Assembly (NCBI GenBank): GCA_963826715.1
Contig: CAWGYA010000008.1
Coordinates: 1,056,001-1,120,000, forward strand
Length of the DNA: 64,000 nt
Reading direction: 5' to 3'
Origin: Candidatus Bathyarchaeota archaeon
GTDB taxonomy: Archaea; Thermoproteota; Bathyarchaeia; Bathyarchaeales; Bathycorpusculaceae
The position numbers were made by a program, and so were the translations under genes. This document shows positions 1 to 64,000 of the stretch, one piece after another (the first letter of the stretch is position 1; each line of letters starts with the position of its first letter). Under the pieces are notes generated by a model. That model was not told the origin of the DNA, did not search any database, and saw only the letters and a program-made list of their open reading frames with translations.

Positions 1-59
1 TCAACAGGTTTTCCCGCTGAGTAATCCATACAGATTTTTTTTTCATTAATGTCATCCAT
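1..59 (-). CDS. Cysteine desulfurase (IscS/NifS-like), 5' end only
   Basis: Manual translation MDDINEKKICMDYSAGKPV resembles the IscS N-terminal 'YLDYxATxPVD' motif; lies directly downstream of a TusA gene; runs off the window. Confidence 0.6.
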   Translation of the reverse strand, partial: MDDINEKKICMDYSAGKPV

Positions 60-80
60 GTTACGGTCCTCCTTGTTTGA

Positions 81-380
81 TTATTTCAGTTTCTTAACTA
101 TTATCTTGGTTACGCCGTCTTCTTGTTTGCTTTCTAGTACTTGGTGACCTAAATTTTTAGCAAGGTTTTCAATGTCTGCTTTAGCTGCTGGGTCATCGGC
201 AATGATTTCAAGAGTTTCTCCGACTTTCATTTCATCCAATTGTAATCTAGTGTTGAAAACTGGTTCTGGACAGAATAACCCCAAACAATCTAGAGATTTA
301 TCGGCTTTTATAAGAATACCCTCAAATAAACTGAGACGTGGTAACAATAAAAGTTTTCCTAAATCATTGAACACATTCAT
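81..380 (-). CDS. tusA: TusA/SirA family sulfur carrier protein
   Basis: LDCLGLFCPEP motif and IIADDPAAKADI; true start probably near 311. Confidence 0.9.
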   Translation of the reverse strand: MNVFNDLGKLLLLPRLSLFEGILIKADKSLDCLGLFCPEPVFNTRLQLDEMKVGETLEIIADDPAAKADIENLAKNLGHQVLESKQEDGVTKIIVKKLK

Positions 381-519
381 TAAGAATTTGACTGCTCAAA
401 CTTTTATGGCTCAGTTCAGATTTGGAATTTATAAATTTTCGTATCAATGATTTTGAGTGTCGTTGTTAAGTTTGCAAACAAACAAAAATAGGATTAAGGC
501 AAAAAAGCCTGTTACTTTA

Positions 520-1455
520 TTAAATCAATACGCCGATTTTTGTGGCTAACACCTCGTACCCCGCCGTCTTGAAGGCGGATACAACTTTGTCTTGAAGTTC
601 CTTGCCAGGAGTCAACGCAACCATGCAGCCTCCGCCTCCGCCCCCTGTTAATTTTGCGCCAAATGCACCTTGATTTCGTGCAATGTCGACGAGAAGGTTA
701 AGTTCTTTGCTGGAGACTCCTATTTCTTGTAGAATCCTGTGATTTTCATTCATAAGGTCGCCCACTTTCTTTAGGTCGCCTGATTGAAGGGCCGCACGCC
801 CCGCAATAGCCAAAGATTCTGCTTGCTTGAAGAGGGGGTCGTATTTGGATGAATTGGATTTCTTGCGTTCCGCGACGCCTTCCACCATGGCTTTGGTATT
901 GGCGACTTTGCCTGTGCTTCCGATAACGATTTCAATTGGACGCTTTACCTTGATTTTTTCGACAAGGTCCTGTCCTCCTGCGGGGTTTTTCTTGAACCAC
1001 ATAAAGCCTCCGTAAGTCGCTGCGGTGTTGTCAATGCCAGAGGGATTGCCAGCGTAAGCTTTCTCGCCTTCGTATGCGACAGCATTTATTTTCTCGTTAG
1101 ATAAGTTGAGACCACGCTCTTGACTAATGGCACGCGCAATGGCGACACTGCTTGCCGCCGAAGCCCCTAAACCACTGAAACCTGGAAGTGTCCCGCCTAT
1201 CCAGATGTCAAAAGGCGTCTTGGGATCTAAATCCATAGCTTTGAGCATGCGTTCAATAGATTCGACTTGTTGTAGTTGTTTCTCTTCACTGTAGCCTTTG
1301 GCGGTTTTTCGTTCATCTCTTATGTTGAATTTATTAGATTTTTGGACTTCGGCATCTGTTGAGGCGTCGATTGCTGATACGACACCGGGAATGCCGTGGA
1401 CAACGAAGTGTTCGCCGAATAGAATGACTTTTCCGTAACCTGAACCTCTACCCAT
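520..1455 (-). CDS. mvk: Mevalonate kinase
   Basis: GKVILFGEHFVVHG, GLGASAA, PSGID and GAKLTGGGGGG GHMP motifs. Confidence 0.93.
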   Translation of the reverse strand: MGRGSGYGKVILFGEHFVVHGIPGVVSAIDASTDAEVQKSNKFNIRDERKTAKGYSEEKQLQQVESIERMLKAMDLDPKTPFDIWIGGTLPGFSGLGASAASSVAIARAISQERGLNLSNEKINAVAYEGEKAYAGNPSGIDNTAATYGGFMWFKKNPAGGQDLVEKIKVKRPIEIVIGSTGKVANTKAMVEGVAERKKSNSSKYDPLFKQAESLAIAGRAALQSGDLKKVGDLMNENHRILQEIGVSSKELNLLVDIARNQGAFGAKLTGGGGGGCMVALTPGKELQDKVVSAFKTAGYEVLATKIGVLI

Positions 1456-1683
1456 ACATGTTACACCTTAAATAGAGCTATTTATCTTCCCCAGATAAAA
1501 AACATTCTTTCGGCTCAAACCTTATGGTTCAGCTAAAATTGTTTTTTTGCCATCCCAAAACTTGTTTATATTCTTCAGGATTTCTAAAATTAGACCTTTT
1601 TAATTTTTGGGAACAATAAAATAGCTTTAGTAATGGCTAAATACTGCAAAGCCTAATTCCGTTGATATTTAGCTGGGAAAGCA

Positions 1684-3021
1684 ATGAAAGATGTACCCGA
1701 ACTAGTCTCCGAGTTAATCGATGCATCAAAGAAGCATGAACAATACCGTGACAAAGAATGCATTAACATGATAGCTAGTGAGGGCATAAAGTCACCCGCA
1801 GTCAGCCAAATGCTCGATATGAGTCACGATCTCGCAACGCGATATGCAGAAGGCGACAATGACATAGAAGGGCACGTCAAAAAGCGTTACTATCAAGGGC
1901 AAAAATACATGAGTCAAATCGAGGACTTTGCCACAGACGCAATTAAAAGCCTTTTTAATACAAAATGGGCTGATGTTCGCTTAATATCAGGTACACACGC
2001 TAACACAGCAACATTCAAGGGGTTATCTTTAGCCTCAAAGAATAACAAGATGGTTGTTACACCACTAAGCTGTGGTGCTCACATAAGCCACGATTATACT
2101 GGCTTAGCAGGCAGTATACTTGGCATAGATAACATTAATCACGTTTACGATATAGACGAATTTAACATAGACCCTGAAAAATCAGCCTATGTTATCCGCG
2201 CCGCCAAACCAGGTATAGTCACCTTTGGCGGCAGTTTGTTCCTTTTTCCACACCCAATCAAAGAGCTAAAAACGGTTTGCGATGAAGTTGGTGCTTATGT
2301 CGCCTATGATGCAGCCCATGTGCTCGGCTTGATTGCCGGTGGGCAATTTCAAGACCCTCTTCGGGAAGGTGCCGACTTCATCACTGCATCCACCCACAAG
2401 ACCTTTCCAGGTCCTCAAGGTGGTGTTATCATGGGCACTCCTGACACTCCTGCCAAAGAAAAGGCAGTCCGAAAAATCCAGTATGCCGTTTTCCCACTGA
2501 GTGCTTCAAGTACCCATCTGGGTAGATTGCCTGCATTAGGAATAGCCTGTTTAGAGATGAAAGTATTTGGCTCAGAACTAGCAACCCAAATCGTCAAGAA
2601 CGCCCAGATTGCAGGACAATATCTCTATGAGAACGGTGTCAAGGTACTTGCGGAAAAGAAAGGATTTACACGAAGTCACCAAATTGCCCTTGATGTAAGA
2701 GAGTTTGGTGGTGGCAATAAAATCGCTCAGGACCTCGAAGATGCCAATATTATTCTTAATAAGAACCTATTACCCTACGATGACCAAGCCAGCAAAGAAA
2801 ACCCTTCAGGGCTCCGTGTCGGATTCCAAGACATTTCAAGACGAGGTTTCAGAGAGGGTGATATTAAGCACCTCTGCGACTTGATGCTGGATATAATTAA
2901 GGCTAAACGCACGCCTGCTGAAGTTAAAGTAGATGTGTTAGAGCTTAAGAAAGAGTTTGCTGGCGTCAAATACTGTTTCCAATCAGTTGAAGAAGCCCTA
3001 AAATATACTAAGAGTTTATAA
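1684..3021 (+). CDS. glyA: Serine hydroxymethyltransferase (archaeal type)
   Basis: INMIASE, YAEG, DAAHVLGLIAGG and STHKTFPGPQGG PLP-lysine motif. Confidence 0.95.
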   Translation: MKDVPELVSELIDASKKHEQYRDKECINMIASEGIKSPAVSQMLDMSHDLATRYAEGDNDIEGHVKKRYYQGQKYMSQIEDFATDAIKSLFNTKWADVRLISGTHANTATFKGLSLASKNNKMVVTPLSCGAHISHDYTGLAGSILGIDNINHVYDIDEFNIDPEKSAYVIRAAKPGIVTFGGSLFLFPHPIKELKTVCDEVGAYVAYDAAHVLGLIAGGQFQDPLREGADFITASTHKTFPGPQGGVIMGTPDTPAKEKAVRKIQYAVFPLSASSTHLGRLPALGIACLEMKVFGSELATQIVKNAQIAGQYLYENGVKVLAEKKGFTRSHQIALDVREFGGGNKIAQDLEDANIILNKNLLPYDDQASKENPSGLRVGFQDISRRGFREGDIKHLCDLMLDIIKAKRTPAEVKVDVLELKKEFAGVKYCFQSVEEALKYTKSL

Positions 3022-3084
3022 TCCAATTATTATGGGATTTTTCTTTTTATTTTAAATAACCTTAATTAAGTAATTGCTTGATTT

Positions 3085-3381
3085 TTGATTAGAAACGTAA
3101 TGTCTTTGCCTTTAGACCCTTTAACAGTTCTGTTCTTCGCTGTTGCAATAGGTTTTGTAGTAATCTTTATCCTACTCCCAAGGGTCGGTCCACATTATAC
3201 TTCCAAGTTGACTTGTCCTAATTGCAGGAAAACCTTCAACTTCCATTGGATACCCGGGGCAACTATATCTTCTTTGATTCAACGCAATTACCGTACCCTG
3301 AAGTGCCCCTATTGTCACCGCAAATCAACTTTTGACGTAGCTGCTACGAGAGTTCGTACTCCTAGAAAACCTAAACCTTAA
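3085..3381 (+). CDS. Small membrane-anchored zinc-ribbon protein
   Basis: N-terminal hydrophobic helix, CPNC and CPYC pairs; start may be ATG 3100. Confidence 0.7.
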   Translation: MIRNVMSLPLDPLTVLFFAVAIGFVVIFILLPRVGPHYTSKLTCPNCRKTFNFHWIPGATISSLIQRNYRTLKCPYCHRKSTFDVAATRVRTPRKPKP

Positions 3382-3462
3382 GTGGAAGCATAGCTGACAA
3401 GCATTTTCTGGAGAGAACTTTATAATCTACTTGCTTTAACTAAAGTTCAAGGTGAAATTTGC

Positions 3463-4647
3463 ATGAAGGTATTGTTAAACGATGGTTTAGAGAAAGAAGG
3501 CTTAAGCATCTTCCAACAAGCAGGCATAGAAACAGATACAAAGAAACGTGATCCTGTCACATTAGTCTCAGAAATCGGTCAGTTTGATGCACTTGTAGTC
3601 CGAAGTGCTACCAAAGTAACCCGTGAAGTCATTGAAGCAGGTGCGAAAGGAAAACTCAAAATCATCGGACGCGCAGGCGTAGGATACGACAACATTGACG
3701 CTGCCGTAGCATCAGAAAAAGGCATTGTGGTAAAGATTGCCCCTTACGGTAGTACTAACGCGGTTGCAGAATTAGCAATTGCCCTGATGCTATCCATTTC
3801 ACGCAATACCCCCCAAGCGCACAACTCGTTGAAAAACGGCGTTTGGATAAAAAAGAAACTTCAAGGTAGGGAAATCGCCTACAAAACACTTGGGCTCTTA
3901 GGTTGTGGAAGAATAGGTCAGAAAGTAGCCCAAATTGCAAAACGTGGCTTTGATATGGACGTAATTGGTCACGATATTAAACCCTGCTTTGAAAGTGGCA
4001 TAAAATTTACAACTAAAGAAGAAGTGCTCCAGAAGGCTGACTACATTAGTATTCACACTGGTGGTAGAGATATCATCGTAGGTGCCAAAGAACTTGCGAT
4101 GATGAAACCCAGTGCCTACATAATCAACACTTCGCGCGGCAATAACATTGACCAGCAAGCTCTCTATAATGCACTTAAAGACGGCACAATTGCGGGTTAT
4201 GCTACGGACGTTTACAAAGAGGAACCTAAGGTCGAAGGTGACCCATTCATAGACAGACTCAAAGAACTTGATAACGTAGTACTCAGTAGCCACCTTGGTG
4301 CATCAACGGTTGAAGCGCAACGTGAAACTGCAACTGAAATGGCTCGCGTCCTAATAGGATATCTTTTTGGCGGTGATTTTATCAACGCAGTTAATGCAGG
4401 GGAATCAATCGAAGTGGAAGAAAAGCCTGTTCACACTCTCTTTATCCATCACAAAGACGTTCCCGGTGTCTTCGCAAATATCGATAAAGTTCTAGCTGAT
4501 AATGAGATCAACATCCGCGCTAACTACTCTCGCCAAATCGGCATCAGCGGCTATGCCATCTCGGTTTATGTGTTGCATAAGAAAGTTGAGACAAGTGTAA
4601 TTGACGTGTTGAACAAGATAGATAACGTTTGTGACGTTAAAACCTAA
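3463..4647 (+). CDS. serA: D-3-phosphoglycerate dehydrogenase with C-terminal ACT domain
   Basis: [35 protein letters not shown]; HKDVPGV ACT domain. Confidence 0.88.
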
Positions 4648-4700
4648 TTCTTCATTTTTGTTTTTTATGGTATCAATAAAATACTTTTAGACGGTTTGCT

Positions 4701-4919
4701 TTAGTTCTTTTCCCTGAGCTCTTTTTGTTGGCGCAAAATTTGAGTGGCGAGCGTCGTTAGAATTATTATTAAAAAGGATATTATGCCGATACTTATCTTA
4801 TAGGTGAAATCTATAGGCGCATAGAATATTGCGAGCATAGTCACCATCATCAATGCTAGTACAAGAACTTCTTGAACTCCTCCTATTTTGAGACCGCCAA
4901 AACTCATGTATTTCACCAA
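4701..4919 (-). CDS. Small two-TM membrane protein
   Basis: Two hydrophobic segments and a basic tail. Confidence 0.65.
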   Translation of the reverse strand: MVKYMSFGGLKIGGVQEVLVLALMMVTMLAIFYAPIDFTYKISIGIISFLIIILTTLATQILRQQKELREKN

Positions 4920-5056
4920 TCAAGAGTTTCTGGTAAAGGTGAAATATTAATTTTATGCGTTACACCCATCAAATTTGGTGTTCATCAGTACTTCCAGTGG
5001 TGATTTAATCAAAATGTAAAAATAGAATGGTAAAGATGGAAAAAGGTTGGTGGTTG

Positions 5057-5509
5057 TTAAAGGTCTTCTGTAGAGATTTCTTTCACACGACTCTCGATGA
5101 ATTCGGCGACTTTCTGTTCACTGAACTTGCGATCGTTCTCTTGTGCATATAGCTGCTGCTTGACGATATCTAACAGTTTCTCTACATCAACAGGTTTTAG
5201 AAGATAAGCGTCCGCGTTCTTGTTTACTGCTGCAATGGCATTCTGCATCGACGGATAACCGGTGACCATGATTTTGCGGGTTCGAGGAACGCCGTCTTTA
5301 ATTCTTTTAAGCAGTTCTATCCCTTCCATATCGGGTAGTCGAATGTCTAAGAGCGCTATATTGTATGAAGTTTCCTGTGTTTTCTCAATGGCCTCTTTAC
5401 CACTGGCTGCCAAATCAACAATATAGCCTTCGTCCTGTAGGATAGCTTTCATTGTGGTTCTTATGGTTTCATCGTCGTCGACAACGAGGATTCTGGGATT
5501 TTTATCCAT
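5057..5509 (-). CDS. Stand-alone response regulator receiver protein
   Basis: ILVVDDD, LLDIRLPDMEG, VTGY, YLLKP; no output domain. Confidence 0.92.
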   Translation of the reverse strand: MDKNPRILVVDDDETIRTTMKAILQDEGYIVDLAASGKEAIEKTQETSYNIALLDIRLPDMEGIELLKRIKDGVPRTRKIMVTGYPSMQNAIAAVNKNADAYLLKPVDVEKLLDIVKQQLYAQENDRKFSEQKVAEFIESRVKEISTEDL

Positions 5510-8500
5510 ACTTTTTCACCTCCTATTTCAAATTTAGGTTTAAAGGGTAGAGTTACTGTGAAGGTTGTCCCATAGTTTTTGATTGTGCTAACAGTTATTG
5601 TGCCCCCGTGTGCCTCAATAATGCGTTTACATATTGCTAGTCCGAAACCCATACCCTGTGCTTTTGTAGTGTAAAGTGGGGCGAAAAGTTTTGGTAAAAC
5701 CTCATCGCTGATGCCGCTTCCTGTGTCATGGAATGAAATCTCCATACTGCCTTTGACTTCTAGGCTATCAACCGTAAGATTACCTCCACTAGGCATAACT
5801 TCAATTGCGTTCTTTACCAAGTTTATGAAAACCCTCTTTATTTTATCGGGGTCAACATTTAAGAGAGGGGTTTCTGGAAGTTTGTTTTTGATTTTGACTT
5901 TTTTGGGTATAATGATGAATTTTAATGCTTCAGATAACAGGTTCTTCGGTGAATCCTCAACAAGTTCTAAATGGATTTCCCGGGAGTAGTCGAGAAGGTC
6001 ACTGACAATCTTGTTTGAGTAATCCACGCATTTATCGATGATTTCAAGCATCTCCTGCGTCTGCTTAAGGGGCAACTTTGTTCCCTTCTTTTTTAGGAAA
6101 TACGCAGAATTCTTGATTCCTGTGAGCGGATTGCGAAGATCATGCCCAACCATGCCTGCTAATTCGCCAATTGCTGCCAATCGTTCTGATTTAACGAGTT
6201 CTGCCTGTGTCTTTTTCAACTGCTCTGTTCGCTTTTGAACTAGCTCTTCAAGCTTCTGAGAATACTCAGCTAACTTATTTTGCAAATGTTTTCTTTCGGT
6301 GATGTCAATTGCAATCTCTAATGCTGCGATAATGCTTCCGTCTTTATCTTTGATAGGGGTAGTTATGAGTTCTGACCAGACATCTCTCTCACTGGTTTTT
6401 ATTTTGTAATCTCTTCGAACAATGTTCTTGCCTTCTTCAAAGACTTTTTTGACTCCGCATCCTTCGCAGACCCCTTTGGAACCGTTTCCTAGAGTTTCAT
6501 AGCAAGCTCTGTTTTCTATTTTGTTGCAATGAACTACTTGTTTTGCCGTCTCGTTTGCCCAAATAACTTTGTAGTCATGGTTGATAATGGCTAAAACGAT
6601 GTTAGTGCTTGTAGCAACACTTTCAAGCAGGTCACGTTCTTGCCTTAGGGCTTCCTCTAACGCTTTTGATTCAGTTATATCCCTAACAATCAATAGTAAA
6701 CAGTTTTTGTCTTTTAACCTCACAGTTATCACTGAAAGGTCAATAGGAAAAGCACTACCATTTTTTCTGAGCGCGGAAATTCCTAATTCTCTCTTTGAAG
6801 TTGGTTTATTATTTAATTCTTTACGTGTCTGAATGTATTTGTTTTGCGCTTTGAGTGGAATAATCAGCTCGGTAATTTTTTTACCAAGAACTTCTTCAGC
6901 TAAAAACCCAAAGATTTTTTCTGCCCCAGGGTTCCAATAAATCACTTTGTCATCCATATCGCTTAGAACTATGGCATCCATAGCTGAAGTGCTGATGGCG
7001 CGGAACCGTTCCTCGCTTTCCGCTAATGCTTGTTCTGCTCGCTTACGCTCAGTTATATCGGATATGACTGCTAACATGCCTATTTTCTGCTTTTGATCGT
7101 CAGTAATCGTTGAGAGCGCGATAATTGCATCTACTCTCTGACCATCTTTTTTTGAGAACTTGAACTCAAACTGCCCTGTCCCACCCGAGGCTTTGTATTC
7201 CTCCAAGATAGCCTTATTTTTTTCTCTCTCTTCAGCATTGAAGAAATCAATAATCTGTTTGCCACGCATTTCACTTCCAGTGTAGCCCAGCATCTGCGTC
7301 ATACGTGGGTTAACAAAAACAACTTTGAAGTCGTTGTTTATTGCCCAGATACCCTCATGTGCAAGCTCAACTAATTGACGATAGCGGGATTCGCTTGCTA
7401 TAAGCGCGTTTTGAACTTTTTTAATTTCGGTAATATCGTGAAATATAACATACAGATATTTCTTTCCTGCAGTTTGGAAAGTTCGAGTCGTCACTATGAC
7501 GTTTCTTATTTCGCCATTTTTTGTTCTATGCTGGGTTTGAAATTCTTCTCCGCCACTCTCAATCATCTGTTTTGTATGCGCTTTTATTTCCTCGAGTGAC
7601 TTTTTAGCTTCTATCTCGTAGATCGGAATTTTCTCAAATTCCTCTCGTGTATAACCTAACTGTTGATGAGCACAGTCATTAAATTCAATGCATTCGTTTG
7701 TCTCCGGGTCGATGACCAAAACGCCCAATGGCGCCTGATTAAACAGTGCATGATAACGTTGTTCTGCATCTCTTAGTTTCTGGTCTGCTATTTTTCGTTC
7801 AGTGATATCTTTTACTATGCCAACAGCCTTCCAGCTTCCGTTTGCGTTCAGAGAAGAAACTGATAATTCAGCGGGGAATTCACTTCCATCCTTGCGACGC
7901 CCAACTAATTCAACTTTTCCAACAGTGAAGTACCCCATGCCGGTTTCGCTGAAGATTTTCATGCTTTCCTCTATGCGCACTCTTCCTTCTCTACACATAG
8001 ATTGAGGAACAACTAGATCATGAATTTTTCTACCGATGACTTCTTTCTTTGTGTAGCCGAAGGTTTTTTCAGCGGCAGGATTCCAATAAGTAACTTTTGC
8101 ATGCTCATCGATAAGAATTAAGGCATCTTTAATAGAATTGGTGATCCCTCTGAATTTCTCCTCGGCGCTCTGTAACTCATCATACATTCTATTGATACTT
8201 GTCACATCGTGGCAAGTTGCCAGAATAACCTCTCTTCCTGATAACTCAATCTTACACTGATTAACTACAACTAGTCGAATTTCGTTGTTTTTAGTCCGAT
8301 GTTTCGTAAGAAATTCGTTTTTTCCCACTTTAAGAACACTGCCGAGTTGCTCCAGAATTTCTTGCGGCTTTACAAGTGCTTCGAAATCCCACATATGAAG
8401 CTTGCTAAACTCTTCTCGAGAATAGCCTAATTGACGATGCGATACATCATTAAATTCAAGAACCGCGGCATTGTCTGGGTCTACAACAAGAACACCTACA

Positions 8501-9705
8501 GGTGTTTGCTCAAAAAGTGCTCGGTGGAGTTTTTCCGCTTCTTTAATTTTGATTTCCATCTGTTTTCGATGAGTAACTGGCACAGTTATTTCCAGGGCAG
8601 CGGCAACTTCGCCATTTTTATCTAAAATTGGTGTGGTGGTTACCTGCAACACAAAACTTTTGCCATCTTTTGCGATCCCTTCAGCTTCTTTGATATCACA
8701 CACTGCACCATCAAAGATTTTTTTGACTCCACAATCTAAGCAGATCGCCATTTGGTTATGTAACTTTCTATAACATGTTTTGTTTTCGATATCGCTGCCG
8801 AAGATTTCTTTCAGTTGTTTGTTAGACCAGAGAATTTGATAGTTTCTGGTGATAATTGTGAGGCCGACACCTGTGTTTTTAGTTACTGCTTCAAGCAAAT
8901 CATGTTGCTGTTTAAGAGTATACTCGTAGTTTTTGCGTTCACTTATGTCGCGGACGGCTGCAACTATTAATTCTTCGTTTCCAACATTGATTTTCGAGAG
9001 CGTAACTTCAGAAGGAAATTCAAAGTTACCCTTTCTTAATCCAGGAAACTCTATTGCTTTTTTAATGACTCCTTGCTCTTTGATGAATTTTTCTCTAACT
9101 TTAGTAAGCAAGTCAAAGGCTTGTGGTGGTACGATGGTCTCTTTTAGGGTTTTGCCCATTATTTCATCTTGTCTATAGCCGTAGATTCTTTGAGCGGCTG
9201 CGTTCCAGTACCGAATTTTTTCTTGCTCATCAAATAAAACAACGGCATCAAAGATACTGTCGCTGATGGTTCTGAATTTTAATTCGGTGTTACTTAGATT
9301 GTATTGAAGTTCTTTTTGCTTCCTAGACCTCTTGGTGACATCGCGGAAAACAATGAAATCAAGTACTTGACCGCAATGTTTAACCCGTTTTGCATTAACT
9401 TCAAGAAGGATTGTCTCGTTCTGTTTATTTTTAAGTGAGATTTCATATGGTTCAATTTCTACGCCATCAAGTCTTTTTTTCATTTTTTCTTTGATAAGTA
9501 GTGTTTGTATTTCATCAAAAAAGTGTTGGTCAAAGAAACTTTTTCCAAGAAGGTCCTCAACAGGTATTCCTGTATATTTTTCTGTAATTAAGTTTGCAAA
9601 CAGAACCTGGCCTGCAGAATTAATCATTACCGCAGGATCAGCTATGAACTCAATTATTTCGTTGATGAGGGCGCTATGTTTCTTGTTCAGGTTTTTCTCC
9701 GTCAT
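5461..9705 (-). CDS. Cytoplasmic multi-PAS sensor histidine kinase
   Basis: About nine PAS/PAC repeats ending in (R/K/H/S)D(I/V)T-like motifs; H-box GHDLRNPL, NLVKNA, DTGSG, GMGFGL; no TM helix. Confidence 0.93.
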   Translation of the reverse strand: MTEKNLNKKHSALINEIIEFIADPAVMINSAGQVLFANLITEKYTGIPVEDLLGKSFFDQHFFDEIQTLLIKEKMKKRLDGVEIEPYEISLKNKQNETILLEVNAKRVKHCGQVLDFIVFRDVTKRSRKQKELQYNLSNTELKFRTISDSIFDAVVLFDEQEKIRYWNAAAQRIYGYRQDEIMGKTLKETIVPPQAFDLLTKVREKFIKEQGVIKKAIEFPGLRKGNFEFPSEVTLSKINVGNEELIVAAVRDISERKNYEYTLKQQHDLLEAVTKNTGVGLTIITRNYQILWSNKQLKEIFGSDIENKTCYRKLHNQMAICLDCGVKKIFDGAVCDIKEAEGIAKDGKSFVLQVTTTPILDKNGEVAAALEITVPVTHRKQMEIKIKEAEKLHRALFEQTPVGVLVVDPDNAAVLEFNDVSHRQLGYSREEFSKLHMWDFEALVKPQEILEQLGSVLKVGKNEFLTKHRTKNNEIRLVVVNQCKIELSGREVILATCHDVTSINRMYDELQSAEEKFRGITNSIKDALILIDEHAKVTYWNPAAEKTFGYTKKEVIGRKIHDLVVPQSMCREGRVRIEESMKIFSETGMGYFTVGKVELVGRRKDGSEFPAELSVSSLNANGSWKAVGIVKDITERKIADQKLRDAEQRYHALFNQAPLGVLVIDPETNECIEFNDCAHQQLGYTREEFEKIPIYEIEAKKSLEEIKAHTKQMIESGGEEFQTQHRTKNGEIRNVIVTTRTFQTAGKKYLYVIFHDITEIKKVQNALIASESRYRQLVELAHEGIWAINNDFKVVFVNPRMTQMLGYTGSEMRGKQIIDFFNAEEREKNKAILEEYKASGGTGQFEFKFSKKDGQRVDAIIALSTITDDQKQKIGMLAVISDITERKRAEQALAESEERFRAISTSAMDAIVLSDMDDKVIYWNPGAEKIFGFLAEEVLGKKITELIIPLKAQNKYIQTRKELNNKPTSKRELGISALRKNGSAFPIDLSVITVRLKDKNCLLLIVRDITESKALEEALRQERDLLESVATSTNIVLAIINHDYKVIWANETAKQVVHCNKIENRACYETLGNGSKGVCEGCGVKKVFEEGKNIVRRDYKIKTSERDVWSELITTPIKDKDGSIIAALEIAIDITERKHLQNKLAEYSQKLEELVQKRTEQLKKTQAELVKSERLAAIGELAGMVGHDLRNPLTGIKNSAYFLKKKGTKLPLKQTQEMLEIIDKCVDYSNKIVSDLLDYSREIHLELVEDSPKNLLSEALKFIIIPKKVKIKNKLPETPLLNVDPDKIKRVFINLVKNAIEVMPSGGNLTVDSLEVKGSMEISFHDTGSGISDEVLPKLFAPLYTTKAQGMGFGLAICKRIIEAHGGTITVSTIKNYGTTFTVTLPFKPKFEIGGEKVWIKIPESSLSTTMKP

Positions 9706-10126
9706 CCATTAACGCCTCCAAGTTCATTGTTTTAGTCTCGTTTTCTACACTGCTTCTTGCCAGTTTGACATATTTTTCAAAGGTTATGTCTGGAACAAGC
9801 CATTTTGGTCCAACCCACTTGTAACTGCGTTTTACTCGTTGGTTTAGGCACTTTATTATTAAAAGTTCAACTTGTCTCGCTGCTTGACCAAAAATTCTGT
9901 CTAGGGCATCAGAGAAATCGTCTATGCGGTCGGGTATGTCCTGTTTTGAAAGGGTAAATTTGGTTTCAAGATGAAAATAAAGCGATAACTGTACATTTGC
10001 CCCTAAGCTTGCGAAGGCATCATCTATGGAGTCTAGCAATATCCCTGTGAACTTTTGGTCAGCTTTCGTTTTAGCCAAATATTTCATCTCAAACTTTGCC
10101 ATAGCGTTTTTTTTCTTACTTTTCAC
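9674..10126 (-). CDS. Conserved hypothetical protein coupled to the sensor kinase
   Basis: 150-aa helical ORF overlapping the kinase start; resembles small archaeal proteins that precede PAS kinases. Confidence 0.7.
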   Translation of the reverse strand: MKSKKKNAMAKFEMKYLAKTKADQKFTGILLDSIDDAFASLGANVQLSLYFHLETKFTLSKQDIPDRIDDFSDALDRIFGQAARQVELLIIKCLNQRVKRSYKWVGPKWLVPDITFEKYVKLARSSVENETKTMNLEALMDDGEKPEQET

Positions 10127-10427
10127 TACGGTTAAGGTGCTGAAATGAAAGTAAAGCCTTATGAATCATTAATCATGCTTTTCAATCAACTACTGTATGG
10201 CTAAGGTGTTTCCATGGAAAAAGTAAATGGGACAAGTAAGTTAATTTAATAATGTAAGACACTCTTTTAGTCATTTACTTATTCTTGGTTCTCTGTCGTT
10301 TTTTCCTATATACTCAGGTGCGATAGTATAAGCTTTTAATAGCTCGAAGCTGGAAACATCTCCCGCAAAATTCCATTTTTTTCTTTCAAAATAATTTCAC
10401 CCAACAATAATTGTTGAATACAGAAAA

Positions 10428-10700
10428 CTAAATTCTGACATCGGACTCTGCCCAGAGTGGATAGTGGTCAGAAATGCGATACGACAGTTGATTTTTGTGA
10501 GGTTTATGGATGATATAGTGTAAGGTACGAAGTCAAAAATGCCACCCGTAATGTACTTCAAGGTAAGGTAGGAATTCTTTTTTCTGAGTAAACCAAGCGA
10601 TTTGATCGTAAAAATGGTTCAGGTCTGGCTTGAGAGGAAGCAGTTAGCACATTCATTCTTTGTACTCTGCATGTTAAATATGGTCGGACCGCAGGAATGC
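10428..10700 (-). pseudogene. Endonuclease/exonuclease/phosphatase (EEP) family C-terminal remnant
   Basis: Across frameshifts reads FYDQIAWF...GGIFDFVPY...NQLSYRISDHYPLWAE; SDHxP is the EEP C-terminal motif. Confidence 0.75.
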
Positions 10701-10895
10701 ATACCTGACTTGAAGACCATTGCCGAGTGTCTTCACGATTGGGCAAAAGAACTACCGTTAATGGGTGCCCTTGTTGAGTTGATAAAAAAAATGGCAAATT
10801 TCGCCCTAACAATATTTATTCAAAGCGCATTCTTTAAGCAAATTTGTTCAAAGCTCTTATAAACACTCAAGACATAATACTCTTGGTGTGTTAAA

Positions 10896-11150
10896 TTGTC
10901 TAGTTTTGATGAAGAAATCAAAAAACAAAAAAGAATGACCACGCAACTAGCCGTCGACGAAGTAAATAATTGGATTAAAACTATGCCAGTCGAGAAAAGA
11001 AAACAAGTTGTAGCTGCTGTAGGAACAAGATCATTTACCCCCGAACAATTAGCCAAGGAAATACAAGACGAAACCGAATACGGCAAGAAACTTGTAACAA
11101 TGATTAACCGACTCCGAATTGAAATCACAAAAAAACCGGAGGAACAATGA
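10896..11150 (+). CDS. Small helical hypothetical protein upstream of protease
   Basis: 84-aa ORF with TTG start after a GGTG SD-like site; stop 1 nt before the next ATG. Confidence 0.8.
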   Translation: MSSFDEEIKKQKRMTTQLAVDEVNNWIKTMPVEKRKQVVAAVGTRSFTPEQLAKEIQDETEYGKKLVTMINRLRIEITKKPEEQ

Positions 11151-11151
11151 T

Positions 11152-11955
11152 ATGTCAGCTAAAAATCTGAGAAGAGTTGTTGCGAAACCAGTTTTGGCAA
11201 CTTCAACTGCGAAAGTCTCCGTAGCTAACCCCAACTTATTGCTTTCAGACAAGCTGATAATTAGCAAACTGAAACTTTGGTGGACAACCAAAAACTTGCT
11301 TATAATTCGCCCAAAATTCCCAAACGACGGTTACACCGGCAGTTTCTCGTTCCAAGCCTGTGAATTAGTTAAAAATAAAGCCATCGCAGAAGGATGGACC
11401 GTTACAGACTTGCAGATAAACAATGCTAACCGAGCTAATGTAACTCAAACAATCAATACTAAACCATTTGACTTCGTAATCCACTACGACCACGGCGGAG
11501 ACTTCGTTATGTGCGGACAAAACAACAATCAATTCGAAAACGCAATCGACAATAATAACGTGGATCTGCTCAAAGGCAAAGCAGCAAGCACTGTTTCATG
11601 TGATACTGCGATAGGACTGGGACCTTTAGCTGTAACTTCAGGTGCACGAGCCTACTTGGGCTATCATGATTTGCACTGGGTTTATTTTGCTTGGACAGGA
11701 CAATTTACTGAAGCATCAAACGCAGCAAACTACGCATTACTGGAAGGCAAAACCTTCCAAGACGCATTCAACATAGCATACAATGTATACACACAAAAAT
11801 ACCAGCAGATTCTCAATGGAGGCGACACACTTGCGGCATCAGCCATGCTGCATAACAGAAATTGCTTAACCCTGCTTGGCGACCCAAACGCAAAGGCAAT
11901 CGGCAGACACTCAATTTTCGAATTAATAAAACCAATTGCAATAACTAATCCATAA
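11152..11955 (+). CDS. Caspase-hemoglobinase-fold cysteine protease (peptidase C25/gingipain-like)
   Basis: FVIHYDHGG (His-Gly), STVSCDTA (Cys), AYLGY, C-terminal LLGDP; GGAGG SD before ATG 11152. Confidence 0.75.
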   Translation: MSAKNLRRVVAKPVLATSTAKVSVANPNLLLSDKLIISKLKLWWTTKNLLIIRPKFPNDGYTGSFSFQACELVKNKAIAEGWTVTDLQINNANRANVTQTINTKPFDFVIHYDHGGDFVMCGQNNNQFENAIDNNNVDLLKGKAASTVSCDTAIGLGPLAVTSGARAYLGYHDLHWVYFAWTGQFTEASNAANYALLEGKTFQDAFNIAYNVYTQKYQQILNGGDTLAASAMLHNRNCLTLLGDPNAKAIGRHSIFELIKPIAITNP

Positions 11956-12093
11956 AACTCCACCATATCACCTTCTTTTTTTATTAAAAAAGGCACTGCC
12001 AGACTTTGAGTTTAATTCTCAAAATTAATTAAGTATTAAAAAACAAAAAAAGAAAGTATAGGATAAACTACTGACTTTGATTTTAAGCGGGTG

Positions 12094-14091
12094 TTAAGGT
12101 GTTAAAGCGAAGGCTATGGCGCGTGAAGCGTCGTATTGACTTTGACGTGAAAATCCATTGATTGCCCGTGCTGCAACGTACAAGTGAACGGCAAAAGCGG
12201 CGCTTGGACATGTTCCCAGAAGGTTCGCAACGGTGTCTTTATAGATGAACGCAGAAACTGCTACAGCCCCTGAAGTGCTATAGACACCGTTTGGTCCTTT
12301 GATGATTCCAAAAGAGTAGTCTGCCATGAGCGTTGAATGAGAAGCAACATAGACTATCTGAACAAAATCGTTTTTATTATTGAATTTAAGCATTCCACAT
12401 TGGTTCGCTGCCACGCCTGCAACAGTTGGCATGTCTATTGAAGCAACACATTTGTTATTGTCGACTAGAATTTTTAGAGATTTAGTCTGCAAAACCACGC
12501 CAACTGCATTGGTGAAGTCAATTTTGATCGTGTGCAAGCCATTAGTTAATGATGCACTATCCAATATCATGCCCAAGTCAGTGTTCATGAAAAAGTCGCC
12601 TAACTGATGGATTGCAAAGTACCCCGGTTGATTATTTATGACGCTGGGGATAAAATGAATTGGGATTTCATATTTGCCATTGATTGTGTTTAGCTTAAGA
12701 TCCCACCATGTATCAAATCGCAAAGTGCCATCGACAAATACACGATAGAGACGCACTCCGCTTTGCCAGGATAACAGTTGATTGATTTGCAGCGATAGAA
12801 CGCCTCCGAATGGAACGTTCTTGGCAAATTGGTAAGGGTACACTGGTTGTGTTGTTGTATCAACTTTTCCGGCCGCATTAACAAGGTTCCACGGTACTAA
12901 GCCTATTCCCTTGAAGAGTCCGGAAGAGACAAATCCACCTAGAATGTTAATGAGGTCAATTTCCCGGTCTGAACAAATCAATATATGCATGGTGTCAATG
13001 CAAGCGACGCTTGAAGGACGAACTCCGACGGTGTCGGGCAGATGCCGAACACTACCGGGGCGAGGCATCGTGTCCACCAATGTTATGCGGTTTGCGGGGT
13101 CTCGTTCAGGCAAGATGATGGTTGTTTGTGCAGAGTCTAGCCATGTTAGGAAGAAAGGATTAGTCAACCCTGACGCAATTGTTATAGGAACTCCGCCTTG
13201 CAGTGAATACCGAGTGATTCGGCCGCCACCTGACTGCTCACTTATGTAAGCGAAGGATAGGTCCGAAGACACTAACAACCCAACTGGATTGTTTAGTCCG
13301 TTTAGTAGAACGGTTTTTTGTAGAGTATTCAAGTCTACTCTTATGAGTCTCCCTGGATTTGAGTATTCTACAACATATGCCTGATGATGAGTCTCATCAA
13401 GGAATATTTGCTGAGGCGCTACCAACCCTGAGGCTAAGACAACTGCGGCTGGACGGTTAGCGTTTGTTAAGTCTACTCTGAGCAAATTTCCTATGCGCTC
13501 TGTTACGTAGGCGGTTTTCTCGTCGCTGCTTATGGCGATGTCTTCTGGGTTAGCATAACCTGTTCCAATTGTGTGATACGGACTTGCAAGTTTATAGGTG
13601 ACCCACTCAATGGTTATATCGTATCCGTATTGGACGACCCGAATTTTTGCGACGTTTCCATCTTTAGTTTTAACTGCAAAAACATCGTTATTAACAAGCT
13701 GATTTGATGCGTCGTTGTTGCCTATGATTGAAGTATTACTATAAGTCAAGGCCTGCAACGCTACGGGAGTTAAAGTGGCAAAGTTAATGTTTCCTAAATT
13801 GATGATGTTAGCTCCGCCGGCTGGAACCATCTTCCTATTAACTTGGTCGATTTGTTCCCACCAAATATCGCCCGGACCGTTCAAGTTCCCACTTAAGGTC
13901 CCTGTCTCACAGTCAAACACCCATGTACCTTTCAACACGGTAGTTCCTGAAGATAAAACTGAACTAGGACGAATCATGTCCAAGAGACTGACTGTGCCTT
14001 TGGAGTATTCTACAAATAATAGTTGATTTCGTTTAGAAAGAAAACGGCACCCAATAGCAGCGCCCACTCCACTCATCAATTTAGTTGTCAT
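12094..14091 (-). CDS. NHL/SMP-30-like beta-propeller protein with inserted beta domain and C-terminal beta-sandwich domains
   Basis: Repeated blade motifs GYANPEDIAI, GLVAPQQIFL, GLNNPVGLLV, GLTNPFFLTW; no obvious signal peptide. Confidence 0.75.
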   Translation of the reverse strand: MTTKLMSGVGAAIGCRFLSKRNQLLFVEYSKGTVSLLDMIRPSSVLSSGTTVLKGTWVFDCETGTLSGNLNGPGDIWWEQIDQVNRKMVPAGGANIINLGNINFATLTPVALQALTYSNTSIIGNNDASNQLVNNDVFAVKTKDGNVAKIRVVQYGYDITIEWVTYKLASPYHTIGTGYANPEDIAISSDEKTAYVTERIGNLLRVDLTNANRPAAVVLASGLVAPQQIFLDETHHQAYVVEYSNPGRLIRVDLNTLQKTVLLNGLNNPVGLLVSSDLSFAYISEQSGGGRITRYSLQGGVPITIASGLTNPFFLTWLDSAQTTIILPERDPANRITLVDTMPRPGSVRHLPDTVGVRPSSVACIDTMHILICSDREIDLINILGGFVSSGLFKGIGLVPWNLVNAAGKVDTTTQPVYPYQFAKNVPFGGVLSLQINQLLSWQSGVRLYRVFVDGTLRFDTWWDLKLNTINGKYEIPIHFIPSVINNQPGYFAIHQLGDFFMNTDLGMILDSASLTNGLHTIKIDFTNAVGVVLQTKSLKILVDNNKCVASIDMPTVAGVAANQCGMLKFNNKNDFVQIVYVASHSTLMADYSFGIIKGPNGVYSTSGAVAVSAFIYKDTVANLLGTCPSAAFAVHLYVAARAINGFSRQSQYDASRAIAFALTP

Positions 14092-14316
14092 AAATAAAAC
14101 CTCTAACTAATGCCATAGCTCACCCAAATAGTTAAGTCTTTTTACTCCATACACCAACAAAAATCAGATTCATTTTCTCCTAGATTCCCAAATTACCTTC
14201 ATTTAAAAACTACAAGATAACATAGCGTTTAGCCAGTTAAAATCGATCTAAATAAACAAAAAATGTGGTGTATAGATGTGTGTGAAGGAAAGTTTCAATT
14301 TAGGGGGTAGAAAAAG

Positions 14317-14709
14317 TTGGAATTTGTCACTCGACACTTAGAATTGTTAAAGCTCGAAGGATTAGGCTTTTCTCAAGCCGAGATTGTGAAGGAATTGAGA
14401 CAAAAATTCACATGTACTGAACGTGCAGTTTACTATGATTTTGAACCCCGTGCAGTTTGGCAGCCTGCTCTTCAGAGCTTAATTAATCCTGACGCCGTCT
14501 TGCTAAAGGTGGTCAATAGATATGAGCAGATTTATCGTGAAGCCAGCATTCGACTGCTTACCTTCCAAAACGTGTTGGGACAGCTTGGTGCATTGAATAT
14601 CATGCTAAAGGTTAATTCGCTTTTGGATGAAACGGCTGTTTCGCCGGAAGTGCTTGGTCGCTTAAAGCAGTTAGAAGATAAATCGAAGAAAGGAGTATTT
14701 GTACCTTGA
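14317..14709 (+). CDS. HTH protein of mobile-element backbone (terminase small subunit-like)
   Basis: N-terminal HTH GFSQAEIVKEL..CTERAVYYD followed by helical body; function is inference. Confidence 0.55.
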   Translation: MEFVTRHLELLKLEGLGFSQAEIVKELRQKFTCTERAVYYDFEPRAVWQPALQSLINPDAVLLKVVNRYEQIYREASIRLLTFQNVLGQLGALNIMLKVNSLLDETAVSPEVLGRLKQLEDKSKKGVFVP

Positions 14710-15000
14710 AGATATGGCAACTAAACAAGCGAATAAACAAACTTTCAGGGTAATTAGCAGATTCTCCAAAGACTGAAACAACTATCGATTGGAATTGCCT
14801 GAGCGAACCCGAACGTCAACTCTTGACAAAAGTTGAAGAAATAATCAACCAGTATGCCCCTGCACAACCACCAAAAGACATCATCAAAAAGTACGCTGAT
14901 CTTGGAACAAGGGCTTGGAGATATTTGGTAGACGCGCAATTGAACTCTTTGTCGATGTTGTACTAGACTATTTTTGTTGTGATGAGCTTGAAGCGTGGTG
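14706..15000 (+). pseudogene. Degraded backbone hypothetical gene
   Basis: TTG overlaps upstream TGA; MKIWQLNKRINKLSG*LADSPKTETTIDWNCLSEPERQLL with internal TAA (14751) and a later frameshift. Confidence 0.6.
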
Positions 15001-15002
15001 CC

Positions 15003-15435
15003 AAATCAATCGGTGCGGCAAATGTCTATGGACACTGTTTCGGCAATATCATTACTAAACAGTAGTTTAGGTGCAGGGATCAGATGCTATGTTGCTATCT
15101 ACCAAAATAAGCCAATAGCCTTCATAGCCGTAGCCTGCACCAAAATAAAAACAAATATTATCGCGTAAGCCGGTTAGTAGTTCTCCCCGACTATCAAGGC
15201 ATAGGCGTCGGAAAACGTCTCCTCAACTTTATAGCAGACCTATACTGCACACAGACCAAATTATCCTTCCTACTAGTCACAAGCAACCCCCAACTTACAC
15301 GAGGAACTCGAAGGATGGAAACTAACTCGATTTGGTCATGCAAGCAGAGGCAGAGGAAACACACGGATAAATAATGAGATCCGAAATAGCTTAAGTCGAA
15401 AACGCATAACCGTTTCCCTGCAATGTATTCTGTAA
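15003..15435 (+). pseudogene. GNAT acetyltransferase remnant (copy 1)
   Basis: LWTLFRQYHY / LGAGIRCYVAIYQNKPIAFIAV / YRVSRLVVLPDYQGIGVGKRLL acetyl-CoA motif, with frameshifts. Confidence 0.8.
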
Positions 15436-15820
15436 TTTCTGGTCTATTTTCATGTAGGTGACGATGGTAACATGCGTTGTGTGTTCCCTCTTTTCTTTAA
15501 AACGATTACTGCTATGACGATGACTACAACAAAGGCAACAACTGTTATCGCATAGGTATTCGGTTGGCGTGAATAAGGTTCCGGGGCTGACATTTACTCA
15601 AACTATTTTCTTCAAATCATTGACCTTAATAGAAATGACGATCCGAGAAAAAATGTGCATTCACGAATTAAACAGCGAGGACTTGTGCAGAAAACCTTTT
15701 TTCAGTTTAAATTACGAGAATTCAAGCAATACCCTGAGAGCCCAGTATATTAAAAATTAATATATAATATGCTGTATTGTTAAGTATGATTCGGGTTACA
15801 CAAAAATGGAGGTGATGTTT

Positions 15821-16066
15821 TTGGCAGAAGAAGAGAAAATTTCAACATCAATTAAGATGCTTTCTGAAATTCAAAGATTGGCTAAAGATGCAAAGGCTAA
15901 ATCAGTAACTGTGGAGCTCCATAATTTTGAAGGCCAACCATTCAAAGTTGTAACAAGACCAGGTGGATTAGTCGCTGATTGGGGCGTGGGCGGAGTAAAC
16001 AGCATTAACTTAGGCGAAAAAGTCGTTAGACCAGCAACTAAAATCAAGCGCGTTATAGGAAGATAA
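15821..16066 (+). CDS. Putative RiPP precursor peptide (81 aa)
   Basis: GGAGGTGA SD at 15808-15815 before TTG; directly upstream of RRE-rSAM-SPASM gene; Gly-rich Trp-containing segment PGGLVADWGVGG. Confidence 0.65.
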   Translation: MAEEEKISTSIKMLSEIQRLAKDAKAKSVTVELHNFEGQPFKVVTRPGGLVADWGVGGVNSINLGEKVVRPATKIKRVIGR

Positions 16067-16084
16067 AACATAAACAGAGCACAA

Positions 16085-16122
16085 CCTATTAGAAAAAAAA
16101 CGTTTTCCCCTTTTTCCTAATA
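16085..16122 (+). terminator. Imperfect AT-rich inverted repeat / T-tract between precursor and maturase
   Basis: TATTAGAAAAAAAA...TTTTTCCTAATA with pyrimidine tracts. Confidence 0.35.
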
Positions 16123-16152
16123 ATTCTCTTAAAAGAACTTGATTAAGATAAA

Positions 16153-17472
16153 ATGAAAAACGAGAATAGTACGGCTATGCAAATGGTTAAGCTTGACCCA
16201 AAAATAATAGTTCGAGAAGAATCACAGTGCTATCTTCTCTACAACGGCCAGAACCTTGGATTGATAAGTGTATCAAAAGAAGCTTATGATAGATGCATCA
16301 TACAAAATAGGTGTGGAAACGAAGATAATAAATTTCGGAATTGGCTTTTCAAAAATAATTTCCTAACTGAAAAACCCATTAGCCACACTAAAGAACATAA
16401 AAATCAACTCGGCGATGATGTTCCTCAAACAGCCTCAACTTTTTACGATATAAAAAGCGAGCGAAGCCCGCTCAACATTTTATGGGCTCTTTCACCCAAA
16501 TGCAATCTTAGCTGCATCTATTGCTTTCCTGATGCTAAATCACACAAATCAAAAGAAAATAACATTACAAAAAAGAAATTGAAAAAAATCGCAGATAAAA
16601 TAATTGAAGCAAAAACGTTAAAAATCACACTCACAGGCGGCGAATGCCTGTTATTAAAAGACTTATGGGATATAATTAAAAAACTAAAAGATGCTGGAAT
16701 AACCGTTGCAATTTTAACCAACGGAATATCTATTCCAAAAGAGGCACTGCAGAAAATTAAGAAGTACGAACTTTTCGTCGGTATTAGCCTTGATGGTCCA
16801 AATGAAGATATTAATAGCTTAACAAGAGGACTTTTTGCTTTTGAAAAAACAATAAATACAATTACTAATTTGTTAGAAAATTTCATACCTACAACAGTTA
16901 TGGTGACCGTAACTCGACACAATTTCTCTGAACTCGAAAAACTCACCGAATTATTATCAAAAATGGGGGTTTTAGCAATCACTCTACAAGATCTGAGACC
17001 ATTTGCAACCAAGGAAGAATATGATAAACTAAGATTAACTGCTTTTCAAGAAAGGAACCTTAAAGACACATTGAATCGTTTAATTACCAACTTTCCAAAA
17101 ATTTTCTTTAGCACCAGCGAGCTAATGATATTTGACAAACAAAATGTAAATGGAAAAATGATGCAGTGCCCTGCAGGTGACAACTTTGCATATATCGACT
17201 TTTATGGCGATTTATTCCCTTGCACGTCTCTTCCAACATTTAAACTTGGTAATCTTCTGGGAAACTATAACATTTCAGAATTATGGCAAAATTCAGTATC
17301 CATAAAAATACTCAGAGATATTAAGAAACTCCCCATAGAAAACCTCCCTGAATGCAAATCATGCCAAAACAAATGTATCTGCGATGGCGGTTGCAGAGGT
17401 GATGCATTATTTTACAACGATAATTTATTTGGATCACCATCTCGTTGCCCAAAAGTATTGAGGAACTTGTGA
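16153..17472 (+). CDS. Radical SAM/SPASM peptide maturase with probable N-terminal RRE (PqqD-like) domain
   Basis: CNLSCIYC, LTGGE, SLDG; SPASM CPAG..GDLFPC..CKSCx5CDGGC..C; ~100-aa N-terminal extension LDPKIIVREE..YLLYN. Confidence 0.9.
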   Translation: MKNENSTAMQMVKLDPKIIVREESQCYLLYNGQNLGLISVSKEAYDRCIIQNRCGNEDNKFRNWLFKNNFLTEKPISHTKEHKNQLGDDVPQTASTFYDIKSERSPLNILWALSPKCNLSCIYCFPDAKSHKSKENNITKKKLKKIADKIIEAKTLKITLTGGECLLLKDLWDIIKKLKDAGITVAILTNGISIPKEALQKIKKYELFVGISLDGPNEDINSLTRGLFAFEKTINTITNLLENFIPTTVMVTVTRHNFSELEKLTELLSKMGVLAITLQDLRPFATKEEYDKLRLTAFQERNLKDTLNRLITNFPKIFFSTSELMIFDKQNVNGKMMQCPAGDNFAYIDFYGDLFPCTSLPTFKLGNLLGNYNISELWQNSVSIKILRDIKKLPIENLPECKSCQNKCICDGGCRGDALFYNDNLFGSPSRCPKVLRNL

Positions 17473-17478
17473 TAGACT

Positions 17479-18483
17479 TTGTTTAGCTCATACATCTTCA
17501 GAGTCACAAACTTATGCGATAAGAGATGCCCAACCTGTTGTTGTGATACAGGCCTTAATGCTATTAACCCTGAGAAATTTAGAAAAAAAATAGTGGAGAT
17601 TTCAGACTTCTTCCACAACAACCCAGACAAAGAATGCTTCATATTCCTAACGGGCGGCGAGCCTTTTTTTTACCGTAGCAAAAATAATAATGGAAAAATT
17701 TTGAATATCGCTGATATTGTTCAACTTATCAAAACGCTCATTCCTGCGTCAAAAATCATAATTAAAACCAGTGGATGGGAGAAGAACGATACGTTGGATA
17801 ATTTAGTTTCTTTGATTGAAAGTAATAGTGAAGCTTCCCCTGTTGAAGTAAGGTTAGGCTTTAACTTATTCCAAAAACTTGGTGTCAATGCCGAAAATAG
17901 ATTAAATCACATGCTATCTTTGCTTTTGAATTTTCAGCCTTCAGTAGTTGTTGAAACGATATACAATAAAGAAAACAAAGAGCAAACACTTAGAATTATT
18001 GGGAAATCTTTATCTAAATTCTCAAAGAATTTCGAGAAATTCGGTAATGCATTGTCAAGTCCCAGCGAAGGCTACATTGTTGATTTTCCTTTTACTATTT
18101 TGACTAAAGACAATTTTGAAAACAAAGGGGCAATTGAAAAAAGAATTAGCCTTTGGACCATGCCAGCGCATTCAGGAAAATCAAAAAAACAGGGCGAAGA
18201 GTATTTTGATTGTAAAAACTCTGGAATTTGCGCTAATATTAAATTTGGGCCCAATCAGATTATGTATAATACGGACTTGTCATTTCACCATTGCAATGAT
18301 GCGTTTGCAGATTTTTCGTATCCTGCATTTGCTTCAAAAAGTGATTGGACAATTGAAGATGAGTTTCTATTTCTTAATAAGAAATTCAGTAAAGTAAGGC
18401 GTTGCATAGATAGAAAAGTGATGTTCTTTAATTCAAAGAATGAGCAATGTATTTTATGCTCAAAATTAATCCATGAAGGCTAA
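17479..18483 (+). CDS. Second radical SAM protein with Cys-containing C-terminus
   Basis: RVTNLCDKRCPTCCC (CxxxCxxC), FLTGGEPF, IKTSGW; C-terminal Cys residues including CILC; starts 6 nt after upstream stop. Confidence 0.85.
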   Translation: MFSSYIFRVTNLCDKRCPTCCCDTGLNAINPEKFRKKIVEISDFFHNNPDKECFIFLTGGEPFFYRSKNNNGKILNIADIVQLIKTLIPASKIIIKTSGWEKNDTLDNLVSLIESNSEASPVEVRLGFNLFQKLGVNAENRLNHMLSLLLNFQPSVVVETIYNKENKEQTLRIIGKSLSKFSKNFEKFGNALSSPSEGYIVDFPFTILTKDNFENKGAIEKRISLWTMPAHSGKSKKQGEEYFDCKNSGICANIKFGPNQIMYNTDLSFHHCNDAFADFSYPAFASKSDWTIEDEFLFLNKKFSKVRRCIDRKVMFFNSKNEQCILCSKLIHEG

Positions 18484-18659
18484 CGAAGATCTCCCATAAA
18501 ACCTGAAGTCTCAAGAACATCTTTGAGAAAGAAATGGGGTTTTAAGGAAAAAAGATCTGCTCCAGCTACCCCCGCTGGCTCCTTCAATGCCACACCCCCA
18601 CTGCTCGAAAAGTCAAGGCGGGAAAACTTGGTTGATACTTCATGCTTTGGGCACACCAT

Positions 18660-18840
18660 TCCTATGGACGTTGTTTCGGCAGTATCATTATCTAAATGTC
18701 AAACTCGACGCAGGAGTTCGGTGCTACGTTGCCTTCTACCAAAACAAGTCAGTAGCATTCATGGCTGTTGTGTGTACCAAAATGAAAAGAAAATATTATC
18801 GAGTTAGTCGTTTAGTTGTGCAACCTGATTATCAAGAATC
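18660..18840 (+). pseudogene. GNAT acetyltransferase remnant (copy 2), truncated
   Basis: LWTLFRQYHYLNVKLDAGVRCYVAFYQNKSVAFMAV..YRVSRLVVQPDYQ, breaks off before the GxGxG motif. Confidence 0.75.
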
Positions 18841-19107
18841 CTTCAATATTCAAGCAAGTAATCTTCCATTAGAATTAAATTAAACCATGTGGCAAGTTAC
18901 TCTTTTTATATATTGGCTCTGTTTGGGGCTAAACAAGAATAAACAATGGGCTGAATATTTTAAGGATTGATTAAGGTTGGAAATAGAGCAGCAAACATGA
19001 TTATGGCTAAATAAAAAACCAGTAATCCAAAAAAAGCCGCTTCCATTTGCCTTCTTTGTTTTTGATTGTGTACCCGGAATCAAAAATGATCATTAGAATG
19101 AAAGATA

Positions 19108-19689
19108 ATGCGAAAAAGATGTCGAGAGAGGAACCGAACCTACTTTCATCTAATGAATAGAAAAGGCTTGTCAAACCTGAATTTTCCGAAAAAGAAGTCA
19201 ATAATGATTCTGAATTCCAGCGATTGCTGGGAACAAACAAAGTCAAAGAACCGTTGGTTACTATGGAAAGATAAAAGTGGAATTGGAAGGATAATGTGGT
19301 TTGAATCCGGTAACGTTAATTTGCATATTAAGAGCTTTGTTCATTTAGGTAAGGTAAAACAGCTTGTTTGCAATGGGTTTATTTTTACAGGGCTAATCTT
19401 TGATGATAGGGTTATGCTGTAGGTAATAGAATCAATCAAGCCTTCTGGTGCTCACTACGTTTTTGACGTGGGCGCTGCGCTTCCTAGAAAAACAATTACT
19501 TACTTTGAAAAAAGCCATGGTTTAACAATAAAAATTGGAGATAAAAGTCACCCGACCGCAGTGGAGGTAGAATCCCATGTTCCTGATTGGGCTGAGAGGT
19601 TAACCCTTTCTTTTGAAAAGATAGCTGAAGCATTTAGCTCGAACACTTATGAAAAAGATTCTGCCAAGAAACCCGACTATCTAGTTTAA
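19108..19689 (+). pseudogene. Backbone hypothetical gene interrupted by in-frame TAG
   Basis: ORFs 19108-19422 and 19468-19689 are in the same frame, separated only by TAG 19420-19422 and 15 sense codons. Confidence 0.7.
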
Positions 19690-19836
19690 TGCTTTCTGTT
19701 CAGCTGTGGAATAGTGATTTTGTCTTTTGATTTTCAAATCTCCCGGGATTCTATTTGTTTCAAATCTGTTTCAGTTTTGTTTCAGCCAACTGCCATAAGC
19801 CTCCATGACCATATTAGTATATGGTGATAAAATAAA

Positions 19837-20135
19837 ATGAACACAAAAGTAATAATTGCACTCGTCGCGGTCACGGCGCTTGCTCTAGCCGCAGTTGGAC
19901 TGGCAGCAGCCCAAATAGCTCAAAACCAAACCGTTCCCGGCGCAGACCCCAACACGGTCCCTGCTGAAGGATTTTGGGGCTGGATAGGCAACTGCTTTGG
20001 ATACAGAGCAGCAGAACCCTATCAAGGACAATATGTCGCTCCACCAACAGCTGATAACGTACCCGCACAAGAACCATACAAGGCGGCTACGGCTACGCAT
20101 ACGGCTATGGATATGGTCCTTGCTGGGCAAGATAA
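19837..20135 (+). pseudogene. Small secreted/membrane protein with Gly-Tyr-rich tail, frameshifted near 20079
   Basis: Signal peptide ..LAAAQ; -1 frame gives QGGYGYAYGYGYGPCWAR* (TAA 20133-20135) followed by a T-tract. Confidence 0.65.
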
Positions 20136-20162
20136 ACAACAATTTTTTTCTCTTTTTTGATT

Positions 20163-20477
20163 TTAGCAACTAACTAATAGCGGAATTACAGCTCTAAGCT
20201 CAACAAAATACTCCTTAAGAACCATTTTACCCTGTCGAGTGATTCTATATTGTTTGCAAGCCCTCTTCAAACCCACCTCCCATCTAGACTCAATAAGACC
20301 CCTCTTTTCCAAACAATTAAGCTCAGGATATAGTGAAGATGACCCAAGCCGTACCCCATACTTTCGATGAATCATTTTTAAAAGCCCATAACCATGCAAT
20401 CCCCTATCAGAAGCTTCGTTTATGAAATTAAGCAAAATACTTTCAAGAACTGCTCCATGAAAAATGTTTTTATTCAA
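20163..20477 (-). CDS. PadR family transcriptional regulator
   Basis: LHGYGL, SSLYPELNCLEKRGLI, KQYRITRQG. Confidence 0.88.
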   Translation of the reverse strand: MNKNIFHGAVLESILLNFINEASDRGLHGYGLLKMIHRKYGVRLGSSSLYPELNCLEKRGLIESRWEVGLKRACKQYRITRQGKMVLKEYFVELRAVIPLLVSC

Positions 20478-20633
20478 TTTTTTTCAACCTCAAAGCTTTC
20501 TCCTTCTTCAATATACAAGAAGGAAGATATACGATATAAGAAAATGCTGTAGGCTCAACCCTACTACAAACAACTATCCATTAGATGACATTTTTGATTT
20601 TCTCGAAAAAGTATGTTTAATTGTGAATAAGGT

Positions 20634-20895
20634 CTACTAATTGCAATGCTAAACTCACTGCCGATCGAATCAGAAAAATTCTTCCCTCATACTTAGGCAT
20701 AAACGTGTCGAAAGCACCATGAAATATATTCAGATGCTTAACTTAGAGGATGACGAATTCGAAGTTACAAGTGCAACAACGATAGATGAAATCAAAACGC
20801 TTGGAACTGCAGGCTGGACGAAGTACGACGAATTAACTGTTAAGGGTGAGCAGGTGCATTTCTATAAAAAGCCTAAAAAGTTCTCAAGTGCTTAA
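20634..20895 (+). pseudogene. Tyrosine recombinase/integrase C-terminal remnant
   Basis: LRHKRVESTMKYIQ (LGH..T..Y catalytic Tyr box) followed by DDEFEVTSATTIDE..FYKKPKKF*; upstream fragment LIAMLNSLP..KFFP in another frame. Confidence 0.8.
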
Positions 20896-21010
20896 TTATA
20901 TGGCAGTTTCAAAGTACGTGTATAAGCGCAAGTGACATAAGTATAAGCTTTTATACGTTTGTTGACGACTGTTAAAAATGAACATACCATTTCCGAGGTT
21001 AAAGACGTAA

Positions 21011-24000
21011 ATGCCCTATATCAAGAAAATCGAGTTAAAAGGCTTTAAGTCTTTTGGACCCCAAACAGTCAAGGTCACCCTTGACAAGGGGTTCACAGCG
21101 ATAACTGGACCCAATGGAAGTGGAAAAACGAACATAATGGATGCAATGCTTTTTTCTCTTGGTGAACTAAGCACAAGGAGGCTCCGCGCTGAAAACTCGG
21201 CGAAGCTGATTTTCCATGGATCAGAAAAGGCAGGACAAGACAAAGCCAAAATGGCAAAAGTTGTAGTTCAATTCGACAACACCGATGGTTTAATGCCTGT
21301 GGACACAACCACTGTGACGATTTCAAGGGAAGTTTACCGCAATGGGCAAAGTATCTACCGCCTCAATGGACGACGCATGTCTCGTACACATATCACTGAG
21401 ACCTTATCGATGGCTGCTATTAGTAGTATGAGCCAAAACATAATTCCCCAGGGCACAATCACAAGATTAACTGATTTGACTGCTCTTGAACGTCGAAAAA
21501 TTATAGAAGACCTCATAGGCATCGCTCAGTATGACTCGGAAAAAACTGATGCGGAGGAGAAGTTGCGTGCAGCCGACATATCCATTCGAACTGCAATGGG
21601 CAGAATCGATGAAGTTCAAAAACGCCTCGATGACCTTGAACGCGAACGCAACCAACAGTTGCGTTATAATTTTATTCAGGCTGAAACTCGCAAGTTCCAA
21701 GCGATCAAAATCTCAAGCGACATCGCCCAGCAAAACACTAAAATCATCGAGAACTCAGTTCAAGCCCAAAAAGTCAAGGTACGCGTGGAAAAACTTAAAG
21801 AACAAAGGGATTTACGCCGAGGTAAGCGCCATGAAATTGAGGGAGATTGGCGTAAGCTCAGCGGTGAAGGGCTAGAGCAAGGTGGCTCTGAAGTGCTTAA
21901 GGTTCAGATAAAAATTGGTGAACTCAAATCTAAAGTTACTGAATTAAATTCCAAGATTAATTCTGGACAGGCAAGCCTTGATAGCTTCAAACGTGTCAGA
22001 GAAAATAACTTTGCGCAATATGAGAATTTGCAGCGGGAAATCAGAGAGAACCGCCTTAAAATCCGTCAGTATCGTAGTGAATATGAAAAACTCAGGTTGG
22101 AGTTAGAAGAGAAGCAGGTTCAACATGAGTTGTTGGCGAAAGAAACCGCGACGCTATGGAGCGGTTTAGACGACAACAACCAGCAAATTCAAGCATTAGA
22201 TTCACAGATAGAGGGGCACGTGAAGCGGCTCGCTTATTTGCGCTCAGAGTACAAACAGGACAAAGCGGCGTTGCGATTGTGCACCGGTCGAATAAAAAAC
22301 CTAACGGTCCGCAAAGAAAAATTTATTTCCAGTCAGGCGGAAATCGAGAAATCTCTCGTAGAGCTTGAGAAGGTACAGCGTGATCAGAAAACGCAACTTA
22401 AAAACCTAGAGCAGTCAATCGAGCGTAAGGAGCTCCAGAAGGAGACGGTGCACCGGGAAATCGAGGAAGCTGAAAAAATCGCTAGCTCAGCTAAAGACGC
22501 CGTTATCGAATTCGCTACACAAAGGGATCTTGCTGCAACAATCGCTGCAGAGGAGAAGGCTTTGCGACGAATTGAGGAAATGGGAAATGTTGGTGCCATA
22601 AACGGCATCCAAGGTAGATTGCGCAATTTGATTAAGATCGAAAAGAACTTTAAGAAGGCTGTCGAGGCCGCTGCTACAGGTTGGCTGGAAGCGTTAGTGG
22701 TGAAGGATATTGATGTGGCATTCACCTGTACCGAGACATTACGGCGGATGAAACTGGGCAGAGTCAAAATTATTCCGTTACAGGGTGCCATAAACCCTAA
22801 GAATAAACTCGCTCCTAAACGAGAAGGTATCATGGGGTCACTCTCAAGTTTCATTAAATACGATGGAAACTTTGAATCGGCAGTGAACTATGTATTCGGC
22901 GATACAATAGTGGCAACAGACGATAAAATAGCCTTTGCTCTTTCCAACGAAGGCTATCGTGCCGTTACCGTTAGCGGTGACCTCTACGAACCTGGTGCCT
23001 TTGAAAGCGGTTACTACCGTGCCCCTATAGACTTCTCCACGATAATCCCCAGCGAAAACGCACTTAAAAGCCTTGATGAAGCTGTCAGAGCATTGCAGAC
23101 TCACCTTTCTGCACGGGGTAGCGATATTGTGAATATCGAGGAAGAACTCGAACACAACAAAATCGAGATGACTCGTCTAGGCGAGGGAATCGCAACTCTC
23201 GATCGTGAATTAGTGCGGATAAAGCGTAGTGTAAAACGGACCCAATTTAACATCCACCATATAGCTAAACTTGGAGGAAAACTAGCGCGTGAAGCTGCAT
23301 CGTACAAAGGTCGCATGAGTGTATATCGTAACGAACGTAACAACATCCAGGAAAACCTCAAAAAAATACACACTGAAATCTCTGAGTTGCGGCTGAAAAC
23401 TGATATCACTCATATCCAGGAGCTTGAGGTGCAGCGAGAAAAGTTTGGGGAAGAAGCTAATACTTTGCGTCAGCGTCTTGGTAGTCTGGAGACGGAAATT
23501 AACACTCATCAATCCCAGTTTGACCGTGTCCTTCGGATTGGCTATAAGAACACCAAGATTCAACTTTCTAAAATGGATCAGCAACAAGAAAAGTTGCAAA
23601 AAGAGGTCGCTGACGCCACAGTGGAACGGGATGCCTTCAAAAAGGAAGTTGAGGCGCTCGAGACGAAACGTGTCGAGTTATCCACCGCAGTGTTGTCTGC
23701 GCGAGAGGAATCTAAAAAATTTACCTCCCAAATCGACACTATTGACGCTGAATTACGACTACTTGATGTGGAGTATGAACAAGCTGATAGGCTACAGAGT
23801 CAACTTCACTATGGTTTAGAGAACATGCAGCTTCGGGTTTCGCAGCTTCAAGCCCAGCTTCGCCAATTCGGTTTTGAGCAACCGCTTGAAACGAATCTCA
23901 GACAGGTTCAAGAAGCCGAGACTACCATACGTATGATGCAGTTTGAGATGGAACGCATTGGCGCCATTAACCAACTTGCTGCCCAACACTATTCTGAGCA

Positions 24001-24562
24001 AATCAGTCGCTACCGCGAACTTTCCGTGCGCCTCAATGAGTTAGAGCGCGAGAAACAAGCTATTGTTGGGTTTATGGATGAGATCGAAGCCAAGAAACGT
24101 AAGGTTTTCATGAATGCGTTTGACAAAATCAACGCCAGCTTAACTGTATATTTTGCCAAGATGACTGGCGGTGGTACCGCCACACTGAAACTTGAGAAAC
24201 CTGAGGAACCATTCTCTGGTGGTATAGATATGCTTGTGCAGTTCCCTAACAAACCCAGCATTGTGGTTAGTGGGGCTAGTGGTGGCGAGCGTTCAATTTC
24301 GGCGGTGGCTTTTATTTTCTCGCTTAAAGAATTCTCGCCTGCAGCCTTCTACATCCTCGACGAAGTTGATGCTCACTTAGATGCCTTCCACACAACCAAA
24401 CTAGCCGAAACCCTCCTTGAGGAGGCGAGTAAAACCCAGTTTATAGTCATCAGTCTAAGACCTGAAATGGTCAATAAAGCCCAAAAAGTATATGGCGTCT
24501 ATGAGCGAAACGGAATTTCAAATGTAGTGACGGCTAAATTCCCCACGGAGGCGCATGCCTAA
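21011..24562 (+). CDS. smc: Chromosome segregation protein SMC
   Basis: GFKSFG, Walker A GPNGSGKTN, coiled coils, hinge GRVKIIPL, SGGE signature, ILDEVDAHLD. Confidence 0.97.
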   Translation: MPYIKKIELKGFKSFGPQTVKVTLDKGFTAITGPNGSGKTNIMDAMLFSLGELSTRRLRAENSAKLIFHGSEKAGQDKAKMAKVVVQFDNTDGLMPVDTTTVTISREVYRNGQSIYRLNGRRMSRTHITETLSMAAISSMSQNIIPQGTITRLTDLTALERRKIIEDLIGIAQYDSEKTDAEEKLRAADISIRTAMGRIDEVQKRLDDLERERNQQLRYNFIQAETRKFQAIKISSDIAQQNTKIIENSVQAQKVKVRVEKLKEQRDLRRGKRHEIEGDWRKLSGEGLEQGGSEVLKVQIKIGELKSKVTELNSKINSGQASLDSFKRVRENNFAQYENLQREIRENRLKIRQYRSEYEKLRLELEEKQVQHELLAKETATLWSGLDDNNQQIQALDSQIEGHVKRLAYLRSEYKQDKAALRLCTGRIKNLTVRKEKFISSQAEIEKSLVELEKVQRDQKTQLKNLEQSIERKELQKETVHREIEEAEKIASSAKDAVIEFATQRDLAATIAAEEKALRRIEEMGNVGAINGIQGRLRNLIKIEKNFKKAVEAAATGWLEALVVKDIDVAFTCTETLRRMKLGRVKIIPLQGAINPKNKLAPKREGIMGSLSSFIKYDGNFESAVNYVFGDTIVATDDKIAFALSNEGYRAVTVSGDLYEPGAFESGYYRAPIDFSTIIPSENALKSLDEAVRALQTHLSARGSDIVNIEEELEHNKIEMTRLGEGIATLDRELVRIKRSVKRTQFNIHHIAKLGGKLAREAASYKGRMSVYRNERNNIQENLKKIHTEISELRLKTDITHIQELEVQREKFGEEANTLRQRLGSLETEINTHQSQFDRVLRIGYKNTKIQLSKMDQQQEKLQKEVADATVERDAFKKEVEALETKRVELSTAVLSAREESKKFTSQIDTIDAELRLLDVEYEQADRLQSQLHYGLENMQLRVSQLQAQLRQFGFEQPLETNLRQVQEAETTIRMMQFEMERIGAINQLAAQHYSEQISRYRELSVRLNELEREKQAIVGFMDEIEAKKRKVFMNAFDKINASLTVYFAKMTGGGTATLKLEKPEEPFSGGIDMLVQFPNKPSIVVSGASGGERSISAVAFIFSLKEFSPAAFYILDEVDAHLDAFHTTKLAETLLEEASKTQFIVISLRPEMVNKAQKVYGVYERNGISNVVTAKFPTEAHA

Positions 24563-25273
24563 ATGTCTTCGCCAACGACAACTCCCATGCGCAAGCCCTT
24601 TTATCTTCGACCGCCCTGGAACATACTCTTTGAACTCAGCAAACTCGAGAAACTCACCCCTTGGAATGTTAATATAGCTTATCTGCTTCGATCTTTCCTC
24701 TTGGAAATGGAGAAAACCGCCCCTGACAAGGTAGATTTCCGTGCTTCAGGCGTCGCCTTGGATTCTTCAGCGTTGATCTATCTGATGAAATCTAAATTGC
24801 TATTGACGCTACAAGAGCCGCCTTCTTCCCCGCCCAAAATTCCGACTGATTTTGTTCCACCGCCTTTGTTTCTACCCCTTCGTCACGAATTAACTTCTAC
24901 AACAATTCAGCATCTCCTTACAGTTTTAGATGATGTATTAAAAGGCGAGAAACTTCTTTCCCTCCATCATGTAGTAGAACAGCATCCCGTTTTACCCGCA
25001 GTTACTGATTTGCTGCCTAAATTTGACAGGTTCATCGCCGAACTAGAGTTCGAAGTTGACAAAATCTATGCAATTTTGGTGGAAAAGACCGGAGGACAAG
25101 GCATCATTGATTTTACCTCTCTTTCTAAAGGTGCAACCCGCATTGAGGCGTTGCGCATGTTTATTTATCTGTTGTTCCTCGCCCAGGATGGCTTAGTTAG
25201 CCTTTGGCAGAATGAGGAAACTGATGAACTTTACATAGCTGTAGGGAAACTAAATGTTAAAAAAGCCGAATAA
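24563..25273 (+). CDS. scpA: Kleisin ScpA
   Basis: PWNVNI N-terminus, FIYLLFLAQDGLVSLWQ C-terminal winged helix; abuts smc. Confidence 0.88.
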   Translation: MSSPTTTPMRKPFYLRPPWNILFELSKLEKLTPWNVNIAYLLRSFLLEMEKTAPDKVDFRASGVALDSSALIYLMKSKLLLTLQEPPSSPPKIPTDFVPPPLFLPLRHELTSTTIQHLLTVLDDVLKGEKLLSLHHVVEQHPVLPAVTDLLPKFDRFIAELEFEVDKIYAILVEKTGGQGIIDFTSLSKGATRIEALRMFIYLLFLAQDGLVSLWQNEETDELYIAVGKLNVKKAE

Positions 25274-25952
25274 CCCGTCAACTAAACAAATTTCAGGTCC
25301 TGAGACAGAGCATTCTCAGGGAAACGAGAGGAAAGTCCATACCCAGATGCTGCTTGAAGCTGCACTTTACGTTGCTGGGCGCCCCTTAGATATCAATGAA
25401 CTTTGCCAAGTCGTAGGTAGCCGAAGTAAAAAACGCGTGATTTCCTACGTTGAAACGCTTATGGAGAATTATAAAGCCCGCAACAGCGCTATGGAGATAC
25501 TTTCGCTTAAAGATGATCGCTATGTGTTGCAAGTAAAAGCTGAGTTTACACCGCTTATAAAAAAACTCGTCAACCGCCCCCTGCTATCTTCAGGGCCACT
25601 AAAAACACTCTCTTATATTGCTTACCGCCAACCAGTAAGCCAAAAACGGGTTGTGCAGGTTCGCGGACAACATGCTTACGGGCATGTTAAAATGCTTAAA
25701 GATATGGGTTTGATTTTGTCGGAACGGATGGGGCGGTCATTGGCGCTTAGAACCACGGATTATTTTGCGGATTATTTTGGGCTAACTCAGGATACTTCTT
25801 TACTTAAGAGAGATTTGCGAAAGATTTTTGGAGATGCCATTAAAGAAGACGCAGTTGAACGAGAAAAGAAAGAAACTGAGCAGAAACAGCGAATGATACA
25901 AGAGGAACAAGAGCCCTCAGAAACCTCTGATGATGTAGACGAACAATCTTAG
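25254..25952 (+). CDS. scpB: SMC-Scp complex subunit ScpB
   Basis: LEAALYVAGRPL, LKTLSYIAYRQPV, VRG, TTDYFADYFGL. Confidence 0.92.
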   Translation: MLKKPNNPSTKQISGPETEHSQGNERKVHTQMLLEAALYVAGRPLDINELCQVVGSRSKKRVISYVETLMENYKARNSAMEILSLKDDRYVLQVKAEFTPLIKKLVNRPLLSSGPLKTLSYIAYRQPVSQKRVVQVRGQHAYGHVKMLKDMGLILSERMGRSLALRTTDYFADYFGLTQDTSLLKRDLRKIFGDAIKEDAVEREKKETEQKQRMIQEEQEPSETSDDVDEQS

Positions 25953-26310
25953 AAAAGATTATTTCGAGGTTTAGAATGCTATGTTTCTAACTATTTACTA
26001 CTTCTCAGGTTATTATCTTTGATATTTGGTGGTGTATTAAACTTGTTTTGTGAGAATTAAAATAACGATCATTTGACGATCCAAGGTGTTTCTATCAGAG
26101 AGAATAGCATTGTTCAAATCTTGGCTTTCGAAATTATAAGGTCGAGGAAAGAAATTATGTTTCCTCAAGCTTCTTTGCGTTCTGTTTCCCTGTTTAATAA
26201 CGCCCAATTAATAATAAAAATTGTACACTTCATAAAACAGGTCAGCAAAACGGATATGTTTATATTGAAATCCTATGTTTTAGTGACTACGCATTCAAGG
26301 AAATGAAGCT

Positions 26311-26703
26311 ATGTCATCGCAAAGCCATTTACGCAAAAGAAAACTTACAGGTGGCAAAAAACGCGTCTACCGCAGCAAAAAAAAGTATGAAGCAGGCGGA
26401 TACGCAGCGGAAACTGTTCTAGGTGAACCTAAACGTAAAATCACAAGAGGTTTAGGTGGAACCCGAAAAATTAAAGTATTAACCGAAAAATTCGCCTCTG
26501 TTACTGACCCCCAAAGCGGTTCAACCCAAAAAACTGAAATCGTCCGAGTAGTTCGCAACGGTGCGAACGTTGACTATAACCGAAGAGGAGTCATCACCAA
26601 AGGAGCAGAAATTGAAACTGCTTTGGGATTAGCTAAAGTAACAAGTCGACCAGGAAACGATGGCATAATCAACGCCGTGATTATCCGCAAAGAAAAAGCC
26701 TAA
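26311..26703 (+). CDS. rps8e: 30S ribosomal protein S8e
   Basis: RKLTGGK, RRGVITKGA, AKVTSRPGNDG. Confidence 0.96.
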   Translation: MSSQSHLRKRKLTGGKKRVYRSKKKYEAGGYAAETVLGEPKRKITRGLGGTRKIKVLTEKFASVTDPQSGSTQKTEIVRVVRNGANVDYNRRGVITKGAEIETALGLAKVTSRPGNDGIINAVIIRKEKA

Positions 26704-26724
26704 AATTTTTCTTTTAAATTTTAT

Positions 26725-27042
26725 TTATTTTCTAATAGGCTGTTGCGAAGCTTGTTGATTTTTTATTTTCACTAGTTGCTTAGATAGCTTTTTGATTATA
26801 GCTTCCTTGGCTTCTTTCTTTTCAACTAAAAGCATTCCAGATTTTACCCAGGGCATCTTCGGAAAATGGGCCTCTACCTTCAACTCGCTTTGCAGCCCCA
26901 ATCTTTCAGCTGCTTCCTTGATGTCCAAAATTTTTGGCGAAATCACCGCTTGGTTTTTGGAAATCCTTCGTCCTTCTTTACGTGTCTTATTTTGATCGAA
27001 ATATATTGGCCAGATAATGGCTTGGTTGGATAATTTCCGCAT
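26725..27042 (-). CDS. srp19: Signal recognition particle 19 kDa protein
   Basis: IIWPIYFD..KTRKEGRRI, HFPKMPW. Confidence 0.93.
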   Translation of the reverse strand: MRKLSNQAIIWPIYFDQNKTRKEGRRISKNQAVISPKILDIKEAAERLGLQSELKVEAHFPKMPWVKSGMLLVEKKEAKEAIIKKLSKQLVKIKNQQASQQPIRK

Positions 27043-27054
27043 ACATATTCTCTC

Positions 27055-28821
27055 CTATTTTTGTGCAAAGTAAACGACTAGTTTTTCGCCAACTTCGTTT
27101 ACTCGCACAAAGCCAAATCGTTCAAATTGTATAATGTCGTCCGGCTTTAACTTTTTGCAAGCCGATTCAGCAAACCCCTCAACCACCGAAGCATCCTGCT
27201 GAATCACCTGTGTTGGGTACTCTGTGCTTTTGAGTATCCACTGGATAAGCTGTACTTTGATTTTCCTCACATCTTCATATGATTCGCTCGAAAAAGTTGC
27301 AGTTATGCCACTATTGCTTTTTTGGGCGATTTTGATGTTGAAGAGCTCCATAAGTCTAATGATCTGTTCGGGATGCATTGTTTCGGCATCACTCTGTGAT
27401 ATCCAAAGGGTTACCTCTTTTTCTTCGCCACTGGGTGCCACTTGGTATATCCTAAATCCCCTCTCATGTTGCTCAGGATGCAACGGAAGTTTGACATCGA
27501 AAGTCATTGGTACACCTTTAACTTTGAGTTGAACTGGTGTTGCTGTAAAGAAGTATCTGCTACTTTTGGCGTCGAGAATTTTACGGTTGTATGAATTGAG
27601 GGTTTCCCAGCTGAGGGTGACATCGTTAGGTTTAATCCCGACATCAACTATCACTTTTTTGATTGCTTCAGGCATTATGCCCCGTTTTCGGAGTGCCTGA
27701 AAAGTGCCTAGTCTTGGGTCATCAAAATCTGCGAAGTCGCCATCCTGGATTCCAGCAATTATTTTTGATTTGCTGAGTGCAGCACCAGTTATTTTAAGTC
27801 TACCATAATGGATAGCTTCGGGATATTCCCAGCAAAGATGCTGGTACATGTATTTCTGCCGGACCATATTGGTGTAATGTTCTTTGCCGCGTATAATATG
27901 AGTCATTCCCATTAGGTGATCATCGATACCTGCTGCGAGGTTATAAAGCGGCCAAACTATGTACTTGCTTCCCACTCGTGGATGCGGATGTTTTTTAGTG
28001 TCAATTATACGCAACGCTGGCCAATCGCGGACGGCTGGGTTAGGGTTTTCCAAATCCGTTTTAACACGGACTACAGCTTGTCCTTCGATGTAACCGCCAT
28101 TTAGCATATGGTGCCAACGTTCCAGCTGCTCCTTCGAGGCGATTTCTCTGCATGGGCAAGATTGTTTCGCGATAATTTTGTTACGAAATTCTTCAGATGG
28201 GCATTCGCAGACATAGGCGTTACCTTCTGAGATTAGTTTCTCAGTCCACTCGTAGTAGATTGGTAATCGGTCGCTTTGGATATATTCTTCGTCCCATTTG
28301 CAGCCGAGCCATTTGAGGTCTTCTCGGACGTTTTCATAAAATTTAAGCTGTGGCTTCTTGACTTTGGGATCTGTATCTTCGAAGCGTAAAATAAATTTGC
28401 CGCCGTAAATCCGAGCGTACTCGTGGCTCAAAATTATTGCTCTGGCTGAACCCAGATGTAGTACGCAATCGGGATTAGGCGAGAACCTCGTTACAATTTC
28501 TTTATATTTATTAGCATGGGGCAGCGGAGGGAGCTTTTTCTCTTCGGCTTCGTGCTTCTTTTGAGTTTCTGGCCAGTTTTTCTCTACTATTGCCTTCTGC
28601 TCTATGGGTGATAAACTGTTGACTTCTGCGGCAATGGCGTTGATTAGGACTGAGAGATCCTTCACACGACTGCGAAGATCTGCTTTTTCCCCCAGAATTC
28701 TGCCGACTAACGCTCCTGCCTGAGCTTTTCCCTCATGTCCAACCGCGTTTATAAGTGCGGCTTTACGGATAAGTTCTCGAAGTTCAGAGTTATTTTCAAG
28801 TGCCAAATTGATTACGCTCAT
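27055..28821 (-). CDS. gltX: Glutamyl-tRNA synthetase (archaeal type)
   Basis: TRFSPNPD..HLG, LRFEDTDP, THIIRGKEH, LSKS, QFERFGF. Confidence 0.95.
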   Translation of the reverse strand: MSVINLALENNSELRELIRKAALINAVGHEGKAQAGALVGRILGEKADLRSRVKDLSVLINAIAAEVNSLSPIEQKAIVEKNWPETQKKHEAEEKKLPPLPHANKYKEIVTRFSPNPDCVLHLGSARAIILSHEYARIYGGKFILRFEDTDPKVKKPQLKFYENVREDLKWLGCKWDEEYIQSDRLPIYYEWTEKLISEGNAYVCECPSEEFRNKIIAKQSCPCREIASKEQLERWHHMLNGGYIEGQAVVRVKTDLENPNPAVRDWPALRIIDTKKHPHPRVGSKYIVWPLYNLAAGIDDHLMGMTHIIRGKEHYTNMVRQKYMYQHLCWEYPEAIHYGRLKITGAALSKSKIIAGIQDGDFADFDDPRLGTFQALRKRGIMPEAIKKVIVDVGIKPNDVTLSWETLNSYNRKILDAKSSRYFFTATPVQLKVKGVPMTFDVKLPLHPEQHERGFRIYQVAPSGEEKEVTLWISQSDAETMHPEQIIRLMELFNIKIAQKSNSGITATFSSESYEDVRKIKVQLIQWILKSTEYPTQVIQQDASVVEGFAESACKKLKPDDIIQFERFGFVRVNEVGEKLVVYFAQK

Positions 28822-28824
28822 GCT

Positions 28825-29895
28825 TTATTGGTTGCGTTTAATCAAGAATTCAGCGAACGCTTTTAATTTTTCCTTAGCCTCAGGCGTAGGCAGAAGCTTG
28901 TCGACTTCACTCCAACTATCCACGATCATCCGCTCGGCGGTAGTTTTTACATACTCAAATGCGCCATATTTTTTGATGATCGCTATCGCTTCATCCCTGA
29001 GAGTTTGATCGAAGGTATGCATCCCTAAAACTTCTATTAGCCTTAGTCTATCTTGCACGTTTGCTTTTTGAAGTGCATAAATAACCAGTAGTGATCGTTT
29101 GCCCTCCGAAATATCGCCTCCAACACCGCCCTTCTTTTTAGCGAACTCCTCTCCCGTCAGGTCCAAAATGTCGTCTTGCATCTGGAAAGCCACGCCTAAG
29201 CATTCGGCTAGGCGACCTAACTTATCAACCAGTCTGGGCTCTGCATCCGCCAGCACCGCCGCCATCTTCGCCGCCATTCGCGCCAGTGTCCCCGTCTTAT
29301 AGGCACACATTTGCAAGTAATCTTGCTCGGTCAACGCGTCAGCGTTAGCTAGACCTCTGTGCCATGCGATGTCCATGGCTTGGCCCATGCTGAGGTTAAC
29401 CATTTCCTGCACATAAATTTCATAGATATCTCGTTGTGCATTGGTTGAGATTTTGTCTTTGTTAGTCATCATTGGCAAAAGAGGGAGAAAGTACATCGCG
29501 TTTCCAGCATTGACGGATATGTCGAGTTTATAAATTTTATAAGTACAGGGTCTGCCGCGCCGCATTTCGCTTGAGTCTTCTATATCATCTATCACTAGAG
29601 TGCCGTTATGAATAACCTCTGGAATGATGGCAAAATCGAGGCAATAATTATCTTTTTTGCCCAATGCTTCGCAAATAAGTAGAAAAAGCGCTGGTCGCCA
29701 CTTTTTACCGCCGCGGTCGAGCATATCCCAAATCGGCTCTGCGATGGCTTTGTTTATGGGTTCTAAATTATAGCTGTAAATTGGTGGATTAATTTGGAAT
29801 AAAACTGAGTCTTCGTTGTATTTACGTGGGAGATATTTTTCAATTGCTTGGTCGATTTTGGGGGCTGTTTCTTCTAGAAACTTTTTAATATCCAC
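28825..29895 (-). CDS. Geranylgeranyl diphosphate / polyprenyl synthase
   Basis: GGKKWRP, DDIED..RRG, GQAMD, KTG, FQMQDDILD; GTG start at 29895. Confidence 0.92.
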   Translation of the reverse strand: MDIKKFLEETAPKIDQAIEKYLPRKYNEDSVLFQINPPIYSYNLEPINKAIAEPIWDMLDRGGKKWRPALFLLICEALGKKDNYCLDFAIIPEVIHNGTLVIDDIEDSSEMRRGRPCTYKIYKLDISVNAGNAMYFLPLLPMMTNKDKISTNAQRDIYEIYVQEMVNLSMGQAMDIAWHRGLANADALTEQDYLQMCAYKTGTLARMAAKMAAVLADAEPRLVDKLGRLAECLGVAFQMQDDILDLTGEEFAKKKGGVGGDISEGKRSLLVIYALQKANVQDRLRLIEVLGMHTFDQTLRDEAIAIIKKYGAFEYVKTTAERMIVDSWSEVDKLLPTPEAKEKLKAFAEFLIKRNQ

Positions 29896-29896
29896 G

Positions 29897-30997
29897 TTAA
29901 TGCGCTCCTCGTTTCGCATATTTTTGCAGGTTAAAACCTCGAGCAACTAGCCATTGGGCAGTTTTACCTGTTATAACGACTGGGGTATTTGTAAAATCGG
30001 AGATTTTCTCTACTCCTGTCAGGAACATTACGTTTCGGAGTTCCTCCATAAGGCAGGTCAGTTTCTGTTCGGTTTTCTCTGGACCCTTAACGGCGGTTTC
30101 TAGAATAGGTTGAACTATGCCTGCTAAGCTGGCTTTCAGGGCTAATGATTTGGCTATATCCGTGCCGCTACGCACGCCCCCCGACGCAATCAAGGGTACC
30201 TTAACGTTTTCTGCAGCTTCAATTAAGCTGATTACAGTTGGGATGCCCCAGTCCCAGAGTGCCTCACCCAAAAAATGTTGCACACCTTCCTTGGGGGATC
30301 CACGGTAATATTCTACTGCAGCAAAACTGGTTCCGCCAACTCCACCAACATCTATGGCTTTGACACCAGCGTCTTCAAGCAACCTCGCATCTTCCGCTGA
30401 GATACCAGCACCAGTTTCTTTAACGATGATGGGCTGATTGATTGTAGCGGCGATTTCTTTAATTTTTGATAAGATGCCTTTGAATTCGGTTTGCCCTTCA
30501 GGTTGTACAGCTTCTTGCACAGCGTTTAAATGAATTGCAACTGCGTCTGCGTCAATCATCTCCACAATCTGTTTGACATCTTTAGCGCCATAGCCTTGTA
30601 CGAGTTGGACGCCTCCGATGTTTGCAATTAAGAAAGCATGGGGTGCGCTTTCACGAGCAACTCTATAAGTTTTTTCTAAGCTTTTGTCTTCCAATGCTGC
30701 TCTTTGGCTGCCTAATCCCATTCCTAAGCCGAGTTTTTCGACTGCTTCTGCGATGGAGGCATTAATTTGGGTGGCTTTGGAAGTACCTCCTGTCATGGCA
30801 CCCACGATTATTGGCGCAGAAAATTGTTTACCAAGAAAAGTAGTTTTGAGGTTAATTTTGGCTCTATCAGTTTCAGGCAACGCACGGTGAACCAATTGGA
30901 TATCTTCAAAGCCTGCTGTGATATTTCGGGCTTGCGCTTTCTCATCAAGACAGATTCTGATATGCTCATCTTTACGTTTGCCAGTTTCCTGAGCCAT
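29897..30997 (-). CDS. fni: Type 2 isopentenyl-diphosphate isomerase
   Basis: RKDEHI, AMTGG, GSQR, QEAVQPEG, VKETG, ASGGVR. Confidence 0.95.
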   Translation of the reverse strand: MAQETGKRKDEHIRICLDEKAQARNITAGFEDIQLVHRALPETDRAKINLKTTFLGKQFSAPIIVGAMTGGTSKATQINASIAEAVEKLGLGMGLGSQRAALEDKSLEKTYRVARESAPHAFLIANIGGVQLVQGYGAKDVKQIVEMIDADAVAIHLNAVQEAVQPEGQTEFKGILSKIKEIAATINQPIIVKETGAGISAEDARLLEDAGVKAIDVGGVGGTSFAAVEYYRGSPKEGVQHFLGEALWDWGIPTVISLIEAAENVKVPLIASGGVRSGTDIAKSLALKASLAGIVQPILETAVKGPEKTEQKLTCLMEELRNVMFLTGVEKISDFTNTPVVITGKTAQWLVARGFNLQKYAKRGAH

Positions 30998-31004
30998 TTT
31001 AAGC

Positions 31005-31802
31005 CTACTCTATTTCAGTGCCTAACACACTTTGGTCTGTTAAGGCTCTGTATATGGATAACCCTTTTGTAGCGCCCGTAACGGTTACGTGAATTCCTGC
31101 TTCGATGGCTGGAATGAGTTCAGCGATTTTTCCTGCCATGCCTCCTGTAACATCGGTGCCTGTTGCCTTGCCGAGCTTAGGTTGTAGATCTTTAAGTTCT
31201 TGAAGGGTCAGTTTCTTGAAGGGTTTAGCGTCAGAGTTAGTTTTAGGGTCGCTATCAAAGATTCCGTCTGTATCAACGCCCACTACAATTTTTTGAGCTT
31301 TGTACTTTATAGCTAAATATGCAACAAGCTGGTCACCTGAAAGCACGGTGAAACCCAGTTTATCGTCAAGAACCACGTCGCCATAGAGGACGGGAGTGAA
31401 AACCATTTTGGCAAAGCTCCGGAATACGGTTTCATCGAAGAATTTGATTCTGCCATTTTGGGTTAAAAAGCAAGATGAAGGGGCGATGCTTATGGCTGGG
31501 AGTTCATGAAGAATAAGTGAGTCCATAACTAAGCCGTTGAGTACAGTCATCATATGATGGGTTTCAGCGAAACCGAATTTCTGTGCAGGGTCTTCTTTGA
31601 AGCCATCTTTTAAACCATATCTCTCAGCTGCAGGATGACCAAAGCTTCCACCGCCATGAACCACGATGAGATTATCGAGGTCAGCACGCTTGATTTCTTC
31701 GGCTACGCGGTTGATAATTTCTGTTTTCGGAGTTGCCTCAGCTGTTTTGTCAGTGATGGCTGAACCGCCGAGTTTTAGTATGATTGGGTTTGCATCGTTC
31801 AT
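31005..31802 (-). CDS. ipk: Isopentenyl phosphate kinase
   Basis: LKLGGSAITDK, VHGGGSFGH, SGD, DVTGGMAGK; adjacent to fni. Confidence 0.93.
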   Translation of the reverse strand: MNDANPIILKLGGSAITDKTAEATPKTEIINRVAEEIKRADLDNLIVVHGGGSFGHPAAERYGLKDGFKEDPAQKFGFAETHHMMTVLNGLVMDSLILHELPAISIAPSSCFLTQNGRIKFFDETVFRSFAKMVFTPVLYGDVVLDDKLGFTVLSGDQLVAYLAIKYKAQKIVVGVDTDGIFDSDPKTNSDAKPFKKLTLQELKDLQPKLGKATGTDVTGGMAGKIAELIPAIEAGIHVTVTGATKGLSIYRALTDQSVLGTEIE

Positions 31803-32252
31803 CGGAAATCTTACCTGCTATGTCTATCGTTGTTCTGCTAATTTAACGTTACAGTTCTATTGCTTCTGTCGTCTAGTATGGCAACGAGGTAGGCTGTTTT
31901 CTTTTTGTGGGCGTAAGTTTTAGTTATGCATAATGGTATTCGGACGTGTACTGTTCTCTGGGATTTTTTATTAATGGTTGGTTTGTTTTTTAGTATTAGT
32001 TGGAGGTAGGGCGCTTCCTATTTATCTCCTTCACCTAAGTTTGTGTAGGCGATTCCTTTTTGGTTCCTGCGTTTGATTTGGTTTGTTGGGCGCGTGGCGT
32101 TTTTGACGTAGCTCCACGGCGAGGACTTCTGTTTGGGCATGAAGGGTTTTTCTGAAGTTGGGAATAATGTCTGCCTTTTCTGGATGTTTTCTGAGTAGGT
32201 GTGTGTGGAAAGCGCTTTAAGGGGTTCCACCATATTTGAGGGTGTGATTGCT

Positions 32253-32822
32253 TTGCTGCGTGAATTCGTTCTTTTCTCGCGACTCGGAAAAACCGATTCC
32301 AACTTTAGCAGCCTTCATGACGCCGGTAGACTCGACATAGTCCACGAATGCATTGTCAGCGGCCTTTTCCTCTCCCACGGATTGCGCAGAGACGTTGCTT
32401 TTCACGCGGTCCTCAACGGAGCCCCAAATCCGCCAGTACACATTCAAATTGACGGCGAAACCCTCTATGATGTCCGCACCGACATGGAAACTTGGCAGCA
32501 GATCCTCAAAAAAACGTTAGCGGGCAAACCTCATCCGGGCATAACCAAAGACAGAACCGCCTTTGAAACTTTGCTTAGAGCTAAGGCACAGACGCATCAG
32601 GTCTATGTGCTTGAGGAAGACGGAAAAAACGTGGATGAGGTGTCTTTCCCAGAGAACAGTCTTTTTGTGCTGGGCGACCACGTGGGATTGCCCAAGAAAG
32701 CAGAGGCTTTCGTTTTGCGGTTTGGAGAAAAAATCAGCCTTGGCAAAACACCCTATTTAGCGGCATCCTGCATAAACATAATAAATTACACTCTGGACAG
32801 GCAGTCTAAACATCGCTTCTAA
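32253..32822 (+). CDS. trmY: tRNA (pseudouridine54-N1)-methyltransferase
   Basis: AGRLDIV, LFLSHGLRRD, FVLGDHVG SPOUT motif; start approximate. Confidence 0.9.
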   Translation: MLREFVLFSRLGKTDSNFSSLHDAGRLDIVHECIVSGLFLSHGLRRDVAFHAVLNGAPNPPVHIQIDGETLYDVRTDMETWQQILKKTLAGKPHPGITKDRTAFETLLRAKAQTHQVYVLEEDGKNVDEVSFPENSLFVLGDHVGLPKKAEAFVLRFGEKISLGKTPYLAASCINIINYTLDRQSKHRF

Positions 32823-33822
32823 AATGCTCCCATCCCCGCGCTTCAATTTCACGTGTTACGCCACCAACATTTAACAACAAATGCTTCTCTGCTGTTGCAT
32901 ACCCAATTCTAACAAGGTTTCCACCAACAGCTTTCACTGCAGCCTCCGCCACAGCCCAACTATCAGGTTTAACTGTGACCACCAACTCGTATTCTTCGCC
33001 TCCATAAAGAGTCAACTCCACCGCATCCACTCCATTAAACATCGCAAACTGCATCGCTTCTTTGGCAACAGGTAGCCTATCTACCACAAACCCTACCTTA
33101 CTCAGTCGTGCCAATTCATGTAAACTCCACGCTAAGCCATCACTTGAATCAATAGACGAAGACACCATCCCACAACCTGAAAGTGCCAACCCCTCTGCAA
33201 GTTTGGCTTTTGGGATAAGAACAGCTTCAGTTAAGCAGCGTTGAAGCTCCTCTGAAGCCACACCGCCAACTAACATCAGCCGAAGCCCCGCCGAGGTTTT
33301 GCCAAACAAACCTGTCACAGCCAATATATCACCTGGTTTGGCTCCTGAACGCAGCATTAGCTTAGCTTTTTCTGAGGTTCCAAACAATGAGATAGAGATG
33401 ATGAGGTCACTAGATTCGTTGGTATCGCCACCAACCACATAGGCGCCATATTCCCTTGCTCCCGCATTCAATCCCTTAGTAATTGCTTCGATATCAGATA
33501 GCGTGAAATTGCTGGGTAAACCTAAAGCCACTAGAGCAGCAGTGGGTGCCACGCCTTTAGCTGCAAAGTCACTTACGTTCATTACTATGCTTTTACGAGC
33601 GGCTTGATATAGGCTCATTTCTTTTGGTACATCAGTTTTCGCCACCAGCATGTCGGTTTTCAGAACCGCCACTCGTTTCCCGCTAAGGTCTATTGCAGAA
33701 ACGTCGTCGCCGAATGGTACCGCAATGTTCGGCATTGCCGCAAGGTGTTGCTCTATAATCTTAATGATTCGATGTTCACCCAACTCGGAAGCTGATGTCT
33801 TTGCAGTTTCGGGTTCGCTCAT
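32806..33822 (-). CDS. thiL: Thiamine-monophosphate kinase
   Basis: GDD, NVSDFAAKG, GGDT, DSSDGL, GGEEYEL. Confidence 0.94.
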   Translation of the reverse strand: MSEPETAKTSASELGEHRIIKIIEQHLAAMPNIAVPFGDDVSAIDLSGKRVAVLKTDMLVAKTDVPKEMSLYQAARKSIVMNVSDFAAKGVAPTAALVALGLPSNFTLSDIEAITKGLNAGAREYGAYVVGGDTNESSDLIISISLFGTSEKAKLMLRSGAKPGDILAVTGLFGKTSAGLRLMLVGGVASEELQRCLTEAVLIPKAKLAEGLALSGCGMVSSSIDSSDGLAWSLHELARLSKVGFVVDRLPVAKEAMQFAMFNGVDAVELTLYGGEEYELVVTVKPDSWAVAEAAVKAVGGNLVRIGYATAEKHLLLNVGGVTREIEARGWEHFRSDV

Positions 33823-33893
33823 TTTGTCACGCCTGTTTTAAATCTAGGCTTGTGAACATTTAAAAATTGGTGTTTCATTGTTTAGCCTTTGAC

Positions 33894-33970
33894 GCCCCGA
33901 TGGCTCAGCCTGGTAGAGCGGCTGCCTCGTAAGCAGCAGGCCGCGGGATCAAAGCCCGCTCGAGGCTCCA
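33894..33970 (+). tRNA. tRNA-Thr (CGT), CCA encoded
   Basis: Cloverleaf GCCCCGA/TCGAGGC, D-arm GCTC/GAGC, anticodon arm GCTGC-CTCGTAA-GCAGC, T-arm GCGGG-ATCAAAG-CCCGC. Confidence 0.92.
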
Positions 33971-34638
33971 TTTCTAAAAATTATTTATCGGGTTTTTCGC
34001 TTTTAATTAATTCTTAAATTAAAAATTGAATGGTGGAGCTTACAGAAAAATGGGGGTAAATTTGTCGGGTCTTGATTTAAGTGGCTTTCTACTATGGCAT
34101 CAATCTCCATTTGTTTTTTGACATTTTTAATTTAGAGCTGCACTCTCTTTGAGGAATTTTTTATATTTTATTTGATAATACGTAAATCCAGCCATCAGCG
34201 AGCTTGCACCAAACACTATTAAGAGTATGTTTTCGGCTATCATCTTTTTCATCACACATGGGGGAAATAGAGGTTTTCTTTTGAGGTTGTTTTCCTGTTT
34301 TTCTCCATTTATTCCACCGCTTATGAGTATTGTTCGGGCTTCGGCGAATATAAACCTGTTTAAGATTTGTTCATAATTATTGTGCAGATGTGGATATGTG
34401 TACGATTTATTTTTACTTTACCAAATGAACGTTGGATATTGTACCTATTGACTTTACAAATGTAGAAAACAGCATCTGCTATCACAAATAGAAAAAAGCT
34501 GTTTTGCCTCAACCTAATGGGGCTGAATTGGGTTTTTGTATTTATGTTGTACATTCAGATCAGAAACCCTGTGATGAAGCAAAGTTTATTAAATCTTAAG
34601 ATGACTGAAGTGATTGTGTGTTTGGACGTGATGATAGA

Positions 34639-34971
34639 ATGCAGTTTTTCCATGGACATCAAAACGAAAAGCTTCGTTGTCCATACAAGGGCTGCGAAAA
34701 AAAATTCGACAAACCTACTGTCATAACCGATACCTCAATAATTCCGCGGCAGACCCACTACGCTTGCCCCTATTGTATGTCTCGTCTTAACATCCAAACT
34801 GAACATTACAAGATTATTAGTGTTAAAACCGCTGAGTACCCCACGGTTTTAGATTCACCTGCCAAATGCGCCCATTTTAGCGGACTACTTAACAATCCAC
34901 ATGAAAATACCTTAACTGAAGAGTGTTTACTTTGCCCCAAAGTACTTCAATGTAACGTCCGAAAAAAATAG
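34639..34971 (+). CDS. Cys-rich putative zinc-binding protein
   Basis: CPYKGC, CPYC and CAHF...CLLCPKVLQC motifs. Confidence 0.75.
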   Translation: MQFFHGHQNEKLRCPYKGCEKKFDKPTVITDTSIIPRQTHYACPYCMSRLNIQTEHYKIISVKTAEYPTVLDSPAKCAHFSGLLNNPHENTLTEECLLCPKVLQCNVRKK

Positions 34972-35140
34972 AGGGGCTATTTTGGTATCTGCAACAAAAC
35001 TGTGTTAGCATCCCCAAAAAACTGAAAACCGATGATTTCCGCAAGACCGTCGTAACAACGTTTGTTATATATTTGTTGCCAAAAATAGCTGATGGAGAAC
35101 TTATTTTTTATATATTTTTGGGAGCACTACAGAAGGGGCT

Positions 35141-35539
35141 CTAAAGCAGGATTCTTTTGATTATCCAGGTGTGACTGGCTGTTTTCTCCATGAAAACACT
35201 GATTTTGTTTCCGCCGATGTTCATGCACAGTACCTTTACATTTTTGCCTTCAACTATCACGCTTTCAATGGTGGTTAAATTAAAATGCCTTCCAATCTCA
35301 TGGCTAGCAGTATGTATCTGAAGCGACATTAAGGCATAATCATCGATTTTGCCCTGCTCAATTAAATCTACAATTGCTGAAGCTTCACTGCGTAGTATAT
35401 AACCTATTACACCTTTTAATTTGCGAATCTCCGCCAAGCTTGCAGCAAGATTGGCGAAAACAGAGTTATCTACTGCCATAGAGACCGATGATGATAAATC
35501 TGCGAGTTGTGTGGTGGTCTGCTCTGGATTAAGCTGCAT
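35141..35539 (-). CDS. Roadblock/LC7-like protein
   Basis: LAEIRKLKGVIGYILR...IESVIVEGKNVKVL..ISVF roadblock pattern. Confidence 0.7.
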   Translation of the reverse strand: MQLNPEQTTTQLADLSSSVSMAVDNSVFANLAASLAEIRKLKGVIGYILRSEASAIVDLIEQGKIDDYALMSLQIHTASHEIGRHFNLTTIESVIVEGKNVKVLCMNIGGNKISVFMEKTASHTWIIKRILL

Positions 35540-36324
35540 TAGATCTCCTCGGTTATAAATGGTTTAATGATAACTAATTTGCCTTTATCACATTGTAGCG
35601 ACTGAAGGATTTTCTCAGGGACTTGGATGACGCCTTTGATGTTAGATTTGCCCTCTTTTTTAGGCTTAAATTTACAGGTGATAGTTTTGCCATCCAAAGT
35701 TTCAACTATGACATGGGTGAACTGTTTTTCACCATACAGGTTTTCCCATTTAATTATTACTTCAGGGTCTATCCGAACTGTGTCCTGTGTAACCAGCAAC
35801 CCAGAAATTTTCTCCACCATAAACTGCATAGTAGGTGCTTTAGGCAGAAACCGCGTTACGATCACAGACGGGTCAGTTTTGGTTTCTGTACCCGCTTTTT
35901 CTTTAGCAGGTAAAACAGCATTTTCGCTAAGTTTTGAAGTTAGCAGAGCATCCTCTTTATCTGTCAACTTGGGGGCTGCATTGAAGGCCAGGCGAATAAT
36001 TGTTGGAATAACTACTTGAGTAATCGAAGACACTATTTTCTGATTCCCCATACGGGAAGAAACCGTTGCCAGATAGTAGTCATCTACTTTGTTTATGCTA
36101 AGATGGCTGGCAGAATCGAGAATGGTGAAGGTTTCGATTCCGCCGATGCTATTAGCTTTTATTTTGTTGAGGCAAGCGGATAGTCCTTGAGTTTGATCAG
36201 CGGTCGCGTTTTCACTGTTTGCAATGATTGCTCCATCTTTTTTGAGGACAAACGCGTTTGTTATGTCTGGGGTTAAATTTTTTATTTCTCCCATAATAAT
36301 TTGTAAGCTACTGTTTTGGCTCAC
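35539..36324 (-). CDS. Roadblock/LC7 domain fused to a C-terminal beta-barrel-like domain
   Basis: N-terminal DITNAFVLKKDGAIIA roadblock motif; linker; C-terminal GVIQVPEKILQSL..KGKLVIIKP. Confidence 0.65.
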   Translation of the reverse strand: MSQNSSLQIIMGEIKNLTPDITNAFVLKKDGAIIANSENATADQTQGLSACLNKIKANSIGGIETFTILDSASHLSINKVDDYYLATVSSRMGNQKIVSSITQVVIPTIIRLAFNAAPKLTDKEDALLTSKLSENAVLPAKEKAGTETKTDPSVIVTRFLPKAPTMQFMVEKISGLLVTQDTVRIDPEVIIKWENLYGEKQFTHVIVETLDGKTITCKFKPKKEGKSNIKGVIQVPEKILQSLQCDKGKLVIIKPFITEEI

Positions 36325-36339
36325 TTCTCTTCTTTCCTG

Positions 36340-36765
36340 TTAAGCGATTTTGAAGAGTATACGTTCTGGTATGCCTTCGTCTTCTAGTACAAAGTACTTG
36401 AGACCCTCGGTGTCTCCGAGTTGATCCAACCACTTGAGTGCTTCACGAACTTTCTGCAAAACTAAAAGCCTCTCTTGGTGGCTACGCACCACAGACTCTA
36501 TAGCAGAGAGTTCATGGAAGGGGGTGGCGTCTAACACAATATTTAATGTACCGACGGTGATTTCACCGGGGCTATCGTTGGAAGTTTTTTTACCTGCTAA
36601 TTTGAGAACTACTTCGCGGATTTTTTTAGATTTTTCAGCTAAAGTGCGAATTTCGTCGAGTTTGCGAAGATATTCGCCCAAGACACTTTTAGTTTCAGAT
36701 AGCTGCTTATCGAGGGCTTCAGCTATAGCTTGAGCGGATGTGTACTCCTTGATTTGTATAACCAT
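36340..36765 (-). CDS. Conserved hypothetical coiled-coil protein
   Basis: Two amphipathic helices flanking a short beta hairpin; co-oriented with pilin and roadblock genes. Confidence 0.7.
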   Translation of the reverse strand: MVIQIKEYTSAQAIAEALDKQLSETKSVLGEYLRKLDEIRTLAEKSKKIREVVLKLAGKKTSNDSPGEITVGTLNIVLDATPFHELSAIESVVRSHQERLLVLQKVREALKWLDQLGDTEGLKYFVLEDEGIPERILFKIA

Positions 36766-36861
36766 AATTTTGTGCTCCTAACTTTTGTTATAAAGAGAAA
36801 AGGAAAATTGAGGTGAAATCGCTCTCACCTTACCCCTAAGTTCTAAATTTTCGTTAGATGT

Positions 36862-37308
36862 TTATGGGTTGTAAGTGATGGTATATGGGATAGTTGTGCC
36901 TTTGGCGGTGACTAGTTTTATTGAATATTGAGCACCTGGGCTAAAGTCAACGTCATTAGTCAAAGTGAAAGTAACTGTTTTACCTTTTGCAACATCGGTA
37001 TTTGTGATCGTCGCATTAATGTTTGCTATGTCAACAGCTGCTCCATCAATACTCGCTGAGTCAATGGTTATGGTGGCTGTTCCTGTATTTCGAACGTCAA
37101 GACAAACAATAGTTGCATCAGCTGCGTCAAATGAGTAGTTTGTTATTGATACTTGTTCTGCGTTTCCCATGAGTCCGATGGTCATTCCGCCCATCCATGC
37201 TGCGACGACGACGCTGACGGCTACTGTGACTGCGATGAGTATGATTGAGGCTACTACTGGGCTTAGGGCTTTTGTGTTTTTCCTTATTTTTCTGTATAGG
37301 TTGTTCAT
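36862..37308 (-). CDS. Archaeal type IV pilin
   Basis: Class III signal peptide RKNTKA/LSPVVASIILIAVTVAV; ATG at 37308. Confidence 0.92.
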   Translation of the reverse strand: MNNLYRKIRKNTKALSPVVASIILIAVTVAVSVVVAAWMGGMTIGLMGNAEQVSITNYSFDAADATIVCLDVRNTGTATITIDSASIDGAAVDIANINATITNTDVAKGKTVTFTLTNDVDFSPGAQYSIKLVTAKGTTIPYTITYNP

Positions 37309-37461
37309 TTTTTGTTTCCCTTTATGGTTTTCTAATATGGATTTCAAAGAAGAACCATTTAAGTATTGCGACTTAATACACAATACTAAGTATTCGTTGA
37401 ACGCCAATACAGTTGCCGATAAAATTAAAGAAAATAAGAAACAGAGAACAAAATTATGAGT

Positions 37462-37797
37462 TTAAACATCTAACTCATCAAAGAATCCGAGAAGAAGTTT
37501 GGCAACTTTTTCGCCCAACTCAGTTTTCAAATAGTATTTTTTGAGTGGGTCGATGCGTTCGCTCTTTGCTAAACCCAAAGATTCAATTTCTATCATTCTT
37601 GCCCTAAATGTGCCATCGCTAAGTGTTAGGCTGTTGTCGCGCATGAAATCTTTTGCGTCTTTCCATTTGCCGCGTCCGATATATAGCAAAAGTAGGCAGT
37701 CAATGGCGTGGTCTTTTTCGAGCATTGCCTTAATAGAAGCCATCTTGGGGTCAGTAAGCAGGTGCTTTATCTTCTCTTCGTTCACATTTTTCACCAT
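37462..37797 (-). CDS. Winged-helix transcriptional regulator
   Basis: LSDGTFRARMIEIESLGL..KKYYLKTELGEKVA. Confidence 0.75.
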   Translation of the reverse strand: MVKNVNEEKIKHLLTDPKMASIKAMLEKDHAIDCLLLLYIGRGKWKDAKDFMRDNSLTLSDGTFRARMIEIESLGLAKSERIDPLKKYYLKTELGEKVAKLLLGFFDELDV

Positions 37798-38087
37798 TTG
37801 TGTTATCTCCTTTCATTTTGATTATTGGGTAGGCACCTAAGCTTTTAAACTATATTACGAATTACGAAACATATCTTCTGATGCCTGCTTTCCCGTTTTA
37901 ACAATACGCACCACCTCCCTTATAAGCTTGCAATAAAGAACCGTTTCGGAGCATCAACCACAACAATTGGGTATGCAACATAGCAAATCAGAAACAGATG
38001 TAAAGGTTTTGATTCTTTGAGTGGGCACCATTACGATTACAGAAACCCTTAACAACGCAGAAGCTTCCCAGTTTACAGGGTATATCA

Positions 38088-38672
38088 TTGGTAGACAGTG
38101 TCGAATACCAGGTTCCTTCATGCAACCAAATCTATCATATGCTCTTTCGCCAAGCCCAAAAAATCAAAAATCACCCCTTTCGCCCTGAAGTTGTGGTTGG
38201 TATTGCCCGAGGTGGCATTGTGCCCGCCAGATTTTTAGCGGATTTTCTTGAGACACTGCAGTTCGGCATATTGCAGATTGAATTATATTTGGATATTGGT
38301 ATAGCCAAAACTGAACCAACTCTGAAACATGAGCTAACATGCAAAGTCTCAGGCAAAACGGTTTTGCTTGTAGATGATATCGCTGATAGTGGCAAGACAT
38401 TACAGTTTGCGATAATCCACTTGACCCAACTAGGTGCAGCTTCGGTTAAAACTGCCACCCTATACCATAAACCCCATTCTGTATTCACACCAGACTTCTA
38501 CGAGAAACAAACCAGCAATTGGGTGGTTTTTCCATGGGATCTACAGGAAACCCTGAGAAAAATTATACAGAAGCAAAAGGGGAAGCGACAGGTAAATAGG
38601 GAAATCGCAAATCTTGTAAACGCGGGTTTACCTAAAACTTTAGCGGATAAACTCTTAAAAGACATGCTGTAA
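38088..38672 (+). CDS. Type I phosphoribosyltransferase (purine PRT-like)
   Basis: GIARGG, VLLVDDIADSGKTL, WVVFPW. Confidence 0.9.
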   Translation: MVDSVEYQVPSCNQIYHMLFRQAQKIKNHPFRPEVVVGIARGGIVPARFLADFLETLQFGILQIELYLDIGIAKTEPTLKHELTCKVSGKTVLLVDDIADSGKTLQFAIIHLTQLGAASVKTATLYHKPHSVFTPDFYEKQTSNWVVFPWDLQETLRKIIQKQKGKRQVNREIANLVNAGLPKTLADKLLKDML

Positions 38673-38684
38673 GAGCAAAAAGGT

Positions 38685-39248
38685 ATGCTACATTTAATCG
38701 AGGAATACGGTGAATATGTGGAAATCACAGGTTACTCTGAAGTGTCGTTCGATGTGGCAGAGGCGTTCTTGAAACTCAATCGCAACCAAGCTTCAATGGG
38801 CATTGAAATCCAATTCTTCGATGCGAGCTTAATCGCGTCTTGGCTGCACCTCTACTTTGCAGTTCAAAATGCAATTGTGGCTTTCAGGGGTAAAACCAAC
38901 GTTACTAAAAGTGTGGCAGTGGAGACGGTGTTGTATGCTGCTGCTGAGCGACAAATCCAGAAATCCATTGCAAAAATAGGCATAAAATCTCAAACCGAAA
39001 ATATTGCAGTTATTATAGTTGGAAAAAACTGTGAGTTAGTGAAGAGGATGTTGGCGGAAATTTCGGTATCTTTTGGTGGCAAGATTGATGAATCGGTTTT
39101 GGAGTTAACTAAACAGAAAATAGCGAAAATCCGTGAAGTATTCAATATATCCCAAAATGAGGTTGACTCTGCTACAAGAAGCTCCGCAGAAGAGGCGGTT
39201 GTGAACTTGGTTATTGAACGAGTAGCGTTATTGGCGACTCAGATTTAA
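38685..39248 (+). CDS. cgi121: KEOPS complex subunit Cgi121
   Basis: HLYFA, ETVLYAAAERQI, VIERVALL. Confidence 0.88.
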   Translation: MLHLIEEYGEYVEITGYSEVSFDVAEAFLKLNRNQASMGIEIQFFDASLIASWLHLYFAVQNAIVAFRGKTNVTKSVAVETVLYAAAERQIQKSIAKIGIKSQTENIAVIIVGKNCELVKRMLAEISVSFGGKIDESVLELTKQKIAKIREVFNISQNEVDSATRSSAEEAVVNLVIERVALLATQI

Positions 39249-39772
39249 AGCAGTTTTTCTTTGACAACAGCCAAAACATCGCTGGGTTTTAGCAACGAAA
39301 TGCCTGTCAATGCACCCAAAACCTCGATCTGTAGAATCCAATCAGGATTTTTGAGGTCAACCTTATTTTTAATGTCGCCTGCTGCAGCTTCAATTATGTC
39401 TCTGGAATGGAGCTCAGTGAAACGCTTCTCAACTGTAACCCGAAAGGTTTGATTCTCGCCGATTTTCTCCGACATCTCTTTTGTTGCTTTCTGTATTTCC
39501 TCCAAATCCGTTTGTACAACCTTCTGCACCGGCACAATACGCAGAGCATAACGAAAAATGTAGGGTCGTTCAGCAAGGATACCGCGAAATTTCTCCATGG
39601 CGGCAAGAGGGTCTTGGGCGGTTTTGACCACGATTAACCCTCGGATTTTTGTTTTGCTTGCTTTAGCTTCAGCATCACCAAGTTCGTCTTTGAGGATGAA
39701 GAGGATTTCATTTATCATTGCACGTTCGTTGCCACGGGAAGTAGTAACTATGAGGTTAAGGTCATTTATCAT
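39245..39772 (-). CDS. THUMP domain RNA-binding protein
   Basis: TFRVTVEKR, KVDLKNPDWILQIEVLG. Confidence 0.88.
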   Translation of the reverse strand: MINDLNLIVTTSRGNERAMINEILFILKDELGDAEAKASKTKIRGLIVVKTAQDPLAAMEKFRGILAERPYIFRYALRIVPVQKVVQTDLEEIQKATKEMSEKIGENQTFRVTVEKRFTELHSRDIIEAAAGDIKNKVDLKNPDWILQIEVLGALTGISLLKPSDVLAVVKEKLL

Positions 39773-39918
39773 GGGATATTCTCTAGTAGAAGGTGAGTTG
39801 CTGGTTATTTTTGTTTTGCTCCCACATTTTTATGGAATGTTTACTCTAAAAATGTTATATTCTGAAGATTACTTGACTAACTAGTCAGATTTTGTCACCC
39901 ATCTCCAAGATGGCGAAC

Positions 39919-40575
39919 CTAAGTTGCGTATTTTGTTAGGTCTGTGATTCCTGCCTCCCTAAAAGCCTTTTTGCGGTTCATGCAGGATTCGCATTTGCTA
40001 CAGTGCATTTCACCATCCAGATAGCATGACCAAGTCAACTCAAAAGGTACACCAAGCTTAGCGCCCTCGCTGAATAGTTCAGATTTATTGCTACCGCTAA
40101 ACGGTGCTTTGATAGTGATTTCTTTGCATGTGCCAAGTCGTGCGGCTTTTTCGAAGGCTTCGTAGAATTCGCGTCGGCAATCTGGGTAGAAGGGTTCATC
40201 GCTGCCTTGTGCTCCATAGAAGATTTTCTCTGCACCAATTGAAACAGCATAAGCCACTGCGGCAGAAAGGAATATGGCGTTGCGGAAGGGTACGATTATG
40301 GGGTCGCTGAACTCTGTGGTAAGAGGAATTTCACGGTTGACGAGGCTGGTGGAGCCACTAAAGATTTCTTTAAGCGCGGAGAGATCGATGATTTTGCTGA
40401 TTACACCAAGGGTTTCTGCGATTTTTTGGGCACAACCTGTTTCTTTGTGAGCTATTTGCCCGTAGTTGAATGTTATAGGGTAAATTTGGTAGCCCTGCTG
40501 CTTTGCCCAGTACGCTACTGTGGCAGAGTCTGGACCACCACTTAGTACAACAACACATTTCTTCGGTTCCATCAT
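39919..40575 (-). CDS. queC: 7-cyano-7-deazaguanine (preQ0) synthase
   Basis: SGGPDS, YGQ, VPFRN, YPDCR, TWSCY..CSKCESC. Confidence 0.95.
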   Translation of the reverse strand: MMEPKKCVVVLSGGPDSATVAYWAKQQGYQIYPITFNYGQIAHKETGCAQKIAETLGVISKIIDLSALKEIFSGSTSLVNREIPLTTEFSDPIIVPFRNAIFLSAAVAYAVSIGAEKIFYGAQGSDEPFYPDCRREFYEAFEKAARLGTCKEITIKAPFSGSNKSELFSEGAKLGVPFELTWSCYLDGEMHCSKCESCMNRKKAFREAGITDLTKYAT

Positions 40576-40591
40576 TTTCGTCTCCGTTTGA

Positions 40592-41092
40592 TTATCTTCC
40601 TATCCATTTTTGGATGCCTATCCTCTTGAGTATCTTAAACAGTGGCCAACCTATGAGTACGCTTGCTATGATGTTCCCGAGGGCTACATAAACCATTGTT
40701 GCAAGAAGTGGTAACCCTATTACATAAGAGAGCATCCACCCAACAGTTACACCTAACACTACTGAATAGGCGATGCAAGTTCCAATTACCGTGAAGTCAT
40801 TGTTGGTTTTTTTGTAAACAAAGTAGACTACAAACGCCATTACAAAGGATGGTATCGTGTTTAGTAGGTCGATTGGGCCAAGGGGCGAAAAAAGGTTGGC
40901 GACGATAACGCCCAGGGTGTGACCAAGAACTCCAGCTATACCCAACAGAGGGACTGCTGCAAGCAATGAATCTGCAATTCTGACTTGAAGGGGTCCATAA
41001 GATATTCCTGGAAGGAAAATTACTAGTGCTGCATAAAGCGCAGCATATATCGAGATTAAAGCTAAATCTTTAGTGCGTATTTTCAAATGCAT
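40592..41092 (-). CDS. queT: QueT family transporter (queuosine-precursor ECF S component-like)
   Basis: AALYAAL, ISYGPLQVRIAD, G..VANLFSP.G..D; five TM helices; ATG 41092 after GGGAG SD. Confidence 0.85.
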   Translation of the reverse strand: MHLKIRTKDLALISIYAALYAALVIFLPGISYGPLQVRIADSLLAAVPLLGIAGVLGHTLGVIVANLFSPLGPIDLLNTIPSFVMAFVVYFVYKKTNNDFTVIGTCIAYSVVLGVTVGWMLSYVIGLPLLATMVYVALGNIIASVLIGWPLFKILKRIGIQKWIGR

Positions 41093-41160
41093 TTTCTCCC
41101 TATTCCCGGGTTTTATTTTTTGTTGGCGGAACGGGTAGGAGAACCACTCACCCGCCAATC
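41093..41160 (-). promoter_or_regulatory. Candidate pseudoknot riboswitch in queT-queC 5' UTR
   Basis: 7-bp stem UUGGCGG/CCGCCAA, loop complementary to the SD region, A-rich linker, TATA-like box at 41184-41191. Confidence 0.6.
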
Positions 41161-41332
41161 TGCACCATAAAGTTCCATACATACCTAAAAACATTTGTCC
41201 AACGAAACCATGCCTACCTGGTGTCTCTGTGGTTTCGGCGAAATCTTTAATTAATTCCTTAGAAAGATTACATGTTGCATCTTCCTAGTGGATGGCATTC
41301 CGCACAAACGGAGTTTTAGGGAGCATAAAACT

Positions 41333-41977
41333 ATGTCGCAAAATAATGTAGCTAGCCAACTAGTCCTTAAAGGAACAACAACAATTGGCGTTGTCTGCAA
41401 AGATGGCGTAATATTAGCCTCAGATACCCGAGTAACCATGGGTTTCTATGTCGCTCACAAATTCGGCAAAAAAGTCTACAAGATCGATGACCACATAGGC
41501 ATGACTATAGCAGGCACAGTGGCCGATGCACAACGTGTGGTTGATATTCTTATTGCTAACGCGCAACTCTATAAAGTAAACCTCAACCGCCCAATCCCAA
41601 TTCCTGCAGCTGCACGGCTTGTTGCAAATCTGCTGTTCCAAAGTCGCTACATTCCATTGGCAACGCAGGTTCTTGTAGGCGGTATAGACGAAACTGGACC
41701 TCATGTTTTTAACCTCGACCCCTACGGCAGTTTAACCGAGGAGAAAATGGTTTCCACAGGTTCAGGCTCCCCAGTAGCTTATGGAGTCCTTGAAGACAAG
41801 TATCGTGAAGGAGTAAGTATAGCTGAAACCCTGCCGGTCATCGCTAGAGCCGTGAATGCCGCTATGAAGCGGGATGTGGCAAGCGGTAACAGCTACAACA
41901 TCATCGTGATTGATAGCAACGGCTACAAAGAGTTGAGTGAAGAAGAGAAAACTCAACTTCTCAAAGTAGGAAGTTAA
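41333..41977 (+). CDS. psmB: Proteasome beta subunit
   Basis: Propeptide ending LKG/TTT, AGTVADAQ, STGSGS. Confidence 0.95.
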   Translation: MSQNNVASQLVLKGTTTIGVVCKDGVILASDTRVTMGFYVAHKFGKKVYKIDDHIGMTIAGTVADAQRVVDILIANAQLYKVNLNRPIPIPAAARLVANLLFQSRYIPLATQVLVGGIDETGPHVFNLDPYGSLTEEKMVSTGSGSPVAYGVLEDKYREGVSIAETLPVIARAVNAAMKRDVASGNSYNIIVIDSNGYKELSEEEKTQLLKVGS

Positions 41978-41981
41978 GGTA

Positions 41982-43907
41982 GTGGCTCGAACACAAGAAA
42001 AAGACAAAGATAAGATTGAAATTAGCAAATATATTTTAGAAAAAGTTCCCCGCGAAGCAGAGGTTACCAGAATCGAATATGAAGGACCTATGCTTGCAGT
42101 CTATACTAAACGCCCCGAAATTTTAGTTGACCAATCTAGCGTTGTATCAGAAATAGTTGGCGTTATCCGCAAACGTATAGTCATACGTCCAGACCCCTCT
42201 GTTCGTATCCCTGAAGTAGAAGCTGAAAAAATCGCCCGAGAACTCATTACTGCTGAGGCTGAAATTACAGACATAAACTTTGACCCCAGCCTAGGCGAAA
42301 TCCTAATTGAAACAAAAAAACCTGGATTAGTCATTGGTAGAAATGGTGCAGTACTCCAGGAAATCATGCGCAAAACCAAATGGCGCCCACATGTTCTTCG
42401 CAGCCCCCCAATTAAATCTAAAATAATTACTCATATGCGGCACTACATGCACTCAGAAAGCAAAGAACGTGAACGAATTCTCCGAACGGTAGGTGAGCGA
42501 ATATTCAGACCTAAGACCTATGACGTCGGCGATATACGTATGACTGTTCTGGGTGGCGCTCAAGAAGTAGGGCGATCCGCATTTCTAGTAAAAACCCGCG
42601 AAAGCAGCGTACTGCTCGACTGTGGTATCCACCCGGGCTCAAACCGACCCTTTGAATCATTCCCACGTTTTGACTGCCCTGAATTCGAGATTGACTCACT
42701 TGATGCAGTAGTAATTAGCCACGCACATCTTGACCACTGCGGTCTAGTTCCATTTCTCTACAAATATGGATATGACGGACCAGTTTATTGCTCAGCTCCA
42801 ACCTCCAATCTCATGACTATGCTACAGCTTGACTACCTTGACGTAGCAAACAAACAGGGAGTTGCCCCGAACTACGACCAAAAGGACGTCCGTGAATGTG
42901 TATTACACACGATTCCTCTTCGTTACGGCGTAGTTACCGACATCGCTCCAGATATCCGCTTGACCCTTCATAATTCCGGTCACATTTTAGGTGGCGCCAT
43001 GGTGCACCTCCACATCGGTGAGGGCTTACATAACATAGTTTACACCAGCGACTACAAATTCGGCAGGACTATGCTTCTTGAAGCCGCGGCTACAGAGTTC
43101 CCTAGAATTGAAACCGTGATTACCGAAAGTACCTACAGTGGTCCCGACGACATCGTGCCCAGTCGTTTAGAAGCTGAAGAATCACTCACAAAAGCCATAA
43201 ACCAAACACTTGAGCGCAAAGGCAAAGTGCTCATCCCTGTGCCAGCCGTTGGGCGTGCACAAGAAATCATGCTTGTCATTGATGGTTACATGAAAAGAGG
43301 CATGATGAAAGAAGCCCCCGTTTTCATCGAAGGCATGATAAGCGAAGCCACAGCAATACATACTGCATACCCAGAATACCTTGGAAGAGAAGTGCGCCAT
43401 AGCATTCTACATGAGGAAGTTAATCCTTTCCAAAGCGATTACTTCACTATCGTTGACCACCCAAGCCACCGTAGTAGTATTATGGAGGGAGAACCCTGTA
43501 TAGTCTTAGCTACCAGCGGTATGCTTGAAGGAGGACCAGTCATTGAGTACTTCAAGAACTGGGCATCTGATGAACGTAACCAAATAATTTTTGTCAGTTA
43601 CCAAATCGAAGGAACTATGGGTAGACGTGTCCAAAAAGGCATAGGGGAAGTCACAATGATGGATAACGATGGCAAAATGGTTGCGCTCAGCGTTAAAATG
43701 GGTATAGAAACCATCGAGGGCTTTTCAGGACATAGCGACCGCCGTCAACTCGTAAACTACCTAACACATCTAAACCCAAAGCCCGAACGTATTTTCGTTG
43801 TCCACGGCGAAAAACAAAAAACACTCAACTTCGGTCACTTCTTAGACAACAAAGTCGGCATAAACACCGTAGTTCCAAGCACATTAGAAACCTTTAGGCT
43901 GTTGTAG
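41982..43907 (+). CDS. Beta-CASP ribonuclease aCPSF1 (FttA)
   Basis: N-terminal KH domains, SHAHLDH, GHILG, GRAQE, GFSGHSD, VHGE. Confidence 0.95.
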   Translation: MARTQEKDKDKIEISKYILEKVPREAEVTRIEYEGPMLAVYTKRPEILVDQSSVVSEIVGVIRKRIVIRPDPSVRIPEVEAEKIARELITAEAEITDINFDPSLGEILIETKKPGLVIGRNGAVLQEIMRKTKWRPHVLRSPPIKSKIITHMRHYMHSESKERERILRTVGERIFRPKTYDVGDIRMTVLGGAQEVGRSAFLVKTRESSVLLDCGIHPGSNRPFESFPRFDCPEFEIDSLDAVVISHAHLDHCGLVPFLYKYGYDGPVYCSAPTSNLMTMLQLDYLDVANKQGVAPNYDQKDVRECVLHTIPLRYGVVTDIAPDIRLTLHNSGHILGGAMVHLHIGEGLHNIVYTSDYKFGRTMLLEAAATEFPRIETVITESTYSGPDDIVPSRLEAEESLTKAINQTLERKGKVLIPVPAVGRAQEIMLVIDGYMKRGMMKEAPVFIEGMISEATAIHTAYPEYLGREVRHSILHEEVNPFQSDYFTIVDHPSHRSSIMEGEPCIVLATSGMLEGGPVIEYFKNWASDERNQIIFVSYQIEGTMGRRVQKGIGEVTMMDNDGKMVALSVKMGIETIEGFSGHSDRRQLVNYLTHLNPKPERIFVVHGEKQKTLNFGHFLDNKVGINTVVPSTLETFRLL

Positions 43908-44496
43908 GAAGAGGCTGGCTACTTGCAACTGGCGCTGGAGTTTTCTCCCGCCAAATTCTCACTGTTTTTGGGCAAATTACTACACGCTCTTCACCGAGGC
44001 GCGCAATGTCTCCTCCAACAGATTCAACGAACTGGAATAGCTCATTCACTGCGGTTTTAACATCTTCAATACTTTTTCCTGCAAGTGGTGTGACGCGAAG
44101 AATTATGATGTTCCCGTTTCTAACTTCTGATTCAACACTTGCCACGTCAGATAGATCTTTAAGCGGCATGGCCTTGAGGTAAGTTTTGCTGGATCCTTCT
44201 GATTTAGGTTGATTTGAGTTCGGTTTTTCAGATTTTTCTGCTGAAGTTTCCCGTGTAGAATCTTGAGCAACTTCGGGTTGAGGTAACTGTTCTGGTTCAG
44301 AGGCAATTTCTGGTGTTTTTTGGGTAGTTTCCTGCGGGTGTCCCTGTGTAGTTGATGGCTCTATTTTAGAGGCAGATTCTGTTGAGACTTCTTCAATAGG
44401 CTCTTCTTGTACCTCTGGCTTGCCTTCTTCCGGAGGAGCCACAGATGATTTTTCATGTTGAAGTTCTTTCTTTTTGTGGAATATTTTGAACGGCAA
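43894..44496 (-). CDS. sepF: Cell division protein SepF with long acidic linker
   Basis: EVRNGNIIIL..GGDIARLGEERVVICP. Confidence 0.85.
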   Translation of the reverse strand: MPFKIFHKKKELQHEKSSVAPPEEGKPEVQEEPIEEVSTESASKIEPSTTQGHPQETTQKTPEIASEPEQLPQPEVAQDSTRETSAEKSEKPNSNQPKSEGSSKTYLKAMPLKDLSDVASVESEVRNGNIIILRVTPLAGKSIEDVKTAVNELFQFVESVGGDIARLGEERVVICPKTVRIWREKTPAPVASSQPLPTTA

Positions 44497-44652
44497 TTTT
44501 TTCTCCTCGCAACCATCTATTTAGCGAACTGTGCAGTTAAGCGTTTCTTTATTTTCTATCTTCCGCTTACGTCTTTAGATTATTGCCACCGCAATATTTG
44601 ATTTGCGCTTTATTACACAACACAAAATTGCTGCAAAGACCCTTTAAATGTT

Positions 44653-45000
44653 TCATGAAAGCAGAACCACAAGGTTGTTGACTACTACCACAACCAAAAA
44701 CACAACCAGACCAGAGTAAACAGCTTTTATTCCAAAATTAGAGTACCGAAAGCCACGGGTGCTTTTATCCTGTGCTTGGTTGAGGACTTTTCGCGAAAGC
44801 ACATAAGTGCCAGCAATGCAGGCTGTTGCAGCAAGCTTTAACACCATAAAAACTGGCACATTGCGCACTATTCCTGAGAGAAAGGGATTGAGTTCTGCTG
44901 CTCCAAAATACATGGTGCCTATGACTGTGGTTATGCAATCTACTGTGCCCATCAATACAAGCAAGAGACTCGGAAACACATTTGACTTAGGGGTAAACAT
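44653..45000 (-). CDS. Small membrane protein (DUF5658-like)
   Basis: DCITTVIG..GAAELNP motif, three TM helices. Confidence 0.7.
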   Translation of the reverse strand: MFTPKSNVFPSLLLVLMGTVDCITTVIGTMYFGAAELNPFLSGIVRNVPVFMVLKLAATACIAGTYVLSRKVLNQAQDKSTRGFRYSNFGIKAVYSGLVVFLVVVVVNNLVVLLS

Positions 45001-45298
45001 TTGCCTTCTCCTTTCCTTTCTTAATTCCAATTGGCAATCTTTACTTAAGAACCAAATTGCGAAAATCGATATATTCCCAATAAAAACACAATAATATGAG
45101 TTCAAAAGGCATTTTAGCATCTCTTGGGTATTTCCAATTAGTTTATTTTTTTAGTTTCTGTTAAAAGGAATGTTAGAACGCAAAATTTCCATCCCTCTTT
45201 AATAATTGTAAATGGGCTTGTTATCGCAGAATGCATACATTTTATGCACATAAGCCTTATATTTTTAAAGTCAACCTTTCTGACTGAAGGCTTTACCT

Positions 45299-46369
45299 AT
45301 GCATAAAAGACTCTTGATTCCTGGTCCAACTGAAGTAAGTAAAGAAATTTTAAGTGAACAAACCCATTATCTTATAGGTCACAGAGAAAAAGCGTTCTCT
45401 GACCTCTATGGAGGAATTACAGATAAAATCGCTACTTTCTTCCAATTAACATCTGAATATAAGCCCACAGTCACCACTGGATCAGGCACATTATGGTTTG
45501 ATATTATCGGTCGAAGTATAGTTAAAGAAAAAGCTCTCGCCTGCGTTAATGGCGCCTTCTCCAAACGCTGCGCTCAAACTTTAACGTCATGCGGCAAAGA
45601 AACAGATATCTTAGAAGTGGAAATGGGTAAAGCCATCAAACCCGAAATGGTTGCTGAGAAACTCGCCTCCGGTAAATATGACACCCTAACGGTCTGCCAC
45701 AACGAAACCTCTACAGGTGTGCGTAGCCCAATTGCAGAAATTGGTAAAATGTTAAAAAAAGAGTACCCCGATATAATTTTCGCTGTAGATGCGGTTTCCT
45801 CAATGGCCGGTGACAAAACTTTGCCCTCGGAGATGAACTGTGACATCATTTTTGGTAGCACCCAGAAATGTTTTGCGCTTCCCCCAGGATTAGCTGTTGC
45901 ACTCGTTAGCGACCGCACAATTGAACGAGCAAAAACTGTTCCTAACCGCGGTGCCTATACCGATATAGTCGACATTTTTGAGTTCGAAAAAAAGCATCAA
46001 ACCCCATTTACCCCTAATATCTCACTACTTTATGCATTGAACAAACGTCTAGACCTGTTACTTGAGGAAACAATTGATGGCGTCTACCAAAGGCATCTCG
46101 ATATGGCAAACTACACACAGAATTGGGCAAAACAAAACTTCACTATGTTTCCCGAAGCAGGCTATGAATCCATCACTGTGAGTTGTATCAATAGTAATGG
46201 CAAAGATGTTAAAGCCCTCAATCAGGCACTCGCCGAACACGACTATTTGATTTCTGCAGGCTACGGAAATTTAAAAGACAAAACCTTCCGTATCGGTCAC
46301 ATGGGCGAATGGAATCTTGCAGGAATCAAAGAATTAATTTCCACAATAGACAACATTTGGGGATTGTAG
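45299..46369 (+). CDS. Class V PLP aminotransferase (serine-pyruvate / phosphoserine aminotransferase-like)
   Basis: LLIPGPT, HNETSTG, VDAVSS, STQKCFALPPG, FRIGHMG. Confidence 0.9.
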   Translation: MHKRLLIPGPTEVSKEILSEQTHYLIGHREKAFSDLYGGITDKIATFFQLTSEYKPTVTTGSGTLWFDIIGRSIVKEKALACVNGAFSKRCAQTLTSCGKETDILEVEMGKAIKPEMVAEKLASGKYDTLTVCHNETSTGVRSPIAEIGKMLKKEYPDIIFAVDAVSSMAGDKTLPSEMNCDIIFGSTQKCFALPPGLAVALVSDRTIERAKTVPNRGAYTDIVDIFEFEKKHQTPFTPNISLLYALNKRLDLLLEETIDGVYQRHLDMANYTQNWAKQNFTMFPEAGYESITVSCINSNGKDVKALNQALAEHDYLISAGYGNLKDKTFRIGHMGEWNLAGIKELISTIDNIWGL

Positions 46370-47271
46370 TGACAATAAAAATCCTCGTAAGCGACAAAAT
46401 CGCTGACGAAGGCATTAAAATGCTCCAAGAAAAGGGCTACCAACTAACATGTGGCTGGGATATACCCAAACCTGACCTCTCCAAAGTCATCGGCGAATAC
46501 GAAGTTCTTATAGTACGCAGTGCCACCAAAGTCAAAGGAGAACTGCTAGAAAATGCCAAGAACTTACGAGTTATAGGTAGAGCAGGTGAAGGCTTAGATA
46601 ACATAGATTATGAACGTGCAAAAACCTTAGGCATCAGCTTAGTTAATACCCCTCATGTTTCCTATGAAAGTGTTGCCGAACTCACATTTGGTCACATGAT
46701 TGCACTTGCTCGCAATATAGTTGAAGGAACCTTAACACTCCGCAATGGTAAATGGGAAAAACAGAAATTGATGGGTAACGAAATTAATGGAAAAACTCTG
46801 GGGATAATCGGTTGTGGCTATATAGGCAAAGATGTGGAAAGAATAGCATTGTCTTTTGGGATGAAAGTCATCGTGGTCGAAGAATGTGTTCATGATCGTT
46901 TTGTGCCACTATCAGAAATGCTCCCACAAGCAGACTTTATCACACTGCATGTGCCCCTGACATCAAAGACACGCCATCTAATCGGCGAAAAAGAATTCGC
47001 TATGATGAAAAAAGGCGTGCGCATTGTAGATTGCAGTCGGGGCGGAGTAATTGATCAACAAGCACTCTTCGATGCCCTGCTTTCAGGAAAGGTTGCAGGT
47101 GCTGCCTTGGATGTTTTTGAAGAGGAACCTCCAAAGAATAGCAAGCTCCTATCACTCCCAAATGTTATAGCGACTCCTCATATGGGTGCACAGACCTTTG
47201 AGGCTCAGCAGAGAGCAAGCATACAAATAGCAAACAATGTTATAGATGCGCTGGAAAAACTGAATCTATGA
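46369..47271 (+). CDS. D-2-hydroxyacid dehydrogenase (SerA-like, no ACT domain)
   Basis: VRSATKV, GRAGEGLDNID, LHVPLT, DVFEEEPP, TPHMGAQT; GTG start overlapping upstream stop. Confidence 0.88.
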   Translation: MTIKILVSDKIADEGIKMLQEKGYQLTCGWDIPKPDLSKVIGEYEVLIVRSATKVKGELLENAKNLRVIGRAGEGLDNIDYERAKTLGISLVNTPHVSYESVAELTFGHMIALARNIVEGTLTLRNGKWEKQKLMGNEINGKTLGIIGCGYIGKDVERIALSFGMKVIVVEECVHDRFVPLSEMLPQADFITLHVPLTSKTRHLIGEKEFAMMKKGVRIVDCSRGGVIDQQALFDALLSGKVAGAALDVFEEEPPKNSKLLSLPNVIATPHMGAQTFEAQQRASIQIANNVIDALEKLNL

Positions 47272-47283
47272 GTTGACCCTTGA

Positions 47284-48558
47284 TTGGTAGAAATTCGACC
47301 CTTTAAAGCCATAACCTACACACCTAAGGCTGGCGACCCAGCTGAGCTCATAACGCAGCCTTATGACAAAATCGACACTGTAACGCAACACGAATACTAT
47401 GCGCTTTCACCATACAATTTCTGTCGCCTCATTTTGCCGCTTGAAGCAGAAAAATATGAAGTAGCAAACCAGCGGATTGCTCAGTGGCTCAAAGAGGGTG
47501 TTATGGTAAAGGAGGCGCAGCCCGCCATTTTTATTTCCCGCCAAGAATTTACCTTAAACCGCAAAGCATACTCTCGCACAGGTATTATTGCAGCCCTTCG
47601 ACTCTACCACTATAATGAAAACATTGTATTTCCGCATGAACGTACATACAAAGCTCCCAAAACTGATCGCTTAAACATGCTACGTAAGGTCCAGAAGGAT
47701 TTGGAGCCCGTGTTTTTGATGTATCAGGATTCCGAGGAAAAATCCATGTCTTGGATGAAAAATGCTATGAAAAGTGCTCCCGGGATGCAGGTTACAGATT
47801 CGCTGGGCGTTAAGCATACAGTTTGGTGCATTTCTAGCCCTCAAGAAATAAGTGAGCTACAGGCAGTTTTAAAGACTAAATTTATGGTAATAACCGATGG
47901 TCACCACCGCTATGAGAGCGCCCTTGCCTACAGGGATGAAATGAGAGCAAAAACTGGCTGCATAGAAGACTGCGCGTTTAATTTCCACATGTGTTATATG
48001 GTTCCCTTGCAGGAAGGCTTGATTGTATTGCCCACACATCGTCTGCTAAAAAAATACAAGTTAACACCTGAACTTCTCCATGCATTTCTATTCTTCTTTG
48101 AACTCCATGAAATCCCGCCTACAGTTGAGGCTATCGAATTTTATCTTAAAAACCACCAAAACGAGCATGTATTCTGCGTCTACGATGGCACAAAAGCTTA
48201 CGGTTTGCAGCTAAAACATGACAAAGCAGTTTATGATTTTGTTAACAAAAATGTTTCCAAAGAAACAAAAATCTTCGATGTAGTTATCCTTCGTGACATA
48301 GTCTTTAAGTTCATTCTTAAAACAGGCGAACTCAACATCGACGAAAACATCATTTATATTCGCTGGACTAAAGCTGCAATAGAGACAGTAAATAGAGGCG
48401 AAGCCAGTATAGCATTCATGGTTAACCCTGTTCCAGCAAAAACCATAGCTGAGATAGCTGTACAACATGAGGTTCTGCCCGAGAAATCCACGGATTTCTA
48501 CCCTAAACTGGTTTCGGGGCTGGTTTTGATGGATGTTTCCGTGAATGAAAAATTGTAG
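47284..48558 (+). CDS. DUF1015 family protein
   Basis: IRPFKA, PYD, PHE, ITDGHHRY, PTHR, KSTDFYPKL. Confidence 0.9.
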   Translation: MVEIRPFKAITYTPKAGDPAELITQPYDKIDTVTQHEYYALSPYNFCRLILPLEAEKYEVANQRIAQWLKEGVMVKEAQPAIFISRQEFTLNRKAYSRTGIIAALRLYHYNENIVFPHERTYKAPKTDRLNMLRKVQKDLEPVFLMYQDSEEKSMSWMKNAMKSAPGMQVTDSLGVKHTVWCISSPQEISELQAVLKTKFMVITDGHHRYESALAYRDEMRAKTGCIEDCAFNFHMCYMVPLQEGLIVLPTHRLLKKYKLTPELLHAFLFFFELHEIPPTVEAIEFYLKNHQNEHVFCVYDGTKAYGLQLKHDKAVYDFVNKNVSKETKIFDVVILRDIVFKFILKTGELNIDENIIYIRWTKAAIETVNRGEASIAFMVNPVPAKTIAEIAVQHEVLPEKSTDFYPKLVSGLVLMDVSVNEKL

Positions 48559-48611
48559 TTATGAGTTTTGACTAACTTGAGGGAAAATTTTGTGGCAGAG
48601 GTTAAATGTCG

Positions 48612-48758
48612 TTATTTTACGAATTTAGTAGGTTGCCTCTTGAACCGTTTCTTGCAGACTAAACTGCAGAAATGGTATGTTTCGCTATCGTAGGATATTT
48701 TGAATTTTGCAGTGTTCTCGTCGAGAACTGCTCCGCATACAGGATCTCTGAATGACAT
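48612..48758 (-). CDS. YHS-domain small protein (48 aa, absent from ORF track)
   Basis: MSFRDPVCGAVLD...YHFCSLVCKKRFKRQPTKF. Confidence 0.85.
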   Translation of the reverse strand: MSFRDPVCGAVLDENTAKFKISYDSETYHFCSLVCKKRFKRQPTKFVK

Positions 48759-48989
48759 TAGTGGTCTTTAAGCCTCATTTCATCATTCTCGCTTCGCCTT
48801 ATTATGGTTAGTGGTATTTTCTGCTAGAATTTCTGGGAAATTTCGGTTGTTTCGTCAAAAAAAGGTTAATTTAAGTCTGTTTTGATAGGTTTAAACAGAC
48901 TTGGCTTCGAGACACCTGTTCCAATAATTTTTGATTTGCTAAATGGTGACATTGTTAAAGTCTGTCTAAATCTTTAGGGTTTTAAAGTT

Positions 48990-49262
48990 TCAGTCTTCTT
49001 CCGCATCTTCTTTGGCAAGTTCAACTGATATCGAGTCATTATGGTTTGTCGCGTTTTTACGGGTGGCTTTTTTATTTGGCGGTTCCTGTTCATGTCCCAT
49101 CATGAAGCCTTCTTCAGCAGCGGTTATCTCATCGTCTTCAAGCATCTCTTCTCTGGCGCCGGTGTTGTAGATATCGTCGGCTTCTTCTTCCTTCTCTTTT
49201 TCGTTTAGTGGTGGACCATTAAAGAAGTGTGGAGGGGCCTTTTTGGGTTTATTTTTACTCAT
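48990..49262 (-). CDS. Small acidic, probably disordered hypothetical protein
   Basis: DIYN..AREEMLEDDEITAAEEGFMMG core. Confidence 0.7.
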   Translation of the reverse strand: MSKNKPKKAPPHFFNGPPLNEKEKEEEADDIYNTGAREEMLEDDEITAAEEGFMMGHEQEPPNKKATRKNATNHNDSISVELAKEDAEED

Positions 49263-49818
49263 TATGTGTTGACCTCGACTTTAGCGTTTTAGCTCTTCTT
49301 TAACATAGTGTGACCGCGGCGGCTTTTAATACTTGTGATAGTGTCGTCACAGTCACAAAAGCAACAGCTGAGAGTTGGCTGAAAAGGAGAAAATTTTAAG
49401 ATTTGCAAGAAATCTGTCTAAAACCAACATTGCTTATTCAATCTACAGAGATTGTGGCCAAAACCGTGTGAAGAAACCGCTTAAACCTACACCCCAGGTC
49501 TGGATAACTAAATCAGAGGGTTTTCAACGGTGAAACTATCCGCTTACTGCTCTGATGGTGATTGCTTAATAGTGTTTTTGGTTTGTAAGCAAAATAATTG
49601 CGCTTAAGATAGCTTACGCTTTTCTTCCCAATTGGTTTACTTGGAAACTAAACAAGCTTTATTTTTACATTTTCGAAGCAAAACCCACCATTCCCCCTAA
49701 CTGTAACTCCCAAGCAATCCACGTTTTTTCCGGTGGAGTGCAGTTAACTTAAAGAACAAGCAACAAATATACTAACCACCTAAAAATCCAAAAACGGAGA
49801 AAGTGGTGAAAGCAGCAA

Positions 49819-51345
49819 GTGTCTCAAGCAACCTTCGAAGAAATGAGCGCGTCAGACTTTTTCTACCGTAACCGAGACATTGCCGGCTTAACAAATCCAT
49901 CACGTAGCATATTCGTCGCCATACGTGAATTAGTTGAGAACTCCCTTGACGCGGCAGAAAGCCAAATGATTCCACCTGATATTTACGTGCGCTTATCCTT
50001 TGAAAGTGAAGCAACCAAGGATACTCAAATATACAAGCTCCGTGTCGAAGACAACGGCTCGGGAATTCCACCTCGGTTTATACCCTCGGCATTTGGCCAA
50101 ATTCTCTACGGCAGCAAATACAAACTCAAGCAAGCAAGAGGAACCTTTGGACTTGGTGGAAAAATGGCTGTCCTGTACGGACAAATCACCACGCACCAAC
50201 CTGTTTCGGTAACATCAAGCACTGGACAAGAAAAAATCTACAGCTTCAAGTTAATGATTGATATCCAGCGCAATAAACCCATAATTATAGACCGCAAAGT
50301 CCTAATAAACAAAGCCAATTGGAAAGGAACAATTATCGAGTTCACCATCGAAGGTGACTATCTTCGGGCGATGCCGAAAATCATCGAGTACTTCAAGCAA
50401 ACAGCGATGGTTAATCCTTATGCTAACATCACCTTCGTGGATCCCAAGGGTAGACTCTACAAGTTCACTCGAGCAACAACTGCTATGCCCGAGCCACCCA
50501 AAGAAACCATGCCTCACCCATATGGCGTAGACGTGGAGTTATTACAGCGGCTTATTCAAATCACTGAATGTAACACCATGCACAGTTTTCTCCGGGTGCA
50601 CTTTCATAGAGTAGGCGAAATTACTGCCCAAAAATTTCTTGAATTCGCTGGTATACCCTCAAACAAAAGCCCCAAGAAGTTAAGTCACGAAGAAATCGTG
50701 CGGCTAATGCAGAATCTTAAAAAATTCAAGGATTTTTTACCACCTGATGCAAGCTGTCTCTCACCTCTGGGAGAAGAACTCCTCAAAGCAGGAGTCATGA
50801 AAGAACTAAACCCCGAATACCTTGTGGTGCACCAACGCAAACCCAGTACATATGCGGGTCACCCCTTCATTGTAGAGATGGCCATGGCTTACGGCGGTAA
50901 CGTACCCAAACGCGGCAACTTTGTGATTTACCGATTCGCAAACAAAATCCCGCTTCTTTATGATGAAGCCTCAGATGTTTCTTATCGAGTGATTTCAGCA
51001 ATGAATTGGCGACGCTACAAAGTCTCACCCGACATGCCTATCGCCATAGTCGTGCATATCTGTAGCACCAAAGTTCCATATAAAACAGTGGGAAAAGAAT
51101 TCCTTTCCGATCGTCCCGAAGTGCGCCGAGAAGTAGCCAATGCTTTGCGTGAGGTGGCACGACAAATCCAGCATTTCTTAGCACGGCAAGAACACGTGCA
51201 TATGGAGAAGAAACGACTAAGCATCTTCAGTAAGTATCTGCCTAAAATAGCCGAGTTTGCAACCATCCTGGCAGTGAAAGAAAAGAAACCTGACATAGAA
51301 AAATTACTCAAGAGTGTACAGAAATATGGCACAGAAGAAAACTAA
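49819..51345 (+). CDS. top6B: DNA topoisomerase VI subunit B
   Basis: ELVENSLDA, EDNGSG, RGTFGLG GHKL motifs; RFANKIPLL. Confidence 0.96.
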   Translation: MSQATFEEMSASDFFYRNRDIAGLTNPSRSIFVAIRELVENSLDAAESQMIPPDIYVRLSFESEATKDTQIYKLRVEDNGSGIPPRFIPSAFGQILYGSKYKLKQARGTFGLGGKMAVLYGQITTHQPVSVTSSTGQEKIYSFKLMIDIQRNKPIIIDRKVLINKANWKGTIIEFTIEGDYLRAMPKIIEYFKQTAMVNPYANITFVDPKGRLYKFTRATTAMPEPPKETMPHPYGVDVELLQRLIQITECNTMHSFLRVHFHRVGEITAQKFLEFAGIPSNKSPKKLSHEEIVRLMQNLKKFKDFLPPDASCLSPLGEELLKAGVMKELNPEYLVVHQRKPSTYAGHPFIVEMAMAYGGNVPKRGNFVIYRFANKIPLLYDEASDVSYRVISAMNWRRYKVSPDMPIAIVVHICSTKVPYKTVGKEFLSDRPEVRREVANALREVARQIQHFLARQEHVHMEKKRLSIFSKYLPKIAEFATILAVKEKKPDIEKLLKSVQKYGTEEN

Positions 51346-52447
51346 GATTGCCGAAAAGAAACAAGAAGTCTTGTCTGGGCTCAAGACGCTTGGAACACAA
51401 ATCTACAATCAACTCGACGAAGGAGTATACCCAACTATCAACATGCCAAGCCGCAGCACAGAAAATATTACATACGATCCTGATTTACGTCAATATATCC
51501 TCGGCGAGAAAGTTGTTGGCAGAAGTGCTCGGAATATCCGACATATCAAACCCTTCACCCAACTAACTTGGGTTGCAATGTTTAGCAACGAACTTACTAG
51601 TCAACGCAAAACCTCAACTCTCAGAGATGTCTATTACTCCGCGCAAGCTTATGAGATGACCTTCTCTGATCAGCAGGAATCAAATAATATCATAACCGAC
51701 TTAGAAACTCTTACAGGTTTTGCGCGTGAAGATTTTAACATTTTTCCAGAGGAACGTAGTGCCATATTCGGTGATCTCGAAATCGGTTACACAGTTCCTG
51801 GATATGAAGGTAAAACAGTGAATTTAACAAGTCATCCCGATGGTGTGCTTATAGGGCCTGCGGTGACTTCTTCAGAGTTCATAAAAACCAGCGCCGACAA
51901 AGTCATAGCTATCGAGAAAGGCGCCCTTTTTACAAGATTCATTGAAGAAAGTGTTCACAGCAAACATAAATCGTTATTGATCTCCTGTGGAGGTCAAGCG
52001 CCAAGACAAACCCGGAGTTTCATTCGTAGACTTCATGACGAACTCAATCTACCCGTTTACATTCTTACCGACGGGGATCCATGGGGGATGCATATTGCTC
52101 AAGTCATTATCTCCGGTTCAGCTAACGCCGCTCATTTGAGGCAATTAAACACACCTGATGCAGTTTGGAGCGGTGTTTGGGCAAGCGACATTATCGAATA
52201 CAAATTGCCAACTGACCCTCTAGATGAAGTTGACATCAAACGTCTCTATGAATTGCAGAAAGACCCAAGATACCAAAACGACCCCGTTTGGCAACGCGAA
52301 ATTAAGACTTTCCTCAAGATTAGACGGAAAACGGAACTTGAAGCCTTCAGCAGATATGGTCTAACCTATATCGTTGACGAATATTTGCCTACAAAGCTGG
52401 ATCAGAAGCCCAAAGAGAACCCACACAAAACGGGCAAGAAAAACTAA
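51326..52447 (+). CDS. top6A: DNA topoisomerase VI subunit A
   Basis: STLRDVYY, AIEK, TDGDPWG TOPRIM motif. Confidence 0.96.
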   Translation: MAQKKTKIAEKKQEVLSGLKTLGTQIYNQLDEGVYPTINMPSRSTENITYDPDLRQYILGEKVVGRSARNIRHIKPFTQLTWVAMFSNELTSQRKTSTLRDVYYSAQAYEMTFSDQQESNNIITDLETLTGFAREDFNIFPEERSAIFGDLEIGYTVPGYEGKTVNLTSHPDGVLIGPAVTSSEFIKTSADKVIAIEKGALFTRFIEESVHSKHKSLLISCGGQAPRQTRSFIRRLHDELNLPVYILTDGDPWGMHIAQVIISGSANAAHLRQLNTPDAVWSGVWASDIIEYKLPTDPLDEVDIKRLYELQKDPRYQNDPVWQREIKTFLKIRRKTELEAFSRYGLTYIVDEYLPTKLDQKPKENPHKTGKKN

Positions 52448-52847
52448 GATGTAAAAAGATTTTGTAAGATAGCATAGTTCGCCCTTTCCTGCCAAAAATA
52501 TTCTTGCTTTTTAAAGTTGAGCTGACTTACTTATTTTTGTTAAAATACCAAAGTTTTTTTTGTCCATTTTTCATTATTACTCACAATTATCCTACAAGTT
52601 TATAGCGAAAAAGAAACTCGCCATTCTTGTGAACTCAACCTAATTATCGTGGGTAGAAAAGAAAACCACCTCTTCCCCGGATTCTTCTTGAAAAGACAAA
52701 ATTAATTGATATTACTTTTTTTAACCCCAAAAATAGATGAGATAGTGGGTTGAAGTAAATTATCGCCAAGAAATTTTTATTTATCGTTATTTTTATGGAT
52801 AAATCTTATAAAGAGAAACAATACATACGTTTTAATCAGGTAAAACT

Positions 52848-53147
52848 ATGCTTAAATCAAAGCATAAACGACGAGACCAAATCACAATTATCGCAACCAT
52901 ACTCTGGATCGCAAAAGAAGGGATACTTAAAACACAAATCATGTATGGTGCAAACCTTAGTTTTACACAACTTAACTATTACATCCCTTTATTGCTAAAC
53001 CACAGCTTACTCACGCAAGCAGATGTTGAAGGTAAAGAAGGCTACATCACAACCGTTAAAGGCATAGGTTTTGTTCAGAGACACCAAGCTCTCTTGCAGA
53101 TGATATCTCCTAATTTGGGTATTCGAAAAACTAAAACGCTACCTTGA
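52848..53147 (+). CDS. Winged-helix DNA-binding protein
   Basis: RRDQITIIATIL..KTQIMYGANLSF..YITTVKG. Confidence 0.85.
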   Translation: MLKSKHKRRDQITIIATILWIAKEGILKTQIMYGANLSFTQLNYYIPLLLNHSLLTQADVEGKEGYITTVKGIGFVQRHQALLQMISPNLGIRKTKTLP

Positions 53148-53149
53148 AT

Positions 53150-53550
53150 TAGCACTTTCAAGTCGAACTGCAACCCAGAAAAGCTTTTGATCGTGTAGTC
53201 AGGAAGTAACTTCTCTAACGAGTTCTCGTTGCGTCGCCATTGAATCACACGTAGTACCCAAAGCTTTTGGCTTTCAATGTCAGCTTTTATGGTGTCACCG
53301 ACAAAAAGGGTTCTGCCGCTGAAACTTTTAGAATTACGAATGGGCGTTGGAGATTCTGGACTGGGGGCGCGTCCCTTTTCAGACATAAAAACGCATTCAG
53401 TTATGGCGAAATTAGAGATGCCGCTCGGTTTGTTTTTGTATGCGCCTTCAAGGGGTTATCACCTTTTCTATTAAAGGAGATGATAAAATTCTTGATCTTC
53501 TCAAAAGCATTATTTATCGAATATTTCAATCAAAACGGCTTTAATAATAA
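53150..53550 (-). pseudogene. Degraded HAD-superfamily hydrolase
   Basis: Fragments in changing frames: IKAVLI, GISNFAITECV, PSP, LFVGDTIKADIE, PDYTIKSF. Confidence 0.65.
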
Positions 53551-53605
53551 GTAAATAGCAAAAGTAAACTTGACTCAGGCGATAAATACTACTTTTCTTA
53601 GAAAT

Positions 53606-56500
53606 TTATTTATCCCAGTATTCTCTGGTGCGTAGAAACTGAATCTTCGCGTTGAGCAAATCCATGTAGAACTTGTCTTCTTCGGGGTGCATCTTGCCTA
53701 AGATGCGCGATGCCGTCTCTGCCCCGACGCCCTTCACTTGCAACGCACGCACCGCCTGCTTGCCGTAGCTCAGGGTGAGGTCGGCTTTGCGGCGGGCTAC
53801 ACTGAGCTCCTTGAGTTCTTCAGGCAAAAGTTCTTTGCCCCCACGTCTCCGAGCCAGGGCATCCCGCAGCTGATTTGTGTCCTGTGAGCGGTACAGAGGC
53901 GCTAGTAGCCCCGACCCGCAGTTGCCGCATACGGGTTCCTCGGGGAGGGCTTTGATTTTTTGGCGGATTATCCATTCGCCGCATTTCATGCATATTAACG
54001 TAACTTCCCGAGCGTCTATAGCCATTTTAAGTTGGTCAATGTTGCCGACAAGGACCAGTTCAGGCGCCATAAGCTCGGTTACGTCGCCGAATTTGGCTAA
54101 GATGTGGTAGGCGAGCGGTGTGGGTTTCTCGTAGCTAACGTATGTTGTGACTTTGATTTTGCCTGTCTTTACATCGCCCATTATATGCTTCGCCTTTTCC
54201 AAATCGACTTTCTCCATCATGGCTTCGCGGATTGTTTCTTGATATATGGGGGTGTTGTTGAAGCGCGATTTAAGTTCCGCTTGCCGCTGGTAACTCATGG
54301 TTTTGCCCCTTGGCAACACGCCGAAGCGCTCCGCCACAAACTTCATTTTGTAGCCGAAGGGAAACTTGGCATCTAAATACCGCCCAAACGCATCATCCAC
54401 GGCTTCGTCGCTTAAGCCAAAGAGGGTCTGGGGCAACTCGGCGAGTTCCAGCTTGTTGAGTTTGCGGGGTGCCTCGATGAGGATGCGGTAGCCGTCGGTC
54501 CACCAGCCGTTGATGACTTCGCGTTCCGAGAGGACGCTGTCAAAGATGCCGCCGAGCGTTTTGTTGACGAGTTCACCGAAGCATGCGTGAACGATGATGT
54601 AGCGGTCGTAGGCTTCCAGCACGATATGGTTCTGGGTTGGCAGCGGCGCGCCCTGTTTGATCTGATCCTCCACCTCCGAAATCGCCGCCGACATACTGGC
54701 TTTGTCTGAGCCCAACTCCTTAGCTAAAACCTCCGCGGCAACCGTGGCGTCCCCTGTTTCCTTTAGGGCTTCGGCGATTCGCTGGCGGTTCTGCCCCATC
54801 TGCTGTGCGAGGGCGTAGGGCACAGGCAAAATCTCGCCGTCCCAACCTGGAACCGACGCCATCGGATTCTCGGAGGGCACAACATGCACAGTTCCAGCTT
54901 CCTCCTCAATCTGCACGATGCGCCACACCTTTCCCCGCATGATAAAGTTCAAGCCAACCCGTGCGTGCAGCGCCATGAATTCGTCGCCTAACGTGCCGAT
55001 TTTGCGGTCGGATATCACGTTGATAACTGGATAGCGGCGCTCGTCGGGTATCATGGATAGGTTTTCGTAGTAGTAGGGGCGTGTTTTTCGGGTTTTATTC
55101 AAAGCTGTTTCGTCTTCGCTGAGTCTTATTTGGTTGAGGCTGTCTAAAAAGCGTAGCAGGTCCAAAAGCTGCGTTTTCTGGATTTTGCGATAGAGGTAGC
55201 TGCGGTGGATTAGTCGCGTCAAATCCTTCACCAAAAGCGTTTGCTGACTGTCCATGAGTAAGCCCGCAATCTGATGCGCCAAAACATCCAGCGCCCCCAC
55301 ATGCATGGCGACGGGTTCGATGCATCCCGCCTGGGCATTTTTAATTGCCGCTAAAGCCTCCAAGGTATCGTCGGGGTAAACAGTGATTACTGTGCCTTCA
55401 GATTGCCGTCCCTGTCTGTGTCCGCTTCTGCCCACTCGCTGAATCAGGCTGCTGACCTGCCGCGGCGACATATACTGCAGCACTAAATCTACTTGCCCCA
55501 CATCAATGCCTAACTCAAGGGTGCTGGTGCAGATGATGGCTTTCAGCTGCCCCTCTTTGAAGGCGTCTTCGATGGCGATCCGTTCCTCCTTGGAGATGGA
55601 ACCATGATGCACCGCGATGTCATCTCGTCCAAGCTGCGCCAGCTTATACCCCAATACTTCGGCGACGGTGCGGCTGTTAACAAAAATCAGCGTGGAGCGG
55701 TGGTTATCGACGAGCTCGATTATTCGACGAATTCTTGAAGCGGCGTCAGGCGAAATTTCTAGTTTGCCAGCTAATTCATAATCTGCTTCGAGGACTTGGG
55801 GCTGCTCGACGCTGTAGCGGTAACTCTTCTCTGCGGAGGCATGCAAAATGGTGACTTCTCGGTGGCTTCCAGAGAGATACTTGGCGATTTCTTCGGGGTT
55901 GCCGACGGTGGCGGATAAGCCGATTCTCTGAAAATCTTTCGCGGTAATCAGCCGGAGCCGCTCCAGCCCGAGGGATAGCTGAACGCCTCGTTTGCTGCCA
56001 GCCAAACCATGCACCTCATCAACAACAACGAACTCGACGTTTCGGAGGTGGCGACGCATCTGCGAGCCGGGCAAGATAGCTTGGAGGGTTTCAGGGGTGG
56101 TTACGAGGAGTTGAGGTGGTGTTTTTGCTTGTTTGCGGCGGATTTTCATTTCAGTATCGCCATGACGCACGTCTACAGTTAAGTCGAGTTTTTCGCTCCA
56201 ATACTTAAGGCGTTTTAGCATATCGCGATTTAGTGCACGAAGCGGCGTGATATAGATGACTTCGATACCACCTTGTGGTGGGTTGGGGTTTTCTAATAAT
56301 CTCGAGAAAATTGGAAACATCACCGCCTCAGTTTTGCCTGTACCAGTTGGTGCAATCAGCAATACGTTTTTGCCTCCCAGGATCGGTGCAAAAGCCAATG
56401 TTTGGGGTAGCGTGGGCACTGTGAAACCGAATTCGGCTAGAGCTGATTGGACGGGTTTGGCGAGAAGTAAAAAGGCGGAAGAGGCATTTAGGATCGACAT
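53606..56500 (-). CDS. Lhr-like ATP-dependent DEAD/H helicase
   Basis: APTGTGKT, PLRALNRD, DEVH, LSAT, TLELGID, QRVGRSGH, C-terminal Zn ribbon. Confidence 0.93.
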   Translation of the reverse strand: MSILNASSAFLLLAKPVQSALAEFGFTVPTLPQTLAFAPILGGKNVLLIAPTGTGKTEAVMFPIFSRLLENPNPPQGGIEVIYITPLRALNRDMLKRLKYWSEKLDLTVDVRHGDTEMKIRRKQAKTPPQLLVTTPETLQAILPGSQMRRHLRNVEFVVVDEVHGLAGSKRGVQLSLGLERLRLITAKDFQRIGLSATVGNPEEIAKYLSGSHREVTILHASAEKSYRYSVEQPQVLEADYELAGKLEISPDAASRIRRIIELVDNHRSTLIFVNSRTVAEVLGYKLAQLGRDDIAVHHGSISKEERIAIEDAFKEGQLKAIICTSTLELGIDVGQVDLVLQYMSPRQVSSLIQRVGRSGHRQGRQSEGTVITVYPDDTLEALAAIKNAQAGCIEPVAMHVGALDVLAHQIAGLLMDSQQTLLVKDLTRLIHRSYLYRKIQKTQLLDLLRFLDSLNQIRLSEDETALNKTRKTRPYYYENLSMIPDERRYPVINVISDRKIGTLGDEFMALHARVGLNFIMRGKVWRIVQIEEEAGTVHVVPSENPMASVPGWDGEILPVPYALAQQMGQNRQRIAEALKETGDATVAAEVLAKELGSDKASMSAAISEVEDQIKQGAPLPTQNHIVLEAYDRYIIVHACFGELVNKTLGGIFDSVLSEREVINGWWTDGYRILIEAPRKLNKLELAELPQTLFGLSDEAVDDAFGRYLDAKFPFGYKMKFVAERFGVLPRGKTMSYQRQAELKSRFNNTPIYQETIREAMMEKVDLEKAKHIMGDVKTGKIKVTTYVSYEKPTPLAYHILAKFGDVTELMAPELVLVGNIDQLKMAIDAREVTLICMKCGEWIIRQKIKALPEEPVCGNCGSGLLAPLYRSQDTNQLRDALARRRGGKELLPEELKELSVARRKADLTLSYGKQAVRALQVKGVGAETASRILGKMHPEEDKFYMDLLNAKIQFLRTREYWDK

Positions 56501-56811
56501 TTCTACTTAACTATGTTTAGAAAGCGTGTTTTAACTCTTTGGCAGAAAATAGTCTAAATGCACTAACGAAGGAAAAGACAATTTGTTAGCTCAATAGAAT
56601 AAACTTTCCAGGAGAATTCTGTCAATATAGACCTTGTAGGAAAGTCGTTAAACTAGAACCTCAAAAATACTTGGAAATAGCAGAAAATCCTGATTCATTT
56701 TTCAATAGGAAAACTGTTCAAAAGGTGCCCTTACATCTCTTTTTTCTGGATAAAGTTTTTATGCGCGTTTGAAACTCTACACTTCCCCGTACAGTTAAAG
56801 GATGATTCAAG

Positions 56812-57588
56812 ATGGCCCTACAAAAAGGAGATTTCATACTAATCGATTATTTAGCGAAAGTTAAAGAAACAAACGAAGTTTTCGACACAACAAAAGATGA
56901 AGTCGCCAAAAAAGAACACCTTCACAAAGAAGGAGAAATCTATGAGCCAAAACTCGTCGTAGTAGGCGAAGGCTGGGTTTTGAAAGCACTTGATGAATCA
57001 ATACTTACTGCGGAAGTTGGTAAAGCTGAAAACGTTGAAATCCCCGCAGACAAAGCATTCGGTCCACGCGACCCAGAAAAAATCCGCCGTGTATCGATAA
57101 AACAGCTTCTTTCCAAACAAATTAATCCAGTCGTCGGTGCACGCATCGAATTCCAAGGAAAGATGGCAACAATCCGCTCTATCGGTGCGGGCAGAGTTCT
57201 CTTGGACTTTAACCCTGCATTGGCGGGAAGAACTCTCATATATGACGTAACTGTCACCAAAAAAATTGAAGCGCAAACCGAAAAAATTGGCGCTTTAATT
57301 CACCGCAGAGTTCCAGTTGTTGAAGAAGATAAATTCAAGATTAGCTTGAACGCTAAAAACTTAACAATTGACATGCCTGAAGAAACTTTCTATGTGGAAG
57401 GCATCCAAATAGCTAAACGCGGCATAGCCATGGATATCCAAAAATTCCTCCCTGACCTCGTTGAGACCAAGTTCGTAGAAACCTTCAAAGCTGAACCTAA
57501 ACCAGAAATTGCAACAGCGCCAGTTGAGGAAAAAAAGGAAGAACAGAAACCAGCTGAAGTTGAACCTGCTGAAGAAGTAAAAGAGTAA
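56812..57588 (+). CDS. Long-type FKBP peptidyl-prolyl isomerase
   Basis: KGDFILIDY, VFDTT, AFGPRDP, LDFNPALAG. Confidence 0.92.
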   Translation: MALQKGDFILIDYLAKVKETNEVFDTTKDEVAKKEHLHKEGEIYEPKLVVVGEGWVLKALDESILTAEVGKAENVEIPADKAFGPRDPEKIRRVSIKQLLSKQINPVVGARIEFQGKMATIRSIGAGRVLLDFNPALAGRTLIYDVTVTKKIEAQTEKIGALIHRRVPVVEEDKFKISLNAKNLTIDMPEETFYVEGIQIAKRGIAMDIQKFLPDLVETKFVETFKAEPKPEIATAPVEEKKEEQKPAEVEPAEEVKE

Positions 57589-57711
57589 TAGCGTTATTCA
57601 TTTTCTTATAATTTTCTTTTTCAAAAAAGTTAAATCTTCAATATTCATATTATTTTAGTATCTCTTAGGTTAATCGCAAGGTTAAGGTAAATCTAGAGGT
57701 GAAACCGAAAG

Positions 57712-58095
57712 TTGGACCACACAATTATCCATTTTGAAATTCCAGCAAACGACGTAGAGAAACTCAAAAGCTTCTACGAGCAGCTTTTCGGTTGGAAGAT
57801 CCTTCAGGCAGATGGACCCATAGAATACTGGATCATCCAAACCGTGCCAACAGACGAAAAAGGTATGCTTCAGAGTCCAGGAGTAAACGGCGGAATGTAC
57901 AAGAGGATAGTCCCTGAAAGTAAATCTATAAACTATATTTCAGTTGAGTCTATAGGTGACTTTCTCGAGAAAATAGTTAAACTAGGTGGCAAAATTATAC
58001 AGGCAAAACAAGAGGTTCCGGAAGTTGGCTGGATTGCTGCAGCGGAAGATCCCGAAGGCAACCAATTCGCACTGCTTCAACCTATGCGCACTTAA
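57712..58095 (+). CDS. VOC/glyoxalase family protein
   Basis: IIHFEIPA, FYEQLFGW, DPEGNQFAL. Confidence 0.9.
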   Translation: MDHTIIHFEIPANDVEKLKSFYEQLFGWKILQADGPIEYWIIQTVPTDEKGMLQSPGVNGGMYKRIVPESKSINYISVESIGDFLEKIVKLGGKIIQAKQEVPEVGWIAAAEDPEGNQFALLQPMRT

Positions 58096-59150
58096 CTAAT
58101 TATTCCGGTTGCTCTTGCAACAGTTTCACACGCATCAAAATTCAAGTTCAGCTTATGCAGAATCGTATATCTCTCCGGTCTGATTGCTGTAGCCATTTGC
58201 AATGCCTTAACAACATCTTCGTCTTTTACACCTAACTCTTGGGCGGTGGTTGGTGCGCCTATCTGCTTAAGAGTGCTTTTGATTTTCTGCCAGTTTGAAC
58301 CATGCAGAAAAGAAGTCAAAATTGAGCCTACGCCACACTGCTCACCATGCAGGGCATGGCGAGAATTCACCAAATCCAATGCGTGGCTAAACAGGTGCTC
58401 AGAACCACTGCAGGGACGACTGCTGCCTGCAATGCTCATGGCGACACCGCAGCTAATCAACGCCTCTAAAAGCACACGTAACCCCTCATCTTGTTTTTTC
58501 ACAATTAAATTTGCGCTCTCAGTTACAAGCTTTGCACTCATCAATGCAAGACTCGCTGCATAGCCCCCATAATATTCTCCTTTTTCTGAGCGCGCAAGCT
58601 TCCAATCCTTAACAGCTGTGAATTTGCTGATTACATCGCTACACCCACTGACAACAAAGCGCCAAGGTGACTGCGCGATAATTTGTGTATCTGCAATTAT
58701 CGCCATAGGCGCCTGTGCCATAATCGAATAGGGTTTATCAGAGCCCTTGATTGAAGCGAGAGGGCTAGCTATGCCGTCATGGCTCACGGTGGTTGGGATA
58801 CTAATGAAGGGAATATTGACGCTAGCGGAGCTGAGTTTGGCGGCATCAATTATTGTTCCGCCACCGACGCCGAAGAGCACCCTTGGTTTTTGCTCTTTAA
58901 GTTGGCGTTCAACGATTATCAAGTCATCAACTGTCATAGATTTAACTAAAATAAAATCTGCAGTTAATCCCGACTCCTCAAGAAAGTCTGAAACGGTTTT
59001 TCCCGCAATTTTGTAGCACTGATCATCTGAAAGCACTAATGCTTTGCCCTTTAGTCCAAGACGTCCAACGACTTCGGGGATGCGCTGTAGGGTATCTTTT
59101 CCAACTATGACTTCCCTAGGTAACTGCATATAATGGTAATTTACTGTCAA
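58092..59150 (-). CDS. egsA: Glycerol-1-phosphate dehydrogenase
   Basis: GVGGGTIIDAAK, SHDGIASP, SSRPCSGSEHLFSH, HGEQ. Confidence 0.95.
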   Translation of the reverse strand: MTVNYHYMQLPREVIVGKDTLQRIPEVVGRLGLKGKALVLSDDQCYKIAGKTVSDFLEESGLTADFILVKSMTVDDLIIVERQLKEQKPRVLFGVGGGTIIDAAKLSSASVNIPFISIPTTVSHDGIASPLASIKGSDKPYSIMAQAPMAIIADTQIIAQSPWRFVVSGCSDVISKFTAVKDWKLARSEKGEYYGGYAASLALMSAKLVTESANLIVKKQDEGLRVLLEALISCGVAMSIAGSSRPCSGSEHLFSHALDLVNSRHALHGEQCGVGSILTSFLHGSNWQKIKSTLKQIGAPTTAQELGVKDEDVVKALQMATAIRPERYTILHKLNLNFDACETVARATGIIS

Positions 59151-59506
59151 ATCGTACCACTGTTGTGTTAGAACACCTATTTGGTAAGCTACGTTTTAAA
59201 ATGTTTGGGCATTTGTATTTCAATAAACTCGTGTGGAAAAGATATAATGATAAAAAGTAGTATCAAAGCAGCACAAATGAATCCTCAGACCCAAAGCTGA
59301 ATTAGAAATTGACCTTTTCAAATAGAGACGAGAGCCTAAAGGTTCTTCCCTAATAAGGGCTTGCTAAAATTCTTTAGACATATTGGGTTTGCGATTTTTA
59401 TCATTAATCAAAGAAATTTAGATTATAATCCTCAATTTTTGGTCTCTGAGTAATGTTATGCTTATATTGACCGATTGCAGTACTCCTTTTTAAGGAGACA
59501 GAAAAT

Positions 59507-59782
59507 ATGCCCGCTATTGAAGTCGGCAGAATATGCATCAAACAAGCAGGACGAGAATGTTGCGGTAAATGCGTTATCGTAGACGTAACCGATAAAAGCT
59601 TCGTGCTAGTGACTGGTCCCGAAAAGATCACCGGCGTCAAACGCAGGCGCGTCAATATCAACCACTTAATGCCTCTAAATGACAAAATCGAAGTGAAAAG
59701 AGGAGCGTCCGACGACGAAGTTGCCCAAGCTCTTGAAGCTGAAGGCAAACTCGAAGAGATGACTACTGACAGCTGTTGCTAA
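59507..59782 (+). CDS. rpl14e: 50S ribosomal protein L14e
   Basis: IEVGRICIK.AGRE, TGVKRRRVNINHL. Confidence 0.94.
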   Translation: MPAIEVGRICIKQAGRECCGKCVIVDVTDKSFVLVTGPEKITGVKRRRVNINHLMPLNDKIEVKRGASDDEVAQALEAEGKLEEMTTDSCC

Positions 59783-59843
59783 ATTTTTAACCTTTAATAC
59801 CATGTATTTCTTTTTCTTCATCTGTTAGGAGATAACATAAAGT

Positions 59844-60872
59844 ATGCCCCGAACTATTCCGCCATGGGAAACCAAACGAGAACTACAAACCAAAGCCGAA
59901 GATTCCACTGACCCAAAATACGGTTGCGCCCCCTCAGAACGATCTCCCAACCAATACATTAGATTCGGTACAATAAATCTTGACAAACCAGCAGGGCCGA
60001 CAAGCCACGAGGTAGCAGCGTGGACCAAGAAAATCCTCAAAATTGATGCTATTGGACACGGCGGCACACTTGACCCAAAAGTCACTGGAGTTTTACCCAT
60101 AACGTTAGAAGAAGCTACCAAAATGGTTCAGGCGCTGCTTTATAGCGGTAAAGAATACATATGTGTCCTAAAACTTCATGGCGACGTAGACGAGCCAAGT
60201 ATAAAACACGTGCTAAATCTATTTGAGGACGAAATTTATCAGCGACCACCGCTGAGGTCATCAGTGAAACGTCAACTTCGTACTCGACGCATTTACTACA
60301 TAGACTATATTGAACGTGATGGACGTAATGTTCTTTTCAAAGTTGGCTGCGAGGGCGGTACCTATATTCGCAAACTCTGTTTTGATATTGGAGAAATCCT
60401 TGGTGTTGGTGGTCATATGCAAGAGCTTCGCCGTACCCGCGCGGGACCTTTTCTTGAAACCAGCGTTAAATGCGTAACGCTCCACGACGTGGCTTACTGG
60501 TTTGGCGAGTTTGAACGCACTAAAGACCAAGGTTACCTCTGCAAATTCATCGAGCCAATGGAAACTGCCCTTATGGGGCTACCAAAAATTGTTGTACGTG
60601 ATTCAGCTGTGGACGCTCTCTGCCACGGCGCAAACTTAACAGTGCCTGGAGTTTTGCAAGTGGATAGCGGTATCGTAAAAAGCAATATCGTAGCCATTTT
60701 CACCTTGAAAGGCGAAGCGGTGGCGCTTGGTCGTGCCCAGCTTTCTACACAAGAGATACTAGATTTGCGGCACGGCACTGTGGCCACTTTGGCAAGAGTT
60801 CTAATGCCCCGTAATATTTACCCAAAAGCATGGAAAAGCGGTAGCGGCGGCGCCGATGAAAGAGAAAAATAA
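59844..60872 (+). CDS. cbf5: H/ACA RNA-guided pseudouridine synthase Cbf5
   Basis: DKPAGPTSHEV, GHGGTLDP, GTYIRKL, PUA domain. Confidence 0.95.
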   Translation: MPRTIPPWETKRELQTKAEDSTDPKYGCAPSERSPNQYIRFGTINLDKPAGPTSHEVAAWTKKILKIDAIGHGGTLDPKVTGVLPITLEEATKMVQALLYSGKEYICVLKLHGDVDEPSIKHVLNLFEDEIYQRPPLRSSVKRQLRTRRIYYIDYIERDGRNVLFKVGCEGGTYIRKLCFDIGEILGVGGHMQELRRTRAGPFLETSVKCVTLHDVAYWFGEFERTKDQGYLCKFIEPMETALMGLPKIVVRDSAVDALCHGANLTVPGVLQVDSGIVKSNIVAIFTLKGEAVALGRAQLSTQEILDLRHGTVATLARVLMPRNIYPKAWKSGSGGADEREK

Positions 60873-61479
60873 GTCCGTTGATCACTATTTTTCTAATTTG
60901 CCTAAATGCGATGACCGCTTCGGCATTATCCGCACAAAATTACGGGGCCGTAGCTTTGAGTTTTTATCTTCCTCGAGTGTATTTTCCAAAAAAAAGGTGG
61001 ATTTGGGTACGCGGGTCCTCATTGAATCCATGGCCCTGCCAAATGAGGGATGTGTTCTGGATCTTGGTTGTGGCTACGGTGCAGTTGGTATTGCGGCAGC
61101 AACCTCAAATTCCAAGTTGCAAATAGTTATGACTGATGTGAATATGCGTGCAATCCGATTGGCGCGGCAGAATGTGAAAGCTAATAAAATCCAAAATGCT
61201 CAGGTCCGCTACGGTTACCTCTATGATTCCGTGAAAAATATGTGCTTCAACTGTATCCTATCCAACCCTCCAGTGAGTGCTGGCATGGACATCGTCAAAG
61301 CAATCATCGCAGGTGCTCCCGCTGTTCTTGCGGCAGAAGGCACATTCCAAATGGTTATTCGCAGTAAAATTGGTGCCAAAACCTTGCCTGAAGCTTTTTT
61401 TGAAGCTTTCGGTAACTGTGCGGTTTTAGCTCGGGAAAGCGGCTATCGTGTTCTTTTGGGCAAATTAAACGTTAAGTAG
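60856..61479 (+). CDS. Class I SAM-dependent methyltransferase (RsmC/MTS-like)
   Basis: VFS..VDLGT, LDLGCGYG, SNPP. Confidence 0.88.
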   Translation: MKEKNKSVDHYFSNLPKCDDRFGIIRTKLRGRSFEFLSSSSVFSKKKVDLGTRVLIESMALPNEGCVLDLGCGYGAVGIAAATSNSKLQIVMTDVNMRAIRLARQNVKANKIQNAQVRYGYLYDSVKNMCFNCILSNPPVSAGMDIVKAIIAGAPAVLAAEGTFQMVIRSKIGAKTLPEAFFEAFGNCAVLARESGYRVLLGKLNVK

Positions 61480-61875
61480 CAGATATCGTTGATTGCCGAA
61501 AATTTTTCAATTATGTCGTTAGCCAGTGTTTATTTCTCAAAGCGATTATATCGCGTTTTATATGCAATCGCACACCAGACGGGACTCAATGGTGCTAGTT
61601 TTGAACAAAATTAAGCATAACAATCGGCATAACCAAACGCTGCCTAAATTTGTTAAAACTTTAGTTTAAGCAGTTTGCAATAATCCTAACGAACTCATCC
61701 CTCAGCGTTATATGGGTATAGTACACGACCTGAAGTTTTGCCTCGGAATGAAATCGCCTTAAAACTGAGTATTACTTCAAACAATATCATAGATATTCCA
61801 ATTTCTATACATTCTTGCCTTCGAAAATCAGCTTATATTGCTAAACCAGATAGTGGCATTGTTGAGGTTCAGATA

Positions 61876-61989
61876 ATGGAACAAGAAGAATCGGATGAGT
61901 GCTGTGAAATCGGTGTTAAGAGTTCCTGTGTAAATTGTGATTACAACAGTTTTTGTAATGGCAAATGGATTCACCACGAACTTTTTTAG
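61876..61989 (+). CDS. Possible 37-aa Cys-rich peptide
   Basis: GAGGT SD before ATG; CC..CVNC...C pattern. Confidence 0.35.
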   Translation: MEQEESDECCEIGVKSSCVNCDYNSFCNGKWIHHELF

Positions 61990-62284
61990 ATATTTTTAGT
62001 CTTAGGATATTGAACACAGAAAAGTAAAGCGTTGCAAAGCAGAAACGGCGCTATCAACTGTGCAGGGCAAAACTTGTTTGCTAAGCTGAATCCATACAAA
62101 ACAAGCCTGATCGGAGCTTCAAATTTATCGAATGTAGTACCTTCAAAATTCTTTTGAGACCCACCCATTTCGCGCTCATAAAAGGTAACCCTGAAGCATC
62201 TCATACCTATGCTTCCTCATAGGTGACCACAAAATACTTTAGAAGACCACGCTATACTGAAAAAGTATCTATGGCAGTGATATC

Positions 62285-62536
62285 ATGGTGAAACTAAACA
62301 AAATCGATGAAAAAGTTGTCGCGGTCCTCCAAGCTGAAGGCGGAAAAGAGCTAATGCTTCAAGAAATAGTCGACCAAACTGGGGAATCCTCAAAGAAAAT
62401 TTTCCGTTCACTGAGAAAACTTTTCGAGAATGAGCTTGTTTCAACTCAAGCACGCAAATACAAGCTAACTATACTGGATTCAAAACAAATTAAAGCAAAA
62501 CTTGCGGCGAAACCTGACCACGAAGAATCCGATTAG
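62285..62536 (+). CDS. Small winged-helix protein
   Basis: LQEIVDQTGESSKKIFRSLRKLFENELV. Confidence 0.75.
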   Translation: MVKLNKIDEKVVAVLQAEGGKELMLQEIVDQTGESSKKIFRSLRKLFENELVSTQARKYKLTILDSKQIKAKLAAKPDHEESD

Positions 62537-62561
62537 GTAGGTCACAAAAATTTTTAAGAGA

Positions 62562-62635
62562 AGCCTCGAGCGGGCCTTGCTCCCGCGGCCTGCTGCTTAC
62601 AAGGCAGCCGCTCTACTGGGCTGAGCTATCGAGGC
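62562..62635 (-). tRNA. tRNA-Thr (TGT), CCA not encoded
   Basis: GCCTCGA/TCGAGGC acceptor stem, anticodon arm GCTGC-CTTGTAA-GCAGC, T-arm GCGGG-AGCAAGG-CCCGC. Confidence 0.9.
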
Positions 62636-63369
62636 ACCCAAATTTACCCAGATATACAGACACATTAAACTTTACCCAAATAAAAGTTACTGCCCCGAGG
62701 CATTAGTTGCACTGAAGGATTGATGTTGTGAGTGATTTTGTTTTAAGACAATTATATCTTTATTTTCTTTAAGACGGAATGAAATATTTCCTAACCTATA
62801 CCAAACATTTTGTTAGCGCCACCTAATCTCTACCTGTATTTTTGTAGGGGTGAGGAATGGATTTTTTTCTTATTTTATTTTTTAGAGAATCCCCTTTTGT
62901 GACCAGACACCAACTCTTTATAAACTCTTTATAGGCTTTAATTGATTTCTATTTTCCAAAGGATTAAAAATAAAATTGCAGGTATGTACCAGATGGTACG
63001 ACATGTTTTTATGATGGTTTGAAGCTATAATTGCTTCCCTATATGGGGCTCGCACCCGAAAATATCGGAGTGCACATGCAGAAGCGTAAGCATAACCTGC
63101 CAAAACACCGACGACCAACACAAACAATCGGCAACGATAGACTTATATTAACCGTTGACGCTTCTAATGCAATCCCAGTAACATGGGTTACACAAACAGA
63201 AAAGATGCAACTCCCCACCATAACACGATGGGGAGTGAAGCGGTGAATGGGCGCACTGGCGCTTAAAATGACACCATGCATAGGCCAAACATATACAACG
63301 ACGCCAATACACATCAATTTGAGACAATATGTGATTTCACTAAACGCCAAACAGACACTACCATTGGCC

Positions 63370-64000
63370 CGTAACATGCCACGCTGTCTGGAGGATGGCT
63401 CGGCTTGAGAGCCGAAGAAGGGCGCGGCAAGCCGCGATACCGCCTCGGGTAAGCGCATGCAGCCTTAGAACCGAGGATACCCGAATGAGACTTCTCAACA
63501 ACCGTGAGGTTGTTGCTCCTTTATGGAGCGGGAACCCCCCGAACGGAAGCATCTTAGTAGGGGGAGGAAAAGAAACCAACACGGGATTCCCTTAGTAGCA
63601 GCGAGCGAACTGGGAAGAGTCCAAACCGAATCCCGCACAGAAATGTGTGGGAGATGTAGGGTTAAGGGCCTTGCTTCCTCTTCGCTGGCGAAGTTGAAAT
63701 GGCCTGAAAAGACCTGCCATAGAGGGTGATAGCCCCGTAAACGTAAACCAGAAAGAGTTGAGCGAGAGTCCCAGACTACCATACCATGGCTTTGGTATGG
63801 AAAATTGGAAGTCACCAACTTCCAAGACTAAATACATCTCAAGACCGATAGCGCACTAGTACGGTGACGGAAAACTGAAAAGTACCCCGAAATGGGGGTG
63901 AAAAGTGCCTGAAACCAGACAGTTACAGACGTGCGAGGCCCAGAAGAGACGAAGCTTTCTGAAGGAAACTGCTGTGAAGCAGCTGTACGAAGAAAGTGGA
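63370..64000 (+). rRNA. rrl: 23S rRNA, 5' portion (runs off window; start approximate)
   Basis: GGATGGCTCGGCT, GAAGCATCTTAGTA, GATTCCCTTAGTAGCAGCGAGCGAAC, GACCGATAGCG..GAAAAGTACCCC. Confidence 0.96.

Follow-up and report, generated by a model that had tools for sequence, protein, structure and literature searches.

What does the short leader of the queT-queC mRNA do before the ribosome reaches queT? In the window (the whole 64,000-nt stretch of DNA analysed, whose numbering is used throughout) the leader, queT and queC all lie on the minus strand (Table 1). The queT product was predicted to be an ECF-type S component transporting a 7-deazaguanine precursor. Its AUG (41092-41090) stands only 3 nt past GGGAG, and an in-frame UUG (41086-41084) is an alternative start; queC follows after a gap of 16 nt, and the two genes are probably co-transcribed. 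The source genome (96% complete) encoded QueT, QueC and one TGT (a 552-aa ORF). QueD, QueE and QueF were not detected in it, and a search for QueE-like proteins returned only an NrdG activase adjoining NrdD. Archaeosine occurs almost universally in archaeal tRNA, and the archaeal tRNA-guanine transglycosylase inserts preQ0 as the base for it. This gene set points to preQ0 as the end product of the operon's work; preQ1 production is not expected in this genome. The earlier note had described the leader as an H-type pseudoknot that sequesters the Shine-Dalgarno (SD) sequence, an enlarged variant or a new class with feedback by a 7-deazaguanine, and each computational check that it had proposed supported that core reading. 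The best explanation is that the first ~70 nt of the mRNA (41158-41090, minus strand) fold into an H-type pseudoknot aptamer, and the leader is probably a new structural class of translational OFF riboswitch for a 7-deazaguanine, most likely preQ0.

Table 1. Features of the queT-queC leader and its genes, in positions of the 64-kb window.
Feature	Position	Strand	Remark
TATA-like box TTTTTAGG	41184-41191	-	begins 35 nt 5' of the first G of the P1 core
P1 5' strand UUGGCGG	41158-41152	-	conserved core GGCGG 41156-41152; partner 41129-41123
Junction GUGAG	41147-41151	-	conserved; unpaired in the model
Variable spacer, UGG at this locus	41144-41146	-	indels gather here in the alignments
Loop UUCUCCUACCCG	41143-41132	-	read from the sequence
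PK-b 5' strand UUCUCCU (anti-SD)	41137-41143	-	partner GGGAGAA 41100-41094
PK-a 5' strand CCCG	41132-41135	-	invariant part CCG 41134-41132; complementary to CGG(G) 41108-41105
L2 dinucleotide UU	41130-41131	-	immediately 5' of the P1 3' strand
P1 3' strand CCGCCAA	41123-41129	-	perfect 7 bp with UUGGCGG
A-rich linker L3 CAAAAAAUAAAA	41111-41122	-	3' end is the invariant AAA-N
CCCGGG	41105-41110	-	CCC 41110-41108, then GGG; PK-a 3' strand is C41108-G41105
Shine-Dalgarno region GGGAGAA (PK-b 3' strand)	41094-41100	-	covaries with the loop strand
queT	41092-40592	-	Pfam QueT PF06177, E 1.1e-24
queC, 7-cyano-7-deazaguanine synthase	40575-39919	-	Pfam QueC PF06508, E 1.5e-63

All coordinates in the earlier note were correct when read on the minus strand, including those of the perfect 7-bp P1, which is a GGCGG/CCGCC core extended in this window. 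The A-rich linker that it had placed between P1 and the SD strand was also present, at this locus and in the relatives. The PK-b duplex UUCUCCU/GGGAGAA had a predicted energy of -9.9 kcal/mol at this locus, and the genome's own 16S rRNA, which ends in ...GAUCACCUCC, is evidence for the SD region. Minimum-free-energy folding of the single sequence was not significant (z = +0.93; 161 of 200 shuffled sequences folded at least equally well), so the case was built on comparison.

The leader was found at 28 of the 30 queT loci of relatives, confirming conservation in orthologous leaders. A model built on it (R1) matched 93 of the 151 genomes of the window's class, 72 of the 95 class genomes with completeness of at least 90%, and, in a sample drawn from the whole phylum, 28 of 151 genomes. 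Matches reached families beyond the class (9/15, 3/3 and 2/2 genomes in families f44, f56 and f60, respectively). When 185,579 species genomes were scanned with a strict DNA pattern, at least 119 stretches came up; among the matches listed 34 were judged real, and all 34 came from archaeal MAGs. Comparative counts below refer to 134 distinct leader copies. The first downstream gene was queT in 127 of them, a QueE-like radical SAM gene in 2 and a gene for a ~230-aa ECF-S-like membrane protein in 5, and no other kind of gene stood 3' of the leader among the 134 copies. The proposed link to 7-deazaguanine genes was thus extended to queE, which was followed by queC in one of the two cases. A same-strand queC came next in 53 of the 134 copies (47 of the 122 where at least 1400 nt were available). 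One weak R1 match (L252, E 5e-5) lacked the motif, preceded an unrelated 214-aa protein and was discarded as a false positive. The leader core was nearly invariant even at loci whose QueT was only 28-43% identical to that of the window.

Helix P1 covaried across the copies, with 99.2% of its cells paired. Pair 1 was GC in 104 copies, AU in 20, UA in 3, GU in 3 and mismatched in 4; pair 5 was GC in 112 and CG in 22, with no mismatch. The junction after P1 read GUGAG in 110 of the 134 copies, GUGGN in 15 and GUAGG in 7. From there to CCG the segment measured 6-17 nt, giving a loop part 5' of CCG of 11-22 nt (5-nt junction included); the loop triplet itself was CCG in 128 copies and CUG in 6. L2, before the P1 3' strand, was UU in 128 copies, CU in 5 and AU in 1, its second position being U in all 134. 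L3 measured 7-15 nt and its A fraction averaged 0.63, and AAA followed by C (84 copies), A (27) or U (23) preceded CCC in every copy. This tail CCC was invariant, GG came next in 126 copies, and the distance from the start of P1 to the SD core was 46-63 nt. Approximately 20 unpaired nucleotides (GUGAG, CCGUU and AAANCCC) were nearly invariant across families with QueT ~30% identical.

When 100 sequences were folded together with RNAalifold, the only nested helices were P1 and a single G.U pair, which was invariant and stacked on P1; in this model the first G of GUGAG may pair with U41130. No conserved alternative or anti-terminator hairpin appeared in the 100 sequences, and the variable insert held no conserved hairpin. 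Mutual information over all anchored positions singled out two P1 pairs alone, with no further tertiary pair. Pairing of the invariant CCC with the G run after P1 or with a loop GGG was rejected by eye, since those G segments vary or change between copies. A hairpin CGGGU/ACCCG, proposed earlier as an alternative fold that would free the SD, could form five pairs in 91 of the 134 copies, but each of the 22 copies whose P1 position 5 is C lost one pair with no compensating change, ruling it out as a conserved element.

The pairing between the loop and the SD strand also covaried. When the alignment had not been fitted to the pseudoknot, 92.0% of PK-b cells were paired, compared with 85.1 ± 0.5% after shuffling; 108 cells were doubly changed (42.5 ± 4.6 after shuffling) and the covariation score was 0.244 (0.132 after shuffling), values reached by none of 500 shuffles. 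Slid controls on the same alignment gave 45-61% paired. Fitting the alignment to the pseudoknot raised the paired share to 95.6%, the doubly changed cells to 134 and the score to 0.297, values that 0 of 500 shuffles reached, although kinship among the sequences inflates all such shuffle-based statistics. Compensatory changes occurred in 6 of the 7 pairs. Loops bound their own tails with a mean of -12.87 kcal/mol and the tails of other copies with -11.10 kcal/mol (0 of 2000 permutations). Whole-helix swaps included UUCUCC/GGAGAA, GCUUCCC/GGGAGGC, CACCUCC/GGAGGUG, CUUCC/GGAAG, UCCGAC/GUCGGA, CCACC/GGUGG, GCCCCC/GGGGGC and GCCCUCC/GGAGGGC; between copies, for example, CUCCC/GGGAG was exchanged for UCCGAC/GUCGGA. 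Part of the complementarity could come from any CCUCC-like loop facing a conserved SD, but the covarying flanks and the swaps to helices without an SD argue that such a match is not the whole story.

PK-a (CCG/CGG) was 96% paired and, its sequence being invariant, drew no support from covariation; a fourth and fifth PK-a pair were inconsistent (C:A 46, C:G 40, C:U 18, U:A 11) and were dropped. The CGG was wholly absent from a divergent variant with five copies (L019, L198-L201). PK-b covered the SD in most copies. In two copies (L256, L257) the 3' strand of the pseudoknot lay ~60 nt 5' of the start codon and in two others (L183, L197) it was not SD-like, indicating that SD burial cannot be the universal read-out.

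Upstream of the leader, 133 aligned regions showed an A-rich peak at -40 to -36 and a T-rich peak at -34 to -29 from the first P1 nucleotide. The TATA-like signal noted earlier ahead of P1 therefore keeps its spacing to P1, and this fixed distance suggests that the leader forms the 5' end of the mRNA. By the general rules of archaeal promoters the spacing predicts that transcription starts near 41160, ~4 nt ahead of the P1 core. The sequencing runs listed were 9 DNA metagenome runs from 5 studies, with none of RNA among them. The presence of G.U pairs, and an orientation to the gene that does not change, suggest an element acting as RNA rather than DNA; a DNA operator was rejected on the G.U pairs and because the element lies 3' of the TATA signal.

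A conserved, covarying 5' leader tied to the genes of one pathway is what is generally expected of a riboswitch, and we infer the following mechanism. The 3' part of the P1 loop would pair past the A-rich linker, CCG with CGG (PK-a) and UUCUCCU with GGGAGAA (PK-b). GUGAG, UU and AAA-N-CC would then lie at the predicted stacking junction of P1 and the pseudoknot helix, and these unpaired nucleotides may form the pocket for a 7-deazaguanine, most likely preQ0, with the unpaired C41110 and C41109 as candidate ligand contacts. Plentiful ligand would lock the pseudoknot and bury the SD and the start region, lowering translation of QueT and QueC (QueE and QueC in other genomes). When ligand is scarce, the 3' strand would be free and the ribosome could bind.

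A riboswitch of the same architecture with another ligand is the strongest competitor, though an unlikely one. The ligand could be 7-carboxy-7-deazaguanine (CDG, the substrate of QueC), archaeosine base, guanine or another purine, or a compound with no obvious tie to the pathway. Ligand identity was deduced from gene context alone, the position that confers specificity in preQ1-I is U and not C, and in a genome without detectable QueD or QueE, QueT may import CDG for QueC. However, a pseudoknot that buries the SD when stabilised by CDG would shut off the very enzyme consuming it. The leader also precedes queE-queC, which makes the common end product preQ0 the logical feedback signal, and the invariant tail C residues are available to pair with a guanine-like face.

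Less probable again is an attenuator that needs no ligand, either a constitutive pseudoknot or an RNA thermometer, holding queT and queC expression low. Pairing of SD and anti-SD would by itself reduce translation, but a simple occluding hairpin could do without ~20 nearly invariant nucleotides outside the helices and without a pseudoknot fold that includes an A-rich L3; that the leader accompanies one pathway only also argues against it.

We regard as distinctly improbable that the pseudoknot is a protein-binding site, for example for autoregulation by a tRNA-modification or RNA-binding protein. RNA-binding regulators are numerous in archaea, but no candidate regulator gene travels with the leader: its neighbours differ, and the first gene is always queT, queE or that of the S-like transporter. 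A kink-turn is marked by a 3-nt bulge and, after it, tandem G.A pairs; on the strand that lacks the bulge, GA adjoins the C helix. An L7Ae kink-turn leader was rejected, as the strand leading into the 3' side of P1 reads CCG-UU, with no GA, in all 134 copies. Size, topology and gene set match instead the bacterial small-molecule riboswitches of this pathway as described in a review (PMC11625349).

We hold, with confidence only a little better than even, a broader version of the preQ0 riboswitch reading: the leader would be a fourth class of 7-deazaguanine riboswitch and, by the literature found, the first known only from archaea. It would sense preQ0 and not preQ1 through a GUGAG/UU/tail-CC pocket at an H-type junction, occur widely among Bathyarchaeia-like archaea and also in further families of the phylum, and govern both salvage (QueT and the new ECF-S-like transporter) and synthesis (QueC, QueE). 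If an archaea-only preQ0 aptamer is correct, it would add a fourth fold to a model family of RNA-small molecule ligand recognition, show control of translation initiation by RNA structure in uncultured Thermoproteota and offer a handle for inducible expression in archaea. Genes for 7-deazaguanine transporters, among them the unnamed family of ~230-aa membrane proteins, could likewise be recognised by the leader. The leader also marks many such archaea as salvagers of deazapurine precursors; the source genome carries QueT, QueC and TGT without detectable QueD or QueE.

When all 4227 families of Rfam 15 were searched by cmscan at E <= 10, neither leader segment (40900-41400, and the 96 nt of 41080-41175) matched preQ1-I, -II or -III; only unrelated families at chance level were returned. 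The leaders of six relatives had no match at E <= 1. In the openly accessible main texts of the literature, we found no archaeal preQ0 or preQ1 riboswitch, 'preQ1-IV' or Bathyarchaeota riboswitch. In the choice left earlier between an enlarged preQ1-I variant and a new class, the new class is favoured, since no preQ1 model matched and the specificity C is replaced by U in all 134 copies.

The leader resembles preQ1-I (RF00522; types I-III) in outline: both are H-type pseudoknots with a short P1 (5-7 bp) followed by an A-rich L3 and with SD nucleotides in the second helix, and both control genes for synthesis and transport of queuosine or 7-deazaguanines (PMC11625349). According to the same review, preQ1-I binds preQ0 besides preQ1, and bacterial phyla are the only ones that the review lists (PMC11625349). 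Ahead of its P1 3' strand preQ1-I has UC or AC, whose C is the pairing partner of the ligand (PMC11625349); the archaeal leader has U at that position. Unlike the very small preQ1-I, with its short L1 and longer L2, the archaeal leader has a long and variable L1 and an L2 of 1-2 nt. It also adds the invariant blocks GUGAG and AAANCCC, and its second helix is bipartite (3 + 5-8 bp), burying the whole SD. The GUGGUUC of preQ1-I, to which a resemblance had been drawn, occurred in just 3 of the 134 copies. An enlarged true member of preQ1-I, homologous and with the same pocket, shares the topology and the genes but is highly improbable, given the missing RF00522 match (E <= 10) even with the 96-nt segment, the UU, CU or AU in place of UC or AC, and the reversed L1 and L2 lengths.

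Sister genomes of the window's family carried a small preQ1-I-like leader (L020, L021, L271, L272, L274, L275, L277, L278) ahead of a different QueT subfamily. In this leader UU follows the P1 5' strand and the P1 3' strand is preceded by AC, the arrangement described for preQ1-I (PMC11625349); the tail AAAAAACC(C)GG and the loop CCG are shared with the window's leader. Unlike the window's leader it measures ~40 nt, its P1 has 4-5 bp (GUAG/CUAC), and L1 is short and L2 long. It had no Rfam match by cmscan and, its sequence variation being almost nil, no support from covariation.

With preQ1-III (RF02680) the archaeal leader shares a pseudoknotted aptamer and the family of its candidate ligand. 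It had no match to that model, and its SD lies within the pseudoknot, whereas the expression platform of preQ1-III is described as far from the pocket (PMC11625349). The preQ1-II class (RF01054, the COG4708/queT motif) is an HLout pseudoknot with helices P1-P4 that is confined to Bacillota and regulates translation only (PMC11625349). The archaeal leader differs from it in supporting only P1 and the pseudoknot helix, in its conserved blocks and in lacking a match to the model. Like preQ1-II, it lies upstream of queT, is roughly double the size of preQ1-I and has the full SD Watson-Crick paired in the pseudoknot helix beside the presumed pocket (PMC11625349).

The minus strand of the window carried a leader ahead of queT-queC as the earlier note had described, with every coordinate and pairing correct and, as set out below, a conserved core in relatives. 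The ORF behind it encoded QueT (PF06177, E 1.1e-24), QueC (PF06508, E 1.5e-63) followed 16 nt after the QueT ORF, and a divergently transcribed proteasome beta subunit gene lay upstream. GGGAG and the annotated queT AUG are just 3 nt apart; two codons past that AUG, an in-frame UUG (41086-41084, minus strand) has a more usual spacing and aligned with the start used in several relatives. After a 147-nt gap, on the same strand as queC, comes a THUMP-domain protein gene (39245-39772, minus), possibly part of one tRNA-modification operon with queC; converging on it, with a 4-nt overlap of the 3' ends, is a CGI-121 (KEOPS) homologue (38685-39248, plus). The single-sequence fold of the window leader was not better than that of shuffles (z = +0.93), so the window alone is no proof.

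Leader elements in the window and loci of related features
Feature	Position	Strand	Basis
TATA-like TTTTTAGG	41191-41184	minus	sequence
UUGGCGG, P1 5' strand	41158-41152	minus	sequence
GUGAG	41151-41147	minus	sequence
UGG	41146-41144	minus	sequence
UUCUCCU	41143-41137	minus	sequence
AC	41136-41135	minus	sequence
CCG	41134-41132	minus	sequence
UU	41131-41130	minus	sequence
CCGCCAA, P1 3' strand	41129-41123	minus	sequence
CAAAAAAUAAAA	41122-41111	minus	sequence
CCCGGG	41110-41105	minus	sequence
AAUA	41104-41101	minus	sequence
GGGAGAA	41100-41094	minus	sequence
AUG	41092-41090	minus	sequence
Second leader	L020:1453-1503		
Second leader	L021:1457-1503		
Second leader	L271, L272, L274, L275, L277, L278		
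~230-aa membrane protein directly behind motif, in QueT's place	L062:5327-6022	minus	
Same	L178:1567-2262		
Same	L211:170-871		
Same	L214:1964-2650	minus	
Same	L216:170-871		

A QueT protein search located queT in 35 of 41 related genomes, and the 200 nt upstream of 30 queT loci were compared. The large motif was present in 28 of the 30 leaders, the exceptions (L020 and L021) having another, smaller one. The shared core, GGCGG-GUGAG-(variable)-CUCCYAC-CCG-UU-CCGCC-(A-rich)-AAA-N-CCC-GG-(2-6 nt)-GGGAGG, was kept even at loci whose QueT was 28-43% identical to the window's protein. A strict IUPAC pattern scan of one genome per species gave at least 119 matching stretches, judged real when they combined an SD and the tail A[ACU]CCC with AT-rich surroundings. 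Among the 119 matches listed, 34 were real, and all 34 came from archaeal MAGs, titled mostly Candidatus Bathyarchaeota or Bathyarchaeia and in a few cases Methanomethylicota, Nitrososphaerota or 'archaeon'; the remaining 85 were rejected as tailless stretches of GC-rich bacterial contigs. With a covariance model of P1 only (R1), matches were found in 93 of the 151 genomes in a sample of the window's class, among them 72 of the 95 that were at least 90% complete. Most matched genomes had one copy, and G091, G099, G129 and G154 had two or three. R1 matched 28 of 151 genomes in the phylum-wide sample; outside the window's class the matches fell in families f44 (9/15), f56 (3/3), f60 (2/2) and one more. 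The third copy of G154 (L187, contig C281) was degenerate, with a broken P1 and a stop in the downstream queT-like frame, and at L181 (G091, contig C89) an intact motif preceded a frameshifted queT; both are decaying paralogues or assembly errors.

An anchored regular expression parsed 134 distinct leader copies, excluding loci of the later phylum search, the truncated L188, the degenerate L187 and copies outside the expression. Pair 1 of the P1 stem was GC in 104, AU in 20, UA in 3, GU in 3 and mismatched in 4; pair 5 was GC in 112 and CG in 22 with no mismatch, although the scan pattern permitted any combination there. Pairs 2-4 were invariant, two U.G aside. Mutual information over all anchored positions set only the two P1 pairs apart, and the only structure that RNAalifold predicted on 100 sequences was P1 capped by an invariant G.U. 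Unpaired nucleotides were also conserved: GUGAG directly after the P1 5' strand in 110/134 copies, U preceding the P1 3' strand in 134/134, and AAA-N-CCC ahead of the pseudoknot 3' strand, invariant except for N and followed by GG in 126/134 (AAAA replaced GG(N) in five divergent copies). The A-rich linker after P1 (L3) was 7-15 nt long with an A content of 63%.

Toward its 3' side the P1 loop was complementary to the SD-containing region (helix PK-b). The pseudoknot tests ignore shared ancestry, and related sequences can beat every shuffle; the strongest item is therefore the wholesale replacement of PK-b in separate families: CUCCC/GGGAG, UUCUCC/GGAGAA (window), GCUUCCC/GGGAGGC, CACCUCC/GGAGGUG, CCUCCU/AGGAGG, CUUCC/GGAAG, UCCGAC/GUCGGA, CCACC/GGUGG, GCCCCC/GGGGGC and GCCCUCC/GGAGGGC. 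At a position three pairs out from the core U-A pair, six standard pair types occurred and 87% of cells held a standard pair. Alignment A2 was built with the P1-only model and hence not fitted to the pseudoknot; it was tested on 100 of 128 distinct loci, 28 hand-chosen near-duplicates being omitted. For P1, PK-b and the CCG/CGG helix PK-a together, 92.0% of cells were paired (85.1 +/- 0.5 shuffled), 108 were doubly changed (42.5 +/- 4.6) and the covariation score was 0.244 (0.132), each value reached in 0/500 shuffles; sliding the partner by 1-3 columns lowered pairing to 45-61%. A5, fitted with the pseudoknot model R2 and so biased toward the structure, scored 0.297 for covariation, with 95.6% of its cells paired and 134 doubly changed (each 0/500); its PK-b was 92.6% paired, with changes on both sides in 6/7 pairs. 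By RNAduplex, loops paired with their own tails at a mean of -12.87 kcal/mol vs -11.10 with the tails of other copies (0/2000 permutations). PK-a was 96% paired and invariant, and is thus backed by conservation, not by covariation; a possible fourth PK-a pair was inconsistent among the 134 copies.

For 127 copies the ORF next downstream was compared with Pfam: 117 were QueT, 2 were radical SAM and 8 had no match. Re-reading the frames of 3 of those 8 and of the 7 copies without a called ORF gave QueT in 10/10, frameshifted at L181. Since ORF calling gave none in those 7, several orthologues seem to have starts other than AUG/GUG/UUG. Across the 134 copies the first gene was QueT in 127, QueE-like in 2 and an unnamed membrane protein in 5, and no other kind of gene was found behind the leader. 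In 53 of the 134 a same-strand QueC gene came directly next. Both radical-SAM proteins (L067 and L079) scored best against QueE models of NCBIfam (E 1e-25 to 6e-31), under the curated cut-offs, and at L079 a QueC-like gene came next. The one weak match ahead of an unrelated gene (L252, E 5e-5) was rejected because the motif was absent. The five ~230-aa proteins form a multi-pass membrane family with no Pfam or NCBIfam match. Only their first helix aligned with QueT (hhalign, probability 22%), and their nearest ESM Atlas clusters were 'ECF transporter S component' (score 0.94), a lead only; the family is a candidate new 7-deazaguanine transporter.

Upstream regions (n=133) had an A-rich peak at -40 to -36 and a T-rich peak at -34 to -29 from the first P1 nucleotide. 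Archaeal TATA elements lie at a characteristic distance from the transcription start, and by this spacing the predicted start falls a few nucleotides 5' of P1, near 41160 in the window. The window's genome encodes a 16S rRNA with the ending ...GAUCACCUCC; the loop strand thus mimics the anti-SD. At L183, L197, L256 and L257 the pseudoknot 3' strand was GUCGGA(A), which is not SD-like, and at L256 (G294) and L257 (G266) ~60 nt separated it from the queT start further downstream; the expression platform must differ in such copies, some lineages having another read-out or plain occlusion of the ribosome landing site.

In the window's genome (G000, 96% complete), neither PTPS/QueD (PF01242) nor QueF (PF14489) was found; nor was QueE, whose only match was NrdG next to NrdD. 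That match is the radical-SAM activase behind an NrdD-like anaerobic ribonucleotide reductase ORF (L240:36-2115, contig C7). One TGT was present (552-aa frame, C7:258087-259061). The presence of QueT, QueC and one TGT without detectable QueD, QueE or QueF suggests that the organism salvages a precursor rather than making preQ0 de novo. A 7-deazaguanine precursor would be imported via QueT, finished to preQ0 by QueC if needed, and inserted by the archaeal TGT; in the absence of QueF, no preQ1 is expected. Zallot et al. (2017, PMC5372724) describe preQ0 as the archaeosine precursor, a preQ0 salvage route as likely in archaea, and bacterial queT/qrtT genes as sometimes lying behind preQ1 riboswitches.

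The leader is almost certainly a conserved, cis-acting regulatory RNA with a pseudoknot that belongs to the 7-deazaguanine regulon. Covariation in related archaeal queT leaders was present in P1 and PK-b, and together with conservation, promoter spacing and gene association it supports, as far as computation reaches, the SD-sequestering riboswitch proposed in the earlier note; the RNA is probably a riboswitch that occludes the SD in response to a 7-deazaguanine. In the proposed H-type pseudoknot, P1 would stack coaxially on the loop:tail helix with L3 alongside P1, and the pocket would be built by the invariant nucleotides of the junction. A ligand, most likely preQ0, though we name that compound specifically with modest confidence, would stabilise the pseudoknot. 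In the window this would bury GGGAGAA, separated from the AUG by a single nucleotide, and block initiation, so that the end product would feed back on both uptake and synthesis.

Some genomes of the window's family carried a second leader of ~40 nt, (G)GUAG-UU-UCCG-UAUAUAAC-CUAC(C)-UUAAAAAACC(C)GG, ahead of a different QueT subfamily; G170 had it without the large motif. It resembled preQ1-I in the UU after P1, the AC before the P1 3' strand and the A-rich tail. It had no Rfam match, and no covariation because the copies at hand hardly vary.

The archaeal riboswitches reported by McCown et al. (2017, PMC5473149) are only TPP, fluoride and rare examples of FMN, Mg2+-I and guanidine-II. We found no description of the large motif in the openly accessible article texts; supplementary tables and subscription papers may hold an unnamed mention. 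The review of Kiliushik et al. (2024, PMC11625349) describes three preQ1 classes, all bacterial. As characterised there, preQ1-I shares the H-type topology, an A-rich L3 and a second helix containing the SD with the leader, but differs in size and loop proportions and at the nucleotides preceding the P1 3' strand, where the UC/AC that defines the class and includes the specificity C is UU in the leader. PreQ1-II shares the queT context, larger size and full SD burial, but has a four-helix HLout fold and occurs in Bacillota only. The Rfam models of preQ1-I (RF00522), preQ1-II (RF01054) and preQ1-III (RF02680) did not match the leader, consistent with a new class. On this class-by-class comparison, the leader appears to work like the preQ1-I, -II and -III riboswitches while being a member of none, and is best treated as a new structural class of putative 7-deazaguanine riboswitch, so far confined to archaea of one phylum.
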